A stretch of 64,000 bases of DNA from Bacteroidia bacterium (GCA_030654175.1 JAURXZ010000024.1:171730-235729), one strand, 5' to 3'. Shown: positions 1 to 64,000, counted from the first letter of the stretch. The notes: generated by a model not told the origin, from the sequence alone. Translations and numbers: made by a program.

Positions 1-1086
1 TGCTTGTTGCAAAGCAATAAAAGCCCCTGTATGATGGGCTGCTCCTCTTTGTTTATTAAACAAAGAGTCGCGGGTAGATGCAGGTAAAGATTGGTCGTTA
101 TCAAATCCCCAGGCATCGCAAATTAATTCTACTCCATTAAAAAAACTATTGTTTCCATTGCCCCAAACAGAAGTGTAGGGTGTAAATGGAGGTTCAGCGC
201 GTAATAGTTTTCGGTATCGAATTGCGCTATTGTAAAAATCTTCAATGTTATTGCTAAATACATGGAACCCGATCCAATCAGGTTTTAAGCTTCGCCCATG
301 TAATTCCCTTAAAAACAAATCAACATGCTCGCTGATATTTGCATTTATGGTATTCCCTATTTGTATAGACACAGAACTATTGAATCCAGGGCCACCGATT
401 TTTAACGTTGGAAAGTTCGTTTTTAAAGAATCAAAATTAGTACACCAAAAATTATTAAACTCTACAGAATCCCGATCCCAAAATTGGTTTTGTGGGTACT
501 CCGTCCAAAGGTTTAAATATCCCTGTAAAGTATTACTACCACCTTCAAAATTATTATACCTGTTCACTACTTTTAGCCCTGCTTTCAACCAGTTGGCTTC
601 TTCATTGGCCCTTGGCCCTTTATAATCGTGTTGGTTAATATTATGTGAGTTTTCGCCTCCTAATCTAAAGAAGGGCACAAACCCTCCATCTAACCAGTTT
701 TGAAACTGTATATCACTTTCCACAAAATGATAATTTGCAGTATCATTCGGATCGCAGTTCCAGTTTGGATAAGGTGTTGAAGCGTATGGAATAGAGTCAT
801 AGTTTCCACAAAAAAACATCCGTTCCATATCCAGGCGGTCATCAAAATAATCATTGTTTCTAACTGAAGTTACCCCGATATCCTGGTATCTTGAGGTAAG
901 ATCGGGAACAACCAGGTTATTATAATTAGCCGCAGGGCCTGCAATAACTCCAAGCATGTGTGGCTTGATCAAAGAGTCTGTTGAACTGATGGAACCAATA
1001 TCAATAGTGATATTTTCGGTTATCTGAGCTTTTGTTTCTAAAATAGAAAACAAAGCAAATACAGGGAGTAAAATTGTTTTTTTCAT
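1..1086 (-). CDS. Secreted GH39-like (clan GH-A) glycoside hydrolase-fold protein, 3' end beyond window edge
   Basis: Not in ORF track. Hand translation from ATG 1086 is open for 362 codons: signal peptide MKKTILLPVFALFSILETKAQ, then GVTSVRNND, NYHFVESD, PFFRLG, NLWTEYP, LKIGGPG, PDWIGFHVF in GH39-like order. Confidence 0.7.
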   Translation of the reverse strand, partial: MKKTILLPVFALFSILETKAQITENITIDIGSISSTDSLIKPHMLGVIAGPAANYNNLVVPDLTSRYQDIGVTSVRNNDYFDDRLDMERMFFCGNYDSIPYASTPYPNWNCDPNDTANYHFVESDIQFQNWLDGGFVPFFRLGGENSHNINQHDYKGPRANEEANWLKAGLKVVNRYNNFEGGSNTLQGYLNLWTEYPQNQFWDRDSVEFNNFWCTNFDSLKTNFPTLKIGGPGFNSSVSIQIGNTINANISEHVDLFLRELHGRSLKPDWIGFHVFSNNIEDFYNSAIRYRKLLRAEPPFTPYTSVWGNGNNSFFNGVELICDAWGFDNDQSLPASTRDSLFNKQRGAAHHTGAFIALQQA

Positions 1087-1172
1087 ATTGCCGGATGTCG
1101 CATTAATTTATTACGTTGTTTATTCCGAGAACCTTTCTTTAGCGTTTGACTATTAATTTCCCTTTCACTTAG

Positions 1173-1631
1173 TTATTGTTCTCCGGTTTTATTTAACAAG
1201 TCTAACTCTTTTTGGTGCTTAGCGCTTCTTGCCGAATCACCTAACAAACCATAAATAGCTATCAGTGCGAGCAGTGTATTTTTGTCGCTTGGATATAGTT
1301 CATGAGTTTTTTCAAAATAGGGAAGAGCCAAATTGAATTGTTCATAGAAAACAGTTTCAACTGAATCTATTTCACTTCTTGAATAACCAAAAGGATGGTC
1401 GTTAAAAATATCAATACCTTGATTGTAAAATATCCTTCCTTGATTATAATCATCTTGAAATTCTATTGTCATGTTTCTTTCTTCAGGCAATCTTTTATAT
1501 ATTAAGGTTATTGAAGCGAAAAGTTTTGTAATTGAATCTTCACTGATGGGGGGGGCTTCTTCCTGAGAAAGCATTCGTAAAGGAGAAACAAAGAGTGTAA
1601 ATAAAAGTATGATCAATTGTTTTGTTTTCAT
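1173..1631 (-). CDS. Exported TPR-like hypothetical protein
   Basis: Signal-peptide-like N-terminus; ALPYFEKTHELYPSDKNTLLALIAIYGLLGD resembles a TPR unit. Confidence 0.6.
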   Translation of the reverse strand: MKTKQLIILLFTLFVSPLRMLSQEEAPPISEDSITKLFASITLIYKRLPEERNMTIEFQDDYNQGRIFYNQGIDIFNDHPFGYSRSEIDSVETVFYEQFNLALPYFEKTHELYPSDKNTLLALIAIYGLLGDSARSAKHQKELDLLNKTGEQ

Positions 1632-1885
1632 TTTGCTGCTCCATTTTTATAGCGAACATGCACTTTTTAGTTTGACTAATCGAAATAACATCAAAATAAT
1701 AATCAATATTTGTATTTTAATAGTTTTAATTAAAAAGCCCAAATACAACTTTAAAAAGATTATTCTTCTGAAACTTGCCCACACCAACAAACAAATCCTA
1801 CCAGTAGCGCTTATTTATCCTGTTTGGCCTGTATATGCCACCAACTTAGTTTTCTTCTTAATTTCAAGAATGAATCAGAAACAAT

Positions 1886-4366
1886 TTAAATCTCAAATCC
1901 CCACTCTTCATCAAATTTTTTACCTGGAGTAGGTGGTTTTTTAGGAACTTCTTTTTTAACTATTGGAGTAGGGGCTTCAAATTTCTCTTCCATTTTGAAA
2001 AGAGGTTTTTTTTCGGATGCTTTTTGTTTTACGCCTCTTCCTTTGCCTTTTTTCTGAAATGATTCTTTTTTCTGAAACGATTCTTTCTGGAATGATTCCT
2101 TTTTTGGAAATGATTCTTTTTTCTGGAAGGATCCTTTTTTCTCAAATGATTCCTTCGAAAAAGAAGAATTTCTTGGTTTCTCTTCAGTTACTTCAACCAA
2201 TGCAAAATCCAACTGTTTACGCACTAGATCAGCACGCTTCACTTCAATTCTAACCGTATCGCCAAGTGTTAGTACTTTACCATATTTACGGCCACGCAAA
2301 CAATAATTATCTTCATCAAAGAAATAATTATCATCACGCAAGTCTCTTAAGCGTATCATCCCTTCACAGTGATTTTCTATGATCTCAACAAAAATGCCCC
2401 ACTCTGTAACACCGGATATTTTACCGTCATATTCTACCCCAATCTTATCAATTAAAAATTGAACCTGTTTGTATTTAATAGAAGCGCGTTCAGCGTCTGC
2501 TGCCAGTTTTTCCATATCGGAAGAATGTTTACACAGCTCCTCTAATTTATCGATATCGGGATTTTTTCCGCCATCTAAATAATGTTGCAATAAACGATGC
2601 ACCATCACATCGGGATACCTACGGATAGGGGATGTAAAATGGGTATAATATTCGAAGCCCAAACCGTAATGGCCAATGTTTTTTGTAGTGTATATCGCCT
2701 TTGCCATTGTACGAATGGCAAGCAGTTCGATCATTCCGGCTTCTTTTTTCTCATTTACTTCTTTCAATAAATTATTTAATGAATCGGCAACTGATTTCTC
2801 ATTTTTGATATTTAATTTGTATCCGAACTTACCTACAAACTCAGCAAAAGTAGCCAGTTTATCAGGGTTTGGTTTATCATGGATACGATATACAAATGGT
2901 TTTTTTGTATCCTGGCTTTTGGCTCCTGCTGCATTGTGTCCTTTCACTTTACCAATAAATTCAGCCACTTTACGGTTTGCCAACAACATAAAATCTTCGA
3001 TCAACTGATTGGAATCTTTTGCTGTTTTAAAAAACACACCTGTTGGATTTCCTGCTTCATCCAAATGAAATTTCACTTCCATTTTTTCAAAAGCAATACT
3101 TCCTTTTCTAAAACGATTGGCGCGTAATATTTTTGCCAAACGATCGAGCGTTAACACTTCATCACAAAAATCACCTTCTTCGGTTTCAATGATCAGCTGT
3201 GCGTCTTCGTATGTAAAGCGTTTGTCAGAATTAATTATGGTTCTTCCGATCCATTCATTTACCACTTCGGCATCATCGGTCATTTCAAATACTGCCGAAA
3301 AACATAATTTTTCCTCATTAGGACGCAGTGAACAAACATTGTTTGATAATACTTCCGGAAGCATCGGAACCACCCTATCCACTAAATAAACAGAGGTAGC
3401 GCGTGAAATGGCTTCCTGATCTATCATAGAGTTGGGTTTTACATAATGGCTCACATCGGCAATGTGTACACCAATTTCCCAGTTTCCGTTGTCTAATTTC
3501 TGGATGGAAAGCGCATCGTCAAAATCTTTTGCATCCACAGGGTCGATCGTAAAAGTGGTGATCTCGCGGAAGTCTCGTCTTTTGGCAATCTCCTCTTCAG
3601 TGATCGCTATCGGAACAAGGTCGGCCGCACGTTCCACATCTTTTGGGAATTCGTAAGGCAAACCAAACTCTGCGAGTATCGCGTGCATTTCAGTGTTGTT
3701 CTCACCAACATTACCCAACACTTCAATGATCTCACCAATAGGATTTACGCCATTCTTAGGCCATTCAGTAATTTTGGCAATGGCTTTTTGCCCGTCCTTA
3801 GCGCCATTCAATTTATCCAGTGGAATATAAATATCCACATTTGCTTTATTGCTGCTCGGCACCAGAAAAGCAAAACGTGGCGAAAGCTGTATCACTCCTA
3901 CAAATTTAATCCGTGCACGATCGAGCACCTCCACAATTTCACCTTCTTGTTTCTCTTTTCGTTTTGGATATAAAAGCACCTTCACCGTATCACCATGCAT
4001 GGCATTAAGTGTTTTGGTTGGGGTAACCAATACATCGTTCTCTGTTTCTTCCGATACAATATACGCGGTTCCGCTGGCGGTCATTTCCACACGCCCGGTA
4101 ATGTATTGTTTGGTTGATTTTATCAGGAATTTACCACGTTCGGGCTCTGATACCGAACCGCTGTTTTTTAATTCTGATAAGATGGTATTTATTAATATAC
4201 GCTGGGATTGGTCGGTAACATTGAGTTCCGCAGCAATTTGTTTATAGTTGAGCGACTTGCCGGAATGTTTAGATAATACTTTTAATATTTCTTCGAAAAA
4301 AAAACCTTTGTTCTTTTTCTGTACAGTATCTTTTCCGGGAGTGTTTCTTTTGAATTTTTTTGTCAT
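1886..4366 (-). CDS. rnr: Ribonuclease R
   Basis: RNB motifs TIDPVDAKDFDDA, HIADVS, HYGLG..YTHFTSPIRRYPD; N-terminal HTH/cold-shock region and C-terminal S1 domain. Confidence 0.97.
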   Translation of the reverse strand: MTKKFKRNTPGKDTVQKKNKGFFFEEILKVLSKHSGKSLNYKQIAAELNVTDQSQRILINTILSELKNSGSVSEPERGKFLIKSTKQYITGRVEMTASGTAYIVSEETENDVLVTPTKTLNAMHGDTVKVLLYPKRKEKQEGEIVEVLDRARIKFVGVIQLSPRFAFLVPSSNKANVDIYIPLDKLNGAKDGQKAIAKITEWPKNGVNPIGEIIEVLGNVGENNTEMHAILAEFGLPYEFPKDVERAADLVPIAITEEEIAKRRDFREITTFTIDPVDAKDFDDALSIQKLDNGNWEIGVHIADVSHYVKPNSMIDQEAISRATSVYLVDRVVPMLPEVLSNNVCSLRPNEEKLCFSAVFEMTDDAEVVNEWIGRTIINSDKRFTYEDAQLIIETEEGDFCDEVLTLDRLAKILRANRFRKGSIAFEKMEVKFHLDEAGNPTGVFFKTAKDSNQLIEDFMLLANRKVAEFIGKVKGHNAAGAKSQDTKKPFVYRIHDKPNPDKLATFAEFVGKFGYKLNIKNEKSVADSLNNLLKEVNEKKEAGMIELLAIRTMAKAIYTTKNIGHYGLGFEYYTHFTSPIRRYPDVMVHRLLQHYLDGGKNPDIDKLEELCKHSSDMEKLAADAERASIKYKQVQFLIDKIGVEYDGKISGVTEWGIFVEIIENHCEGMIRLRDLRDDNYFFDEDNYCLRGRKYGKVLTLGDTVRIEVKRADLVRKQLDFALVEVTEEKPRNSSFSKESFEKKGSFQKKESFPKKESFQKESFQKKESFQKKGKGRGVKQKASEKKPLFKMEEKFEAPTPIVKKEVPKKPPTPGKKFDEEWGFEI
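2049..2165 (-). repeat. Coding tandem repeat (15-18 bp unit, KESFQK) in the rnr C-terminal tail
   Basis: SFSKESFEKKGSFQKKESFPKKESFQKESFQKKESFQKK; recurring tgattc(c/t)ttt on + strand. Confidence 0.9.
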
Positions 4367-4370
4367 AGAA

Positions 4371-4378
4371 CAAATATA
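4371..4378 (-). promoter_or_regulatory. Bacteroidota primary-sigma -7 box for rnr
   Basis: TATATTTG on - strand, 4 nt before the ATG; matches TAnnTTTG. Confidence 0.6.
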
Positions 4379-4538
4379 ACTTATTTAAAATAATTTAACA
4401 ATTTAAGAGAATGCAATTATACAGTAGCAATGTTCAATAATTAGCAATTTAATGATCAATGTGGTTTAGTTAAGCACAATTTCGTAAATTCGTCATGCAT
4501 CATTATCCTGCAGCTCATAAAAAAATAAAAAATTGTGA

Positions 4539-4566
4539 TGCAACCAAATAATGCAAATTGACATCT
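4539..4566 (+). promoter_or_regulatory. Putative ECF-type autoregulatory promoter
   Basis: TGCAACC-N16-CATCT just upstream of the ECF sigma ATG at 4585; AAC in -35 is typical of ECF promoters. Confidence 0.45.
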
Positions 4567-4584
4567 TCTACACAGAAAGCAAAA

Positions 4585-5109
4585 ATGACTGATGAGCAAA
4601 TAGTAAAAGGGTGCATTGAAAAAAATCCGATCGCCCAAAAGTATCTATACGATAAGTTTGCCCGAAAAATGATGGGGGTTTGCCTGCGTTATTGCGACAG
4701 CCAAGAGGAAGGCGAAGATGTTCTTCAAATGGGTTTTATCACTGTTTTTGAACACTTAAATTCATTTAAAGGAACAGGGTCATTTGAAGGGTGGATCAGA
4801 AAAATAATGGTGAATACGGCCCTTACCAATATTAGAAAAAATAAAAAATTCAAACAAAATGTAGCCATGGATAGCGTAGAATTTATGCTGCCATCTACGA
4901 ATCATATTGCAGAAAATTTTGCAGCCAACGACCTGTTAAAAATCATACAAACTTTGCCAACAGGATTCAGAACTGTTTTTAATTTATATGCCATTGAAGG
5001 TTATTCTCATAAGGAGATTGGAGATCTTTTAAATATTTCGGAAGGAACATCTAAATCACAATATTCGAGAGCAAAGGCCCATTTACAAAAAATAATACCA
5101 AACAGATAG
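4585..5109 (+). CDS. ECF RNA polymerase sigma factor
   Basis: Region 2 EDVLQMGF..GSFEGWIRKIMVN; region 4 LPTGFRTVFNLYAIEGYSHKEIGDLLNISEGTSKSQYSRAK; ATG 4585 preferred to TTG 4558. Confidence 0.95.
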   Translation: MTDEQIVKGCIEKNPIAQKYLYDKFARKMMGVCLRYCDSQEEGEDVLQMGFITVFEHLNSFKGTGSFEGWIRKIMVNTALTNIRKNKKFKQNVAMDSVEFMLPSTNHIAENFAANDLLKIIQTLPTGFRTVFNLYAIEGYSHKEIGDLLNISEGTSKSQYSRAKAHLQKIIPNR

Positions 5110-5122
5110 AGAGGGAGAGAAC

Positions 5123-6103
5123 ATGAAAAATGACGATATAGACGATCTATTCAAAAAATCATTCGAAAACTACGAAGCAGAGGTTAATCCAAGTGTTTGG
5201 AAGAACATTCGCATAGGACTTAAATGGGGCGGCTTGGCCCTTTTATTCAATACACTTTTACATAAGATCGGCTTCGGTACTATTATTGCAATTCTTTCAT
5301 CGGCAGTAATAATCAGCACGGTTGCGATCTTAAACAAAAAAAACAAATCGGATGATGTAACGCAAAACACCAAAATTGAAACGCAGTTACCACCGGCAAT
5401 TATTGAAAAACCGGCTTCTGTATTGGATACCACTCAGGAACAAAAGGCAGAGAACGGGAAACCTCTTTCGGAGGGTAAAAATAATAGCACAGAAAAAACA
5501 GCGTTACCAGCAAATACAATTGTTGAATCATCAAAAAAAGACAATAAAAAAATAGAGTCGGTTATAAATAAATTCTCTAAAGAGCCCATCGCTTCTATAT
5601 CGGCAAGCCCTGTTGGAGGAACGGCACCTCTGATAGTTGACCTTTCGAATACAGGATCGGGTAAAACAAATAAGTGGACCTACAGCGATGGTAAAAAGGA
5701 TAAATCCACATCAAATCCAGTTCATGTATTTGAAACACCGGGTATTTATTCCGTTATCCTCACTTCCACCAACGACAAAGGAGAAACAGCCATAGACAGC
5801 ATTAAAGTAGAGGTTACAGGCAATTCGTCCATATCATCCATTCCAAAAGATTTTTCTCCAAATGGTGATGGTGTATTGGATGTATTTGTTTTTCAAACGA
5901 AGAACATTGCTAAAATGAATGCCAAAATTTTTGATGAGAAAGGCACTGTTGTTTATACCTCTGAAAGTACAGATGCTAAGTGGGATGGGAAAGATCTGCA
6001 AGGTAATGATGCAAAAGAAGGGATCTATTTTTACATAATAAATGCCGAAGGTGTGGATGGTAAAAAATATGAGCCTAAAGGGTCAATAAATCTTACGAGA
6101 TAA
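5123..6103 (+). CDS. Putative anti-sigma factor: N-terminal helix, TM, polar linker, PKD domain, T9SS type B (CHU_C) C-terminal domain
   Basis: 13 bp after ECF sigma; DDLFKKSFENYEAEVNPSVWKNI; hydrophobic segment; PKD GTAPLIVDL..W..SDG..NPVHVF..PG.Y; CTD IPKDFSPNGDGVLDVF..WDG..EGIYFY..KGSINLTR. Confidence 0.8.
   Translation: MKNDDIDDLFKKSFENYEAEVNPSVWKNIRIGLKWGGLALLFNTLLHKIGFGTIIAILSSAVIISTVAILNKKNKSDDVTQNTKIETQLPPAIIEKPASVLDTTQEQKAENGKPLSEGKNNSTEKTALPANTIVESSKKDNKKIESVINKFSKEPIASISASPVGGTAPLIVDLSNTGSGKTNKWTYSDGKKDKSTSNPVHVFETPGIYSVILTSTNDKGETAIDSIKVEVTGNSSISSIPKDFSPNGDGVLDVFVFQTKNIAKMNAKIFDEKGTVVYTSESTDAKWDGKDLQGNDAKEGIYFYIINAEGVDGKKYEPKGSINLTR
6001..6103 (+). repeat. Direct repeat copy 1 (3' end of anti-sigma-like gene)
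   Basis: aggtaatgatgcaaaagaagggatctattt...cctaaagggtcaataaa recurs at 10008..10109. Confidence 0.95.
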
Positions 6104-6113
6104 TCGGAGGTGC

Positions 6114-6233
6114 AATAGAGCGCAGATGATGCAGGTTTTTGCCGTCAATTAAGATTATATCTGTGCGAAACAGAAAACTTTTCTTGTTTTTTTCCCTGTT
6201 TATCATAACAATCTGCGTTATCTGCGTTCCATT
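6114..6233. repeat. Degenerate 9-bp-period inverted-repeat element
   Basis: gcgcagatgatgcaggtt ... aatctgcgttatctgcgttc. Confidence 0.55.
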
Positions 6234-6395
6234 TATTTTTCAAATTGTTAGGATCATTAAAGATTTTTTATCTGTACGCAAAATAATTTTTTCTAACGTA
6301 TGAATTCATTTCCCGATGTGAATTATAGTTTAATGTCTGCAACTATTTTGTTTATTGTTACATTCGCTCTTACCAATTAATTAGCTTTGTAGCGT

Positions 6396-9300
6396 ATGAT
6401 GAAAAAAATAGTTCCCCTCATTCTTGTCATTATTAGTTTGTTTATAAAAAATGTAACTGCCCAGGGAACGGACTGCGCCACTGCCAGTCCATTTTGTACT
6501 GCTTCAGGAGCAGCAACTTTCCCGGCACAACAAAACACACAGGCTCCCATAGGTCCCAACTATGGCTGTTTGGGTTCTCAACCAAATCCTGCCTGGTTTT
6601 ATCTGCAAATTGCAACAGCCGGTAACATTGTATTAGACATGAATAACTCCGCAGTTGTTGATATTGATTTTATCTGTTGGGGACCATTCACAACCCCTGC
6701 CGCAGGCTGTTCCTCCGGATTAACAGGCGCAGAAATTGATTGTAGCTATGCGTCAGATCCAAACGAAACCTGCAACATACCGAACGCTTTGGTTGGCCAA
6801 GTTTATATTTTATTAATAACCAATTATTCAAATGATCCAACCACAATTACTCTTGCTCAAAACGGGGGCACAGGAGCCACAAGTTGTGGTATTTTGTGTG
6901 GAATGACTGCCTTAACTGCTGTTCCGGACGTTTGTGCAAGCGCTAACAACATTTTTAATGTGTCAGGAAGCGTAACGTATACGAGTCCACCGGCAACCGG
7001 AATATTAACGATTTCAAATAGTTGTTCTGGCGCCACACAAGTCATTAATGCGCCTTTTAACGCGACATCTACCGGTTATACCCTAACTGGTCTTCCTGCT
7101 AATGGTGATACTTGCATTGTAACTGCTCAGTTTTCAGCTACTGACCCTAATTGTAAACTTACTCAAAACTTTATAGCTCCCCATCCAGTGGGTTTTTCTT
7201 TTTCTTCTGTGACCAATGTGCTTTGCTTTGGAAATACTACAGGAAGTGCCACTATTAATGTTTTAGATGGAGTCCCTCCTTACACTTATTCATGGAGCCC
7301 ATCAGGACAAACTGATTCTACAGCCACAGGACTTGCTGCAGGAACACATACGGTTGTTGTAACTGATAGTATTGGCTGTTCATATCCCAACACCATAACT
7401 ATAACAACAGCTCCTCAACTCACTACTTCTTTCACTTCTGTTACAAACGTGAGTTGCCTTGGAGACAATGACGGTAGTGCTTCTGCGAGTGTTTCCGGGG
7501 GAATACCGGTATACACTTATTTATGGAGTAACTCGCAAACGTCACAAACCGCTACAAACCTCGTAGCGGGAACCTATACCCTAACTGTAACTGATTCTGC
7601 AGGTTGTTCGCATTTGGATTCGGTAACCATAACGTCACCTCTACTACTCAGTCATTCTTTCTTACCTTTCACCAATGTGAGTTGTGCGGGAGGGAATAAC
7701 GGCAGCGCCACTATCAATGTTTCCGGAGGAACGTTCCCCTATACCTACTTGTGGAGCAACTCGCAAACCACACAAACAGCAACAGGTCTTGCCGCAGCAA
7801 GCTATACAATTGTTGTTACTGATGCGCACTCTTGTTCTTTTACAGATTCAGTTACAATAACGGCTCCTCTTCCTTTAATACATTCTTTTTCAGGGATCGC
7901 AAATATTGATTGTTTTGGTAACCCTGTAGGCGCAGCAACGGTGGATCCTTCAGGAGGAACACCTCCTTATGCTTATTCATGGAACAGCATTCCGGTTCAA
8001 ACTACTCAGACCGCATCAACTCTTTATGGAGGTGTTTTTAAAGTTACTGTTACTGACTCCCTTGGATGTTCATTTATTGATTCTGTTTTTATCACTACGC
8101 CTACCGGACTTGGTGTTTTTTCTCCATTAATTACAAATGTGCATTGTTTTGGGGACAGCAGCGGTGCAGCTACCATAACGCCTTTTGGCGGAACTCCGGG
8201 ATATACTTACCTGTGGAACCCGGGTGGTCAGACGGATTCAATAGTATCAGGGCTTCCGGCAGGAATTGACACCATTAGAATCACGGACAGCTTTGGATGT
8301 TTAATTAAAACTTATGTTCAGATCACAGAACCAACTTTACTTACTTCCACACCAAGCCAGTTAAATATTCTTTGCTTTGGCGACAGCTCAGGTTCTGCCG
8401 GAGTTTTGGTAGCAGGCGGGAGTACACCGTATACTTATTCATGGACCCCTTCTGTTGGAACAACAGCAGTTGTTACGGGTTTACCTGCCGGTAATTATTC
8501 TTTGCTGATCACCGACTCACTAGGATGTACTCTTTCTCCTTCTTTCACACTAACACAACCTGCAAGTCCTCTTTCGGTACTAAGTTCTTTTGTGGATGTT
8601 TTATGCAATCCTGACAGCACTGGGTCTGCTGCAATTGTTGTATCCGGTGGCACTCCGGGCTATTCATATTTGTGGAGCAATGGACAAACGGATTCAACAA
8701 TTTCAACTGTTCCGGCAGGAAATTATACTGTTATGATCACAGATTCGGTAGGCTGCCTGGATAGCTCTGCAATAACTATTAGTGAACCACCATTACTTAC
8801 ATTTACCTCCAGCCAGATAAATGTTCTTTGTTTTGGCGACAGCTCAGGAACTGCATCAGTATTGGTATCTGGCGGAACTCTTCCTTATACCTTTTTGTGG
8901 AATCCCATCGCTACCGACACCGCAACCCTCACCGGTTTACCTGCGGGAATCGATTCTGTTTTGATCACAGATGCTCATGGATGCCAGTTATCTTCTTCTT
9001 TCATAATCACACAGCCGGCTCTTCCTCTTTCCCTGGCAAGTAGTTTTGTGAATGTTTTATGTAATCCCGATAGCACTGGATCGGCATCAGTTATTGTAAC
9101 GGGAGGCACTTCGGGATATAGCTATTTATGGAGCAGCGGACAAACTACCTCAGGCATTTCATCCCTTCCGGCAGGCAATTATTCTGTGATGGTTACAGAT
9201 ACTAACGGTTGTTTGGATAGTTCAGCAATAATATTAACTCAACCGCCACCATTCACAACCACCATTACAGCTGACACAAGCATTTGCGAAGGGATGAGTA

Positions 9301-10001
9301 TAACGGAAGATATTTTTGCTGCCGGAGGCGTTCCGGTTTATTCTTATTTATGGTTGCCCGGAGGTACAACTTCAGCTTCAATTACGAGTACTCCAATAGC
9401 AAATACTACTTACACTGTTCAGGTTTCAGATGCTAATGGTTGCTCACCGGGTTTGCTGAATACAACAGTAACTGTGGTTCCTATTCCTGTTGCAGCTATT
9501 TCTGTTACGCCCAGTATTGTCGTTTTTTTTCCGCAAACAATTTGCTTCACTGCCGATAGCATCAATACAAGCTCGTTGTTATGGAACTTTGGAGATAACT
9601 CAATAGATTCAGTGAATTCCGTATGTCATTCTTTTCCCGGGGGAGGAACATATTGTGTCACTCTTCTGGAAACAAACACACTTGGTTGCCGCGATTCAGC
9701 AGAGGTATGTGTTGTAGAGGTTGAGGTACTTATTCCGAATGTATTCTCGCCAAATGGGGATGGTTTGAACGATATGTTTTTCATAGATATGGAAGTGGAT
9801 GGAATAACGTATTATAAATGCGAGATCTACGACCGCTGGGGACTTAAAATGGATGAACTCGTGAGGGCGAAGCAAGGCTGGTCGGGACATACAACCGCAG
9901 GATTAACAGCCTCTGAAGGGACTTATTACTTTGTGCTATCCATTGAATGGGGAAGTACCTTGAGTATCCACAAAGAAGGGTTCATTACATTGGTAAGATA
10001 A
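6396..10001 (+). CDS. SprB-repeat surface protein with PKD and T9SS type B sorting domain
   Basis: Signal peptide, Cys-rich N-domain, about nine SprB-like units (NVxCxG..GGTxPYxYxW..LxAGxY..TDxxGC), PKD (WNFGD), CTD IPNVFSPNGDGLND..IYDRWG..EGTYYF..GFITLVR. Confidence 0.93.
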   Translation: MMKKIVPLILVIISLFIKNVTAQGTDCATASPFCTASGAATFPAQQNTQAPIGPNYGCLGSQPNPAWFYLQIATAGNIVLDMNNSAVVDIDFICWGPFTTPAAGCSSGLTGAEIDCSYASDPNETCNIPNALVGQVYILLITNYSNDPTTITLAQNGGTGATSCGILCGMTALTAVPDVCASANNIFNVSGSVTYTSPPATGILTISNSCSGATQVINAPFNATSTGYTLTGLPANGDTCIVTAQFSATDPNCKLTQNFIAPHPVGFSFSSVTNVLCFGNTTGSATINVLDGVPPYTYSWSPSGQTDSTATGLAAGTHTVVVTDSIGCSYPNTITITTAPQLTTSFTSVTNVSCLGDNDGSASASVSGGIPVYTYLWSNSQTSQTATNLVAGTYTLTVTDSAGCSHLDSVTITSPLLLSHSFLPFTNVSCAGGNNGSATINVSGGTFPYTYLWSNSQTTQTATGLAAASYTIVVTDAHSCSFTDSVTITAPLPLIHSFSGIANIDCFGNPVGAATVDPSGGTPPYAYSWNSIPVQTTQTASTLYGGVFKVTVTDSLGCSFIDSVFITTPTGLGVFSPLITNVHCFGDSSGAATITPFGGTPGYTYLWNPGGQTDSIVSGLPAGIDTIRITDSFGCLIKTYVQITEPTLLTSTPSQLNILCFGDSSGSAGVLVAGGSTPYTYSWTPSVGTTAVVTGLPAGNYSLLITDSLGCTLSPSFTLTQPASPLSVLSSFVDVLCNPDSTGSAAIVVSGGTPGYSYLWSNGQTDSTISTVPAGNYTVMITDSVGCLDSSAITISEPPLLTFTSSQINVLCFGDSSGTASVLVSGGTLPYTFLWNPIATDTATLTGLPAGIDSVLITDAHGCQLSSSFIITQPALPLSLASSFVNVLCNPDSTGSASVIVTGGTSGYSYLWSSGQTTSGISSLPAGNYSVMVTDTNGCLDSSAIILTQPPPFTTTITADTSICEGMSITEDIFAAGGVPVYSYLWLPGGTTSASITSTPIANTTYTVQVSDANGCSPGLLNTTVTVVPIPVAAISVTPSIVVFFPQTICFTADSINTSSLLWNFGDNSIDSVNSVCHSFPGGGTYCVTLLETNTLGCRDSAEVCVVEVEVLIPNVFSPNGDGLNDMFFIDMEVDGITYYKCEIYDRWGLKMDELVRAKQGWSGHTTAGLTASEGTYYFVLSIEWGSTLSIHKEGFITLVR

Positions 10002-10007
10002 TTATAC

Positions 10008-10109
10008 AGGTAATGATGCAAAAGAAGGGATCTATTTTACATTATAGATACCGAAGGTAAGGATGGTAAAAAATATGAACCTAAAGGGTCAATAAAATTT
10101 ACTAGATAG
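10008..10109 (+). pseudogene. Orphan frameshifted copy of the last ~33 codons of the anti-sigma-like gene (direct repeat copy 2)
   Basis: By hand, 10 substitutions and a 1-bp deletion against 6001..6103. Confidence 0.85.
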
Positions 10110-10121
10110 GTTGGTAATTTA

Positions 10122-10216
10122 TTTGGGCGTTCACCTTTCTTAAAGAAGAAAGGGTCGGGCTTTCCACTTCAATCTTTTCTAAACAGAAAAGGATTTACGT
10201 TGCAATCCCTAACGCA
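10122..10216 (+). repeat. ~95-bp structured interspersed repeat, Flavo-1-RNA-like, copy 1
   Basis: ttgggcgtt..gggtcgggctttccacttcaatcttttct..agaaaaggatttacgttgcaatccctaacgca; homologs at 24810 and 35027. Flavo-1 label is from memory of the motif. Confidence 0.7.
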
Positions 10217-10248
10217 ATCCGTTAACAATGAAAATTATCGGGTTCGAA

Positions 10249-12036
10249 TTACATCCTCTCCGGAACATCAATTCCCAATAACTGCATCGACTCTTTAATG
10301 GCACTTCCAACGGTTTTCGATAAGTGTAAACGGAATAAGATCAGATCTTTTTGTTCTTCTTTTAAGATGGAAACATCGTGATAATACTGACTGAATTCTT
10401 TCGCCAGATCATATATATAATTAGCGATCAATGCAGGGCTGTATTCCGCAGCAGCCTGGTTTAAAGTAGTGTTGAAACTATACAATTTAATGATCAGTTC
10501 TTTTTCTTTGGTTAGCAAATTAGCGGGAGATGAGAACGAATCGGTAAACTCAAACCCGGACAGATCCTTGGCTTTGCGCAGCAATGCCTGTATCCTTACA
10601 TAGTTAAATTGGATGAAAGGGGCGGTATTTCCATTAAAATCGATAGATTCGGCAGGGTTGAAAAGCATTTTCTTTTTCGGGTCCACTTTCAGCATAAAAT
10701 ATTTTAATGCCCCCAAACCTATTGTACGATATAATTTTTCAGCATCTTCGTTACTCAGGTCTGTTGCTTTCCCAAGCTCTTTGGAAGTTACAGCAGCGGT
10801 ATCGATCATCTCCTGCATTAATTCATCAGCGTCAACAACAGTTCCTTCCCGCGATTTCATTTTACCTTCCGGCAACTCCACCATTCCGTATGACAAATGA
10901 TATAAACCCTCGGCCCATTTGTAACCCAGCTTACTTAGTATGAGAAACAATACTTTAAAATGATAATCCTGCTCATTGGCAACTGTGTAGATCAATTTAT
11001 CAAAATGCTCTTCTTCGGCACGCTGAACAGCTGTTCCAAGATCCTGCGTCATATATACAGAAGTACCATCAGCACGTAACAATGTTTTTTCATCTAAACC
11101 ATCGGCAGTCAGATCAATGTAAACCGAATTGTCTGCCCTGCGTTTTAAAATATTTTTTGCCAACCCTACTTCAATGATATTTTTACCGAATAAATACGTT
11201 TGGCTTTCGTAGTAGATTATATCGAAATCAACGCCCAGCATTTTGTAAGTAGACTCAAAGCCCTTGTATACCCAGCTATTCATCATACCCCAAAGTTCCA
11301 TGGTATCTTTATCAGCGGCTTCCCATTTGAAAAGCATTTGCTGTGCTTCCTGCATCAATGGAGCTTGCTTTTCGGCATCCTCCTTTGTTTTCCCTTGTTT
11401 AACAAGGTTTGCAATTTCCTCTTTATAATGCTTATCGAATTCTACATAGTATTTACCAACTAAATGATCGCCCTTAATACCAGTAGATTCAGGTGTTTCG
11501 CCATTACCCCATTTTTGCCAGGCCAACATGGATTTGCAAATATGAATGCCACGGTCATTTACAATGTTTGTTTTTATTACTTTGTTTCCTGCTGCTTTTA
11601 AGATCTCAGAAACTGAATAGCCCAATAAATTGTTACGGACATGGCCAAGGTGCAGTGGTTTATTGGTGTTTGGTGAGGAATATTCAACCATCACGGTTGG
11701 AGCGTCTGCCGGTAATATTGCATTAATAAAAGGCTTTCCATTGATCGACTTAAAATAATTCAACCAAAAAGAATCAGCAATAACAATATTTAAAAACCCT
11801 TTTATTACATTAAAATCAGCTACTTCGGGTACATTTATTTTAAGAAAATTTCCAATTTCGGTAGCGGTTTCTTCCGGTTTCTTTTTTGAAATTTTCAGGA
11901 AATTAAAAACCACTAACGTAAGGTCTCCTTCAAAATCAGGATTTGTTTTTTCGAAAACAATTTTTTCTATCGCAGCGCCATAAAGCGATTGCAAGGCTTC
12001 AATTGTTTTTTCAGAAAGTTTTTTTTCAATGTTCAT
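10249..12036 (-). CDS. argS: Arginine--tRNA ligase
   Basis: VEYSSPNTNKPLHLGH (HIGH), GKMKSREG, FNGNTAPFIQ, C-terminal LLGIDVPERM; ATG 12036. Confidence 0.97.
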   Translation of the reverse strand: MNIEKKLSEKTIEALQSLYGAAIEKIVFEKTNPDFEGDLTLVVFNFLKISKKKPEETATEIGNFLKINVPEVADFNVIKGFLNIVIADSFWLNYFKSINGKPFINAILPADAPTVMVEYSSPNTNKPLHLGHVRNNLLGYSVSEILKAAGNKVIKTNIVNDRGIHICKSMLAWQKWGNGETPESTGIKGDHLVGKYYVEFDKHYKEEIANLVKQGKTKEDAEKQAPLMQEAQQMLFKWEAADKDTMELWGMMNSWVYKGFESTYKMLGVDFDIIYYESQTYLFGKNIIEVGLAKNILKRRADNSVYIDLTADGLDEKTLLRADGTSVYMTQDLGTAVQRAEEEHFDKLIYTVANEQDYHFKVLFLILSKLGYKWAEGLYHLSYGMVELPEGKMKSREGTVVDADELMQEMIDTAAVTSKELGKATDLSNEDAEKLYRTIGLGALKYFMLKVDPKKKMLFNPAESIDFNGNTAPFIQFNYVRIQALLRKAKDLSGFEFTDSFSSPANLLTKEKELIIKLYSFNTTLNQAAAEYSPALIANYIYDLAKEFSQYYHDVSILKEEQKDLILFRLHLSKTVGSAIKESMQLLGIDVPERM

Positions 12037-12172
12037 AAAAGGCAATTTTAACAATTTAGCAATTTGACAACAGGCAATTAAACAAACGTAACGGTTCTAA
12101 TTTAACAATTCGACAATAGGCAATAAACAACAAACTACAAATGACCGATGACCAATGACCAATGAACCAACT

Positions 12173-12871
12173 TCAAAACAAACCTTCATCCGCAAAGCTA
12201 TAAAAACCATTGTCGGTAATTATCAAATGGTCGAGTAAAGGTATTTCCATTATTTTACCTGCCTCTTTTATATTTTTAGTGATCTTTATATCAGCATCGC
12301 TTGGCTTCAAATTTCCCGAAGGGTGATTATGGCAAATAATGATAGAGCTGGCATGGTTTCCGATAGCTGTTTTAAAAATTATCTTAGTATCCACTACAGT
12401 TCCCGAAACCCCTCCCCGACTTATTAATTCTTTTTTTATCACTAAATTGGCCCTGTTCAGCATTATCAACCAAAATTCTTCGTGAGGCAGATCCATCATG
12501 GATGGTTTCATAATTTCAAAAGCATCCTTGCTTGTAATAATTTTTTCGCGCTTAACTGTCTCGGTTTCTTTTCTTCTTCTGCCTAGTTCTAAAGCTGCGA
12601 TTATGCTTATTGCTTTTGCATCACCTATACCTTTAAATTGATTCAATTCTTGTACGGTAAGCTTTCCTAAATTATTCAGGTTATTATCCACACTCAGCAA
12701 TATGCGCTTAGAAAGCTCTACCGCTGTTTCATCCTTGCTGCCCGAACCAATTAAGATCGCGATCAGTTCTGCTTCGGTGAGCATGTGCCGGCCTTTATCC
12801 AATAGCTTTTCGCGAGGACGATCTTCTTCTGCCCAGGATTTTATGCCTACTGATGGTTTATAGTCTGCCAT
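12173..12871 (-). CDS. radC: RadC (JAB-domain) protein
   Basis: DRPREKL, HhH FKGIGDAKA, CHNHPSGNLKPSDAD, LLDHLII. Confidence 0.95.
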   Translation of the reverse strand: MADYKPSVGIKSWAEEDRPREKLLDKGRHMLTEAELIAILIGSGSKDETAVELSKRILLSVDNNLNNLGKLTVQELNQFKGIGDAKAISIIAALELGRRRKETETVKREKIITSKDAFEIMKPSMMDLPHEEFWLIMLNRANLVIKKELISRGGVSGTVVDTKIIFKTAIGNHASSIIICHNHPSGNLKPSDADIKITKNIKEAGKIMEIPLLDHLIITDNGFYSFADEGLF

Positions 12872-12934
12872 AAAAAAAACAATTTTAAAATGAACCGAAA
12901 TTCAGAACTACGCTATTGATCTAAAAAATAATAA

Positions 12935-13028
12935 TGCCACAGATTACACAGATTTATACTACTTATAATAATCTAAATTTTTCACCTTTTGCAGTTTAAA
13001 ATCTATTTAATCTGTGTAATCTGTGGCA
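12935..13028. repeat. Element with perfect 20-bp terminal inverted repeats (9-bp period)
   Basis: tgccacagattacacagatt (12935..12954) / aatctgtgtaatctgtggca (13009..13028). Confidence 0.85.
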
Positions 13029-13061
13029 AAATAAGACCGAGGAACAGTTTTATAAAAACAT

Positions 13062-13091
13062 AAAAAAAGGCTTCGCATACAGCGAAGCCTT
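13062..13091 (-). terminator. Intrinsic terminator of rpsT
   Basis: aaggcttcgc-ataca-gcgaagcctt with a T-run on - strand. Confidence 0.8.
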
Positions 13092-13123
13092 AGTCTATTC
13101 AAATAATAAAAATTAAAATTTGA

Positions 13124-13465
13124 TTATTTTTTTGTTGCTTTTTTTGGTGCAGCTGCTTTTTTTGCAACCGGTTCTTTTTTTGCAACTACTTTAGGTTCTG
13201 CTTTTACAACTGTTACTAAAGCATTAACTCTTTTGGTTAATTTTGATTTCAAATTAGCAGCTTTATTCTTGTGAATAACGTTTTTCTTTGCCAATTTATC
13301 AACCATTGCAACAACTTTAGGAAGTTTTTCTTTTGCAGATGCTACAACTTCATCTGTTCTTAGATCCTTAACTGCATTACGCATTGTTTTTGCCTGGTAA
13401 CGATTTGTTAATCTTTTAGCATCGTTAGAACGGATTCTTTTGATACTCGATTTGTGATTTGCCAT
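13124..13465 (-). CDS. rpsT: 30S ribosomal protein S20 with Lys/Ala-rich tail
   Basis: [25 protein letters not shown]. Confidence 0.97.
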
Positions 13466-13601
13466 TTTCTTTTTTTTACGTTGCCAACCTATTGATTAAC
13501 AACAAATTACTCTTTTTTTTGTTGCAGCTTTTTATAATCTGCTTACTTTTCCCACCTCAAAACTGGAAACCTTTTCGGGAGCCTTTTCATGAATTGGGAT
13601 G

Positions 13602-13609
13602 CAAATATA
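13602..13609 (-). promoter_or_regulatory. -7 box for rpsT
   Basis: TATATTTG followed by CA on - strand. Confidence 0.6.
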
Positions 13610-13874
13610 GGTATTTTTTGATTTGTTTTCAACAATTGTCAAAAAAATTGATTTTTTTATGGCCTTAAAAGCCAATCATAAGGTCATAGTATTCATTTCT
13701 ATCTAAATTAGAGGGGCATCAAATTCTTTAAATAGTCCACTCCTGAGCCATTTTTCGACTAAACACCGGGCACAAAACATATTCAGCAGCATGTTTTGAC
13801 TACCCTAAAGAAATGCAAGCATTAATGAGATTTATTATTTAAATTTGGTGTAAGCCTATCAGATAATTACAGTA

Positions 13875-15113
13875 TTGTTCTCTTCAGAGCTATATTGCAA
13901 AACAAAGAGTAAAAAATTGAAAAAACTTATAGATAAAATAATAAATACCGGAGTTAGAGCCGATTACCTGCCTTGGGAAACACATCTCACAAGAAAACTG
14001 AATTTAGTAGCATTAATGGCAATGCCAAATTTTATCCTGGTAATTGGATTTTTTGAAATTATAGGCTACTCCCAATTTCTTTTGGATTGTTATTTTGCTG
14101 TAATTGCCTTGTGTATAGTGCCAGTAATGAATGGTTTCAAAAATTACTTATGGGCAGCGTATTGGTTTTTTTGTTACGGATTTTTCTTTTTCTTTTTCAT
14201 CAACCTGAAAGAAGGCAAGGAATCTTACATGATCTTATTTTATTTCCCTGTGATCATAAGTATGGTTCAACTTTTGGGGCGAAGAGAAACATTTAAACAT
14301 CTTATTGTTTTAGGCGGCATCTGTTTGCTTTCTATTATTGCAATTTTAATTGGATTTAAACTTCAACTGTTCCAGGTATATTTAAACGATGAAATTATCA
14401 ATAACCTGATCATTTTAAATATTTTAGTCAGTTTATTATCTACGCTCGCTTTTATGCTGGCAGTGGCATTGGAGTCCATAAAGCAGGAAAGCCTGATTGA
14501 AAAAATGTTCAAAGAAAAAGAAATTTTACTTGCAGAAGTTTTTCACCGTGTAAAAAACAATATGAACATTGTTACAAGTCTATTAAATTTAAAAAAAAAT
14601 ATGTCCGATTCACATGAGGTACAAACGGCACTTGAAGATTGTCGTGGCCGTGTATATGCAATGGCTTTGGTGCATCACAACATATTTACAAACAACAATA
14701 CCATTGGTTTGAATTTTAAAGATTATGTAAATAGCCTGGTAACAGAAATAACGAACTCCTTAGGTGATAAAGATGAGGTTGAAATTCTTTTGGAAACAGA
14801 AGATGTTAACCTGGAATTATCAAATGCAATACCCTGTGGATTAATTTTAAATGAATTAATTACAAACTCCTTTAAATATGGACAATCGGAAAACAAAAAA
14901 CTGTTGATCCATGTTAAATTGAAAAAAAACAAGAATACAATTGAGCTTGAAGTGAAAGATAATGGTCCGGGGTTTTCGGATGAAGCCCTTCAAAAAACAA
15001 ACACATTAGGCATTGAACTGATCAAATCTTTATCAGAACAGATTGGCGGAGCACACACCTTTGGTAATGATACCGGACTGGTTTTTAATCTTACGTTCAA
15101 ACAGGCTTCTTAA
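13875..15113 (+). CDS. Multi-TM sensor histidine kinase, HisKA_2 type
   Basis: About 6 TM helices; EVFHRVKNN, PCGLILNELITNSFKY, DNGPG, LGIELI; start may be TTG 13917. Confidence 0.9.
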   Translation: MFSSELYCKTKSKKLKKLIDKIINTGVRADYLPWETHLTRKLNLVALMAMPNFILVIGFFEIIGYSQFLLDCYFAVIALCIVPVMNGFKNYLWAAYWFFCYGFFFFFFINLKEGKESYMILFYFPVIISMVQLLGRRETFKHLIVLGGICLLSIIAILIGFKLQLFQVYLNDEIINNLIILNILVSLLSTLAFMLAVALESIKQESLIEKMFKEKEILLAEVFHRVKNNMNIVTSLLNLKKNMSDSHEVQTALEDCRGRVYAMALVHHNIFTNNNTIGLNFKDYVNSLVTEITNSLGDKDEVEILLETEDVNLELSNAIPCGLILNELITNSFKYGQSENKKLLIHVKLKKNKNTIELEVKDNGPGFSDEALQKTNTLGIELIKSLSEQIGGAHTFGNDTGLVFNLTFKQAS

Positions 15114-15280
15114 GTTCTAATACTCGCCCTAAACCGCAATTACCAGCTGTGTCTTTGAATCGTTCTTGTTCGTTTATTAAACACCAGATAGATCAAAGCG
15201 AAGCAGGTAAAAAATTTTATCTTTACTATATTTACGGATCTATTTTAAATAGACATTAACAATATAAAAAAAACAAAATT

Positions 15281-16438
15281 ATGGATGTTTCTTATATTTT
15301 AAATCACTTTGGTGAGGAACGTGAAGAATATTACGGAGCCGTTGCTCCACCGGTGTTTCAAACAAGTAATTTTTGTTTTAAAACGGTGGCAGAAATGCGT
15401 GAAAAATTAAAAAGGGAATTGGAAACCCCTTTTTATTCCAGAGGTTTTAACCCCACTGTATCGGTGCTTAGAAAAAAAGTGGCAGCGCTGGAGCAGGCCG
15501 AGGATGCGCTTGTTTTTTCCAGCGGAAGTGCGGCTGTTGCGGCAGCTGTAATGAGTGTTGTAAAGGCCGGAGACCATGTGGTTTGTGTTGAAAAACCTTA
15601 TAGCTGGACCAATAATTTGTTAACCAAATACCTTTCGAAATATGGTGTTACCACCACATTTGTTGATGGTAAAGAACTGATAAACTTTGTGAATGCCATA
15701 CAACCGAATACAAAATTAATTTACCTGGAAAGCCCTAATTCATTAACATTTGAGATGCAGGATATTGAAGCTGTTGCAATTCTTGCCAGATCAAAAAACA
15801 TTTGCACCATCATTGATAACAGTTATAACTCACCTATTAACCAGCAGCCGATCACCCTTGGGATTGATATGGTAATACATTCAGCCACTAAGTATTTGAA
15901 CGGACACAGTGATGTGGTTGCAGGTGTGGTGTGTGGAACAAAAGAGAGGATAATGAAAATGATGGCAGAAGAATACATGACCATTGGAGGCATTATTTCT
16001 GCGCAGGATGCTGCATTGATCGTACGCGGATTAAGAACACTCGAGCTTAGGGTAAACAGAAGCGCTGAAACCACTGAAAAGATCATTTCTTTTTTAGAAA
16101 ATCACCCTAAAATAAAACAGATCAATTACCCCTTCCTATCCACAAACCCACAACTGCATTTGGCTAAAAAACAAATGAAGCAAGGCGGAGCTTTGTTTTC
16201 AATTGTTTTGAATGCTGAAAAAACTGAACAGATCGAAAAATTCTGTGATGGCCTAAAACGCTTTCTTATGGCCACTTCCTGGGGAGGTTACGAATCTCTC
16301 ATTTTTCCGATATGTGCATTGGGTGCAAGTAAAAGCTTTGAAAATCCATTGCCATGGAATTTAGTTCGTTTGTATATTGGATTGGAAGATGCGGATTTAT
16401 TGATTGAAGATTTGGGGCAGGCGCTGGATAAGATGTAA
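15281..16438 (+). CDS. PLP-dependent Cys/Met transsulfuration enzyme (cystathionine beta-lyase/gamma-synthase family)
   Basis: YSRGFNPT, ESPNS, DNSY, HSATKYLNGHSDV, SWGGYESL, VRLYIGLED. Confidence 0.92.
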   Translation: MDVSYILNHFGEEREEYYGAVAPPVFQTSNFCFKTVAEMREKLKRELETPFYSRGFNPTVSVLRKKVAALEQAEDALVFSSGSAAVAAAVMSVVKAGDHVVCVEKPYSWTNNLLTKYLSKYGVTTTFVDGKELINFVNAIQPNTKLIYLESPNSLTFEMQDIEAVAILARSKNICTIIDNSYNSPINQQPITLGIDMVIHSATKYLNGHSDVVAGVVCGTKERIMKMMAEEYMTIGGIISAQDAALIVRGLRTLELRVNRSAETTEKIISFLENHPKIKQINYPFLSTNPQLHLAKKQMKQGGALFSIVLNAEKTEQIEKFCDGLKRFLMATSWGGYESLIFPICALGASKSFENPLPWNLVRLYIGLEDADLLIEDLGQALDKM

Positions 16439-16444
16439 AAATAA

Positions 16445-16554
16445 GCACTTCCTTACCACGCACAAAAGTTGAAACCGTTAACATCTGAGCTTCCTTCTTC
16501 AGATTAATGCCTGGTTCGCCAGCCTTTCAGAGAGTTCGGAAAGCGCCTTTTTTT
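16445..16554 (+). other. Candidate structured RNA / long terminator
   Basis: Ends GCACTTCC/GGAAAGCGC pair, internal ATCTGA/TCAGAT stem and CTGG-TTCG-CCAG hairpin, then a T-run. Confidence 0.35.
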
Positions 16555-16557
16555 CTT

Positions 16558-16565
16558 TACCTTTG
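16558..16565 (+). promoter_or_regulatory. -7 box for the downstream kinase gene
   Basis: TACCTTTG 4 nt before ATG 16570. Confidence 0.55.
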
Positions 16566-16569
16566 TTAT

Positions 16570-17550
16570 ATGAACACCCCAACAAAAAAATCACGCCCTC
16601 TCTTTTGGTTCTACATCCTTGTAGGCTATGTGATATTGCAGTTTGTTTGGTGGAGCTACCTGATGGTGGATCATAACAATGAAATTTATTACCTGAAAAC
16701 AGAACTTAATTTATTGAAGGGCGAAACACTTGACGAGGTGGTTTTAAAAGGCAATGAGCTGAACGAAAAATTACACAAACGCTGGGTAATGATCTCCGGT
16801 GAAGGTGTTGTTTTTATGGGGGTTTTGTTATTAGGTATTTTTCAAATTCGCAAAACATTCAAGAGGGAGGCGGAACTTTCTCAACAACAGCAAAATTTTT
16901 TGTTATCCGTAACTCACGAATTAAAATCACCAATTGCATCCACCAAACTTCAATTACAAACACTTCAAAAACACGAGCTCAACCGCGAAAAACAAAAAGA
17001 GATCTTAGCCAATGCCATCAATGATACCGACCGTTTAAATAATTTAGTTGAAAACATGTTGTTGGCGGCAAAAATTGAAAACAGTGTTTATTTACTTCAT
17101 AAAGAAAACTATAATTTATCGGAATATATTACCGAAGGGATGAATCAAACCATTCAATCATTTCAATACCAACAAAAAGTAGAGTTGAGTATTGAGCCCA
17201 ATATTTACATGGATATAGACAGGACAAATTTCCCTTCCATCATTCTCAATCTCTTTGAAAATGCAGTAAAATATTCTCCTGAAGATTCTACTATTGTGGT
17301 AAGTTTAAAAAAACAAAATCAAAAAATAATTTTAAGTGTTGCAGATCAGGGAATCGGGATTTCGGATAAAGAAAAAGAGACAATTTTTCAACGATTTTAT
17401 CGGTCGGGCAATGAGGAAACCCGAAAAACAAAAGGAACAGGACTTGGCCTATATATTGTAGATTATTTAGTAAAACAACACAATGGAACAATAACCGTTA
17501 AAAATAATACACCGAAAGGAAGTGTTTTTGAGGTTGCGTTTTACGAATAA
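16570..17550 (+). CDS. Two-TM sensor histidine kinase (HisKA + HATPase_c)
   Basis: VTHELKSP, NLFENAVKYS, DQGIG, IFQRFYR, GTGLGL; ATG 16570 preferred. Confidence 0.93.
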   Translation: MNTPTKKSRPLFWFYILVGYVILQFVWWSYLMVDHNNEIYYLKTELNLLKGETLDEVVLKGNELNEKLHKRWVMISGEGVVFMGVLLLGIFQIRKTFKREAELSQQQQNFLLSVTHELKSPIASTKLQLQTLQKHELNREKQKEILANAINDTDRLNNLVENMLLAAKIENSVYLLHKENYNLSEYITEGMNQTIQSFQYQQKVELSIEPNIYMDIDRTNFPSIILNLFENAVKYSPEDSTIVVSLKKQNQKIILSVADQGIGISDKEKETIFQRFYRSGNEETRKTKGTGLGLYIVDYLVKQHNGTITVKNNTPKGSVFEVAFYE

Positions 17551-17812
17551 CGAATTTTGCCGAATAACGAATTTTGCATGGTATTTGAATTCGCGGTTTT
17601 CGTAAAATTAAAATACAAGTAAACCAACAATGCATTCAAAACAGACTGAGTAATTCTTTCCCTCCCACTTTCTCGACTCCGCTCGAAATGACAGCGCACA
17701 TGAGTCATTTCGAGCGGAGTCGAGAAAGTGTGGAGGCTTAATTTTGGGCTCAAATATTTACAACTGAACCAACTAAAACACAAATTCGTTATTCGTTTAA
17801 ATTCGTTATTCG
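17544..17812. repeat. Composite element: 2x17-bp tandem arms in inverted orientation enclosing a palindrome
   Basis: (cgaataacgaattttgc)x2 at 17544..17577; (aaattcgttattcg)x2 at 17782..17812. Confidence 0.85.
17666..17730. repeat. REP-like palindrome (GTCATTTCGAGC family), perfect 27-bp arms
   Basis: cactttctcgactccgctcgaaatgac / gtcatttcgagcggagtcgagaaagtg. Confidence 0.9.
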
Positions 17813-17820
17813 CAGATCCT

Positions 17821-19335
17821 ATGAAAAAAGTAGCATTAATAATTTTAGATGGTTGGGGGCTTGGTGATGGCTCAAAATCTGATGCCATAGCCAATTCAAA
17901 GACACCCTTTGTAAATAGTTTATATAAAAAATATCCTCATTCTACGTTACGTACATCGGGCGTACATGTTGGATTACCACAAGGGCAAATGGGTAATAGT
18001 GAAGTAGGGCATCTTAATATTGGCGCAGGAAGGGTGGTATATCAGGACCTGGAACTGATCAACAAAGCCATTCGTGAAAAAACAATTGACAACAATCCAA
18101 CTCTTGTAAAAGCCTTTGAATACGCCAAACAAAACAACAAAGCGGTTCACTTTATAGGATTGGTTTCAGAAGGTGGTGTACATTCATCACAAGCGCACCT
18201 GCATTATTTATGCGACATGGCAAAGGCGAATGATCTCCCTAATGTATTTATTCACGCCTTTACAGATGGTCGCGATACTGACCCGAAAAGCGGTTTAGAA
18301 TATTTAAAAAACTTAGAAGGTCATTTACAAAGCTCAAGTGGGAAAATCGCAAGCGTAATTGGCCGTTATTATGCAATGGATAGGGACAAACGCTGGGAAA
18401 GAGTTAAATTAGCCTATGACCTGCTAATAAAAGGCGAAGGTAAAAAAACGAGAAACTTTTTAAAAGAAATTGAAAACTCTTATTCTGAAAATGTTACTGA
18501 TGAATTTATTAAACCTATCGTAAATACAGATTCTTCAGGCAATCCGATTGGCACTATTAAAGAAAACGATGTGGTGATCTGTTTTAATTTCCGCACCGAT
18601 CGTTGCAGGGAGATCACAGAAGTACTCAGCCAAAAAAACATGCCTGAATTTGGTATGAACACCTTGCCATTGTATTATGTTACCATGACCAATTACGACA
18701 ATACATTTAAAAATGTACACATTGTTTTTGATAAAGATAACTTAGCCAATACACTTGGTGAAGTACTTGAAAAAGCAGAAAAAAAACAAATACGTATTGC
18801 CGAAACAGAAAAATATCCTCACGTTACTTTTTTCTTTTCCGGTGGCAGAGAAAAAGAATTTAATGGTGAAAAACGCATTATGGCGCCATCTCCAAAGGTT
18901 GCAACCTATGATCTAAAGCCTGAAATGAGTGCCATTGAATTAACAGATGCAATTATTCCCGAACTACAAAAAGGCGAAGCCGATTTTATATGTCTTAATT
19001 ATGCAAATGCAGATATGGTAGGCCATACCGGTGTTTACAGTGCAATAATAAAAGCAGTGGAAACAGTTGATAGCTGTTTGAAAAGAGTTGTAGAAACAGG
19101 CTTACAAAGTGGTTATTCATTCATCATCATTGCTGATCACGGTAACGCGGATTATGCAATTAACCCCGATGGTTCTCCAAACACAGCGCACAGCACTAAC
19201 CCCGTACCTTGTATTTTAATTGATACTGATCATAAGAAAATAAAGGATGGGAAGTTGGCTGACATAGCCCCAACAATTTTAACAATGATGGGCGTTCCTG
19301 TTCCAAAAGAAATGACAGGGGATGTTTTGGTATAA
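17821..19335 (+). CDS. gpmI: 2,3-bisphosphoglycerate-independent phosphoglycerate mutase
   Basis: LIILDGWG, GQMGNSEVGH, DGRDT, GRYYAMDRD, AETEKYPHVT, DMVGHTG, ADHGNA; ATG 17821. Confidence 0.97.
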   Translation: MKKVALIILDGWGLGDGSKSDAIANSKTPFVNSLYKKYPHSTLRTSGVHVGLPQGQMGNSEVGHLNIGAGRVVYQDLELINKAIREKTIDNNPTLVKAFEYAKQNNKAVHFIGLVSEGGVHSSQAHLHYLCDMAKANDLPNVFIHAFTDGRDTDPKSGLEYLKNLEGHLQSSSGKIASVIGRYYAMDRDKRWERVKLAYDLLIKGEGKKTRNFLKEIENSYSENVTDEFIKPIVNTDSSGNPIGTIKENDVVICFNFRTDRCREITEVLSQKNMPEFGMNTLPLYYVTMTNYDNTFKNVHIVFDKDNLANTLGEVLEKAEKKQIRIAETEKYPHVTFFFSGGREKEFNGEKRIMAPSPKVATYDLKPEMSAIELTDAIIPELQKGEADFICLNYANADMVGHTGVYSAIIKAVETVDSCLKRVVETGLQSGYSFIIIADHGNADYAINPDGSPNTAHSTNPVPCILIDTDHKKIKDGKLADIAPTILTMMGVPVPKEMTGDVLV

Positions 19336-19392
19336 TTGACAACAATTCAAAAAATTGAGAATATCTCCCAAACCACTAACATTTTTCTAAAA

Positions 19393-19468
19393 GCCATTCC
19401 GAACTTGCCCGCCCCTTGGCTATCGATGGTTCCGAATCTCATAGGATGCTGAAACATTTTCAGCATGG
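19393..19468. repeat. Degenerate REP-like element (CATTCCGAAC...ATGCTGAAA family)
   Basis: ccattccgaacttg...ccgaatctc...atgctgaaa-cat-tttcagcat hairpin. Confidence 0.55.
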
Positions 19469-19516
19469 TGTAGGATTTGACTTTATATAAGTAAATCGTC
19501 ATGGTAATCAGCCCCG

Positions 19517-19574
19517 CTTTCTCGACAAGCTCGAAATGACCACGCACGCAGTCATTTCGAGCTTGTCGAGAAAG
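19517..19574. repeat. REP-like palindrome (GTCATTTCGAGC family), perfect 24-bp arms
   Basis: ctttctcgacaagctcgaaatgac / gtcatttcgagcttgtcgagaaag. Confidence 0.9.
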
Positions 19575-19696
19575 GTGCGTTAGCTTATATAAGCAATAAT
19601 GTTATTCTTTAAATAAAATTTAAACAGGCTCGTAACATCTTAGTATAAATAACATCTTTATTTTTAATCGAATAAAATTTATACTTTTGGTTAACA

Positions 19697-20680
19697 ATGA
19701 AAAGGATACATGTTTTAACAACCATAGGGCTTATTTTTGTTTTCACGGGGATATTCCTGATGCCTTCTGAATCTCCATTATTAGCAACCATTTATGTGCT
19801 TGCGGGGTATCTTTTTTCAATCAAGGAGGTTTCAAAATACACATCCTGGTATCAGTTTTTAGTGGTTTTTTTCTCCGCTGCAATTTTAGGCCTCAGCCTT
19901 GAAAAAAATTTTCAGCATTTTCCTTTATTAACAGTAGCTACAGTTGTGGCAGCCGGAGGCTCTATACTTAGGATCGTTTTTTTTCGCGTATTCACTCACA
20001 CACGGTATGCGTGGTTTGAGCCGTTAATGTTTGCTTCGGCCATATTACTTTACCTCGGTGCAAATGTTTTTTTCTCTTATGGCTGGCAAGGCTGGACCTT
20101 TCCGTTGCTGGTAATTTTTTTTCAAGGTATACTTACTTTTGGTGTTTTAAAAGACAACAAACAGTTGCGGGGTTTTAACTTTGGAGGAGACAGGATTGCT
20201 ACCGGTAAAGAAGCCCCTTCCTTTGAATTGCCAGACCAGGAAGGTTGCCTTGTGAGCTTAATGGAATATGTGGGAAAAAGAAACCTGCTTTTGATCTTTG
20301 TTCGTGGCGACTGGTGCCCTGGATGCCACATGATGTTACGCACTTATGAGCGGGATCGAAAAAAATTCCAAACCAAAGATATATTAGTAATGGCCATAGG
20401 CCCCGATCCGGTGGGCGTTAACCGCGATATGGTATTAAAGCTTGACTTGGATTTTAAGGTACTTTCTGATGCAGGGCAGCGAACCGCCATGCAATATGGT
20501 GTGCAATTAGCGGAATATGAAAATGATTTTGCCGAAAAATATGAGGCCGGAATACCATTGCCCGCATCTTTTTTGATCGATAAAAAAGGTTTGGTACAAT
20601 ACGTATCAAGACCCGACCGGGTAGGGGAGTTCCTTGATCCAAGAACCATCTTTCCGATCATAGATAATTTAACGTATTAA
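19697..20680 (+). CDS. Multi-TM protein fused to AhpC/TSA (peroxiredoxin-like) domain
   Basis: About 6 hydrophobic segments, then GKEAPSFELPD, FVRGDWCPGC, FKVLSD, PLPASFLIDKKG. Confidence 0.85.
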   Translation: MKRIHVLTTIGLIFVFTGIFLMPSESPLLATIYVLAGYLFSIKEVSKYTSWYQFLVVFFSAAILGLSLEKNFQHFPLLTVATVVAAGGSILRIVFFRVFTHTRYAWFEPLMFASAILLYLGANVFFSYGWQGWTFPLLVIFFQGILTFGVLKDNKQLRGFNFGGDRIATGKEAPSFELPDQEGCLVSLMEYVGKRNLLLIFVRGDWCPGCHMMLRTYERDRKKFQTKDILVMAIGPDPVGVNRDMVLKLDLDFKVLSDAGQRTAMQYGVQLAEYENDFAEKYEAGIPLPASFLIDKKGLVQYVSRPDRVGEFLDPRTIFPIIDNLTY

Positions 20681-20697
20681 CAGAATAAGATAACAAC

Positions 20698-22026
20698 ATG
20701 CAATACGTAATATGGGTGATCCTCGGGAGTTCTATGCTGGTGGTGCTGGTTATTGCGCTATCGGTTTACCTGAAACAGGGTTTTACGGAAAGCAGGCTCG
20801 AAACAGTTGAAAAGGAAAAGGTCAACTACGAAAGTATAATAGAGCAAGCCAATGATGCAATGTTTGTTATAGACCTTGTGGATGGACGCGTTCATCAGTG
20901 CAACCCCAGTGCTGCCGCGATGCTTGGTTATACTAAAAAAGAACTTGAAAAGAAAACCTTGTTTGACCTGCAACCAAAGGAACTGCTTGAAAAAAGTTCA
21001 AGCACCGTTGCTGATGTTTGGGAAAAAAAGGGCTTGATCTATAAAGATATTCCATTTGTTTGTAAAACCGGTGAGCTGTTACCTGTTGAATGTAGCGCTA
21101 AGGTTGCACCCTTTGCCGGGCGCCCGGCCATCGTTATTTATGCACGTGATATTACTGAACGGTTGCGACTGGAAAAGGAGATACAGGAACAAAGAGAGAT
21201 CATTGAGGAAAAGAACAAAGACATTACCGACAGCATTGAATACTCCAAACGGATACAACGCTCCATATTCATTGATAAAGATAAACTGAAGGAATATGCT
21301 CCTGAATCATTCATTTTTTTTAAGCCAAAAGATATTGTAAGTGGAGATTTTTATTGGTTCACGCACGTAAACACCACCCGTGAAATTATCAGTCCGGATG
21401 GGGTTTTGGTTAAAGACCAGTTTTCTTTTTTGCTTGTGGCGGCAGTTGACTGCACCGGACACGGAGTTCCCGGAGCGTTTATGAGTATTATTGGCAATAC
21501 ATTGCTAAATCAGGCTATTAAAGATCCAACAGTTAATTCCCCTTCTGATGCACTCAACTATATCAATAAGGAACTTAAAAACATGCTGAATCAAAAAGCG
21601 GATGAAGCACAGATCCGCGATGGAATGGATATGGCATTGTGCGCTATTGATTTTAAAAGAATGACCCTGGATTTTGCAGGGGCAAATAACCCGCTTTACA
21701 TAATAAGAGGCGATGAATTAATTGAGTTAAAAGCAGATAAACAAGCCATTACCGCTTCATCTGATAGTAATGCACTTCCTTATACAAATAAAACATTTGA
21801 TTTGAAAAAAGATGATTGCATCTATCTTTTCACCGATGGATATGCCGATCAGTTTGGAGGCCTAAAGGGTAAAAAATTCATGTATAAAAAGTTTAAGGAA
21901 ACATTAGCCTCCTTGCAGCGAAAAACAATGGATGAGCAAAAGACGATGCTCTATACCACCTTTGAAGACTGGAAAGGAACGCTTGAACAGGTTGATGATG
22001 TGTTGGTTATAGGAGTGAAAGTGTAA
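20698..22026 (+). CDS. Membrane-anchored PAS + SpoIIE/RsbU-type PP2C phosphatase
   Basis: N-terminal TM; PAS/PAC (IIEQANDAMF..ARDITER); VSGDFYW, DCTGHGVPGA, DGMD, TDGYADQFGG, DDVLVIG. Confidence 0.92.
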   Translation: MQYVIWVILGSSMLVVLVIALSVYLKQGFTESRLETVEKEKVNYESIIEQANDAMFVIDLVDGRVHQCNPSAAAMLGYTKKELEKKTLFDLQPKELLEKSSSTVADVWEKKGLIYKDIPFVCKTGELLPVECSAKVAPFAGRPAIVIYARDITERLRLEKEIQEQREIIEEKNKDITDSIEYSKRIQRSIFIDKDKLKEYAPESFIFFKPKDIVSGDFYWFTHVNTTREIISPDGVLVKDQFSFLLVAAVDCTGHGVPGAFMSIIGNTLLNQAIKDPTVNSPSDALNYINKELKNMLNQKADEAQIRDGMDMALCAIDFKRMTLDFAGANNPLYIIRGDELIELKADKQAITASSDSNALPYTNKTFDLKKDDCIYLFTDGYADQFGGLKGKKFMYKKFKETLASLQRKTMDEQKTMLYTTFEDWKGTLEQVDDVLVIGVKV

Positions 22027-22070
22027 AGCAAAAGTGTGATGGAAAAATTTTTTTAAGTATAAAAATTATA

Positions 22071-22550
22071 ATGCCCATAATCCACCTTACAACTAGTATA
22101 AATGCACCTATCGAACGGTGTTTTGATCTTTCAAGAAGCATTGATCTGCACATGGCATCAACCTCCAAACCAAATGAAAGAGCAATTGCAGGGGTAACAA
22201 AAGGCCTGATAAATAAAGGAGAACAAGTAACCTGGCTCGCCAAACATTTTGGAATAGATCAAAAGCTAACAGCACAAATTACAGAAATGGATTTCCCGCA
22301 TTCATTTACTGATGTTCAACTAAAAGGTGCTTTTAAAAGTATGACACATGTACATTCGTTCGAACAGAAAGGTGAACAAACTATTATGAAAGATCAGTTT
22401 GAATTCGAATCACCATTGGGTTTTGTTGGAGAATTATTTAATAAATTAATTTTAAGCGCTTACATGAAACGTTTTTTAATTGAACGCAATGAGGTTATTA
22501 AAACAATTTCGGAATCGGACGAATGGAAAAAATATCTGGCCAAAAATTAG
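22071..22550 (+). CDS. SRPBCC superfamily protein
   Basis: INAPIERCFDLSRSIDLH, VTWLAKHFG, FTDVQLKGAF..H.H.F, SPLG. Confidence 0.85.
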   Translation: MPIIHLTTSINAPIERCFDLSRSIDLHMASTSKPNERAIAGVTKGLINKGEQVTWLAKHFGIDQKLTAQITEMDFPHSFTDVQLKGAFKSMTHVHSFEQKGEQTIMKDQFEFESPLGFVGELFNKLILSAYMKRFLIERNEVIKTISESDEWKKYLAKN

Positions 22551-22614
22551 TTTTATATCTCATCTGCTTTCTCATAAATAGATATCTGTCAATAGATCGG
22601 TATTAAACTTAGGA

Positions 22615-22695
22615 CGTCATTGCGAAGGAGGTACGACTGAAGCAATCTCAAACAAATAATTTGAGATTGCTTCAGGTAAAAACCCACACAATGAA
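22615..22695. repeat. REP-like element (GTCATTGCGA..GAAGCAATCTC family)
   Basis: Perfect inner IR ctgaagcaatctcaaa / tttgagattgcttcag inside gtcattgcga...caatga. Confidence 0.75.
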
Positions 22696-22969
22696 GCTTC
22701 ATATAATAGTGTTTTATTAAACATATGATAAAGGATCGTAATTTTAAAATTACTGAATCTGAGGCTAATATTTAAAAGTAATTTGATTGTAAATTACTTT
22801 ACTGACAACCTTTAATTAAGTTGCATCCCAAGTTTTTAACGTTTCAAAATACCTCTACAAGTTCTGAATTATATATCTTTTATGCGCTCTTTACAAATTT
22901 TTCTATTGTTTGCAGAATTCGTTCACAAAGTGTAATTTAACGCTCTGTGAAAAATTCCATCAATAAGAA

Positions 22970-24781
22970 ATGGCAAAAGAAATTTTACTGGAAATAAAGA
23001 ATTTAGTAACGGAGTTCAGAACTGAAGAAGAATCGGTGAAGGCTCTTGATGATATATCGTTTTCGCTTTCCTGTGGTGAAACTATTGGTATTGTTGGCGA
23101 ATCGGGCTCAGGAAAATCTGTTACGGCATTGTCCATAATGCGATTAATACCCAACCCTCCCGGTAAAATTACAGGCGGTGAGATCCTATACCACTCAAAA
23201 ACCAGCGGCACCAAAAACATTGTAAAAATTTCTGAAAAAGAAATGCGCGCATTGCGTGGCAAAGAAATTGCAATGATCTTTCAGGAACCCATGACATCTC
23301 TAAATCCTGTTTATACCTGCGGCAACCAGGTAATGGAGGCCGTTTTGTTGCATCAAAAAGTTTCAAAAAAAGAAGCGAAAGAAATTACGATCAATTTATT
23401 TAATGAAGTTCAGCTTCCACGCCCTTCAATTATTTTTGATAGTTACCCTCATCAGCTGTCGGGTGGCCAAAAGCAGCGTGTAATGATTGCGATGGCCATG
23501 AGCGGCCAGCCAAGCATTTTAATTGCCGATGAACCTACAACAGCGTTGGATGTTACCGTTCAGGCAACTATTCTTGATCTGATGCTTAAACTTCAGCGCG
23601 AGCGTGATATGGGCATCCTCTTTATCACTCACGACTTGGGAGTTATTGCGGAGCTTGCCGATAAAGTGGTAGTAATGTATAAAGGGAAAATAGTTGAGCA
23701 GGGACCTGTATTGGATATTTTTTCAAACCCTCAGCATCCTTATACAAAAAGTCTTTTAGCGTGCCGCCCACCTCTGGATAAGCGCCTGAGCTGGCTTCCT
23801 ACTGTTGCTCATTTTATGAAAACAGAAGCGAAGGGAGAACGACCGGAAAGTTATCAATCGGTAAGTGAAGTAACCGATAAGCTTATTGTAAGTAAAGAGG
23901 AACGGGCGAATGCGCATAAACTGTTATATAGCAAAGAACCCATTCTTCTGGTTAAAAATTTAAAAACATACTTTCCTATTAAAAAGGGAATACTTGGCAA
24001 AGTAACGGAATTTGTACGCGCTGTGGACGATGTGAGTTTTGATGTTTACCCTGGCGAAACACTAGGTTTGGTTGGTGAATCGGGCTGCGGCAAAACAACA
24101 TTAGGAAGAACTATTTTACGTTTGATCGCACCTACACAAGGTGAAATAATTTTCAACGGAAAAAGTGTAACACAACTTTCTGATAAAGAGATGAGGGCTT
24201 TACGCAGGGATATTCAACTTATTTTTCAGGACCCTTATTCTTCCCTTAATCCCAGAATAACTGTCGGGCAAGCCATTATGGAACCCATGCAGGTTCACGG
24301 TATATTAGAGGATGACAAAGCCCGCAAAAATAAAGTTATAGAGATTTTGGAACGTGTAAACATGAATGAGTCGCATTTTTACCGATACCCCCATGAGTTT
24401 TCCGGTGGCCAGCGTCAACGTATATGTATTGCAAGAGCTTTGGCATTGCGGCCTAAATTTATTATCTGTGATGAACCCGTTTCTGCACTTGACGTATCTG
24501 TTCAGGCGCAGGTATTAAACCTGTTAAATGAATTAAAACGCGAATTTGATTTTACTTACATTTTTATTTCTCACGATCTGTCAGTTGTGAAATTTATGAG
24601 TGATCGTATGGTGGTTATGAACAGAGGGAAAATAGAGGAAATGGGTGATGCGGATGATATTTACAATAACCCTCAAACGGCATACACGCAAAAATTGATC
24701 AGCGCAATTCCAAAAGGGCAACTGGAAGACATCAAAGCCGCCATTGAAAAGAAAAAGAATCAGACACATAAAACCGCTTGA
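22970..24781 (+). CDS. Double-domain peptide-type ABC transporter ATP-binding protein
   Basis: Two cassettes: [19 protein letters not shown] and [19 protein letters not shown]; no adjacent permease. Confidence 0.95.
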
Positions 24782-24809
24782 TAAAAAGATCTTTAATCTA
24801 GCGGCATTT

Positions 24810-24902
24810 TGCGTTAGGGATTGAAGCGTAAATCCTTTTCCGTTTAGAAAAGATTGAAGCGAAAAGCCTGCCCTTTCTTTTTCAGAAAGGTAACGCCCTA
24901 AA
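24810..24902 (-). repeat. Flavo-1-like repeat, copy 2
   Basis: Reverse-complement homolog of 10122..10216. Confidence 0.7.
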
Positions 24903-24975
24903 AAAACTGAAGCTAAAAATTATACTTTAATAGTTAATACCGCATCATCAGTAATAAAAAAAATTACCACGGTAA

Positions 24976-26802
24976 ATGACAAAATTGTTCCACAAGCTTT
25001 CTTTAGTTGCACTTATATGTAGTTGCTTGTTTATTGGCGTATACCGAATTAACACGGTAGACAAAAAAGAAATCTCCTGGGATATTTTAGGATATTACAT
25101 GTGCCTTCCCGCTACTTTTATTCACCACGACCCTATGCTGAAGGACATTACCTGGCTTAAGGAGGTCAACCAAAAGAATGATCTTACCGGTACACTTTAC
25201 CAAATATCAAGCAATGACAAAGGTGAGCCTATGTATGTTTTCTTGTTTGGAATGGCATTGTTTTTTCTTCCCTTTTTCTTTCTTGGCCATGGTATTGCAG
25301 GCGCATCGGGTTATGCAATGGACGGATTCAGTCTCCCCTACCAATATGCGATGGTTATTGGCGGCATCATTTACACTATTATAGGACTTATCTATTTAAG
25401 AAAAGTGTTGCGCCACTTTTTCTCTGAAGGCGTTTCTTCTTTGGTGATGATCCTTGTTGTTTTCGGCACCAATTACATTCATCACCTCACGCTTAAAAAT
25501 TTAGAAACGGTTAACGTTTTATTTATGCTGGTGTGTATCATTGTTTGGAACACTATCCAATGGCATAAAAATTTTAAAGCAAAACATCTGTTTACAATTG
25601 GCATTAGCATTACGCTGATGGTGCTGATAAAACCAAGCGAAGCCTTTATAATCATTTTACCATTAATGTGGAATGTTTTTTCTTTCGATAGTTTTAAACA
25701 GAAAATAGCGTTGCTGTTTTCAAATAAAAAAAATTTGTTCCTCACTGCCGCAGCATGCCTTCTTCTGGTGTTCCCGCAACTATGGTACTGGCACACAAAA
25801 ACAGGACATTATATTTACGACAGTTATATAAATCCTGGCGTTGGGCTCGATCTTTTTTCACCACATATACTTGATGTTTTATTCAGTTACCGCAAGGGCT
25901 GGTTTGTTTATACCCCGGTAATGATATTTTCTATTGTTGGTTTTTATTTTCTTTATAAAAACAACAAACACATTTTCTATGCTATTTTGTTTTATTTTTT
26001 AATATCGTTTTACATTATTTGCAGTTGGACCTACTGGTATTATGGAGCCGCCTTTTCGTGTCGCCCGGTTATTACAAGCTACCCCCTGCTTGCTATTTGT
26101 TTGGGCTACTTTTTATTGTTCATCCAAAAACAAAGCACATTCATTAAAAGCGCATTTGCTTTAGTACTGGTGTTTTTTATTTTCTTAAACCAGTTTCAGT
26201 GGTGGCAGTTAAAAAATTATATTCTTGATCCTTACCGGACCACCAAAGATTATTATTGGGCAACATTTTTGAAAACATCTGTTGATGAAAACGATCGCAA
26301 CTTACTTTCAGTAAACCGGGATTTTACCGGCCGGCAAAAGTTTGAAAATAAAACAAAATACAGATCCTTTTTATTAAAACAGGACACGTTTGATGCAACC
26401 ACAAGTCAGAATATTCAAACGGATTCTGTTGGTAACGTCTATTATAAAGCATTACCTGATGAGGAATTTTGTATCACTAATCAATATCTATTTAAAGAGC
26501 TGACCGAAAAAGATCATGTTTGGATAAAGGTGAGTATGGACATTCGCTTTCAACCCGACTTTCAGGGACCGCTGCCTTGTATGGCAATGACAATGGAGCA
26601 CAAGGGAGGTTCGTATGGGTATTTTGCTCCCGAAATCGCAATTGATTCTACAAAAAAAGGATGGCACAGATACGAATTAGAATACCTTACTCCTGAAATA
26701 AGGAATACAAAAGATGTTTGGAAATGTTATATCTGGAAAAGAGGCAAAGGCACTTTTGATATTGACAATTTTAAGATTGAAATATATGAACCCAACTATT
26801 AA
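24976..26802 (+). CDS. GT-C-fold membrane glycosyltransferase-like protein with C-terminal soluble domain
   Basis: WDILGYY after TM1, many TMs, LFSYRKGWFVYTP, WYYGAAFSCR. Confidence 0.7.
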   Translation: MTKLFHKLSLVALICSCLFIGVYRINTVDKKEISWDILGYYMCLPATFIHHDPMLKDITWLKEVNQKNDLTGTLYQISSNDKGEPMYVFLFGMALFFLPFFFLGHGIAGASGYAMDGFSLPYQYAMVIGGIIYTIIGLIYLRKVLRHFFSEGVSSLVMILVVFGTNYIHHLTLKNLETVNVLFMLVCIIVWNTIQWHKNFKAKHLFTIGISITLMVLIKPSEAFIIILPLMWNVFSFDSFKQKIALLFSNKKNLFLTAAACLLLVFPQLWYWHTKTGHYIYDSYINPGVGLDLFSPHILDVLFSYRKGWFVYTPVMIFSIVGFYFLYKNNKHIFYAILFYFLISFYIICSWTYWYYGAAFSCRPVITSYPLLAICLGYFLLFIQKQSTFIKSAFALVLVFFIFLNQFQWWQLKNYILDPYRTTKDYYWATFLKTSVDENDRNLLSVNRDFTGRQKFENKTKYRSFLLKQDTFDATTSQNIQTDSVGNVYYKALPDEEFCITNQYLFKELTEKDHVWIKVSMDIRFQPDFQGPLPCMAMTMEHKGGSYGYFAPEIAIDSTKKGWHRYELEYLTPEIRNTKDVWKCYIWKRGKGTFDIDNFKIEIYEPNY

Positions 26803-26811
26803 CTTTGTTAA

Positions 26812-28167
26812 ATGAAACTTAAATTATCATCTGTTGCTATTTTAATAGTTGTGCTGGCATGTCTTACAATTGACATGGGTTTTAAAAACTGGGAAAAGCA
26901 ACAAAGAGTAATAGAGTGGGACATTCACTCCTATTATGCTTACCTGCCTGCCGGATGGATCTATAAGGATATTCACTTAACAAAAAGTGATTACCGGTTT
27001 GACGAGCACTATTGGCTCTTTTGGCCAAACCAAACCAAAGAAGGAAAAAATGTAATTAAAACAACAATGGGTATGGCGATATTATATGCTCCCTTTTTTG
27101 TTGTTGCACATACTATAACTAATTTATCCTATTATCCTGAAAACGGTATTTCAGAGCCTTATAAATTTTTGCTTTTAATGAGTACCCTTTTTTATTTATT
27201 TGTTGGACTTGATTTTTTGAAAAAGATACTTGGGCATTACAAATTTTCTGATTTGCATACGTCAGTCACTATTTTACTTATCGGGCTAGGAACAAATTTA
27301 ACTGCGTACGCTTCACAGTCGGCACCTATGTCGCATGTTTATTCGTTTTGTTTATTTGCAGCATTTATTTATTACACCATCAAATGGTACGAATTTCAAA
27401 CACTTAAAAACACCTTGATAATTGGTTTTTTAATTGGTTTAATTTCATTGATACGTCCTTCCAATATTATAATAATGCTCTTTTTTGCCCTTTATAATAT
27501 ATCCAGTTTATATGATTTTAAAGAACGGATTTTGTTTTTCAAAAAAACATTCCCCCTGCTTTTATTGATGTTATTCGCATTTGTCATCGTGTGGATTCCC
27601 CAGCTTATTTACTGGAAGATAAGTTCAGGAAGTTATTTCTACTATTCATATCCCGATGAACGATTTTTCTTTAATGATCCCAAAATCATGAAAGGATTAT
27701 TTGGATTTCGGAAAGGCTGGCTGATATATACTCCTATGATGGCCTTTGCTTTGGCAGGTATTTTTGCATTAAAAGGAATATTAAAAAAAATACGATTGCC
27801 GATCGTTTTGTTTTTAATTGTTAACATCTATATAACCTTTTCATGGTGGTGCTGGTGGTACGGAGGCTCGTTCGGGCAACGCGGATTAATAGAAAGTTAT
27901 GCATTACTTGCCATACCATTCGCATCTTTTGTAAAGTATGTTTCTGAAAAAAGATGGTATTATAACGCAGTTTTTTATTGCACGGCATTGTTTTTTATCT
28001 GGTTGAATCTCTTTCAAACGCTGCAGTTTGAAAACATGTCGTTACATTATGATGGGATGACGAGGGTGCTATATTTTAAGCAATTTGGAAAACTGGACAA
28101 GATAGATGACTTTGCCAGCTATGTATCTTCTCTTGATTACGAGGAGGCAAAAAAGGGTAAAAGGTAA
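26812..28167 (+). CDS. GT-C-fold membrane glycosyltransferase-like protein (paralog of upstream gene)
   Basis: WDIHSYYAYLPA, LIRP, LFGFRKGWLIYTP, WWYGGSFGQR. Confidence 0.72.
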   Translation: MKLKLSSVAILIVVLACLTIDMGFKNWEKQQRVIEWDIHSYYAYLPAGWIYKDIHLTKSDYRFDEHYWLFWPNQTKEGKNVIKTTMGMAILYAPFFVVAHTITNLSYYPENGISEPYKFLLLMSTLFYLFVGLDFLKKILGHYKFSDLHTSVTILLIGLGTNLTAYASQSAPMSHVYSFCLFAAFIYYTIKWYEFQTLKNTLIIGFLIGLISLIRPSNIIIMLFFALYNISSLYDFKERILFFKKTFPLLLLMLFAFVIVWIPQLIYWKISSGSYFYYSYPDERFFFNDPKIMKGLFGFRKGWLIYTPMMAFALAGIFALKGILKKIRLPIVLFLIVNIYITFSWWCWWYGGSFGQRGLIESYALLAIPFASFVKYVSEKRWYYNAVFYCTALFFIWLNLFQTLQFENMSLHYDGMTRVLYFKQFGKLDKIDDFASYVSSLDYEEAKKGKR

Positions 28168-28231
28168 ATTTGATCATAAACGCATCCAAAAAAATTAAAT
28201 CTTCTCAAAAAGTCAATTATAAATCATTCGA

Positions 28232-30112
28232 ATGAATCCAAAATTAGTTGCATGTTTTAAAGTTGTTCTTTTTCTTGCCCTGGTATATCCTCCCATTTTT
28301 ATGCACTTGGAAAACCTTCCACTTCGCGTTTGGGATGAAGCAAGGTTAGCTATTAGCGCTCACGAGATGCTCCAGAACCACAACTACCTGATACCCCATT
28401 ATAAAGGCAATCCGGACATGTGGGGAACAAAACCTCCTTTGGTTATATGGACACAGGCAATCTTTTATAAGCTTTTCGGGATGGGGGAATTAGCAGTTAG
28501 GTTGCCCTCAGCCTTGGCTGCTTTTCTCACAACCTTGATCATTATGCTGTTTTCGGTCAAATATCTTAAAAGCTATTGGTTGGGCCTCATTTCGGTTTTA
28601 ATATTGATCACCTCCTATGGTTATATTAATAATCATGCGGTGCGCACTGGCGACCTCGATGCACCGCTTGCTTTTTTTACAACGTTGTATTGTTTGTCTT
28701 TTTTTCTGTTCATAGAACTCAAGGAAAGAAAATACCTGCATGTATTTTTTTTAGGACTCACTTTAGCAATACTTACGAAAAGTGTTCAGGGACTTCTTTT
28801 TGTTCCGGCATTAGCTATCTATGTTTTGATAGGGAAACGGTTTCTAGAAATTGTAAAAAATAAATGGTTCTATTTCGACCTATTGCTCTGTATTACCATT
28901 GTTTTAGGATATTATCTAACCAGGGAACATTACAATCCAGGGTACTTGAGGGCTGTATGGAAAAACGAATTAGGTGGAAGATACTTATCGGCCTTGGAAG
29001 GACATGGATACCCTTTTATGTTTTATTATGATCAACTTATAAGTTCTAAATATGCTGAATGGTTTTTACTGGTTCCTTGTGGCATAATTGCAGGATTTGT
29101 TATTAAAGATGAGAAACTAAAACGCTTGACCCTCTTTAGTTTATTAATGATAGTATCTTATTGGCTGATCATATCAATTTCGGTTACCAAATGTGAATGG
29201 TATGATGTGCCTCTATATCCATTTCTCGGCATGATGGGTGCAATAGCAATTCATTCCGTTTTTTCATTGTTAACCGAAGCGGCTGATACTAAACGAATAA
29301 CTGGGTTTTATTTAATACCTTTTCTCTTTCTGGTGATCGTTTTTTTTAAGCCCTATCAAAAAATAATAGATAAAGTATATTTTCCAAAAGAGAACAACCA
29401 CGAAATAAACGAAATGCGAATTTCATACCTTTTAAAAGAAGCAGTACAATCAAAACGTTCAATTAAAAATCAATCTGTCTGTTACGATGGACACAATGCC
29501 CACCTTTCTTTTTATCTTATTCAATTAAATGAAAAAGATCAACATGTTGGTTTTAAGGATTGGCGTTTTTTAATGCTAGGTGACATAGTAATAGCCAGTC
29601 AGGATAAGGTTAAGGATTATATTGAAAAAAATTATTTATTTGAAGAAACAAATAATTACTTCAATGTAAAAACCTATAAAATTAAAGGGACCCGTATCGG
29701 AATGGTTGGTGCTAAAGAAGTTCCAGAACGCAAAAAAACGATCTACCTGAAAGCTTTTAATGGAAAATACCTTGGTGCCACAGAGGCGATGAATCATCTG
29801 GTATTAGCGGATAAAGACAAGGCAAGCAAATTAACGATACTTGAAAAAAGGGTTTGTAAAATTGTTTCAGATGAGGGTTTGTTTTTTTCTGCCGACCTGG
29901 GACAGCAAAATGAAATAACAGCATCAAGGAAGGTTGCAAATGATTGGGAAACATTTACAATGATTGAGCTTGACAACAATTTCGTAGCCTTCAAAGCCTT
30001 TAATGGTAAATATTGGGGCATAGATAAAAAATCATTCCAACTTTCAGCAAACAGCGATACAATAGGCGTTCAGGAAAAATTCCGGGTAATAAACAGTTCG
30101 GGTTCCAGGTAA
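28232..30112 (+). CDS. ArnT/PMT-family (GT83/GT39-like) glycosyltransferase with fascin-like C-terminal domain
   Basis: WDEAR, KPPL..W, ELAVRLPSAL, LAILTK; tail repeats YLKAFNGKYL and FKAFNGKYW, WETF. Confidence 0.82.
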   Translation: MNPKLVACFKVVLFLALVYPPIFMHLENLPLRVWDEARLAISAHEMLQNHNYLIPHYKGNPDMWGTKPPLVIWTQAIFYKLFGMGELAVRLPSALAAFLTTLIIMLFSVKYLKSYWLGLISVLILITSYGYINNHAVRTGDLDAPLAFFTTLYCLSFFLFIELKERKYLHVFFLGLTLAILTKSVQGLLFVPALAIYVLIGKRFLEIVKNKWFYFDLLLCITIVLGYYLTREHYNPGYLRAVWKNELGGRYLSALEGHGYPFMFYYDQLISSKYAEWFLLVPCGIIAGFVIKDEKLKRLTLFSLLMIVSYWLIISISVTKCEWYDVPLYPFLGMMGAIAIHSVFSLLTEAADTKRITGFYLIPFLFLVIVFFKPYQKIIDKVYFPKENNHEINEMRISYLLKEAVQSKRSIKNQSVCYDGHNAHLSFYLIQLNEKDQHVGFKDWRFLMLGDIVIASQDKVKDYIEKNYLFEETNNYFNVKTYKIKGTRIGMVGAKEVPERKKTIYLKAFNGKYLGATEAMNHLVLADKDKASKLTILEKRVCKIVSDEGLFFSADLGQQNEITASRKVANDWETFTMIELDNNFVAFKAFNGKYWGIDKKSFQLSANSDTIGVQEKFRVINSSGSR

Positions 30113-30122
30113 TCCAAAAAAT

Positions 30123-31625
30123 TTATTTTGCAAACGAAAGTTTGGATATTTTCAGATTGCCAATATTCATTGTCGGAATTCCATCCGCCTGTTTCTTTGC
30201 TGTATCAGGTAAAACATCTGCACGAATCATGGTATACGAGCTTGCAGAAGCCATCCAATGATAAAACGGGAAATCGCCCAATAGCTCGAAACTCCCATCC
30301 CGTTTGGTAACGGTATGATAGGAGTGGGACCAATATTCATTCCAGGCTAAAATAACACCGCCTTGTATTGGCTTGTCATTTTCATCGGATAACACTCCAA
30401 TGATTCGGCAACCTTTGTGCTGGGAATAATTGTAATAGTTAGCAAGGCAGATGCAGCTATCTTTTTTTGCATCGGGGTTAAATTTTTTAAATTCCTCAAC
30501 AATAGGTTTAACAGTTCCTTTAACAGCAATATTTTTTTTTGCCGTTCTTGTTTCGCCTTTCCAATTAACCACACCCATAAAATTTGCATGGTAGCTATGC
30601 CACTCCACATCTTTATATTGCCACCACGAATACCCTATGGCTCCACAATCGTATGCCTGCTTCAATGTTTTGTGGGCAAATTGTGCTTGTGTTTCATAGC
30701 TTATAGAATCATTGTCGGCCGCAATGGCTGTTTCGCCAATTATCCAGGGCTTTTTAATATAATTAGCATACCAATACATTTCGTTCCTGACCTGTTCAGG
30801 CTCATATTCATAAGGGTGAATAGAAATAAAATCCACATCGAGAATAGCCGGATCCCACTCAAATACTTCCCTGATACCGGTTAATCCAATAGTAATTAAC
30901 TGATCGGGCGCATTTTTTTTTGCCACGGACGCCCATCTGTTCATAGCCTTATGCACCACTTTTTTATCCCTTTCCGGCACATCAAAATATAATGGTTCAT
31001 TGAATAGATCGTACGCCAGAATGGTGGTATCATTTCTAAAATGGTGCACCACTTTTTTCAAATTCAATTCAGTAGCTTTAACATCTGCCGACATGCGTAG
31101 GAGCAAAACCGCTTTTAATCCAGCTGTATTAACAACATCAAGCAATTGAGCAATGGCACCTAAATAGGCTTTGTAATTTTCATCATTCGCAAGCCGGAGA
31201 GTTGTATCCCTCAAGTTGCCGATCTTGGCTCTAACCGATAGATTACCGATCAATTCATCATCTATCGACTCCTCTCCTATTCCAACTAAACGCACCGAAT
31301 TAAAACCCATCTCTTTGATCAGATCCATATCCGCTTTCAGTTGCATCAAACAGGAATCTTGTGTTATAAACTGAAATTTCGCATCGGGGTTGTATGCAAT
31401 AAACGGGCAAGGCCAAAGGGAATCTTTGTTTGCCTGCATTCCTACAATGTAATTTATCGTGATCGGAAAAAATGGCTTTCCATTTAAATTGAATTTATTA
31501 TTTTTAATGGAAACGAATTTACTTTTATCAGTGGAAACGGCCCCCTCATTTGAATTAACTGGGAGTAAAAAATAAAGACCTGAGAAAACTACGAATATAA
31601 GAAAAACAAGAAAATACTTTTTCAT
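30123..31625 (-). CDS. GH5-like (clan GH-A) glycoside hydrolase, N-terminal anchor, C-terminal beta domain
   Basis: MGFNSVRL, AYDLFNEP (acid/base), DFISIHPY, KPWIIGET (nucleophile), WW. Confidence 0.82.
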   Translation of the reverse strand: MKKYFLVFLIFVVFSGLYFLLPVNSNEGAVSTDKSKFVSIKNNKFNLNGKPFFPITINYIVGMQANKDSLWPCPFIAYNPDAKFQFITQDSCLMQLKADMDLIKEMGFNSVRLVGIGEESIDDELIGNLSVRAKIGNLRDTTLRLANDENYKAYLGAIAQLLDVVNTAGLKAVLLLRMSADVKATELNLKKVVHHFRNDTTILAYDLFNEPLYFDVPERDKKVVHKAMNRWASVAKKNAPDQLITIGLTGIREVFEWDPAILDVDFISIHPYEYEPEQVRNEMYWYANYIKKPWIIGETAIAADNDSISYETQAQFAHKTLKQAYDCGAIGYSWWQYKDVEWHSYHANFMGVVNWKGETRTAKKNIAVKGTVKPIVEEFKKFNPDAKKDSCICLANYYNYSQHKGCRIIGVLSDENDKPIQGGVILAWNEYWSHSYHTVTKRDGSFELLGDFPFYHWMASASSYTMIRADVLPDTAKKQADGIPTMNIGNLKISKLSFAK

Positions 31626-31851
31626 AACAATTTGTTTAGCGCGATTTACCTTTTTTATGCGACACGTTTATAAAAAAGGATAAACCAGGCTGATATTTGA
31701 TTTAGATTTTTTTTAAAATTAATTAATAAATATCAATGACTCGTTACTTTTTTGTCTGTTTCGGCTAAAGCCTGAATTAATTATCTATTTTTAAGGCTCT
31801 TTACACTTTTAGTGTTTTTAACATTGAATTTTATTTTCACCAATTAAAACC

Positions 31852-33282
31852 ATGAATAAAAATAATTTACTTGTATTTCTTTTAATTATTTTCTGTTTTT
31901 CTGTTCTTTTATACTTCGCTCCCAAAAATGAATTTTGCGAAGGGGGGGCAGATAACTACTGGCATTATTTTTTTTCCAAATATTCGTATCAATATCCTGA
32001 ATTTTTTTTACATCATTGGGGAAAGCCTTTGTTTATATTACTTAGCGGACCATTTTCTCAATTTGGATTTATTGGCATTAAATTGTTTAACATTCTCTGC
32101 GGCATTTTGTCTTCGCTTATTTGTTATCGATTTTGCAAAGATCTGGGGCTAAAACACAGTTGGTTAGCGATACCAATATTAATTTTCACACCTGTTTACT
32201 TTTTAGTATTGCAAACAGCTTTAACAGAACCTTTGTTTAGCCTTATCCTTATCTTTTCCTCTTATTTATTGTATAAAGAATCTTTTTTTGCGGGCGCTAT
32301 TGTAGCTTCTTTGCTCGTTTTTTCGCGCACCGAAGGATTGTTTATCGTGTTTTATTATGCCTCTTATCTCGTGCTTATTAAACAATGGAAGTACATTCCT
32401 CTGTTGGCAAGCACATTTATTGCCTATGCATTTATTGGATTATTGGCCGGACACGATTTTTTGTGGTTTTTTACCGAGATGCCTTATTCTGTCGAAAGTC
32501 CTTATGGCCGGGGAAACTGGTTTCATTTCTTTAAGTATTATAAAAACATTTGGGGCACGCCTCACCTGATATTGCTGGTATCGGGCATTATCATTCTGGC
32601 AATAAATATCCTTAAAAATAAAGAGTTGAATGTCTTTAAAAACGTCAGCAATAATGCGAAAATTATTTTATTGGTTTTGGTTCCCGCATTTTTGTTTTTT
32701 TCATTTCATGTTATTGCCTGGAAATATGGAAAGTTTGGATCGGCAGGCTTGGAAAGGGTTTTCGCATGTATGATCCCTTGTTGTGCTATATTGTGTGTGT
32801 ATGCAGTTAATGCGGTTTCAAACATAAAATTGCCTCAATGGGCAATTTACAGCAGCATTGCGATTGCTTTATTTTTTATAATATCCTATCCGTTCAATTT
32901 ATATCATTTCCCTTTAAAGGCTGTTTCGGACGAAAAGGCTGAAAGAGAAGCTGCCGAATGGTTTAAATTAAATAAAAAAGAGGGGCAAATTATTTATTAT
33001 GCCCACCCTGCCATTGTATTTTATGCCGATCTAAATCCATTTGATAAAGTAAATAACAGGGAGTGTTTCGCCTATCATAAAGATTGTGCTATTGAAAAAA
33101 CAAAACCTTTCTATTATTTTTGGGATTCTGCCTTTTCCGAATTTTCATGTAATACCAGTATTAATGACCTGGAAAGCTGCCCCGGAATGAAACGAATTAA
33201 AGAATTTAAAGAGAACAATTTTCAACTTTATATATATGAATTCACTCCTGTTGATTCAATAGAGGCTAAACAGGGGAGTTAA
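31852..33282 (+). CDS. GT-C-fold membrane glycosyltransferase-like protein
   Basis: GADNYWHY, HHWGKPLF, LTEPLF, SRTEG, many TMs. Confidence 0.68.
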   Translation: MNKNNLLVFLLIIFCFSVLLYFAPKNEFCEGGADNYWHYFFSKYSYQYPEFFLHHWGKPLFILLSGPFSQFGFIGIKLFNILCGILSSLICYRFCKDLGLKHSWLAIPILIFTPVYFLVLQTALTEPLFSLILIFSSYLLYKESFFAGAIVASLLVFSRTEGLFIVFYYASYLVLIKQWKYIPLLASTFIAYAFIGLLAGHDFLWFFTEMPYSVESPYGRGNWFHFFKYYKNIWGTPHLILLVSGIIILAINILKNKELNVFKNVSNNAKIILLVLVPAFLFFSFHVIAWKYGKFGSAGLERVFACMIPCCAILCVYAVNAVSNIKLPQWAIYSSIAIALFFIISYPFNLYHFPLKAVSDEKAEREAAEWFKLNKKEGQIIYYAHPAIVFYADLNPFDKVNNRECFAYHKDCAIEKTKPFYYFWDSAFSEFSCNTSINDLESCPGMKRIKEFKENNFQLYIYEFTPVDSIEAKQGS

Positions 33283-33352
33283 ATTATTATTCCGGTACAA
33301 TTTTATTATAATATTTGCGTTTATCGTCTAAAATAAACGCTTCACGTTTTTT

Positions 33353-34969
33353 ATGAAGGCTCTGTTTCCCGAAAAGGTTCATTATTATATTTACGTTTTT
33401 GCATTAATGATATTAGTGGCCGGATTGCCATTATCAAAATTTTTGATGAGCCTTTCTCAAATAATATTGGCTTGCAACTGGCTGTTAGAAGGGGATCTTA
33501 AAAATAAATTTACTGCCTTTTGGAAAAACAAAACAGCCCTGATAGTAAGCTCTATACTACTTTTGCATTTTATTGGACTCACCTACACTTCGGACTTCAG
33601 TTATGCCTTTAAAGATATTCGTATTAAGGCCCCCCTGTTTATATTACCATTGATCGTTTCCACATCAAAACCCCTTTCCCAAAAGTTATTTGATACTGTT
33701 TTGCAGCTATTGGTAGGCGCTGTAATTATCGGAACAATTATTAGTTCACTTATCTTAATTGATGTGATCCATCGCCCCGTGATCGATATCCGCGACATTT
33801 CTATTTTTATCTCTCATATTCGATTTGCACTGTTGATCTGCGTTGCTATTTTTATTTCATCATATTTTATATTTAAAGCTCAACGTGTTTTTAGCAAAAT
33901 AATATGGACTGGTGTTATTATATGGATGGTGTATTTTTTAATTATAATGGAGTCGATCACCGGTTTAATGGCCTTATCCGTTACCTTGGTGGGGGTAATT
34001 ATCTATACAGCCCTTAAATCAAGTAAAAACCCTTCTGAACCATCAAAAAACAAGCTTTTTAGGTATGGCACCTTGCTCCTGCTTTTGGGTTCAATGATCC
34101 TCCTGGCTTTTTACATAAATTCAATAGCTGCCGAAAACAAACAGAAAGAAATTGTTGATTTCAATAAACTGGAAACCCACACATCGCTGGGTAATTTATA
34201 CGAACATGATATTCAATCTGAAGTATCGGAAAACGGGCACCTGATCTGGATGTATTATTCTATTGACGAATTAAAGGAAGCCTGGAATAAACGAAGCGTT
34301 ATTAAGATTGACAGCACCGACCTGAAAGGGAACTCTGTTTATTTTACTCTTTTTCGATTTTTAACATCAAAAGGCTTAAGAAAGGATGCTCAGGCTGTGT
34401 TTTCATTAACGGAGAATGAGATCAAAGCCATTGAGCGTGGCGTTACCAATGTAAATTATCCGGATGTAAGCAGCTTAAAAGGCCGGATATATGAAACACT
34501 CTGGGAAATTGATTTGTATGCAAAAACTGGACAAGTAAACGGACACTCGCTAACGCAACGACTTGAATACTGGAGAACCGCATTAAGCATCATCAATAAT
34601 AATTTCTTCTTGGGTGTTGGTACCGGTGATGTTCCAAGGGCTTTTGAACAGGAATATATAAAAAAGGATTCTTCACTTGGTGAGAAGTGGCGATTAAGGT
34701 CGCACAATCAATATTTAGCAATTACAGTGGCCTTTGGTATCATTGGTTTGCTGTGGTTTTTGATAACACTGATCTATCCTTTATTGAACAAAAAAACGGG
34801 ATTCAATTACATGTACATCACCTTTTTTATTATTGCTGTTTTTTCCTTTTTTACCGAAGACACCTTGGAAACTCAAGCTGGTGTTACTTTTTTTGCATTC
34901 CTGAATAGCTTTTTGTTATTTGCGAAAAAGAAAAGTGGAGAAGAAGTTCCACCCCAGAATACGCTCTAA
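33353..34969 (+). CDS. O-antigen ligase (Wzy_C) family protein
   Basis: Many TMs, large periplasmic loop, SLTQRLEYW, LGVGTG, SHNQYL..GIIG. Confidence 0.88.
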   Translation: MKALFPEKVHYYIYVFALMILVAGLPLSKFLMSLSQIILACNWLLEGDLKNKFTAFWKNKTALIVSSILLLHFIGLTYTSDFSYAFKDIRIKAPLFILPLIVSTSKPLSQKLFDTVLQLLVGAVIIGTIISSLILIDVIHRPVIDIRDISIFISHIRFALLICVAIFISSYFIFKAQRVFSKIIWTGVIIWMVYFLIIMESITGLMALSVTLVGVIIYTALKSSKNPSEPSKNKLFRYGTLLLLLGSMILLAFYINSIAAENKQKEIVDFNKLETHTSLGNLYEHDIQSEVSENGHLIWMYYSIDELKEAWNKRSVIKIDSTDLKGNSVYFTLFRFLTSKGLRKDAQAVFSLTENEIKAIERGVTNVNYPDVSSLKGRIYETLWEIDLYAKTGQVNGHSLTQRLEYWRTALSIINNNFFLGVGTGDVPRAFEQEYIKKDSSLGEKWRLRSHNQYLAITVAFGIIGLLWFLITLIYPLLNKKTGFNYMYITFFIIAVFSFFTEDTLETQAGVTFFAFLNSFLLFAKKKSGEEVPPQNTL

Positions 34970-35026
34970 CTCCAACTTCCGTGATTCTTTATAATGATTT
35001 AAGACTCTTCTCAAAGAGGATAATGC

Positions 35027-35120
35027 TGCGTAAGGGATTGCAACGTAAATCCTTTTCTGTTTAGAAAAGATTGAAGTGGAAAGCCCGCCCTTTTCTTCTT
35101 TAAGAAAAGGAACGCCCAAA
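35027..35120 (-). repeat. Flavo-1-like repeat, copy 3
   Basis: Near-identical reverse complement of 10122..10216. Confidence 0.72.
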
Positions 35121-35144
35121 TAAAATTAGAAAAAACCACCTTCA

Positions 35145-35903
35145 CTACAACGCTATATTCAATTGATATAGCAAAGGCTTGCTCGGTGACGCATCATTTT
35201 CAAAACTAGCGATCTGAATATTTAAAAGGTAAGTTCCATCATAAATACTATTCGGCACATAGATCATTTCAGTAATGGTTCGATTCAATTTTGTATTGGT
35301 TGGATATTGCCAAAAAGCATGATGCGCCAATAGTTTTCCACCATCAACCTCTTTATCCACAGAGGGCAGATCGATCAATAAATGATCAATGCCCAATGCA
35401 TCAATGAGCTCAGCTGCTTCGTGATGTAAATAAGGAGGGTTTGTATTGGAGTAGTGTTTGTTTATTTTTGAAGCACTGTTGTCTAAGGTCCTGATAACGA
35501 TCGCTTCGGGGCGTTTATCACCTAAACAATTTTCAATATGTTGTTTTGTAATTACTTTATCGCCTTCCGAATTTTCATCCGGCAAAATGGTGATCAGCTC
35601 TGCAATAAAAAAGAATTTTTTCAAACATTGGTTAACACTATAATCCTCTATACTGATATGTCCCACACATTCGGTATGTGTTCCATTTCCATGAGGATTA
35701 AATAATATATTTCTAAAATTTACAGAGCCACCTTGCTTTACATCGCCCACCCAATCACCCATTCGCACAGGTTCAATTTTTACAGCCGGTGTATACCATG
35801 CATTTACATTCTCTTCTCCTGTTCGCAAGGGAATTGAAATGTCGATGGGTTTTGAAAGATCAGCAGTATAGCTTTTTCCTTTATGAGTGATTTTTGATAT
35901 CAT
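35145..35903 (-). CDS. Cyclase-family metal-dependent hydrolase (kynurenine formamidase-like)
   Basis: HGNGTHTECVGH, IDLPSVD, ITE, DASPS; ATG 35903 preferred. Confidence 0.88.
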   Translation of the reverse strand: MISKITHKGKSYTADLSKPIDISIPLRTGEENVNAWYTPAVKIEPVRMGDWVGDVKQGGSVNFRNILFNPHGNGTHTECVGHISIEDYSVNQCLKKFFFIAELITILPDENSEGDKVITKQHIENCLGDKRPEAIVIRTLDNSASKINKHYSNTNPPYLHHEAAELIDALGIDHLLIDLPSVDKEVDGGKLLAHHAFWQYPTNTKLNRTITEMIYVPNSIYDGTYLLNIQIASFENDASPSKPLLYQLNIAL

Positions 35904-35934
35904 TATTAAATTGTGTTTTTTAATCAAATAAAAA

Positions 35935-36075
35935 TTCACCACTAAGGCACTTAGAACACGGAAGGTCCCGCTAAGATTCTTTTTTAAGGGACTGCTAAAA
36001 AATATTGCAGCGCACCATAAACTAAAGATGCCATTTCTAAGTGTATCTCCGTGTTCTTAGTGCCTTAGTGGTGAA
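35935..36075. repeat. Element with 28-bp terminal IRs (1 mismatch, 9-bp period); contains the hemW stop codon
   Basis: ttcaccactaaggcacttagaacacgga / tccgtgttcttagtgccttagtggtgaa. Confidence 0.88.
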
Positions 36076-37234
36076 AAGCCGGTTCTTTATCAATAAAAAA
36101 TAAATTACCCGCAATTCTGTCGGCAAACAATTTTCCTTTATCAGTCAAGAACAATTTATTTTTTTCATTCTTTATTTCATCTGTACGAATATATCTTTCT
36201 GCTTCGCTTAAACAATACACTAAATAGTCTTTTCCAAAATGATTTGCTATGTACTTCAAGTCTGTTCCCCACATGGTGCGTAATGAAGTTAAAACATATT
36301 CGTTATAGCGCTGTGATGTGGTTAATATTTCTTCTTCAAAAGGGATTTTATTTTTTTCAAGTGCCTGAATGTATAAAGCATTGTTTGAAATATTCGATTG
36401 CCTGCTGTTGCCATTATAGGAATGCGCAGAAGGGCCTAAGCCTAAATAAAGTTCTTTTAACCAATAATTACTATTGTGTCGGGAGAAAAAATTTTCTTTG
36501 CAGAAGTTTGAAATTTCATATTGCACAAAATTATTTTTTCTCATCTCCTCCAGCATTATTTCAAACTGATCTGCACTTTGTTGTTCGTCCACATTTTTAA
36601 TTTTCCCTTCCTTCACCAAATGCGCTAAGGCTGTTTTTGGCTCTACAGTCAGGCAATACGAAGAAATGTGTTTTACTTCAAGATCAAAAGCGGTACGTAA
36701 ATTATGTTTCCACTTTTCATTTGTTAAAGTGGGAATACCATAGATCAGGTCAATGGTAATATTCTCAAAACCCTTATCCTGGGAAGCCTTTACAGCCGAC
36801 AATGCTTCTTTTGAATTATGGGCACGGTTCATCAGCTTTAGATCCTCATCATAAAAACTTTGAATTCCAATACTTAAACGGTTGATGGGCGTGCCTTTAA
36901 ATTCTTTTATTTTATTTGATGTCAGATCGTCCGGATTAGCTTCCAGTGTGATCTCCGCATCGTCACTAATTTTAAAATGTTTGTTAAGTGAATCAAAAAT
37001 ATCCATCAGTTCGGTTTGAGAAAGTAATGATGGTGTTCCTCCTCCCAGGTAAATACTCTGTATCTCATCCTCTACCGCCCCTCCCAACGGGTTGAGGTAT
37101 TCTTTTTGTAACTCTATTTCTTTTTTTAGCGCTTTCAAAAATGAATCTTTGTTTTTCAAAGAAGTAGAAAAATGAAAGTCGCAATAATGACAAGCTTGTT
37201 TACAAAAAGGAATATGAATATAAATGCCTGCCAT
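36065..37234 (-). CDS. hemW: Radical SAM heme chaperone HemW
   Basis: YIHIPFCKQACHYCDF, GGGTPS, EANP, YEISNF, HNSNYW, GLGPSAHS. Confidence 0.93.
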   Translation of the reverse strand: MAGIYIHIPFCKQACHYCDFHFSTSLKNKDSFLKALKKEIELQKEYLNPLGGAVEDEIQSIYLGGGTPSLLSQTELMDIFDSLNKHFKISDDAEITLEANPDDLTSNKIKEFKGTPINRLSIGIQSFYDEDLKLMNRAHNSKEALSAVKASQDKGFENITIDLIYGIPTLTNEKWKHNLRTAFDLEVKHISSYCLTVEPKTALAHLVKEGKIKNVDEQQSADQFEIMLEEMRKNNFVQYEISNFCKENFFSRHNSNYWLKELYLGLGPSAHSYNGNSRQSNISNNALYIQALEKNKIPFEEEILTTSQRYNEYVLTSLRTMWGTDLKYIANHFGKDYLVYCLSEAERYIRTDEIKNEKNKLFLTDKGKLFADRIAGNLFFIDKEPAFHH

Positions 37235-37512
37235 TATTTGAAATTATTCGGTTCCGTTCAACCTTCCGTTTTTGGGAGTGTTACCATTCTTCCGATAGGA
37301 GAAGAGGCGGAACGATTTGCTTTAGTTTTAGTTCTGCTAAGGTAATAATTTGTTTCGCTGGTTATGATGTAATAAACAATTCATAATTATTTAATTAACG
37401 ATCATAAAAAATATACATACAACAATATTACATCTTGTTTCTCGTTAGGTTTTCGTTTTAAATAAACAAGGGCATCTGTTAAATTAGTATTCATCTTCTA
37501 AAATAAACAAAT

Positions 37513-38415
37513 ATGAAAAAGACCCAAATGTTATTCACTGGTATTGCATGTCTTGCAATTACAGCTTCCTTTTGTCAAAACGAGATCAACGGTCAAAACT
37601 CAACTATTAAAAAAAGAAAACTAAAAGTTGTTGATGCTGCAATTGCACCCGGTATGACTTTTCACGTTAGCCCCCTTGGTTCATTCAGCGATTTTCAACA
37701 GATCAACCCAAAGTCTGTTTTGTTAAGCGAAAACATGGATGGGTACACTATATCCAATGGTTTTATGGCTTCTGCAGGTCCCACATTTAATGCCAACCTT
37801 GGATTTAATATCGCAAACAATGCAAAAACAGAATATAAATCAAATACTCAATTACGTATTGGAATAACGTTTTCAGAAATAAGCATGTCGAATAATCTTT
37901 CTAAAACCGATAGAAAAAGGTTTGATACCCTGACTTCCAGCCAAACCGGGCAAATGGTATTTTCTGATTCGGTAACGTATAGCAGTTATACTATGAATTA
38001 TAAAACTCAACAGTTAAGAATTGATGTTTCAATTATTTATAGAACCAACCCTGCTGCGCGATGGTCGGTTTTTGGGGGCATTGGCATTGAAGCCGGGGAA
38101 TCAATAATGGCTTATACCGATATTAATTACAGTGAATATTCAACCGTTACACCGGCAAACAGCACTTCCGGCACATCATACAGCAGCAATACACCATATC
38201 GCTCCGAACAGATCATTAATAAAAATACTTATGGGTATGCCGCGTATTTGCCTATGGGACTTGATTTTAGAATAGGCAATAAAAGGGAATTTTTTAAACA
38301 ACTTCACGTTTTTTATGAAGCCAGACCTTTTGTAAATTACACGTATATACCTGAGCTGGGCAGCATAAACAGTGTTGGGATCAAAAGCGCACTTGGATTA
38401 AGAGTTACTATTTGA
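37513..38415 (+). CDS. Hypothetical exported protein, probably outer-membrane beta-barrel
   Basis: Signal peptide, amphipathic beta strands, C-terminal ALGLRVTI. Confidence 0.6.
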   Translation: MKKTQMLFTGIACLAITASFCQNEINGQNSTIKKRKLKVVDAAIAPGMTFHVSPLGSFSDFQQINPKSVLLSENMDGYTISNGFMASAGPTFNANLGFNIANNAKTEYKSNTQLRIGITFSEISMSNNLSKTDRKRFDTLTSSQTGQMVFSDSVTYSSYTMNYKTQQLRIDVSIIYRTNPAARWSVFGGIGIEAGESIMAYTDINYSEYSTVTPANSTSGTSYSSNTPYRSEQIINKNTYGYAAYLPMGLDFRIGNKREFFKQLHVFYEARPFVNYTYIPELGSINSVGIKSALGLRVTI

Positions 38416-38483
38416 TCCGGGCATAAGAAAAAAACTCTCGGTCTGAATATTAATAACCTTGTCTAGGGCATGCTATTTACCCC

Positions 38484-39413
38484 CTACAGAGGCTTCTTCT
38501 TCCTCCGGTAGGATTTGGCCCGGCTTGTTTTTTTAAATGGCCAGCTCACTAAATAAACACCAATAATGATAAGTGCTCCTGAAACAATCTTTCGCGCATC
38601 CAGTTCATCATTATGATAATAGTAAACGGCAATGAGGGTTGCCAAAAACGGTTGCAGATAAATATAAATGCTTACCACAGCCGGACTTAGTGCACGTAAA
38701 GCGTACGTGTTTAAAACATAGGCGAAAAAGGTGGTTGCAACCACAACAAAAACAATATCCCACACAATGTTGGAAGGCATTGTGGCCCATTCTACCTGTT
38801 TGAATTCACTGAATCCGAATGGCAACACGTAAAGAAATCCAAATAAAAACACCCACTTTACAATGGTAAATGTGTTATATTTTTTCATTAAGGGTTTTAC
38901 CAGAATGATGTAAAATGCCCATGACATTGAGTTGATCAATATCATTAAATCCCCGGTAATTGTTTCGGAACCAAAAGAAAATGATTTATTAAAAAGCAAC
39001 AGTAACAAAGCTCCCCCAACACCAATAGTGATACCTGCAATTTTACTGATCGAAATTTTTTCTTTTAATACTATCGCAGCGATCAGCAATACCACAATAG
39101 GGTTGGATACCATAATAATGGATGCATTGATGGGGCTGGTTAAACTTAAGCCCTTTAAAAAAAACAGCTGATTCACTGCTACTCCGCAAACAGCCAACAG
39201 AGCAATACGGGGAAGATCTTTTTTATCAATTTTTTCTTTGATAAAAAGTGCGCTTACTATCCAAAATAATATTAATGCGCCACCAACCCGCATCATTACA
39301 AAAGCAAAAGGCTGAACATAGGCAGGCATTACTTCTTTAGCAATAGAATAATTGGCACCATAAATAATATTTACAGTTAATAATGCTAAATGTGCCTGAA
39401 TAACTTTGTTCAT
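38484..39413 (-). CDS. DMT/EamA family transporter
   Basis: About 10 TMs in two repeats; IYGANY, LKEK, YIYLQP. Confidence 0.92.
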   Translation of the reverse strand: MNKVIQAHLALLTVNIIYGANYSIAKEVMPAYVQPFAFVMMRVGGALILFWIVSALFIKEKIDKKDLPRIALLAVCGVAVNQLFFLKGLSLTSPINASIIMVSNPIVVLLIAAIVLKEKISISKIAGITIGVGGALLLLLFNKSFSFGSETITGDLMILINSMSWAFYIILVKPLMKKYNTFTIVKWVFLFGFLYVLPFGFSEFKQVEWATMPSNIVWDIVFVVVATTFFAYVLNTYALRALSPAVVSIYIYLQPFLATLIAVYYYHNDELDARKIVSGALIIIGVYLVSWPFKKTSRAKSYRRKKKPL

Positions 39414-39451
39414 GTGCTTCTCCCCTGCCCTCCCTTATTGCGGTGGCGTGT

Positions 39452-39802
39452 TTATAATTCTGCTTTAGCAGCAGCAACAGTGCTTTTAGAATTACCAACA
39501 AATATTTTATTGCCGGTAATGATCACGGGGCGTTTTAAAAAGGTGTATTCCTGTAGGATATAATTTTTGTAATCTTCTTCTGTTAATTGTTTTTTATCAA
39601 GTCCTAAAGCTCTGTATTTAAGGGCGACACGGCTGAACAAAGCTTCGTAGCTCCCTGCCATTTTTTTCATTTCTGCAAGTTGAGAGGCAGTAATTTTTTC
39701 GTTTTTTATATCCTGAAGATCAAATTTTTTATCCTTTAACTCCAGTTCATTCATTATCCTGATACAAGTGGAACAAGAGCTTAAGTAATATATTTTTTGC
39801 AT
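39452..39802 (-). CDS. ArsC/Spx-like family protein
   Basis: YYLSSCSTC..FLKRPV; ATG 39802 preferred. Confidence 0.85.
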   Translation of the reverse strand: MQKIYYLSSCSTCIRIMNELELKDKKFDLQDIKNEKITASQLAEMKKMAGSYEALFSRVALKYRALGLDKKQLTEEDYKNYILQEYTFLKRPVIITGNKIFVGNSKSTVAAAKAEL

Positions 39803-39908
39803 TCTTTTATATTTTTGTACAGACAACGAATCAATACTAATTTACGAATCTATGTGTTAAGAGCAACAAACGCTGATTCGTAAATTCGTAAAAATTCGTT
39901 ATTTGTAA

Positions 39909-41342
39909 CTATTCTACAACACTAAGTTTAACCATATTTGATCTTCCTTTTTCACTTAAAGGCACACTTGCAATGTTGATTATAAAATCCTTCGGTTTTA
40001 CAAATCCGGTCTTTTTCAAAATAAATTTTATATCCGCAATAGTATGATCTGTGCTTATATCTTTATCATAATAGAACCCTTTTACGCCCCATACCAGGCT
40101 TAAAGTAGTAAGTATATGGTAATTGTCGGTGAACACAAAAATATCGGCTTTAGGGCGATGGCTGGCTAATTTAAAAGCAGTGTAACCCGAGTGTGTCATG
40201 GTTATGATAGCCGTTGCTTTGGTGCGTTGCGCCATTTTTGCCGCGGTATAACAAATAGAATCTGAAATAAAACGGTCGTTGTGCATATTTACTTCAGGCG
40301 CTGCGTTATCGCGATTATAAATAAGACTTTGTTTTTCTACGTGTTCAATAATTTTTGTCATTGCTTCAACCACCTTTGCCGGATGATTCCCTACCGATGT
40401 TTCTGCACTTAACATTACAGCATCTGCACCATCCATTACGCTATTGGCCACGTCATTAACTTCGGCACGGGAGGGGCTGATATTCGTGATCATACTCTCC
40501 ATCATTTGCGTTGCAATGATCACAGGCTTGGATTCCTCCAGACATTTACGCACCAGCATTTTTTGAATTACAGGCACCTCCTGCATCGGCACCTCCACAC
40601 CCAGGTCGCCACGAGCTACCATTATGGCATCCGTTTCTTTAATTATATTATCAATATCTAAGATCGCTTCAGGCTTCTCAATTTTAGCTACCACCTTGGT
40701 TCTCACATTATGATCAAATTTTTGGATCAGGTATTTTAGTTCAATAATATCAGATGCTGAACGAACAAATGAAAGCCCCACCCAGTCTACGTTTTGTATT
40801 AAAGCAAAATTCAGGTCTTCCAGATCTTTCGCTGTTAAACAAGGTAATGAAATTTTTGTGTTAGGAAGATTTACTCCTTTTTTTGAAGATAAAATTCCAC
40901 CATGGCTGATTATAGCTTTTACCTCGTCATTGCCATTGGTTTCTACAACAGTTAACAATAATTTACCATCGTCAATCAATATATTTTCACCCGCCTTTAC
41001 ATCTTTAGGAAATTGAGGGTAGGTAATGTAAATGCGCTCCGCATTGCCAATACACTCAACGGTGGTGATGATGATCTCCTTCCCAGCAACTAATTCTATA
41101 CTGTTATTTTCAACAATGCCAATGCGTAATTTTGGACCCTGTAAGTCGGCCAGGATCGCAGCGTGGGATCCGAGTTTTTTATTTACTGCACGTATGTTTT
41201 TTATTTGTTCCAATACATTTTCATGAGAGCCATGCGAAAAGTTAATACGGCACACATTTGCCCCAGCCAATATCATTTCTTCGATCACTTCGGCCGATGA
41301 AGAGGCCGGACCAAGTGTAACAACAATTTTTGTTCTTTTCAT
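39909..41342 (-). CDS. pyk: Pyruvate kinase
   Basis: RTKIVVTLGP, RINFSHG, DLQGPKLR, AKIEK, MVARGDLGVE, ATQMMESM. Confidence 0.98.
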   Translation of the reverse strand: MKRTKIVVTLGPASSSAEVIEEMILAGANVCRINFSHGSHENVLEQIKNIRAVNKKLGSHAAILADLQGPKLRIGIVENNSIELVAGKEIIITTVECIGNAERIYITYPQFPKDVKAGENILIDDGKLLLTVVETNGNDEVKAIISHGGILSSKKGVNLPNTKISLPCLTAKDLEDLNFALIQNVDWVGLSFVRSASDIIELKYLIQKFDHNVRTKVVAKIEKPEAILDIDNIIKETDAIMVARGDLGVEVPMQEVPVIQKMLVRKCLEESKPVIIATQMMESMITNISPSRAEVNDVANSVMDGADAVMLSAETSVGNHPAKVVEAMTKIIEHVEKQSLIYNRDNAAPEVNMHNDRFISDSICYTAAKMAQRTKATAIITMTHSGYTAFKLASHRPKADIFVFTDNYHILTTLSLVWGVKGFYYDKDISTDHTIADIKFILKKTGFVKPKDFIINIASVPLSEKGRSNMVKLSVVE

Positions 41343-41357
41343 TTTTTGTAAATATGT

Positions 41358-41846
41358 TTAAAAAATTAAATTTACCTTAGATTTAAGATCTGCCACATCA
41401 ACCAAAACCGCGGTAAGAATAAAATCCAGCGTTTTGATTTTCCTGATCATTTCTTTTATATCTTTTTTTGTTATTTCTCCCCTGATCACAAAAAAATAAT
41501 TCATTTGTTTCTGTTCAGGGATTAATATTCCAATTTCTGTAGATTGCGACTCCGTTGCACTTTTACCAAACAACGTATTCGATTTCGAATCAAATAATTT
41601 GTTTTCACTAAAGTTGGAGATCACAAAGTATTCCATAAACTCATCCGCATCTTCAAAACTAAACAATGAAAAAAAAGAAGGTGTGTTTTGCTTTTTAGAT
41701 TTTATTTCAAGCGGATCGCTCTTGGTCAGATCAAGTTCCAGTATATTATTCAGTGCCCAGCATATACGGTAATCTTTTTCGTGAGAGGAAATGCCTATCA
41801 GCTTAAAATCATAATCGTATTCTATTTTAAGAGTATGCTTCCCCAC
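41358..41846 (-). CDS. IPExxxVDY family protein
   Basis: DFKLIGISSHEKDYRICWALN, LIPEQKQMNYF, SKVNLIF; directly upstream of pyk; GTG start. Confidence 0.85.
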   Translation of the reverse strand: MGKHTLKIEYDYDFKLIGISSHEKDYRICWALNNILELDLTKSDPLEIKSKKQNTPSFFSLFSFEDADEFMEYFVISNFSENKLFDSKSNTLFGKSATESQSTEIGILIPEQKQMNYFFVIRGEITKKDIKEMIRKIKTLDFILTAVLVDVADLKSKVNLIF

Positions 41847-41983
41847 AACCGCTTTTTTAAATCAACCGTAAATTTATAAATCTAATATGAAGAATGTGTT
41901 AAATATTTTATAATAATGAAATAACATTTTAAAATCAGCACTGTACTGCAGGATCTCATTAATAAAAAAGTATGCGCTAAATC

Positions 41984-42021
41984 AAAAAGCTCAAATGTTC
42001 AGTTGAACATTTGAGCTTTTT
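41984..42021. terminator. Intrinsic (bidirectional-type) terminator downstream of the PPIase gene
   Basis: aaaaagctcaaatgttc-agtt-gaacatttgagcttttt. Confidence 0.85.
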
Positions 42022-42069
42022 AAGTGAACCTAAACATGTTTTTCGAATTCTAAAAAAGAACGCTGATTT

Positions 42070-44256
42070 TTAATAGAACGTAAATAAACGCTCTGTAATA
42101 TTTGCATTTGTTTTTAAAGCATCATACACTTCATAATCAACACGTGGCTGAAGTTGCATAAGTGCTGCTTCTTGTTGTGCTTTATAATCTTTTTGAACAG
42201 GAGCTTCAGTAACTGCTTCCACATATACAACATACACTCCATCTTTACCTACCAGTGGTTTGCTTGTCGCTTTTGCTTTTAATGCCGCTACAGCCCCGAT
42301 CACAGTTGGTTGATTACCGGCTCCCGGAATAGAAGTTGTGTTAAAGTTAATTTGTTTTGCTTGTTCTACATTTAATTTCATTTTAGTTGCAAGAGCATCG
42401 ATTTGTGTACCTCCACCTATAGCTGTATTAAATTCACTAACAAACATCTCTGCTTTTTTCTCTTTTATCACTTTTGCAGTAAGATCTTCTTTTACCTGAT
42501 CAATTGGTGCAACTCCTTTTTCTTTGATATCGCTTAACACAGCAACCACAAATTTATTTCCGAATTCCAAAGGCTCAGATACTGTACCTTTTTTATTTTC
42601 GTATGCCCAACGGATCAAAGGACGAGGGGACTCTATACCTGCAATGGTTTTATCATTTTCTTTGATACTTTCCACTACACGTTTGTTTAATTTATTTTCT
42701 ACAACCGCTTTTTGAAAAAGCTCATCTGTATTGTTTTTTCCTGCAAATTCACTTGCTTTAAGGAATGCTGCCTGCATTGTTTTGTTGCTCGGCTCTAATT
42801 TTCTTTCGATAGTTGCTACCTGAACTTTCTTTTGTGAACCTTTTGTATCAAGCACTTCTATAATGTGGTATCCAAATTGTGATTCAGCAATAACGATAGC
42901 GCCTTTTTTGTTATCAAGTCCTGCATTTTTAAATGGCTCTACAAACTGGCTGCCCGGATTTAACCAACCATAATCTCCACCTTTACCCGGATAATATTCT
43001 CCTTCTTTTTTATTCGGAGGCATGTTCTTACCGCCATCGTCAGATAATTTATCAACAAGCTCGCTGAATTTTGCTCCTTTTTTCAACAAAGCCAATAAAC
43101 TATCTGCAGTCGTTTTCGCCTGCTCTTTGCTACGTGTAACACTTTCTGATGCTCCTGAACCAGCATAAGCAATTAAAATGTGACGAACCTTTGCGGAATC
43201 AGCAGCACTTTTAACAGCAATCAATTTAGAAACTTTTAATATCTCATTTTCTTTATAGGGACCTACAACAGTTCCAACTGCTGCATTAAACATGATAGAA
43301 TCAATTTCCGGAGATAATGTTCCTTTTGCATGAAAACTAACGTCAAAAAGGCGGTTATCCGATTCTGCGATTACAAATAAAGAATCTTCACTTGGTTTAG
43401 TTGTTTTAAAAGTGTTCGCTAATGCTATCATACCCACCAACGCCTCATCTTTATCTTCCTGAGAAGGAGTAATGTCAAATGCTACGTATTCAATTTTACG
43501 TGATGTTTCCTGCTTAAATTCATTTTGATGTGCAGCATAATAAGTGTTTAGATCAGCATCTGCCACTTTAATGGTACTATCAGCAACTAATTTGAAATTT
43601 TTGGTTACATATTTAATATCTGCATTGGTATTTTGAGCAATATAATCACGTTTTGCAGCCGATGTGGTCACATAAAGACCTTTTTTAATAAGGTTGTTAT
43701 ATTTTTCAATGATACGCATCTGGCGGATATAACTCTCCAACTGAATCCATTGTTTTTCTTGTTCAGGGTTCATTTTTTGAGTAAATTCTTTAAGTTTAGC
43801 CGGGCTCACCTGTCCTGTTTTCGGATCTGCAAACATCGGAGAAACCTGGTTAGTTTGAGGGTCGCTAAGGTTACGTACCAATGCAGAATGAGGGTGATCG
43901 ATCATCAGGTCATACAACTCTTCATCAGAAACAGAAATTCCTAATTTTTCATATTCTTTGTTCATCACCTCTTCGTTGATCGACTGATTCCATACTTGTT
44001 GAATCACACCATCAATTTCGTTTTCGTCCAATACCGTTTTCCCGCTATTGCGTTTTTTGTTTTCAAGCGCTTCTTGCACTTTAGCATTAAAAGTATTGTA
44101 ATCAATTGATTTTCCGGCAATTTCACCTACCGATTTGTCCGAATCACCCGCTGAACCTCTTTCAAATAAACCGGTTAAAACAAATGCAAATAAGGCCAAA
44201 CCTACAATTGTTACTAATAATCCGGAACGTTTACGTAAACTTTCTAAAGCACTCAT
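42070..44256 (-). CDS. ppiD: PpiD-like peptidylprolyl isomerase (SurA N-domain + rotamase)
   Basis: N-terminal anchor LRKRSGLLVTIVGLALFAF; VRHILI, GGDYGW, FGYHII. Confidence 0.88.
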   Translation of the reverse strand: MSALESLRKRSGLLVTIVGLALFAFVLTGLFERGSAGDSDKSVGEIAGKSIDYNTFNAKVQEALENKKRNSGKTVLDENEIDGVIQQVWNQSINEEVMNKEYEKLGISVSDEELYDLMIDHPHSALVRNLSDPQTNQVSPMFADPKTGQVSPAKLKEFTQKMNPEQEKQWIQLESYIRQMRIIEKYNNLIKKGLYVTTSAAKRDYIAQNTNADIKYVTKNFKLVADSTIKVADADLNTYYAAHQNEFKQETSRKIEYVAFDITPSQEDKDEALVGMIALANTFKTTKPSEDSLFVIAESDNRLFDVSFHAKGTLSPEIDSIMFNAAVGTVVGPYKENEILKVSKLIAVKSAADSAKVRHILIAYAGSGASESVTRSKEQAKTTADSLLALLKKGAKFSELVDKLSDDGGKNMPPNKKEGEYYPGKGGDYGWLNPGSQFVEPFKNAGLDNKKGAIVIAESQFGYHIIEVLDTKGSQKKVQVATIERKLEPSNKTMQAAFLKASEFAGKNNTDELFQKAVVENKLNKRVVESIKENDKTIAGIESPRPLIRWAYENKKGTVSEPLEFGNKFVVAVLSDIKEKGVAPIDQVKEDLTAKVIKEKKAEMFVSEFNTAIGGGTQIDALATKMKLNVEQAKQINFNTTSIPGAGNQPTVIGAVAALKAKATSKPLVGKDGVYVVYVEAVTEAPVQKDYKAQQEAALMQLQPRVDYEVYDALKTNANITERLFTFY

Positions 44257-44330
44257 ATTATTGGTTGTTAGTTATATTAGTTGATAGTTCTTGATTCTTA
44301 GATCGTAACTCTTTTTTAATAATTGGGTTG

Positions 44331-44338
44331 CAAATATA
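44331..44338 (-). promoter_or_regulatory. -7 box for the ppiD-like gene
   Basis: TATATTTG-CA on - strand. Confidence 0.55.
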
Positions 44339-44778
44339 AGATTCTTAACGGAATGATTCGGTTTTTTAAGAAAAATCTAGCATAAACCTGGTTTCGGTGG
44401 GAAATTTCAGCCCCCCCCCTGCAAAAAACCTGCAAAATCAAAACCAAAGCCGGGAAAAGACGATAATAATCAATATTGATAGTTACCCGAATCCGATTTT
44501 ATTATTGAAACGTCTTTTTATAATCCGATCCGGTTGATAAAAAAACCTTTCTACATGTCGCTCCGGTAGATCTTCTGCCTATCCATGCCCTTTTATTTTA
44601 CAAACGGAATGCTTCTAAATGAGCCAGAAAAGGTCCATTAGGTCTGGCCTGTTTGTTATAAAAAATCAACACGGGCATACCTGCCCGATGAGGCCACCTA
44701 TTCCGGGGGTAAAAATAAACAACGGAAACGGGTCTTGTATTCCGCTTTCCGATATAAACCATACCATCAAATTTTTTG

Positions 44779-44786
44779 TAACTTTG
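44779..44786 (+). promoter_or_regulatory. -7 box for mrp
   Basis: TAACTTTG-CA. Confidence 0.55.
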
Positions 44787-44896
44787 CATGGTTAAAAAAT
44801 TGGCTTGCAAAAAGGAGCAGATGGTTTAGATCTGCTTTTGCCCCCTTTTTTACGCCATATTAATTCATTTTCAATTTCATATAAAAAATAAAGACA

Positions 44897-45994
44897 ATGA
44901 GCATTACAAAAGAACAGGTTTTAGAAGCTTTAAAAAATGTAGAGGATCCGGATTTAAAAAAGGATCTGGTAACGCTGGGCATGATAAAGGATTTAGAGGT
45001 TGAAGGTAAAAATGTAAGTTTTACAGTGGTGCTTACAACACCTGCCTGCCCTATGAAAGAGATGATTCACAAAGCATGTGTAAATGCGGTTTTACATTTT
45101 ATTGATAAAGAAGCGAATGTAAATGTAAAAATGACCTCTGATGTTACTTCCCGTAAAAGCGGTGGACCTTTATTGCCACATGTGAAAAATATTATTGGAG
45201 TTGCATCCGGTAAGGGTGGTGTTGGGAAATCAACAGTAGCTTCTAATCTGGCTTTGGCACTGGTAAAACTGGGCGCAAAGGTAGGTTTGGTGGATGCTGA
45301 TATTTATGGTCCTTCGCAAACTATTATGTTTGATGTGGTACACGAAAAACCTATGATCAAGGTAATTGACGGTAAAAACAAAATTATTCCTGTTGAAAGT
45401 TATGGTGTAAAATTATTATCCATCGGTTTTTTTGCTGATACCTCACAAGCCATTGTTTGGAGAGGGCCTATGGCAGCAAAAGCATTGATACAAATGTTTT
45501 CGGATGCCGAATGGGGTGAATTGGATTATATGATCATTGATCTTCCTCCCGGAACAGGTGATATTCATTTATCCTTGGTTGGAGCCGTTCCTTTGAATGG
45601 GGTTGTAATTGTAAGTACACCTCAACTTGTAGCATTGGCTGATGCAAAAAAAGGTGTTGGAATGTTTAAGTTGCCTTCTATAAACGTACCGGTTTTAGGT
45701 ATTGTAGAGAACATGTCTTACTTCACTCCACCTGAATTGCCAAACAATAAATATTACATTTTTGGTAAAGACGGAGCAAAAAAACTAGCCGAAGAATTAG
45801 AAGTGCCTCTATTAGGAGAAATACCATTAGTGCAAAGTATTTGCGAAGCTGGTGATGCCGGTCGCCCGGCAGTATTGCAGGAAACCACACCTCAGGCGAT
45901 CGCCTTTATGGAAATGGCAAGCAAAGTGGCTCAGCAATTATCAATACAAAATGCAAAAACCCCGGTAGCGCAAGTGGCGAATGTTAACGGTTAA
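44897..45994 (+). CDS. mrp: Mrp/NBP35 (ApbC) Fe-S cluster carrier ATPase
   Basis: DUF59-like N-domain (LTTPACP), SGKGGVGKST, DADIYGPS, WRGPM, DLPPGTGD, VENMS. Confidence 0.95.
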   Translation: MSITKEQVLEALKNVEDPDLKKDLVTLGMIKDLEVEGKNVSFTVVLTTPACPMKEMIHKACVNAVLHFIDKEANVNVKMTSDVTSRKSGGPLLPHVKNIIGVASGKGGVGKSTVASNLALALVKLGAKVGLVDADIYGPSQTIMFDVVHEKPMIKVIDGKNKIIPVESYGVKLLSIGFFADTSQAIVWRGPMAAKALIQMFSDAEWGELDYMIIDLPPGTGDIHLSLVGAVPLNGVVIVSTPQLVALADAKKGVGMFKLPSINVPVLGIVENMSYFTPPELPNNKYYIFGKDGAKKLAEELEVPLLGEIPLVQSICEAGDAGRPAVLQETTPQAIAFMEMASKVAQQLSIQNAKTPVAQVANVNG

Positions 45995-46007
45995 CATTCT
46001 GTTTTTT

Positions 46008-46060
46008 TACCTCACCCCTCAATCCCCTCTCCAACTGGAGAGGGGGAAGGGGGTGAGGTA
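46008..46060. repeat. GC-rich palindromic repeat (CCTCACCCC..GGGGTGAGG family)
   Basis: tacctcacccc-tcaat-cccctctcca-ac-tggagagggg-gaag-ggggtgaggta. Confidence 0.8.
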
Positions 46061-46153
46061 GAAAAAGGAACGCCCAAATAAAAAAGCTTTTAGACCAATT
46101 GATTTTTTATTGATCGACTAAGATTCATAAGCAATGGACCACAAAAGGCCCTC

Positions 46154-47674
46154 ATGAAAACAATGAACTCTAAAACTGCCCTATTTACAACCCTTTGTTT
46201 AACACTATTTATTTATAGCGCTGTAGCTCAAAACTACAGATACACCTCTACCCTGTTCCCTTCCTCTGCCATAACCCCTAACGTGGTTTACGGCACAGCC
46301 AATTTCTTAAACGGCCCTTATAATGACGAAAACAACACAAGTGTTGGAAATCTGATAATGGACATTTACCGGCCACAAGGCGACACCTGCACCAATCGTC
46401 CGGTGATATTATTTGCCCATGGAGGAGGTTTTTTTTCCGGCACCAGGAACAATAACGACATGGCCGCTTTTTGCGATAGTTTTGCCAGAATGGGCTACGT
46501 TACCGCAACCTTCGATTACCGGATGGGAGTTTATACTTCTTCCAACTCCTCGCTTCATTATACCAGAACCGTTTACAGAGCAATACAAGATGGAAGAACT
46601 GCTGTGAGATACTTTAGAGCAAATGCCGCCATATATGGGATCAATCCCAATAAAATTTACTTTGCCGGAAGCAGTGCCGGTGCATTTATTGGCTTGCAAA
46701 GCATTTATATGGATGAGCCGTCAGAAAAACCGGCATCAGCAGGTGCAATTACATATACCGATATTATTGCCCCTTTCAATTTTAGCGGCCCCGATCTTGG
46801 TGGATACAACATTGGCGATAACCTATCCTTTAATGGAGAGCCGGACGCAGTCCTGTCGCTCTGGGGAGGAGTTGCATCAACCGGTTTAATTACCTCAACC
46901 AATAATCAACCTGTATTTCTTGTTCATGGCACCATAGACCCAATTGTCCCTTTTGATATAGGCTCCCCCTTCAGTTTGCCATCTTTACCCAATACATACG
47001 GCAGCAAACAAATTAATCTCAAACTCGATTCACTTGGATTAACTGACAAGGAAACCTATTTTGTGCCTAATCAGGGGCACGAATTTTATGGCGTTACAAA
47101 CGGAATGTGGAACACCGGTTTTGGCGGAAACGCCTACTGGGATACGATTGTAAACAGGTCAGCCATTTTTTTCTGGAAACACCACAAACCGCTTGCAAAC
47201 TTTAGCAGTTCGGCAACACAGTTAAATGTAAATTTCACTGATAACAGTTCCGGTTCTATTCTCTGGCATTGGGATTTCGGAGATAGCAACTCGAGTAATT
47301 TACAAAACCCGGTTCACACCTATGCAAGTGATGGCACCTACACCGTTAACCTATATATCGAAAATAATATCCAGAGCTGGGATACGATCAGTCATCAAAT
47401 AACAATTACTGCAACGGGTATTGATAAACTAAAATCAAACAATTTTAGTGTTTTCCCTATTCCCTCTAATGGCCCGGTTTATATAAACTTTAAGTATGTG
47501 TTGAAGAATGCCTCGGTTCAATTATTTAATACACGCGGACAACTTATTCAGGAAAAATTTTATCAAAACAACGATCAGTTAACTATTAATTTGAGTGGTT
47601 TAGAAAACAACATTTACTTTATCAGGATACTTACCAACGAAGAGATATCCTGGGTCAAAGTAATAAAAAATTAG
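46154..47674 (+). CDS. Secreted alpha/beta-hydrolase (carboxylesterase/lipase-like) with PKD and T9SS type A CTD
   Basis: HGGGF, GSSAG, HGTIDPIVP, GHE; PKD WDFGD; CTD VFPIPS..YFIRI..KVIKN. Confidence 0.9.
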   Translation: MKTMNSKTALFTTLCLTLFIYSAVAQNYRYTSTLFPSSAITPNVVYGTANFLNGPYNDENNTSVGNLIMDIYRPQGDTCTNRPVILFAHGGGFFSGTRNNNDMAAFCDSFARMGYVTATFDYRMGVYTSSNSSLHYTRTVYRAIQDGRTAVRYFRANAAIYGINPNKIYFAGSSAGAFIGLQSIYMDEPSEKPASAGAITYTDIIAPFNFSGPDLGGYNIGDNLSFNGEPDAVLSLWGGVASTGLITSTNNQPVFLVHGTIDPIVPFDIGSPFSLPSLPNTYGSKQINLKLDSLGLTDKETYFVPNQGHEFYGVTNGMWNTGFGGNAYWDTIVNRSAIFFWKHHKPLANFSSSATQLNVNFTDNSSGSILWHWDFGDSNSSNLQNPVHTYASDGTYTVNLYIENNIQSWDTISHQITITATGIDKLKSNNFSVFPIPSNGPVYINFKYVLKNASVQLFNTRGQLIQEKFYQNNDQLTINLSGLENNIYFIRILTNEEISWVKVIKN

Positions 47675-47966
47675 TTCTGTTTATTTTACAATAATCCTAT
47701 AAGTGATTCACCGGAACAAGTACGGAAGCATCAACTTATAAACCGGGAAGGCATTTTATTTCCTAAAGTGGTGATTTTTTTCTTCAAATACACCCCAACA
47801 ACCTTTTCTATACATAAAAAAGATTTCTGCTTTATTATTTTTATGCTGCTGCAATGCCCTTGCAATGGCGGTTTAGTCCAATTACAGTCAGGGGCTTTAC
47901 AAACACTCTTTCCCCATAATTCCATCCATCGTTTTGTTTATTTTCAAGTTGGCACAAATTTTTAAT

Positions 47967-48023
47967 TGTGTCTTTTATCACAGATTATTGAGCAATAAAC
48001 TCATTAAAATGAAATAAATCATT
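47967..48023. promoter_or_regulatory. Two putative Crp/Fnr-type palindromes upstream of the REC-Crp gene
   Basis: TGTGT-N6-TCACA (47967..47982) and AATGA-N6-TCATT (48008..48023). Confidence 0.4.
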
Positions 48024-48071
48024 GAAAATTATTAAAACGAACCAACTCTTATTCTAAAAAAACAAAAAATC

Positions 48072-49139
48072 ATGACGATGAATAACACAATCCTTATTGT
48101 TGAAGACAACACTGATATTCGCGAAAACGCTTCCAGATTGCTGGAATCTGCCGGGTATAAAACCTTTACAGCCGATAATGGAAAAATCGGACTGGAGTCT
48201 GCCCGCAAATACATGCCTGATCTGATATTGTGCGATATTATGATGCCAATACTTGATGGTTATGGTGTTTTGCGTGCACTGGAGAATATCCCGGAAATGG
48301 CAAGCGTTCCATTCATTTTTATGACGGCTAAAACAGAGAAAGCTGATTTTAGAAAAGGTATGGATCTGGGTGCTGATGATTATCTTCCAAAACCATTCAC
48401 CGGTGATGACCTATTGAGAGTAGTGAGCACACGATTAAAGAAAAGCAGGTTGAATAGAAAGACTTTGGAAAATAATGCTGACGGAGAAGCTGATTTTACC
48501 GACACCACTAAAACATTAAATGATATTAATATTTTAACAGATCACAAAACCCTGAAAAAAGTAAAGAAAAAAGAAATGTTATTTATGGAGGGGAACTCCT
48601 CCAATGTGCTTTACTTAGTGGTGTCCGGGAAAATAATAACCTATAAAACCAATGAATGGGGCAAAAAATATACTACTGAAATTTATAAGGAAAAAGATTT
48701 TTTGGGATACGGTTCATTATTCGATGAAGGCAAACACAAGGAGTCTGCGATAGCAATTGAAAATTCTGAAATTGCTATTATTCCTAAACAAGAGTTCTTT
48801 CAATTGTTACATGCTAATAAAGAAGTGGCGATGAAGTTTTTGAAACTTTTGTCAAACAACCTTTCCGGATCGGAAGAAAAGTTATTGAAACTTGCTTATG
48901 ATTCCGCAAGAAAACGAGTAGCAGAAGCTCTGATCTTTGTTTCAAAAAAATATGACATGAATGATAAAAACGAATGCACCTTTCCCCTGTATAGAGAAAA
49001 TATTTCCTCACTTGCCGGAATAACTCCAGAATCGGTTAGTCGCAATCTTACAGATTTCAAAGTGGAAAAATTAATTGAAACCGATAATGGTAAAATAAAG
49101 ATCATCGATCTGCGAAAACTCGAAACGCTTAAAAATTAA
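48072..49139 (+). CDS. Response regulator fused to Crp/Fnr cNMP-binding and HTH domains
   Basis: ILIVED, CDIMMP, FMTA, KPF; cNMP fold; RENISSLAGITPESVSRNLTDF. Confidence 0.92.
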   Translation: MTMNNTILIVEDNTDIRENASRLLESAGYKTFTADNGKIGLESARKYMPDLILCDIMMPILDGYGVLRALENIPEMASVPFIFMTAKTEKADFRKGMDLGADDYLPKPFTGDDLLRVVSTRLKKSRLNRKTLENNADGEADFTDTTKTLNDINILTDHKTLKKVKKKEMLFMEGNSSNVLYLVVSGKIITYKTNEWGKKYTTEIYKEKDFLGYGSLFDEGKHKESAIAIENSEIAIIPKQEFFQLLHANKEVAMKFLKLLSNNLSGSEEKLLKLAYDSARKRVAEALIFVSKKYDMNDKNECTFPLYRENISSLAGITPESVSRNLTDFKVEKLIETDNGKIKIIDLRKLETLKN

Positions 49140-49690
49140 AGATTGAAAATCTTTCGGGGAGCTATCCGTGTTTTATTAAAAAAAACGTTGAAAAAACATC
49201 AATAAAAACGGTTTTTCATCAAATAAAGAGGCATTTATTCGAAAAAATAAGATTTTATGCGGATTTCCATTTCTTTAAGATGGAAAATCAGTAAAAACAA
49301 GGTGCTTGCGTGTATCTATCTATTAATAAAGAATGAAAAACAATTAAATAAAGTGGTTTTTATTGAAAAAATAGGCGCTTTTTACGAAAAACTGAGGTAT
49401 TTATTGGGATTTTCAGTTTTTATGGATGGAAATTGCTGAAAGTCGCATCAACGTTTTATCTGTGTTTCTATTGAAAAGAAGCAATAATCATTAAAAATGA
49501 CAATTTTAATCGAAAAATCATGCTTTTTAGGCAAAAAAACAAGGTTTTAATAAAGAATTTTCAATTTGAAAGATAAAAAGAACAGCGAAAATTTTCACAT
49601 CAATGTTATATGTGTTCTATTAAAATAGAGCCTAAAATCATCAAAAAATACCATTTTTCATTAAAAAAAGGAAATTTTATACGAAAAACC

Positions 49691-50167
49691 ATGATTTCAC
49701 AGGAAATTCTACTTTCTAAAGAATTAAAAGCATTGGATGTTACAAGTAGTGCATTCGAAAACCAAAAATTAATTCCTGTAAAATATACCTGCGATGGGGA
49801 AAATATAAATCCCCCCTTAACAATTAAAAATATTCCACTTGAAGCCAAAAGCATGGTGCTGATAATTGATGATCCTGATGCCCCTATAAGGGCCTGGGTA
49901 CATTGGATCGTATGGAATATTCCGCTTGGCAAAGAGATAAAAGAAAATAGCGTTCCCGGCATAGAGGGCTGGAATGACTTTAGAAACCAGAATTATGGCG
50001 GCCCGTGCCCACTTTCGGGTGTGCACAGGTATTTTTTCAAAGTTTATGTATTGGACGACTTGCTTGACCTTAAACCCGCATCAACAAAAACCGAACTCGA
50101 AAAAGCAATGAACCCGCACATTATTGCATTTGGCGAATTGGTTGGATTATATAAACGAGCCGAATAA
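49691..50167 (+). CDS. YbhB/YbcL (PEBP) family protein
   Basis: YTCDGENINPPL, DDPDAP, WVHW, YGGPCP, HRYFF; ATG 49691. Confidence 0.92.
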   Translation: MISQEILLSKELKALDVTSSAFENQKLIPVKYTCDGENINPPLTIKNIPLEAKSMVLIIDDPDAPIRAWVHWIVWNIPLGKEIKENSVPGIEGWNDFRNQNYGGPCPLSGVHRYFFKVYVLDDLLDLKPASTKTELEKAMNPHIIAFGELVGLYKRAE

Positions 50168-50218
50168 GGTTTTGTACGAATCTGATTTGAAAACCTATTT
50201 GGAAACAAGTGTTGGTAT

Positions 50219-50451
50219 TAACCAGGGTTCGATTAATAAAAAAATAAAAATTATGGGCTTAAGCCCAATAAAATAAGACATTTCAACCACGGTTTTCAGA
50301 CCGTGGTTATAAAAAAACGAAGCGCAAGCTACTCAAATAGCAATTATTACCATTTGGGGGTACTAATAACCAAGCCTTTTAAGACGTGGGGTTAAAACAA
50401 ACACCCCTTTATTATTCGGCTTTAGCCTTGAATCAAATCCAACTCAGGTTA
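50219..50451. repeat. Composite element with imperfect TAACC..GGTTA termini enclosing GGCT-AAGCC-type palindromes
   Basis: taaccagggttcgatt / aatccaactcaggtta; inner tgggcttaagccca, aaccacggt..accgtggtt, ggctttagcc. Confidence 0.55.
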
Positions 50452-50590
50452 TTATAGCCCCACCCACCTAAAATTCAAAACTCCGCTAAAACCAACAATA
50501 TACTTGTCAATTCGAGCGGAGTTATGATTCTTTTTCAAGAATATTTTAGAAAGAGTCTTAAAGTTGAAATATTTTCAACTCAAAGTCAGA

Positions 50591-51871
50591 CTAATATTTT
50601 CCTTTTGCTTTAATACCAAATTCAACCTTCTTCAAAGCAGTGATATAAGCTGCAATTCGCATAGTTGATTTATATTGCTGCATATTGTTCCATACATGTT
50701 CAAAAGCTTCGTTCATAGAAGTATCATGTTTGGAATTCACTTCTTCTTCTGTCCAATAGTGTCCGTAACTGTTTTGTACCCACTCAAAGTAAGATACAGT
50801 AACACCACCGCTATTGGCCAAAATATCAGGAACTACTATAATTCCTTTTTCTTGTAAAACATTATCTGCTGCAGGAACCGTAGGGCCATTTGCACCTTCA
50901 ATAATCAGTTTTGCTTTGATGTTTGCTGCGATCTCTTCAGTGATTACATTCTGCAAAGCTGCAGGAACTAATATATCAACATTGGCGGTTAAAAGCTCTA
51001 TGTTTTTGATTTCAACACCACCCGTAAATCCTTTTAATGTATTATTGTTTTCTTTCGCAAAACGTATTGCAGCTTGTATGTCAATTCCTTTTTCGTTCCA
51101 AAGTGTTGCAGTATGATCACCAATAGCACATACTCTAATTCCGCTTTGACTCAATAAACGTGCAGCATTTAAACCAACATTACCAAAACCTTGTACAGCA
51201 GCAGTAACTTTTTTAGGATCTAAATTCATTTTCTTTAAAGCAGCCAAAGTTGCTACCATTACACCACGTCCTGTTGCGGTTTCGCGACCTAAAGAGCCAC
51301 CAATACCAACAGGCTTGCCAGTTACAACTCCCGGAAAATTACCACGATAAACTTTATTGTAAGCATCCACTATCCAGGCCATTTCACGTGCACCTGTTCC
51401 CATATCAGGAGCTGGAATATCTTTATCCGGACCAAATACATCAGCCAATGCAACTGTATATGCCTTTGTTAAGCGCTCTAATTCTCCAACACTCATATTG
51501 CGAGGATCACACTTAATACCGCCTTTTGCACCACCGTATGGTAAATTAGCTACAGCACACTTAAATGTCATCCATGCTGAAAGGGCTTTTACTTCGTCAT
51601 CACACACATCCATGCCATAACGTATTCCACCTTTTGATGGCCCTAAAATTGTTGAATGAATTGTTCTAAAACCTTCGAAAACTTCAATCTTTCCATTATC
51701 CATGATAATTGGAAGAGAAACCTTTACTTGTTTTTGAGGACTTCTTAATACAATAGCGACTTCTTCTGATAAACCATAAATTTTTGCTGCAATATCAAGT
51801 CTGGCTAATACTGCATCAAACATACTACCTTCATGGTGTTCAACTTTTGTGGCGTTTGTTTTTGTTGTCAT
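50591..51871 (-). CDS. gdhA: Glutamate dehydrogenase (Glu/Leu/Phe/Val family)
   Basis: GPSKGGIRY, LPYGGAKGG, DIPAPD, ATGRG, QGFGNVG, EGANGP, GGVTVSYFEW; ATG 51871. Confidence 0.95.
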   Translation of the reverse strand: MTTKTNATKVEHHEGSMFDAVLARLDIAAKIYGLSEEVAIVLRSPQKQVKVSLPIIMDNGKIEVFEGFRTIHSTILGPSKGGIRYGMDVCDDEVKALSAWMTFKCAVANLPYGGAKGGIKCDPRNMSVGELERLTKAYTVALADVFGPDKDIPAPDMGTGAREMAWIVDAYNKVYRGNFPGVVTGKPVGIGGSLGRETATGRGVMVATLAALKKMNLDPKKVTAAVQGFGNVGLNAARLLSQSGIRVCAIGDHTATLWNEKGIDIQAAIRFAKENNNTLKGFTGGVEIKNIELLTANVDILVPAALQNVITEEIAANIKAKLIIEGANGPTVPAADNVLQEKGIIVVPDILANSGGVTVSYFEWVQNSYGHYWTEEEVNSKHDTSMNEAFEHVWNNMQQYKSTMRIAAYITALKKVEFGIKAKGKY

Positions 51872-52518
51872 ATTTTTATGTTTAGTTTCTTCTCTATTCT
51901 TTTGGAGAAACATGTTTAGGACAGCGAAATTACTAAAAATTACAGACCAAGAAAAAACAAATGATTAAAAAAAAGCCTTGTATTCCTTAAAATGATTGAT
52001 TTCTCATATAATTGCCGATCCAAAAACCATGACTAAAAATAATTTATGTATACATCTCCTTGTCAATGAGCACTCTATTTTTTTTAAATGTTTTTAATCA
52101 CTTTTTACTCTTATAATTTATTTGCCCCCTTGTGGTTACTAAATCGTGTCTTTTTTGCTGATATGTTAAATTTTTGCAAAATTCTGTGACGAAAGTGCCA
52201 AAAATTGCGACAATGTTCTAACTTTGAACGTCCAATGAGTCAAAAAAATTCGTAATTTGCTAAATCTAAAACAATAGCTTATTCGAAATTGAGTTTTTTA
52301 AAGCCATTTGTTAGGCTGAAAAGCCCTGAAAATAAAGTGTTATAATTAAAATTTACTGACTATAAAAACCAACTATTAAACCCTGAACAAAATTTATTAT
52401 ATCTATTATTTCACAATCAAAAATAGATGAAACCATAATTTTTAATCATTCAAATGGGCCAAATAACTAAACAGTATCTTTTTTTTATTTGAAGATGATA
52501 CATTCAAAAAAATAGAAC

Positions 52519-55500
52519 ATGAAATTGAGTAATCCATTAAAATACGCTATTGCTACGCTATTGGCTGGCACGTTGATTTTATTTTTAGTTATTTATGTAG
52601 AACAAAAAACCATAGCCGTAGGCAACGAAAACACTCCCCTTCTTGCATTGGTAGAACACATAAAAAACAAATCCAAAAGTGCACATATTTGGTTTGAAAA
52701 AGCCATGAGGAGAGACAAAAACACGGTTTTTGAAAAAGATATGTATGCAAGCCTGGATTCTACAGTCCAACTATTTAATAAGGTGCTGGAAGGGGGAGAA
52801 ACAGAGCTTGGTGTTTTCCATAAATCAACAAATCTGGAAATCAATAATACTCTAAAGCAATTACTATTAAACAGTGAGGATCTTAAACAATTGGCAGAAC
52901 AGAGAATGCTGTTAATAATGAAGTCTGCTTCCAACAAAAGAAAAGGTAAGGGCGCTAAAAAAATTGTTGTGGCAAAAGGAGAAGAAGTTGGCGGGGCTTT
53001 AGATCAGGCGTTTGACGCCTCCTACGAAAAACTACAGGGTAATTATGAAGGTCTTGCTACACTTGTTAAAATGAAAATAGTGCAAGACAACGGTGTTCTT
53101 AATGATCTTTTTTGGGTGTCCGTTTTTCTTATCATTGTAGTTTTTGGTTTTTTTAGTTTTCTTTTATACAAAATATCAAACAATGAAAGGCTGGCGGGTA
53201 ATGCATTAATGGTGAGTGAGAAGCGCTTCCGCACCATTTTTGAAGAAGCCCCTTTAGGTATTGCCCTGATAGACCCTGTTACAGGAATAATTCATGAAAT
53301 AAACCCCAAATACTCCGAAATTATTGGCCGTAGTAAAGAGGAAATGAATAATGTTGATTGGATGACCATTACTCACCCTGATGATATACTGGAAGGTGTT
53401 GCACAAAAGGCGCTAATGAGCGAGCATAAATTAAAATCTTTTAAAATGTCTAAAAGGTACATTCATTCTGATGGATCTACCGTTTGGGGAGATGTATCTA
53501 TCGCCTCAATTGAAACGGGCGATAAATCACAACACCTTCAATTGTGCATGGTGGAAGATATAACCGAACAAAAAAGGATAGAAGATGCGTTAAAAATTTC
53601 TGAAAATGAATTGCGTGGAATGTTTGCATGTATGGATGACTTGATTTTTGAATTGAGTGACGAAGGAGTGTACTTAAAAATTGCTCCTACCAACCCCTCC
53701 CTACTTTTTAAACCAGCCGACACACTTTTGGGAAAACGATTGAATGAAATTTTTCCAAAAAAAGAAGCAGAATGGTTTATTTCAAAAATACTTCAAACAT
53801 TGAAGGAAAAGAAAAACATAAATATGGAATATACCCTTCCTATTGATGACAAAGAAATTACATTCGAAGCAACCATTTCACCGCTGACGGAGAAATCAGT
53901 GCTTTGTATTGCACGTGACATTACAGCCCGCAAACATGCGGAAGAGGAAATTATCAAAAGCCAAGTAAATTTTGAGAATGCACAAAAACTTGCAAAGATC
54001 GGAAGCTGGGAATTTAACCTCCTCACCTCTGAGTTGGTTTGGTCCAAAGAACTGTATCGGATTTTTGAATTAGAAGGGCACCCTGCTGAAGGCCTTTACG
54101 AATCGTACAGAAATAAATTTCACCCTGATGATTTAATACTATTAGACAATGCTACTCACGATGCTATTCAAAATAAGCTCGGATATAATTTTGAACATAG
54201 GATATTGGATAATGGAAAAAACATAATTTATCTTTCTTGTATTGGCGAAGTAATAAAAAATGATGAGGGTAAGCTAATTGCCTTAAAAGGAACCTGCCAA
54301 GACATTACCACCCGAAAAAAGATGGAAAATCTGTTAAAGGAGACGGAACAAAACGCCTTGCTGGTAAGACATGCCGCACAAGTACCTGGAATTGTTTATC
54401 AATATCAAATTTACCCTGACGGAAGTTTTGTGTTTCCTTTTGTAAGTGAAGGGGTAATGGATCTTTGTGAGCTTAGCGCTGAAGAAGTTATGCAAGACGG
54501 GGCTAAGTTATTTAATTGTGTTCATCCGGATGATATAGAAGGGCTTATGTTGTCAATCAATGAGTCTCTAAAAACATTAAATAACTGGAAATATGAATAC
54601 AGAGTAAATTTACCTAAAAAAGGAACAAGGTGGATAAAGGGAAACTCTAAACCGGAGAAACTATCGGATGGAAGCACATTATGGCATGGATACCTTATAG
54701 ACATTACCGAATCAAAAGAGGCAAAAGAAGCTTTACAAATAAGCAAAGATAAGCAGGAAGCCGTTTTTAATGGCTCCAATGATGCTATAATGCTGTTAAC
54801 ACGAAAAGGATTTTTCGATTGCAATCCAAAAACATTGGAAATGTTTGGACTGGCAGACCGAAAAGAGTTTATAGAAAGTCATCCTTCCGACTCCTCACCT
54901 GCCTTTCAGCCTGATGGCCAAGAATCTTTAACTAAATCGAATGCGATGATCGAAATTGCTTTTGAAAAAGGCGTCAACCGGTTTGAATGGGTGCATCAGC
55001 GAAAAAATGGAGAAAAGTTCCCCGCTGAGGTTTTACTTTCAGCTTTCAATTATGGTAATGAACGTGTTTTACAGGCCACGGTTCATGATATCACAGAGCG
55101 AAAGCTGGTAGAGAAAAGACTATTAGAATTCAAGCACTTTTTTAACAATAGCGCAGACTTTGCATGCATTGCAAATACCAACGGATATTTTGAAACGGTA
55201 AACCAGAATTTTGAAAAAGTATTGGGCTATTCGGAAAAAGAATTACTTGAAAATCAATTTTTGAGTTTCGTACACCCCGATGATATTGATTCAACACTAA
55301 GTGAGATTGCGAAACTGAAAACAGGGTCTCTCACCACACAATTTGTGAACAGGTACAGAAAAAAAGATGGAAGCTATTTGTGGTTTTCATGGAACACAAC
55401 CCCTAATTCCGACACTGGTAAACTATATGCCATTGCCAGAGACATTACCTATCAAAAAAGAGCCGAAGAAAAAATTAAGAGCAGCGAAGAAAAATACCGT

Positions 55501-56511
55501 TCGGTAGTTGAAAACGCAGCAGATATGATTATCACTTTTGATAGTAATTACACAATTCAATTTATAAATCACTTGCGGCCAGGGTCTCCTACAGATCAGG
55601 TTATTGGGAAAAGTATTTTTAACCTTATTCCACATGAATATCAGGAACGGGTTAAACAGAAGATAAAAAAAGTATTCGAAGATAAATTACCACAGAGCTA
55701 TGAACTGCCGGGGCAACATTTAGATGGCTCCTCTGCGTGGTATTCCACTAATCTGGGTCCTGTATTTTCAGGTGATGAAGTAAGTGGGATAACATTAATA
55801 ATACGAGACATTTCCGACAGCAAAAAAGCAGAAGAAAAAATCCAGCAATCGCTGAAAGAAAAAGAAATTCTTCTGCAAGAGGTTCATCACAGGGTTAAAA
55901 ACAATCTCCAGATAATATTAAGTATCCTTAATTTGCAGCATGCTCAAATAACCGATAAAAAAACACTCGATCTCGTAAGAGACATACGAAGCAGAATAAA
56001 GGCCATGTCTTTTATTCACGAGCTTCTTTATCAAACCGATGATTTTTCAAGTATAAATTTTTCAGACTACATTACTAATATCACAAACAACCTGATCTAT
56101 TCCTATACCCAAAACCAAACAATTGATTTAAAGTTGGATGTCGGTGCCATTTTTCTTGATCTGGACAGCGCCATTCCGTGTGGACTGATAATAAACGAAA
56201 TAGTAACCAATGCACTGAAATACGCATTTACTGAGCAGGAAAACGGAGAAGTCAGTGTTTCCTTAACTCAAAAAAATGATTTCATTCAATTAACTATTTC
56301 TGATAATGGCAAAGGCCTTCCGTCTAATATCGACTTTAGAAATACAGAATCGTTAGGAATGCAATTAGTAGTTACACTTGTTCAACAGCTTGGTGGTGAA
56401 ATAGTGCTTGATAATTCAAACGGGGCAAAATATACCATTACATTTAAAATGATAAATAAGGCTGAATCAGGCAGTACAAATAATAAAACCCTGGAGATTG
56501 AGAACGCTTGA
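52519..56511 (+). CDS. Membrane sensor histidine kinase with seven PAS domains, HisKA_2 type
   Basis: 2 TMs; seven PAS/PAC units ending in DIT/DIS; EVHHRVKNN, PCGLIINEIVTNALKY, DNGKG. Confidence 0.93.
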   Translation: MKLSNPLKYAIATLLAGTLILFLVIYVEQKTIAVGNENTPLLALVEHIKNKSKSAHIWFEKAMRRDKNTVFEKDMYASLDSTVQLFNKVLEGGETELGVFHKSTNLEINNTLKQLLLNSEDLKQLAEQRMLLIMKSASNKRKGKGAKKIVVAKGEEVGGALDQAFDASYEKLQGNYEGLATLVKMKIVQDNGVLNDLFWVSVFLIIVVFGFFSFLLYKISNNERLAGNALMVSEKRFRTIFEEAPLGIALIDPVTGIIHEINPKYSEIIGRSKEEMNNVDWMTITHPDDILEGVAQKALMSEHKLKSFKMSKRYIHSDGSTVWGDVSIASIETGDKSQHLQLCMVEDITEQKRIEDALKISENELRGMFACMDDLIFELSDEGVYLKIAPTNPSLLFKPADTLLGKRLNEIFPKKEAEWFISKILQTLKEKKNINMEYTLPIDDKEITFEATISPLTEKSVLCIARDITARKHAEEEIIKSQVNFENAQKLAKIGSWEFNLLTSELVWSKELYRIFELEGHPAEGLYESYRNKFHPDDLILLDNATHDAIQNKLGYNFEHRILDNGKNIIYLSCIGEVIKNDEGKLIALKGTCQDITTRKKMENLLKETEQNALLVRHAAQVPGIVYQYQIYPDGSFVFPFVSEGVMDLCELSAEEVMQDGAKLFNCVHPDDIEGLMLSINESLKTLNNWKYEYRVNLPKKGTRWIKGNSKPEKLSDGSTLWHGYLIDITESKEAKEALQISKDKQEAVFNGSNDAIMLLTRKGFFDCNPKTLEMFGLADRKEFIESHPSDSSPAFQPDGQESLTKSNAMIEIAFEKGVNRFEWVHQRKNGEKFPAEVLLSAFNYGNERVLQATVHDITERKLVEKRLLEFKHFFNNSADFACIANTNGYFETVNQNFEKVLGYSEKELLENQFLSFVHPDDIDSTLSEIAKLKTGSLTTQFVNRYRKKDGSYLWFSWNTTPNSDTGKLYAIARDITYQKRAEEKIKSSEEKYRSVVENAADMIITFDSNYTIQFINHLRPGSPTDQVIGKSIFNLIPHEYQERVKQKIKKVFEDKLPQSYELPGQHLDGSSAWYSTNLGPVFSGDEVSGITLIIRDISDSKKAEEKIQQSLKEKEILLQEVHHRVKNNLQIILSILNLQHAQITDKKTLDLVRDIRSRIKAMSFIHELLYQTDDFSSINFSDYITNITNNLIYSYTQNQTIDLKLDVGAIFLDLDSAIPCGLIINEIVTNALKYAFTEQENGEVSVSLTQKNDFIQLTISDNGKGLPSNIDFRNTESLGMQLVVTLVQQLGGEIVLDNSNGAKYTITFKMINKAESGSTNNKTLEIENA

Positions 56512-56519
56512 TAATGTTA

Positions 56520-56648
56520 TACCAGACCTTGTTTTTTTTAAGAATAGTTGAATGGATGGATAAGAAACCTGACAGGTTTTCAAAATCTGTTAGGTTTAAC
56601 TGCCTTTAAAAATAAAATTATTGGATTAATTTGTAACAAGTGTTGGTA
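56520..56648. repeat. Element with imperfect TACCA..TGGTA termini enclosing an AAACCTGACAGGTTT palindrome
   Basis: taccagaccttgtt / aacaagtgttggta; aaacctgacaggttttcaaaatctgttaggttt at 56565..56597. Confidence 0.6.
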
Positions 56649-56883
56649 ATATATTTCACCGTCATCCCGAAGAGCCACTTTTGGCGATTAGGGATCTTGT
56701 TCTTCTGGGTAGGTCTTTTTTATTGAGCCCACTCTCCTTCTGACTATAAAGAAATGGGGTGCTTCAGAATAACCATGTAAGTAGTTATTTCAAGCAGAAT
56801 CAAGAAAGTGTTAAGGATAGGGTCTTCAAACTATTGTGAATATGTTATGGGCAACATTCATCCCCACAGGTTGAAGCTTTAAC

Positions 56884-56923
56884 AAAAAAAAGTCCCGTAT
56901 CGAAATTCAATACGGGACTTTTT
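56884..56923. terminator. Intrinsic terminator between convergent genes
   Basis: aaaaagtcccgtat-cgaaattca-atacgggacttttt. Confidence 0.85.
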
Positions 56924-56940
56924 AAATAATTGAGATCTGA

Positions 56941-57588
56941 TTATTTCTCAAATTTATTATACCCTTTTGGTATGTCGTAAACTGTTTTGTCAACAACCTT
57001 TTTGGTGATCTTGGTAACTTCCAAACGACCTGTTTCTTTTCCTCTTAGATCTGTTTGTACAGAAAGCATCGGGAACATGTTTTTGGTATTTGGGATCTGT
57101 AAAAAGTAAACAGAAGCTTTGTCTTTACGATTTAATTGGTGTAACAATTTATCAAAGAAAGCAAATTTTCCATCCGCTAACCAATAGGTAATAATTGTGC
57201 CCTCTGTATTGTTTGTTACAATATATTCAACACATTTATACCCTTGAAGGTTTTTTACATTTTGCCCTTTTGTAACGGTACATGTTCCTTTAATTACCGG
57301 CTCAGAAGGTGTAGGCTGATCCATATAAAGTTTACGCTCATGATTTAATGACTTCATGGTTTTTGCTTCCAGGTTCACTAAAAAAGAACCTTCCACTTTT
57401 TTTGACCTTCCACCAATTTCGTCAACTCTCACTAAATTCTCTTTTACATAATAAACATAACTGGTAGTGTCAGTTGCTGTTCCTTTTTTGAATTCGATAA
57501 CACCTTCGAATGATTGTGACAGAGCGGTTAACGAAAACATCGTTATCATCATAACTCCAGGTACAATTTTTAAAATCGCTTTTTTCAT
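56941..57588 (-). CDS. Exported DUF4412-like protein
   Basis: Signal peptide, FEGVIEF, GYKCVEY, YDIPKGY. Confidence 0.72.
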   Translation of the reverse strand: MKKAILKIVPGVMMITMFSLTALSQSFEGVIEFKKGTATDTTSYVYYVKENLVRVDEIGGRSKKVEGSFLVNLEAKTMKSLNHERKLYMDQPTPSEPVIKGTCTVTKGQNVKNLQGYKCVEYIVTNNTEGTIITYWLADGKFAFFDKLLHQLNRKDKASVYFLQIPNTKNMFPMLSVQTDLRGKETGRLEVTKITKKVVDKTVYDIPKGYNKFEK

Positions 57589-57884
57589 TTGTTCAGTTAT
57601 TAATATTACGTTTGATTATATTCCTTGTTGGTTAAAACTCTTATTTCTAAGCGTGCTAAAAATACTAAATTTTAATTGGCCACGAACCCTATTCCAAAAC
57701 TTGTGCCAAATTTTTATAATGCAACACCTTGGCTACAAATATAAAAATTTTTTAGAATATCTGAGGGTTATTAAACTTTGTTTAAAAATCAATATATCGA
57801 TCGGAAAGATAGATATTGGTATTGAGATGTAAGGTATCCGATAAAAAACATTTCAACACTCCAATACTCATATCTCATACCGGT

Positions 57885-59318
57885 TTATTTTCGCTTCAAA
57901 AAATCAAACAACAAACGCACACCAACTCCTGTGCCCCCTTTAATACGATAAGCATCTTTTGCCGTTAAAAAAGCCGGGCCGGCAATATCAAGGTGCATCC
58001 ATGGATAATCGATGTAACGCGCTAAAAATTTACCTGCTGTGATGCTTCCGGCATAAGAGCCGCCAAGATTTTTCATATCTGCGATATCCGATTTTATCTG
58101 TTCGTCAAAATCATCCCAAAAAGGCATTTCGGCCAATCGTTCAAAAACAGCATTTCCACTTTCTTTTAATTCATTCTTTGTTTTTTCATCTGCTGTTCCC
58201 ATCGCTACAATACCCGATGTTCCAATAGCTGCTATTGCCGCGCCTGTGAGTGTTGCCAGGTCAATTACCAATTCCGGTTTATATTTTTGTGCATACACCA
58301 AAGCATCCGCTAATATCATTCTGCCTTCAGCATCTGCGTTAACCATTTCTACTGTTAAGCCATTGTACATAGTAATTACATCCCCCGGAACATAAGCGTT
58401 ACCACCCGGACGATTATCCGTTGCAGGAACAATCCCAATTACATGAACAGGTAATTTTGCTTTTGCAACAGCGTATAAAGTCCCTCCAACTGCTGCTCCT
58501 CCTGCCATATCACATTTCATCATGTCCATACTATTTGGAGTGGGCTTTAAACTCAGTCCGCCCGTATCATATACCACGCCTTTGCCGATCAAAACTATTG
58601 GATGTTTATTTTTTGCGTTCTTTGGTTTATACTCCATTATTGTGAATGTTGGTGGATCCACACTTCCTAAATTAACTGCCAGTAATCCACCCATTTTCAT
58701 GGATTTTATTTTTGCTTTATCAAATACTTCTACTTTAAAACCGGCTTCTTTACCAAGTTTTTGAAACTCTTTGGAAAGTTGTGTTGCCGTTAAAAAATTA
58801 GCCGGTTCATTAACCAGTGTGCGGCAAAGGCCCGTTGCATCCACAACAATGTTCAATTCATCTGCATCGGTTTTAGTGATGTTTTTACCAACAATAAAAA
58901 TTGATCTAAGAGAATACTCCTCTTTCTTTTTGTCTTTTTTATATTTCAAAAATTGATAATTACTCAAGGCAAGGCCTTCGGCAAACGCTAAAACCTTAGC
59001 CGTTTTATTTTCCATGTCTACAATAGTGATGTTCTCTATTTTATAATCAACAACAAGTGAATGCATTGTATTTGCTGCTCTGCGAAGCGATTCTAAAGTA
59101 AGGTGCTTCTCTTTTTTAACGTCTATCACCTGAATAAAAACATAACGATTGAGTTGATTTATACAAACGAAAAATTTTTCCTTTTTAGTGATTTCTATTT
59201 TAATGAAATCAATTTCAGCTTTGCTCAAGCCATAATTATTAAAACTGCTGTTTTTTTCGCACAACAAAATAATACTCTCTGTATTGCTTACTGTAGATTT
59301 TTTGGAGATAGTAGTCAT
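57885..59318 (-). CDS. pepA: M17 leucyl aminopeptidase
   Basis: GKGVVYDTGGLSLK, MKCDMAG, NADAEGR, IDLATLTGA, HLDIAG. Confidence 0.95.
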   Translation of the reverse strand: MTTISKKSTVSNTESIILLCEKNSSFNNYGLSKAEIDFIKIEITKKEKFFVCINQLNRYVFIQVIDVKKEKHLTLESLRRAANTMHSLVVDYKIENITIVDMENKTAKVLAFAEGLALSNYQFLKYKKDKKKEEYSLRSIFIVGKNITKTDADELNIVVDATGLCRTLVNEPANFLTATQLSKEFQKLGKEAGFKVEVFDKAKIKSMKMGGLLAVNLGSVDPPTFTIMEYKPKNAKNKHPIVLIGKGVVYDTGGLSLKPTPNSMDMMKCDMAGGAAVGGTLYAVAKAKLPVHVIGIVPATDNRPGGNAYVPGDVITMYNGLTVEMVNADAEGRMILADALVYAQKYKPELVIDLATLTGAAIAAIGTSGIVAMGTADEKTKNELKESGNAVFERLAEMPFWDDFDEQIKSDIADMKNLGGSYAGSITAGKFLARYIDYPWMHLDIAGPAFLTAKDAYRIKGGTGVGVRLLFDFLKRK

Positions 59319-59542
59319 ATAATATTTTTAATTGATAAGCTATAAATGTAATTATTATTTTAATACAAAAGCATATCAAACAGTTATTACATCAGCATTA
59401 TACCAATGTAAACTAAATTTTAAATCCGTTTGGCTACAAATAATGGTTGGGCAAAAAGAATGTGCAAAATCACTCATTGTACCTTTCGTCATAGTATCAA
59501 AAAAATAAAATGAACATCCTGTTTTTAATAGCAGATATTTTA

Positions 59543-59550
59543 TAAATTTG
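59543..59550 (+). promoter_or_regulatory. -7 box upstream of the CocE-like gene
   Basis: TAAATTTG about 390 bp before the ATG. Confidence 0.4.
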
Positions 59551-59943
59551 TAAGAGGCTTTATCTTTTTAAAGAAAACAGGCAGATAGTTGAAAAATAAA
59601 AATTTGGCCGGTTACTGAAATTCAGAATAAACATGAACCTTTGTTCTGCCCCGCAATGGTAAGTAAAACAAATTAAAAAGCATACGCTCGCGCTGAATTT
59701 ATGTCAGCATTTCAAGGGCAGTTTGAGGAACTACTGATAAACCACCGGGCAGACAACTCCGGAATAGAAGTAAGAACTCTTCGTTCATTTATATTGAAAC
59801 CTTAAATAGTGCCTGAATAAAAACTATCACATTCATTCTGTTTCTTTTTTTCTGTTTTACAATACTTTTAAATAAAATTATTACGAATGCCAAAGCGTTT
59901 AATTCGTAACCCGATCATATTAGTTTAACCAATTAAACGAAAA

Positions 59944-62943
59944 ATGAAAATCAAAAAAACTTCCAATCTTGTGTCTCGAATACCATTTCTTCCTTTGATC
60001 ATTTTACTTGTTTTTTCCTCTGCGCAAGGTTTTAGCCAGGCTATCCCTAACAATGGTAAGTTTGATGATATATCGGAACTTACCACCCGTTACACCATTC
60101 CATTTATTATGCCGGATAGTACCGCATTAATGACGGATGTTTTTCTTCCTATTGTGCAGGATAATTTTATTGTAGAAGTGGATCTTGATGGCCCGGGAGG
60201 TTTTCCACCTCAGCCGGTAGAACTTATAAAGAAAGGAACTCAGCTATTAATTTACGATTCACTTAACGGACAACCCAACCCAAATATCTATCAGCTGCCT
60301 TTAATATTTTCGCGAACACCCTACAACAAAGGCGACCAAACAGAGCAGGGAGGACTATTGGGTTTATTGGGGTATGGTTTTGCGATGCAGGATTTGCGTG
60401 GACGCTACACTTCAAAAGGTGTTTACCTTCCTCTTTACAGCGATGGCTGGAACAAAGATCCTTATCACCCTAATTATAAACACATACTGGATGTTACCCC
60501 CCTCACTGACCCTAAAAACGGCAACAAGCACGAAGATGGTTATAACAGTGTACAGTTTATTTTAAATGATCTGAAGAAAGAATTTGACCTGAACGGTGAT
60601 GGTATTGTTGATACTGTGGATAATATGTTCAACGGAAGAATTGGTACATTTGGTGCTTCTGCGTTGGGTTATAACCAATACCAGGCTGCCGCTGCCCACA
60701 AAATAGACCCAACCCTACCCGGACTAAAATGTTTATTACCTATTGTTGGGCCGGCTGAATTTTTTAAAAGCACCGGATTTCATAACGGTGTTTTCAGGGA
60801 CCGCCTGGTTACCGGCTGGCTCAAAGGCCAGATATTTACAGGCACTGATGCTTATAATGAATTTCAGGATTCTACACAGGTTGCGAATGACAATGACATA
60901 CAAGATGAAATACATAGCGCTGCCGATTATGGTTTGCCAAATAAATTTGTAGCAGCAAACAATACCATCGACCATTTTTCGGCTTATCGGTATTATGACC
61001 TGAGTGGCACTTTGGGACCAGCCGGTTATTACCCAAATTCAGCCGGAAGAAAGGATATGGATGCCAGCAGGGCAATGGTGAATCAATATGGAGAAGGTGA
61101 TGCAAATGGAACCACAAGCCGCTATAGTAATATGGAGGTACCTATTTATAACCTTACCGGATGGTGGGATATTTTCATTGACGGACAAATAGAATCAAGA
61201 AATTATGTTGAGAAATACGTAAGCAATACGTATGGAAATAAAAACCTGCAAAAAATAGTGATCGGCCCATGGGCTCATGGCACCATCGGTTCCAGGGAAA
61301 CAGGCGACATGAGAGGCGCAAACAAATATCCTGCAAATGTTACAGAAGGTATTGGCGCTGAGCTTTCAGGAGATTCCGCTTTATCCATATCAAAACTTTT
61401 GAAATCAGATTTTGTTACCTGGTATCGTTACAACCTGAATTATAACACCAGCCAGTATATTGGTGACCCGAAATTTATGATACCCGAAAGCCATAAATGG
61501 CAGGCTTTGGCAGGAGGCCTTGCATACATAAGAGCTCCGTCTAAAAATTTCAAAATGACCTTTTACGAGTTCCTGAATTATATGAATGGTTCGGATAGCT
61601 TGAGAAATCTCGAGTTTCAATACGTGGTCGGTTCAGATACTATTAATGGCAATATTGTTACGGACACCATCAGTGTGCCCCCTACCGGTCAATCTCAGCT
61701 ATCCGGTTTGGATCCGGGCCACATTGACCCCATACCGGCCAAAGATTATGCCGCAGCTCCAAATGTGAAGTTTTACGTTGTTGGGCCTGTTAATGATGGT
61801 GTTTCAGAAAACAGCACTGTCGGAAATTATTGGTTCTCGGCAAACACCTTCCCTATCACCACAGATATTTCCAAACAAAAAATGTACCTGCACAATAACG
61901 GAGGACTTGATTTTACTGCCCCTTCAGCAGACGAAGGTTTTAAAATTTATGTACATGACCCTGACAACCCTGTTCTTACAGCCGGTGGGGGTAATATGCT
62001 TGAGCAAATTCCGAACAGCAACGAAGATACAGAAGGACAAGTAGATGTGGCGAGCCTTCCGTATGCTGCTTATACAATGAACCGCCCAGGAGTGGTAAGT
62101 TTTACAAGCGATCTTATCCAGGACTCTTTAAGTATCATTGGGTTTCCTGTTGCCACATTGTACGCAAAATCTAACCCTTCAGGAGCCAGCAGCGGCCTTA
62201 CCGATACCGACTTTATGGTTCGTATTTTAGATGTATATCCTGATGGAAGAGAGTTGTTTGTAGTTGAAGGGGCGGTGAATGCAAGAGCAAGGTTATACGC
62301 CAAGAACATTGTTGAAAATCCGGGAATGGACGAGGATTACCCTTTTGCAAATGACCTTACACCTTTTACCAATATCAATGTGAACGAGGTGTATGAATAT
62401 AAATTCAAATGTTTCCCTATAGGTTACACATTTGGAAAAAATCACAAGATCAAAATCCTGATCAGCAGCAGCAACTTCACCCGTTTCCAGGTAAATCCGA
62501 ATATTCCTATTGCGGAAGGAGAGTTTTTTAGAAGAAAACCGGGTGATGGACAAGGCACCAATAAAACTCCTGATGGAACTTTTATGATGCCAAGGGTTGC
62601 GGTTCAGCGAATTGCTTTTTCTAATCAATACCCTACAAATATTGAGCTTCCCGTTTACCAGGGAACTATTTTAAATACTGAACAAAACAATCGCCATTCA
62701 GCAATGGATGTATTGGTTTACCCAAATCCGGCTGCTGATGCAGTAACTGTTTATCTTTCTAAGAACGGAGAATATAAAGTTACGTTGTTTGACATTACCG
62801 GTAAACGAATGCTTCAATCAAAATCGTTTAATGAGATGATAAAAATAAATGTAGAGGAGATCCCTGCAGGGCTTTATTTTGTTGAAGTAATTGACAATAA
62901 AACATCTGAAAAAATTACCAATAAATTGATAATTACGAAATAG
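59944..62943 (+). CDS. CocE/NonD-family (S15-like) serine hydrolase with T9SS type A CTD
   Basis: SRTPY, QDLRGRYTSKG, GASALG, GWWDIF, GPWAHG, PepX_C-like DTDF.V..LDVYPDG; CTD VYPNPA..AGLYFV..KLIITK. Confidence 0.9.
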   Translation: MKIKKTSNLVSRIPFLPLIILLVFSSAQGFSQAIPNNGKFDDISELTTRYTIPFIMPDSTALMTDVFLPIVQDNFIVEVDLDGPGGFPPQPVELIKKGTQLLIYDSLNGQPNPNIYQLPLIFSRTPYNKGDQTEQGGLLGLLGYGFAMQDLRGRYTSKGVYLPLYSDGWNKDPYHPNYKHILDVTPLTDPKNGNKHEDGYNSVQFILNDLKKEFDLNGDGIVDTVDNMFNGRIGTFGASALGYNQYQAAAAHKIDPTLPGLKCLLPIVGPAEFFKSTGFHNGVFRDRLVTGWLKGQIFTGTDAYNEFQDSTQVANDNDIQDEIHSAADYGLPNKFVAANNTIDHFSAYRYYDLSGTLGPAGYYPNSAGRKDMDASRAMVNQYGEGDANGTTSRYSNMEVPIYNLTGWWDIFIDGQIESRNYVEKYVSNTYGNKNLQKIVIGPWAHGTIGSRETGDMRGANKYPANVTEGIGAELSGDSALSISKLLKSDFVTWYRYNLNYNTSQYIGDPKFMIPESHKWQALAGGLAYIRAPSKNFKMTFYEFLNYMNGSDSLRNLEFQYVVGSDTINGNIVTDTISVPPTGQSQLSGLDPGHIDPIPAKDYAAAPNVKFYVVGPVNDGVSENSTVGNYWFSANTFPITTDISKQKMYLHNNGGLDFTAPSADEGFKIYVHDPDNPVLTAGGGNMLEQIPNSNEDTEGQVDVASLPYAAYTMNRPGVVSFTSDLIQDSLSIIGFPVATLYAKSNPSGASSGLTDTDFMVRILDVYPDGRELFVVEGAVNARARLYAKNIVENPGMDEDYPFANDLTPFTNINVNEVYEYKFKCFPIGYTFGKNHKIKILISSSNFTRFQVNPNIPIAEGEFFRRKPGDGQGTNKTPDGTFMMPRVAVQRIAFSNQYPTNIELPVYQGTILNTEQNNRHSAMDVLVYPNPAADAVTVYLSKNGEYKVTLFDITGKRMLQSKSFNEMIKINVEEIPAGLYFVEVIDNKTSEKITNKLIITK

Positions 62944-63030
62944 GTTATTAATAATTTTAAGCACTTGTTTGAGCCACAGAGTGGCTAAATTCTAACATCA
63001 GTTACAAAGTATAAACAACCTAATAACCAA

Positions 63031-64000
63031 ATGAGAAAACTTTACACCTTAGCTTTTTTATTTCTATTTTTTGTTACAAATAATCTCTGCGCCCAGGAAC
63101 AAAAAATTTCCGGTAAGCTAACAGATAAAAACACCAAACAACCTCTTGCCTTTGCCAATATTGTGATAAAGGGCACCACCAAGGGCGTTACTACGGACGT
63201 AAATGGAAATTATGAATTAACGATCGATTCTACTGATAAAGAAGAGACCATTTTACAGGTTTCATATATTGGGTATAGCATACAGGAAGTTATTGTTAAA
63301 AAAGGCGAAACCACTGCGAATATTGTTCTTGAACCAGCTGTTGTTTTTGGTAAAGAAATTGTTGTAACAGGCTCTCGGGTTAGCGAAACCATCAGGGAAT
63401 CATCCGCTTCCATTCAAAAAATGAATTCCAGAGAGATCAAAGAAGTGGCTTCGGGCGATTTTTATGAAGGAATGGGTACCCTGAAAGGTGTTGATATCAA
63501 TCAGTCCAGCATGGGCTTTAAAGTTGTTAATATGCGAGGCTTTAACAGCACCGCTCCTGTAAGGATAGTTCAGTTCATTGATGGAATGGACAACCAGGCA
63601 CCCGGCCTTAGTTTCCCTGTCGGCAACCTGGTAGGGGCAAGTGATATTGACTTACAGAGCGTAGAAATAATAACAGGGGCCGCTTCTGCACTCTATGGGC
63701 CTAATGCCTTCCAGGGTGTGGTGAGTATGGCTACCAAAAATCCCTATGAATTTCCGGGAACAAGTGTTCAGCTAAAAGGTGGAACCAATAAACTTGCAGA
63801 AGGTCAGTTTCGTTATGCAGAAGCATTTGGTGAACATAAACAATGGGCTGTAAAAGGAACAGCATCCTTCATCCGCGCTGACGATTGGATTGCGAATGAC
63901 CCTGTTGCCAATAACTATGGAGATATTTCGACAACGCAAGATCTTAGTGCTATTGTAAGAGGTTTGAAATACAGCAGCGATCCTGATAAAGCAGAGACCT
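63031..64000 (+). CDS. TonB-dependent receptor, N-terminal part (runs off window)
   Basis: Not in ORF track. MRKLYTLAFLFLF.., carboxypeptidase-regulatory-like domain (TDVNGNY, SYIGY), EIVVTGSR, plug NMRGFN..IDGMDN..VEIITGAASALYG. Confidence 0.93.
   Translation, partial: MRKLYTLAFLFLFFVTNNLCAQEQKISGKLTDKNTKQPLAFANIVIKGTTKGVTTDVNGNYELTIDSTDKEETILQVSYIGYSIQEVIVKKGETTANIVLEPAVVFGKEIVVTGSRVSETIRESSASIQKMNSREIKEVASGDFYEGMGTLKGVDINQSSMGFKVVNMRGFNSTAPVRIVQFIDGMDNQAPGLSFPVGNLVGASDIDLQSVEIITGAASALYGPNAFQGVVSMATKNPYEFPGTSVQLKGGTNKLAEGQFRYAEAFGEHKQWAVKGTASFIRADDWIANDPVANNYGDISTTQDLSAIVRGLKYSSDPDKAET

Follow-up and report, generated by a model that had tools for sequence, protein, structure and literature searches.

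The gene directly downstream of a small ECF sigma factor gene in this Bacteroidia bacterium looks like a real anti-sigma factor: its binding to the sigma factor is predicted in silico, and its periplasmic end resembles the type B cargo of the T9SS. The window (the whole stretch of DNA analyzed) is 64,000 nt long, and all positions are counted from its first nucleotide (Table 1). An earlier note on this DNA had described an ECF sigma gene followed 13 bp on by a gene with a TM segment, a PKD domain and a CHU_C domain, and all of these features were found again in place.

Table 1. Positions of the features at the ECF sigma locus in the window, with the main evidence for each.
Feature	Position	Strand	Evidence or remark
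ECF-type promoter, predicted autoregulatory	4538..4566	+	-35 TGCAACC 4539-4545, 16-nt spacer, -10 CATCT 4562-4566
ECF sigma factor gene, 174 aa	4585..5109	+	Sigma70_r2, r4_2, TIGR02937
Candidate anti-sigma factor gene, 326 aa, cargo-like periplasmic end	5123..6103	+	241-match family; sigma gene 5' in 66/66 loci
N-domain, residues 1-35, predicted cytoplasmic and sigma-binding	5123..5227	+	Invariant residues; complex model
Single TM helix, residues 49-70	5267..5332	+	19-residue Kyte-Doolittle mean 2.33
Polar variable linker, residues 71-155, 85 aa	5333..5587	+	74% polar or charged
PKD domain, residues 158-229	5594..5809	+	PF18911 38.1 bits, PF00801 32.4 bits
CHU_C / type B T9SS C-terminal domain, residues 240-323	5840..6091	+	PF13585 61.7 bits (cut-off 27)
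Intergenic gap, last ~100 nt conserved, with TAGCTTTG box (TAnnTTTG-like)	6104..6395	+	Sequence comparison
SprB-repeat adhesin-like type B cargo, 1201 aa	6396..10001	+	Frequent, not constant neighbor

The ECF sigma factor and its anti-sigma candidate

The sigma gene product belongs to the group IV ECF sigma-70 factors: it has regions 2 and 4 only (Pfam Sigma70_r2, 51.4 bits; r4_2, 54.1 bits), it scores 92 bits against NCBIfam TIGR02937 (cut-off 42.9), and its length falls within about 170-200 aa. The sigma partners of Dma proteins are classed as ECF21; for the present sigma factor the nearest curated NCBIfam model is NF058625, at 68 bits with a cut-off of 130. Orthologues begin with MTDEQIV, which places the true start at ATG 4585; TTG 4558 was rejected as a start on the same ground. 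Sigma identity is 68-86% across the aligned PKD-CHU_C loci, 55% at one further locus (L061) and 39-43% at loci where the partner ends in a barrel. The genome encodes two paralogous sigma factors (47% and 42% identical), and these sigma/partner pairs were located via the sigma search and not via the N-domain profile; neither partner has a Pfam match. By eye, the upstream regions of the paralogous sigma genes are unlike the TGCAACC-N16-CATCT promoter region.

The sigma stop and the start of the anti-sigma candidate are 13 nt apart. Adjacency alone would be weak grounds for pairing them, because the genome contains 99 CHU_C domains above the cut-off. The pairing exceeds chance: the full-length architecture of the candidate is that of a conserved family (241 matches at E<=0.001), and in 66/66 related loci the sigma gene lies directly 5' and co-oriented, a few bases away or overlapping. 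That the candidate is no more than a small T9SS cargo of the usual kind, with an odd uncleaved signal anchor and placed next to the sigma gene by chance or shared regulation, is very improbable. Neighbors of this kind would be common given so many CHU_C domains, and no classical anti-sigma domain (ZAS, RskA, FecR etc.) was detected in the candidate at E<=0.01 in Pfam and NCBIfam; but the pair is kept in every one of the 66 loci, the N-terminal 35 residues are more conserved than any other part of the protein outside its recognized domains, the modeled complex with the sigma factor stands far above its controls (see below), and the same N-domain is carried by barrel-ended proteins of Dma architecture.

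The family alignment shows F10, K11, S13, F14, E18, V21, W26, N28, and K34 of the N-domain to be invariant. When the N-domain was modeled in complex with the sigma factor, three runs scored 0.71, 0.70, and 0.72, compared with 0.00 for the best of three controls; at least 89% of the contacts were common to the runs, and the partner pLDDT was at least 68. Among solved complexes 116 of 157 attain the mark used for this score, among mismatched pairs 2 of 215. The N-domain is predicted to sit between sigma regions 2 and 4, with its residues 6-33 in contact with sigma residues 13-56 and 112-171. The anti-sigma identity proposed earlier is thus borne out in silico by strict pairing, a conserved N-domain and predicted binding to both sigma regions. 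Part of the complex score may reflect likeness to solved sigma/anti-sigma complexes.

Residues 1-30 of the candidate contain no hydrophobic stretch (best 12-residue Kyte-Doolittle mean -0.54), and no cleavable N-terminal Sec signal peptide was found there by hydropathy. The sole strongly hydrophobic segment begins near residue 49, behind the conserved domain, in agreement with the TM segment lacking a classical signal peptide that had been described before. Two K/R residues precede this helix and four follow it, and the positive-inside rule does not favor an N-in orientation. The polar linker, given earlier as ~90 aa, has nearly that length; it is poorly conserved except for its last ~15 residues (KKDKKKIxSVI-like) and is of low confidence in the full-length AlphaFold model, which is poor overall (mean pLDDT 47.5) and reaches 66-83 in the PKD and C-terminal domains alone.

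The N-domain profile matched 1783 cluster representatives. Pfam scanning covered 108 of the best 150 matches, i.e., those of at least 230 aa; 25 of these proteins end in CHU_C, 40 end in an OMP beta-barrel, 3 contain PKD only, and 40 had no match. The candidate itself has no Pfam match to OMP_b-brl, and PKD and CHU_C are found in its place. A profile built from the first 76 columns of the alignment detected no second copy of the N-domain in the genome at E<=10. Among 200 other genomes sampled from the phylum, the N-domain profile gave 7 matches at E<=1e-6, each lying within an open frame of 250-620 aa and not one in the 326-aa form; because the profile is narrow, this sample says little on the spread of the design.

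A promoter motif and the predicted cargo regulon

The -10 element of the putative autoregulatory promoter ends 18 nt 5' of the sigma ATG, and TGCAACC-N16-CATCT is found upstream of the sigma gene in 64/66 related loci at >=15 bits. A weight-matrix scan of the genome yielded 29 matches at >=17 bits, 15 of them promoter-positioned. Twelve of these 15 precede CHU_C genes or operons with the own operon included (11/14 non-self), on a comparison base of 99 CHU_C ORFs among 3583 crude genes. With each of eight column-permuted matrices, 0-2 positioned matches were obtained and none before CHU_C. The large predicted targets that were scanned are all CHU_C proteins (10/10), nine of them with PKD domains, and one further predicted target bears a type A tag; the top-scoring genomic site lies before apaG, which is not cargo. 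A strict promoter regex returned 16 genomic matches, about the chance number estimated by hand, and only the weight matrix with gene context and permuted controls is an informative scan.

Nine other genomes were examined as well. In five more distant ones, 14 of 21 non-self matches precede CHU_C genes and one more runs off the analyzed stretch; the reversed motif gave 2 matches there vs 25 for the forward motif. Four genomes of the same genus contain seven non-self matches, of which two are clearly before CHU_C, one weakly so, one not, and three at contig ends. The recurrence of the motif before CHU_C genes in this and nine other genomes agrees with the link from the switch to T9SS type B cargo that the earlier note had drawn. 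A regulon of T9SS type B cargo is predicted from this promoter motif, a prediction against which the two paralogous sigma factors of the genome have to be weighed.

The same note had taken the next gene for an SprB-repeat protein with a type B CTD and for a possible target of the switch. The first part stands: the product has a signal peptide, nine SprB-repeat stretches, a PKD domain and a CHU_C domain (57.7 bits), and its TIGR04131 score of 43 bits is over the cut-off. The second part was not supported, since no ECF-type site lies between the anti-sigma candidate and the downstream gene in the 66 loci, the adhesin gene has its own conserved upstream box (Table 1), and a same-strand CHU_C gene follows the candidate in 28/56 usable loci and is absent in the closest relative (L001). 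TGCAACT-N15-ACATTC upstream of the adhesin gene was rejected as a candidate site (<8 bits; -35 lost in L003 and L004). No terminator-like hairpin was found on the + strand of the intergenic gap, and a sigma-70 promoter scan of 4300-10300 was uninformative (15 sites vs 16.4 expected).

The C-terminal tag and comparison with known systems

The CHU_C domain of the anti-sigma candidate ends three residues before the C-terminus, and its score with the type B model TIGR04131 is marginally below the cut-off (34.6 vs 35). The PKD domain and CTD (residues 151-326) can be aligned over their whole length with cargo proteins, at the very C-termini of these and with 26-40% identity, and this cassette resembles the final ~170 residues of T9SS cargo made by the same cell. 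In 39 other CHU_C domains of the genome, 26 columns show conservation of 60% or more; the tag retains 21 of them, but near-universal residues are changed: the N of GDGxND to L and the RW of NRWG to EK. The loss of N and RW is consistent across the anti-sigma family, whose consensus at the NRWG position is IFDKKG. The tag had been called a complete type B CTD; it is full-length and protein-terminal, but the term has to be qualified in view of the three near-universal columns that are changed. According to the part of PMC12618676 available, each of five conserved type B motifs (A-E) is required for secretion of a SprB tag, and according to that of PMC9143113 PorP-like barrels bind type B tags, which remain bound. 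The missing RW residues would allow for a non-secreted role of the tag.

One such role, which we judge quite unlikely, is that the C-terminal domain has been repurposed as an Ig-like periplasmic sensor that is never handled by the T9SS. Its ligand could be, e.g., unexported cargo, the periplasmic face of the shuttle or a protease, and it might signal a blockage of export, much as RseA/DegS signal unassembled porins. The family-wide residue losses, the TIGR04131 score just under the cut-off, the lack of a signal peptide and a membrane anchor that should block full export would all suit such a sensor; however, most consensus columns are kept, the domain lies at the exact C-terminus behind PKD as in real cargo, and making more cargo while export is jammed would be counter-productive.

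The candidate is similar to Dma anti-sigma factors in that its gene is next to that of a small Bacteroidota ECF sigma factor (PMC10927553; PMC13088901, in the parts available), and in its N-terminal sigma-binding region of ~40 aa (predicted for the candidate), which is followed by one helix in the inner membrane and a periplasmic tether that is disordered (PMC10927553). The same part of PMC10927553 describes that the first 40 residues of Dma1 pull down its sigma factor, and its authors propose that outer-membrane perturbation or external stimuli are sensed, followed by proteolysis. Dma ends in an 8-stranded outer-membrane barrel and its regulon consists of vesiculation genes, whereas PKD and a type B T9SS domain are found here and the predicted targets are T9SS cargo (PMC10927553, as far as available). 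The tether is also shorter, 85 aa vs ~170-250 residues from helix to barrel in the barrel forms seen. Barrel-type loci (L062-L066) likewise lie 3' of a related ECF sigma gene with the same kind of promoter, and the barrel-type relatives have no NCBIfam name. The N-domain also heads barrel proteins of Dma architecture, and therefore 5123-6103 is, judged by architecture and through these relatives, a T9SS-tag variant of a Dma-type anti-sigma factor. The earlier note knew of no characterized example of such a protein; the Dma family is a characterized relative (PMC10927553, in part), while our literature searches turned up no description of a T9SS sorting domain on an anti-sigma factor.

This kinship bears on a further explanation, to our mind unlikely though less so than the Ig-like sensor: the protein could sense the state of the envelope as Dma does, its tag being no more than an outer-membrane anchor on a PorP/SprF-type barrel, and form a two-membrane tether whose signal is, e.g., outer-membrane damage, surface contact or adhesin load and not secretion capacity. 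The shared N-domain, the stimuli proposed for Dma1 (PMC10927553) and the lasting binding of type B tags to PorP-like barrels (PMC9143113) are in its favor, each source being available in part. It leaves the heavy content of same-tag cargo in the predicted regulon unexplained, and the linker is short for a tether of the barrel kind.

The anti-sigma candidate may also be compared with three better-known regulators. FlgM inhibits FliA, a sigma factor that controls the late substrates of an export machine, and bears the signal for export by that machine; it is soluble and exported whole. The likeness lies in the logic, and the present candidate differs in its predicted inner-membrane anchor and has no sequence relationship to FlgM. 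Because of this anchor, release of the sigma factor would need cleavage. In the RseA/DegS/RseP pathway of sigma E, the PDZ domain of DegS reads porin C-termini. The candidate is similar to RseA as a single-pass anti-sigma factor that is probably subject to stepwise proteolysis (RIP proteases are discussed in PMC10927553, in the part available), but its N-domain is unrelated and its sensor would be a copy of the cargo signal on the anti-sigma factor itself. In the PorA/PorXY-SigP system of P. gingivalis, too, a T9SS CTD protein informs an ECF sigma pathway about the secretion system (PMC7712824, in part; see also PMC12152298). PorA is described in PMC7712824, as far as available, as free cargo with a type A tag that acts through a two-component kinase on T9SS component genes, whereas here the anti-sigma factor carries the tag in its own chain and cargo genes are the predicted targets.

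A possible coupling of cargo synthesis to export

The genome encodes SprA, two GldM, 23 PorP/SprF-family genes and an RseP homologue (237.6 bits); none of the PorP/SprF genes adjoins the locus, and the closest match on the contig is ~30 kb off. The end of the inhibitor copies the cargo tag and the predicted targets are such cargo, which suggests that cargo synthesis may be tied to the exporter. We therefore put forward tentatively, with a confidence that stops a little short of probable, a self-activating ECF/anti-sigma pair in which a cargo-like end engaged by the T9SS gates cargo genes by free export capacity; all links in this mechanism are computational. The N-domain would hold the sigma factor on the cytoplasmic side, a single helix would span the inner membrane, and the 85-aa flexible linker would present the PKD and type B domains in the periplasm. 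There the cargo-like end could be recognized by the type B route, i.e., the SprA translocon and a PorP/SprF-type outer-membrane shuttle, and the anti-sigma factor would thereby be tied to the outer membrane at the place of Dma's own barrel. Engagement, or pull on the tether, might expose the linker to cleavage, which an RseP-type protease could complete to free the sigma factor. Cargo genes would be expressed while the exporter has capacity to spare and turned down once cargo competes for that capacity. That the anti-sigma factor is outright a tethered decoy cargo, whose PKD-CTD is grabbed and whose linker is cleaved so that dozens of adhesins are gated by export capacity, seems doubtful to us. 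We infer a coupling of the switch to secretion, and its weakest steps would be the direction of control and the translocation of the C-terminal domain at all.

To our knowledge, the means by which Bacteroidota adjust T9SS cargo synthesis to secretion capacity are poorly understood. The main known case is PorXY-SigP-PorA of P. gingivalis, which controls components of the machine. If true, the mechanism proposed here would be a direct link, within one polypeptide, from the type B export route to the transcription of type B cargo in a genome that carries about a hundred type B proteins. It would also widen the Dma class: in these anti-sigma factors, which span the envelope, a secretion tag can apparently take the place of the barrel at the outer-membrane end. 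Such an exchange suggests that what is sensed is how that end fares at the outer membrane. For this switch, the promoter motif supplies a concrete, testable regulon.

Gene order and the probable sigma/anti-sigma pair

Three plus-strand genes sit between the minus-strand genes for RNase R and arginyl-tRNA synthetase, and the domain scores and coordinates (see table) match the order described in the earlier note, namely an ECF sigma, a membrane protein with polar linker, PKD domain and CHU_C tag (the type B T9SS C-terminal domain), and an SprB-repeat adhesin. In the second protein, a hydrophobicity check found no hydrophobic stretch in residues 1-30, and the sole strongly hydrophobic segment is residues 49-70. 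The linker has 85 residues (74% polar or charged), the PKD domain covers residues 158-229, and the CHU_C domain covers residues 240-323 with 61.7 bits against a cut-off of 27; the NCBIfam type B model scored below its cut-off (34.6 vs 35). The gap between this gene and the adhesin gene is 292 nt.

Features of the locus and of related stretches (window positions unless a contig or locus is named)
Feature	Position	Strand	Remarks
RNase R	1886-4366	-	flanks the trio on one side
ECF-type promoter	4539-4566		
Promoter spacer	4539-4561		
ECF sigma factor gene	4585-5109	+	174 aa; regions 2 and 4 found
Anti-sigma candidate	5123-6103	+	326 aa; begins 13 nt past the sigma stop
KKDKKKIxSVI-like stretch	5537-5572		anti-sigma residues 139-150
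Adhesin	6396-10001	+	1201 aa; signal peptide, nine SprB-repeat stretches, PKD, CHU_C
Arginyl-tRNA synthetase	10249-12054	-	flanks the trio on the other side
RadC	12173-12871	-	no evident link to the system
Ribosomal protein S20	13124-13465	-	no evident link to the system
HWE/HisKA_2 histidine kinase	13875-15113	+	no evident link to the system
Top-scoring motif copy of the genome	C27:126487 (L067:278-673)		190 nt upstream of apaG (DUF525), not secretion cargo
Small ORF after motif	L068:207-638		
Small ORF after motif	L069:227-619		
Small ORF after motif	L151		
Small ORFs after motif	L122, L127, L128, L129, L135, L137		first gene past motif
Paralogous sigma and partner	C6:70363-72311 (L094)		
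Paralogous sigma and partner	C16:455307-456618 (L095)		

The full-length family of the 326-aa protein comprises 241 matches at E<=0.001, nearly all unnamed or labelled 'gliding motility-associated'. When 21 members were aligned, the first ~70 residues, the PKD domain and the C-terminal domain were conserved and the linker was variable, except for a KKDKKKIxSVI-like stretch at its end which is conserved across the family and is a candidate cleavage or docking site. The earlier note had also called for a survey of such gene pairs; scanning one genome per species gave 66 loci, every one of which has an ECF sigma gene immediately before the candidate in the same orientation, either overlapping it or separated from it by a few bases. 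Sigma identity is 68-86% across the PKD-CHU_C loci of the sigma alignment, with one outlier (L061) at 55%. A same-strand CHU_C gene comes next downstream in only 28 of the 56 loci with enough downstream sequence, and a minus-strand gene in 21, including the closest relative, so the adhesin is a frequent neighbour outside the conserved core.

Modelling of the N-domain (residues 1-35) with the sigma, likewise proposed in that note, used the sigma and anti-sigma residues 1-48, each as an alignment. Three runs scored 0.71, 0.70 and 0.72 against 0.00 in the best of three controls, with at least 89% of contacts in agreement and a partner pLDDT of at least 68; in the calibration of the method, 116 of 157 solved complexes scored this high, as did 2 of 215 mismatched pairs. 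The predicted contacts join anti-sigma residues 6-33 to sigma residues 13-56 (region 2) and 112-171 (region 4). Contact with regions 2 and 4 is the usual grip of an anti-sigma factor on an ECF sigma. Resemblance to solved sigma/anti-sigma complexes may have contributed to the score, and the model supports binding as a prediction. Since the sigma partner is cytoplasmic, the N-terminus should be inside and the PKD-CTD part periplasmic, although the positive-inside rule is neutral to slightly contrary to this orientation (two K/R before the helix, four after). We concluded that the two genes very likely encode a sigma factor and its anti-sigma factor.

Relatives ending in an outer-membrane barrel

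A profile of the N-terminal 75 residues matched 1783 cluster representatives at E<=0.001, and the matched region is nearly always the extreme N-terminus. Among the best 150 matches, the 108 of at least 230 aa were scanned with Pfam: CHU_C is the last domain in 25 (mostly together with PKD), PKD stands alone in 3, an OMP beta-barrel domain closes 40 and the other 40 gave no match. Five Flavobacteriaceae loci (L062-L066) carry the barrel form behind a related ECF sigma. In four barrel-ended relatives (P0145, P0150, P0160 and P0178), 4-6 tandem N-domain motifs of ~35 aa precede the membrane helix, an arrangement which suggests anti-sigma factors with several sigma-binding sites.

PMC10927553 describes Dma1 of B. 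thetaiotaomicron (WP_008766767.1), annotated OMP_b-brl_2: behind the N-terminal region come a single inner-membrane helix, a long disordered segment and, last, a barrel in the outer membrane; the first 40 residues pull down the ECF21 sigma Das1, and Dma1 fragments point to proteolytic control. In architecture, the anti-sigma studied here has all of these parts except the barrel. One rival to a secretion sensor is a Dma-like sensor in which the tag is purely an anchor. No published account of an anti-sigma factor bearing a T9SS sorting domain turned up in literature searches, and the closest precedents are the Dma family and PorA-PorXY-SigP (PMC7712824).

Only seven ECF sigmas were found in the genome, and the two closest to the window sigma are 47% and 42% identical. 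Behind them lie membrane proteins of 463 and 253 aa that show the N-domain motif in looser form and gave no Pfam match; the 463-aa partner may be the Dma-like protein of this genome.

ECF-type promoter and predicted regulon

A conserved ECF-type promoter, TGCAACC-N16-(G)CATCT, is found some 45 nt ahead of the sigma start codon, and the motif reaches at least 15 bits ahead of the sigma gene in 64 of the 66 loci, barrel-type loci among them. The spacer, too, is conserved and contains a second TGCAAC copy, 15 bases past the first (TGCAACCAAATAATGCAAC), which might serve as a second -35 register or be bound by a different regulator.

For the genome scan, we used the matrix restricted to its -35 and -10 boxes, with a threshold of at least 17 bits. 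Fifteen of the 29 matches are in promoter position. Twelve of these, one of them at the system's own operon, stand ahead of CHU_C genes, either directly or with a small ORF in between, against a background of 99 CHU_C ORFs in 3583 crude genes. With eight column-permuted matrices, matches in promoter position numbered 0-2, none of them before CHU_C. One further target bears a type A tag, and the remaining two are apaG and an unknown protein of 116 aa. Two more matches, misfiled by the crude gene model, are also ahead of CHU_C genes. All ten large targets scanned are CHU_C proteins, nine with PKD domains. Five genomes with an anti-sigma 45-61% identical gave 25 matches vs 2 for the backwards-read pattern; of 21 non-self matches, 14 are before CHU_C, 6 are not and 1 has its target cut by the end of the retrieved sequence. 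In four same-genus genomes all seven non-self matches are ahead of signal-peptide genes (CHU_C clear in 2, weak in 1, cut by a contig end in 3, and 1 not CHU_C). The motif is best assigned to the window sigma, as we infer from the small number of ECF sigmas and from the different-looking upstream regions of the two closest paralogs. A regulon of secretion cargo is probable.

Both here and in other genomes, a small ORF (120-160 aa, with a signal peptide) is often found between the ECF-type promoter and the giant CHU_C gene behind it. No Pfam match was found in the three scanned; such ORFs may represent a conserved family that partners these adhesins.

The earlier note suggested the neighbouring SprB adhesin as the target of the switch, which the promoter data do not bear out: the stretch separating the anti-sigma gene from its downstream neighbour lacks an ECF-type site in all 66 loci. 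The last ~100 bases ahead of the adhesin, conserved among close relatives, include TAG[C/A]TTTG, in agreement with the TAnnTTTG box that PMC9723704 gives for the primary sigma of flavobacteria. Read-through into the adhesin is possible, since the gap holds no terminator-like hairpin and in one locus (L017) the corresponding gap is only 15 nt.

The cargo-like end and a possible link to secretion

Over their whole length, anti-sigma residues 151-326 can be aligned with the final ~170 residues of many of the genome's cargo proteins (26-40% identity), and the match extends to the cargo C-terminus every time. An ordinary cargo protein that happens to lie beside a sigma gene is the least likely reading, given the constant pairing and the predicted binding. 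The tag retains 21 of 26 consensus columns. It has lost the N of GDGxND and the RW of NRWG, and both changes are family-wide, the family consensus at NRWG reading IFDKKG. According to PMC12618676, five conserved motifs of the SprB tag are each needed for secretion, so the anti-sigma tag may be recognised yet treated differently, or never exported. A rival reading, in which the end is a repurposed periplasmic binding domain, would suit these replacements, and the retained columns speak for a tag.

The genome encodes SprA (2611 bits), two GldM, an RseP homologue and 23 PorP/SprF-family genes; no gene of this last family adjoins the locus. PMC9143113 reports that type B tags bind to PorP-like barrels of the outer membrane. 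We favour a model in which the anti-sigma is a tethered decoy. The type B route would capture its cargo-like end and so anchor the protein at the outer membrane, the place taken by the barrel in Dma proteins, and capture would lead to linker cleavage and sigma release. Coupling through T9SS engagement of the tag, the sensing of secretion status suggested earlier, is a tentative reading, somewhat short of even odds; if it holds, expression of the cargo genes would follow free export capacity.
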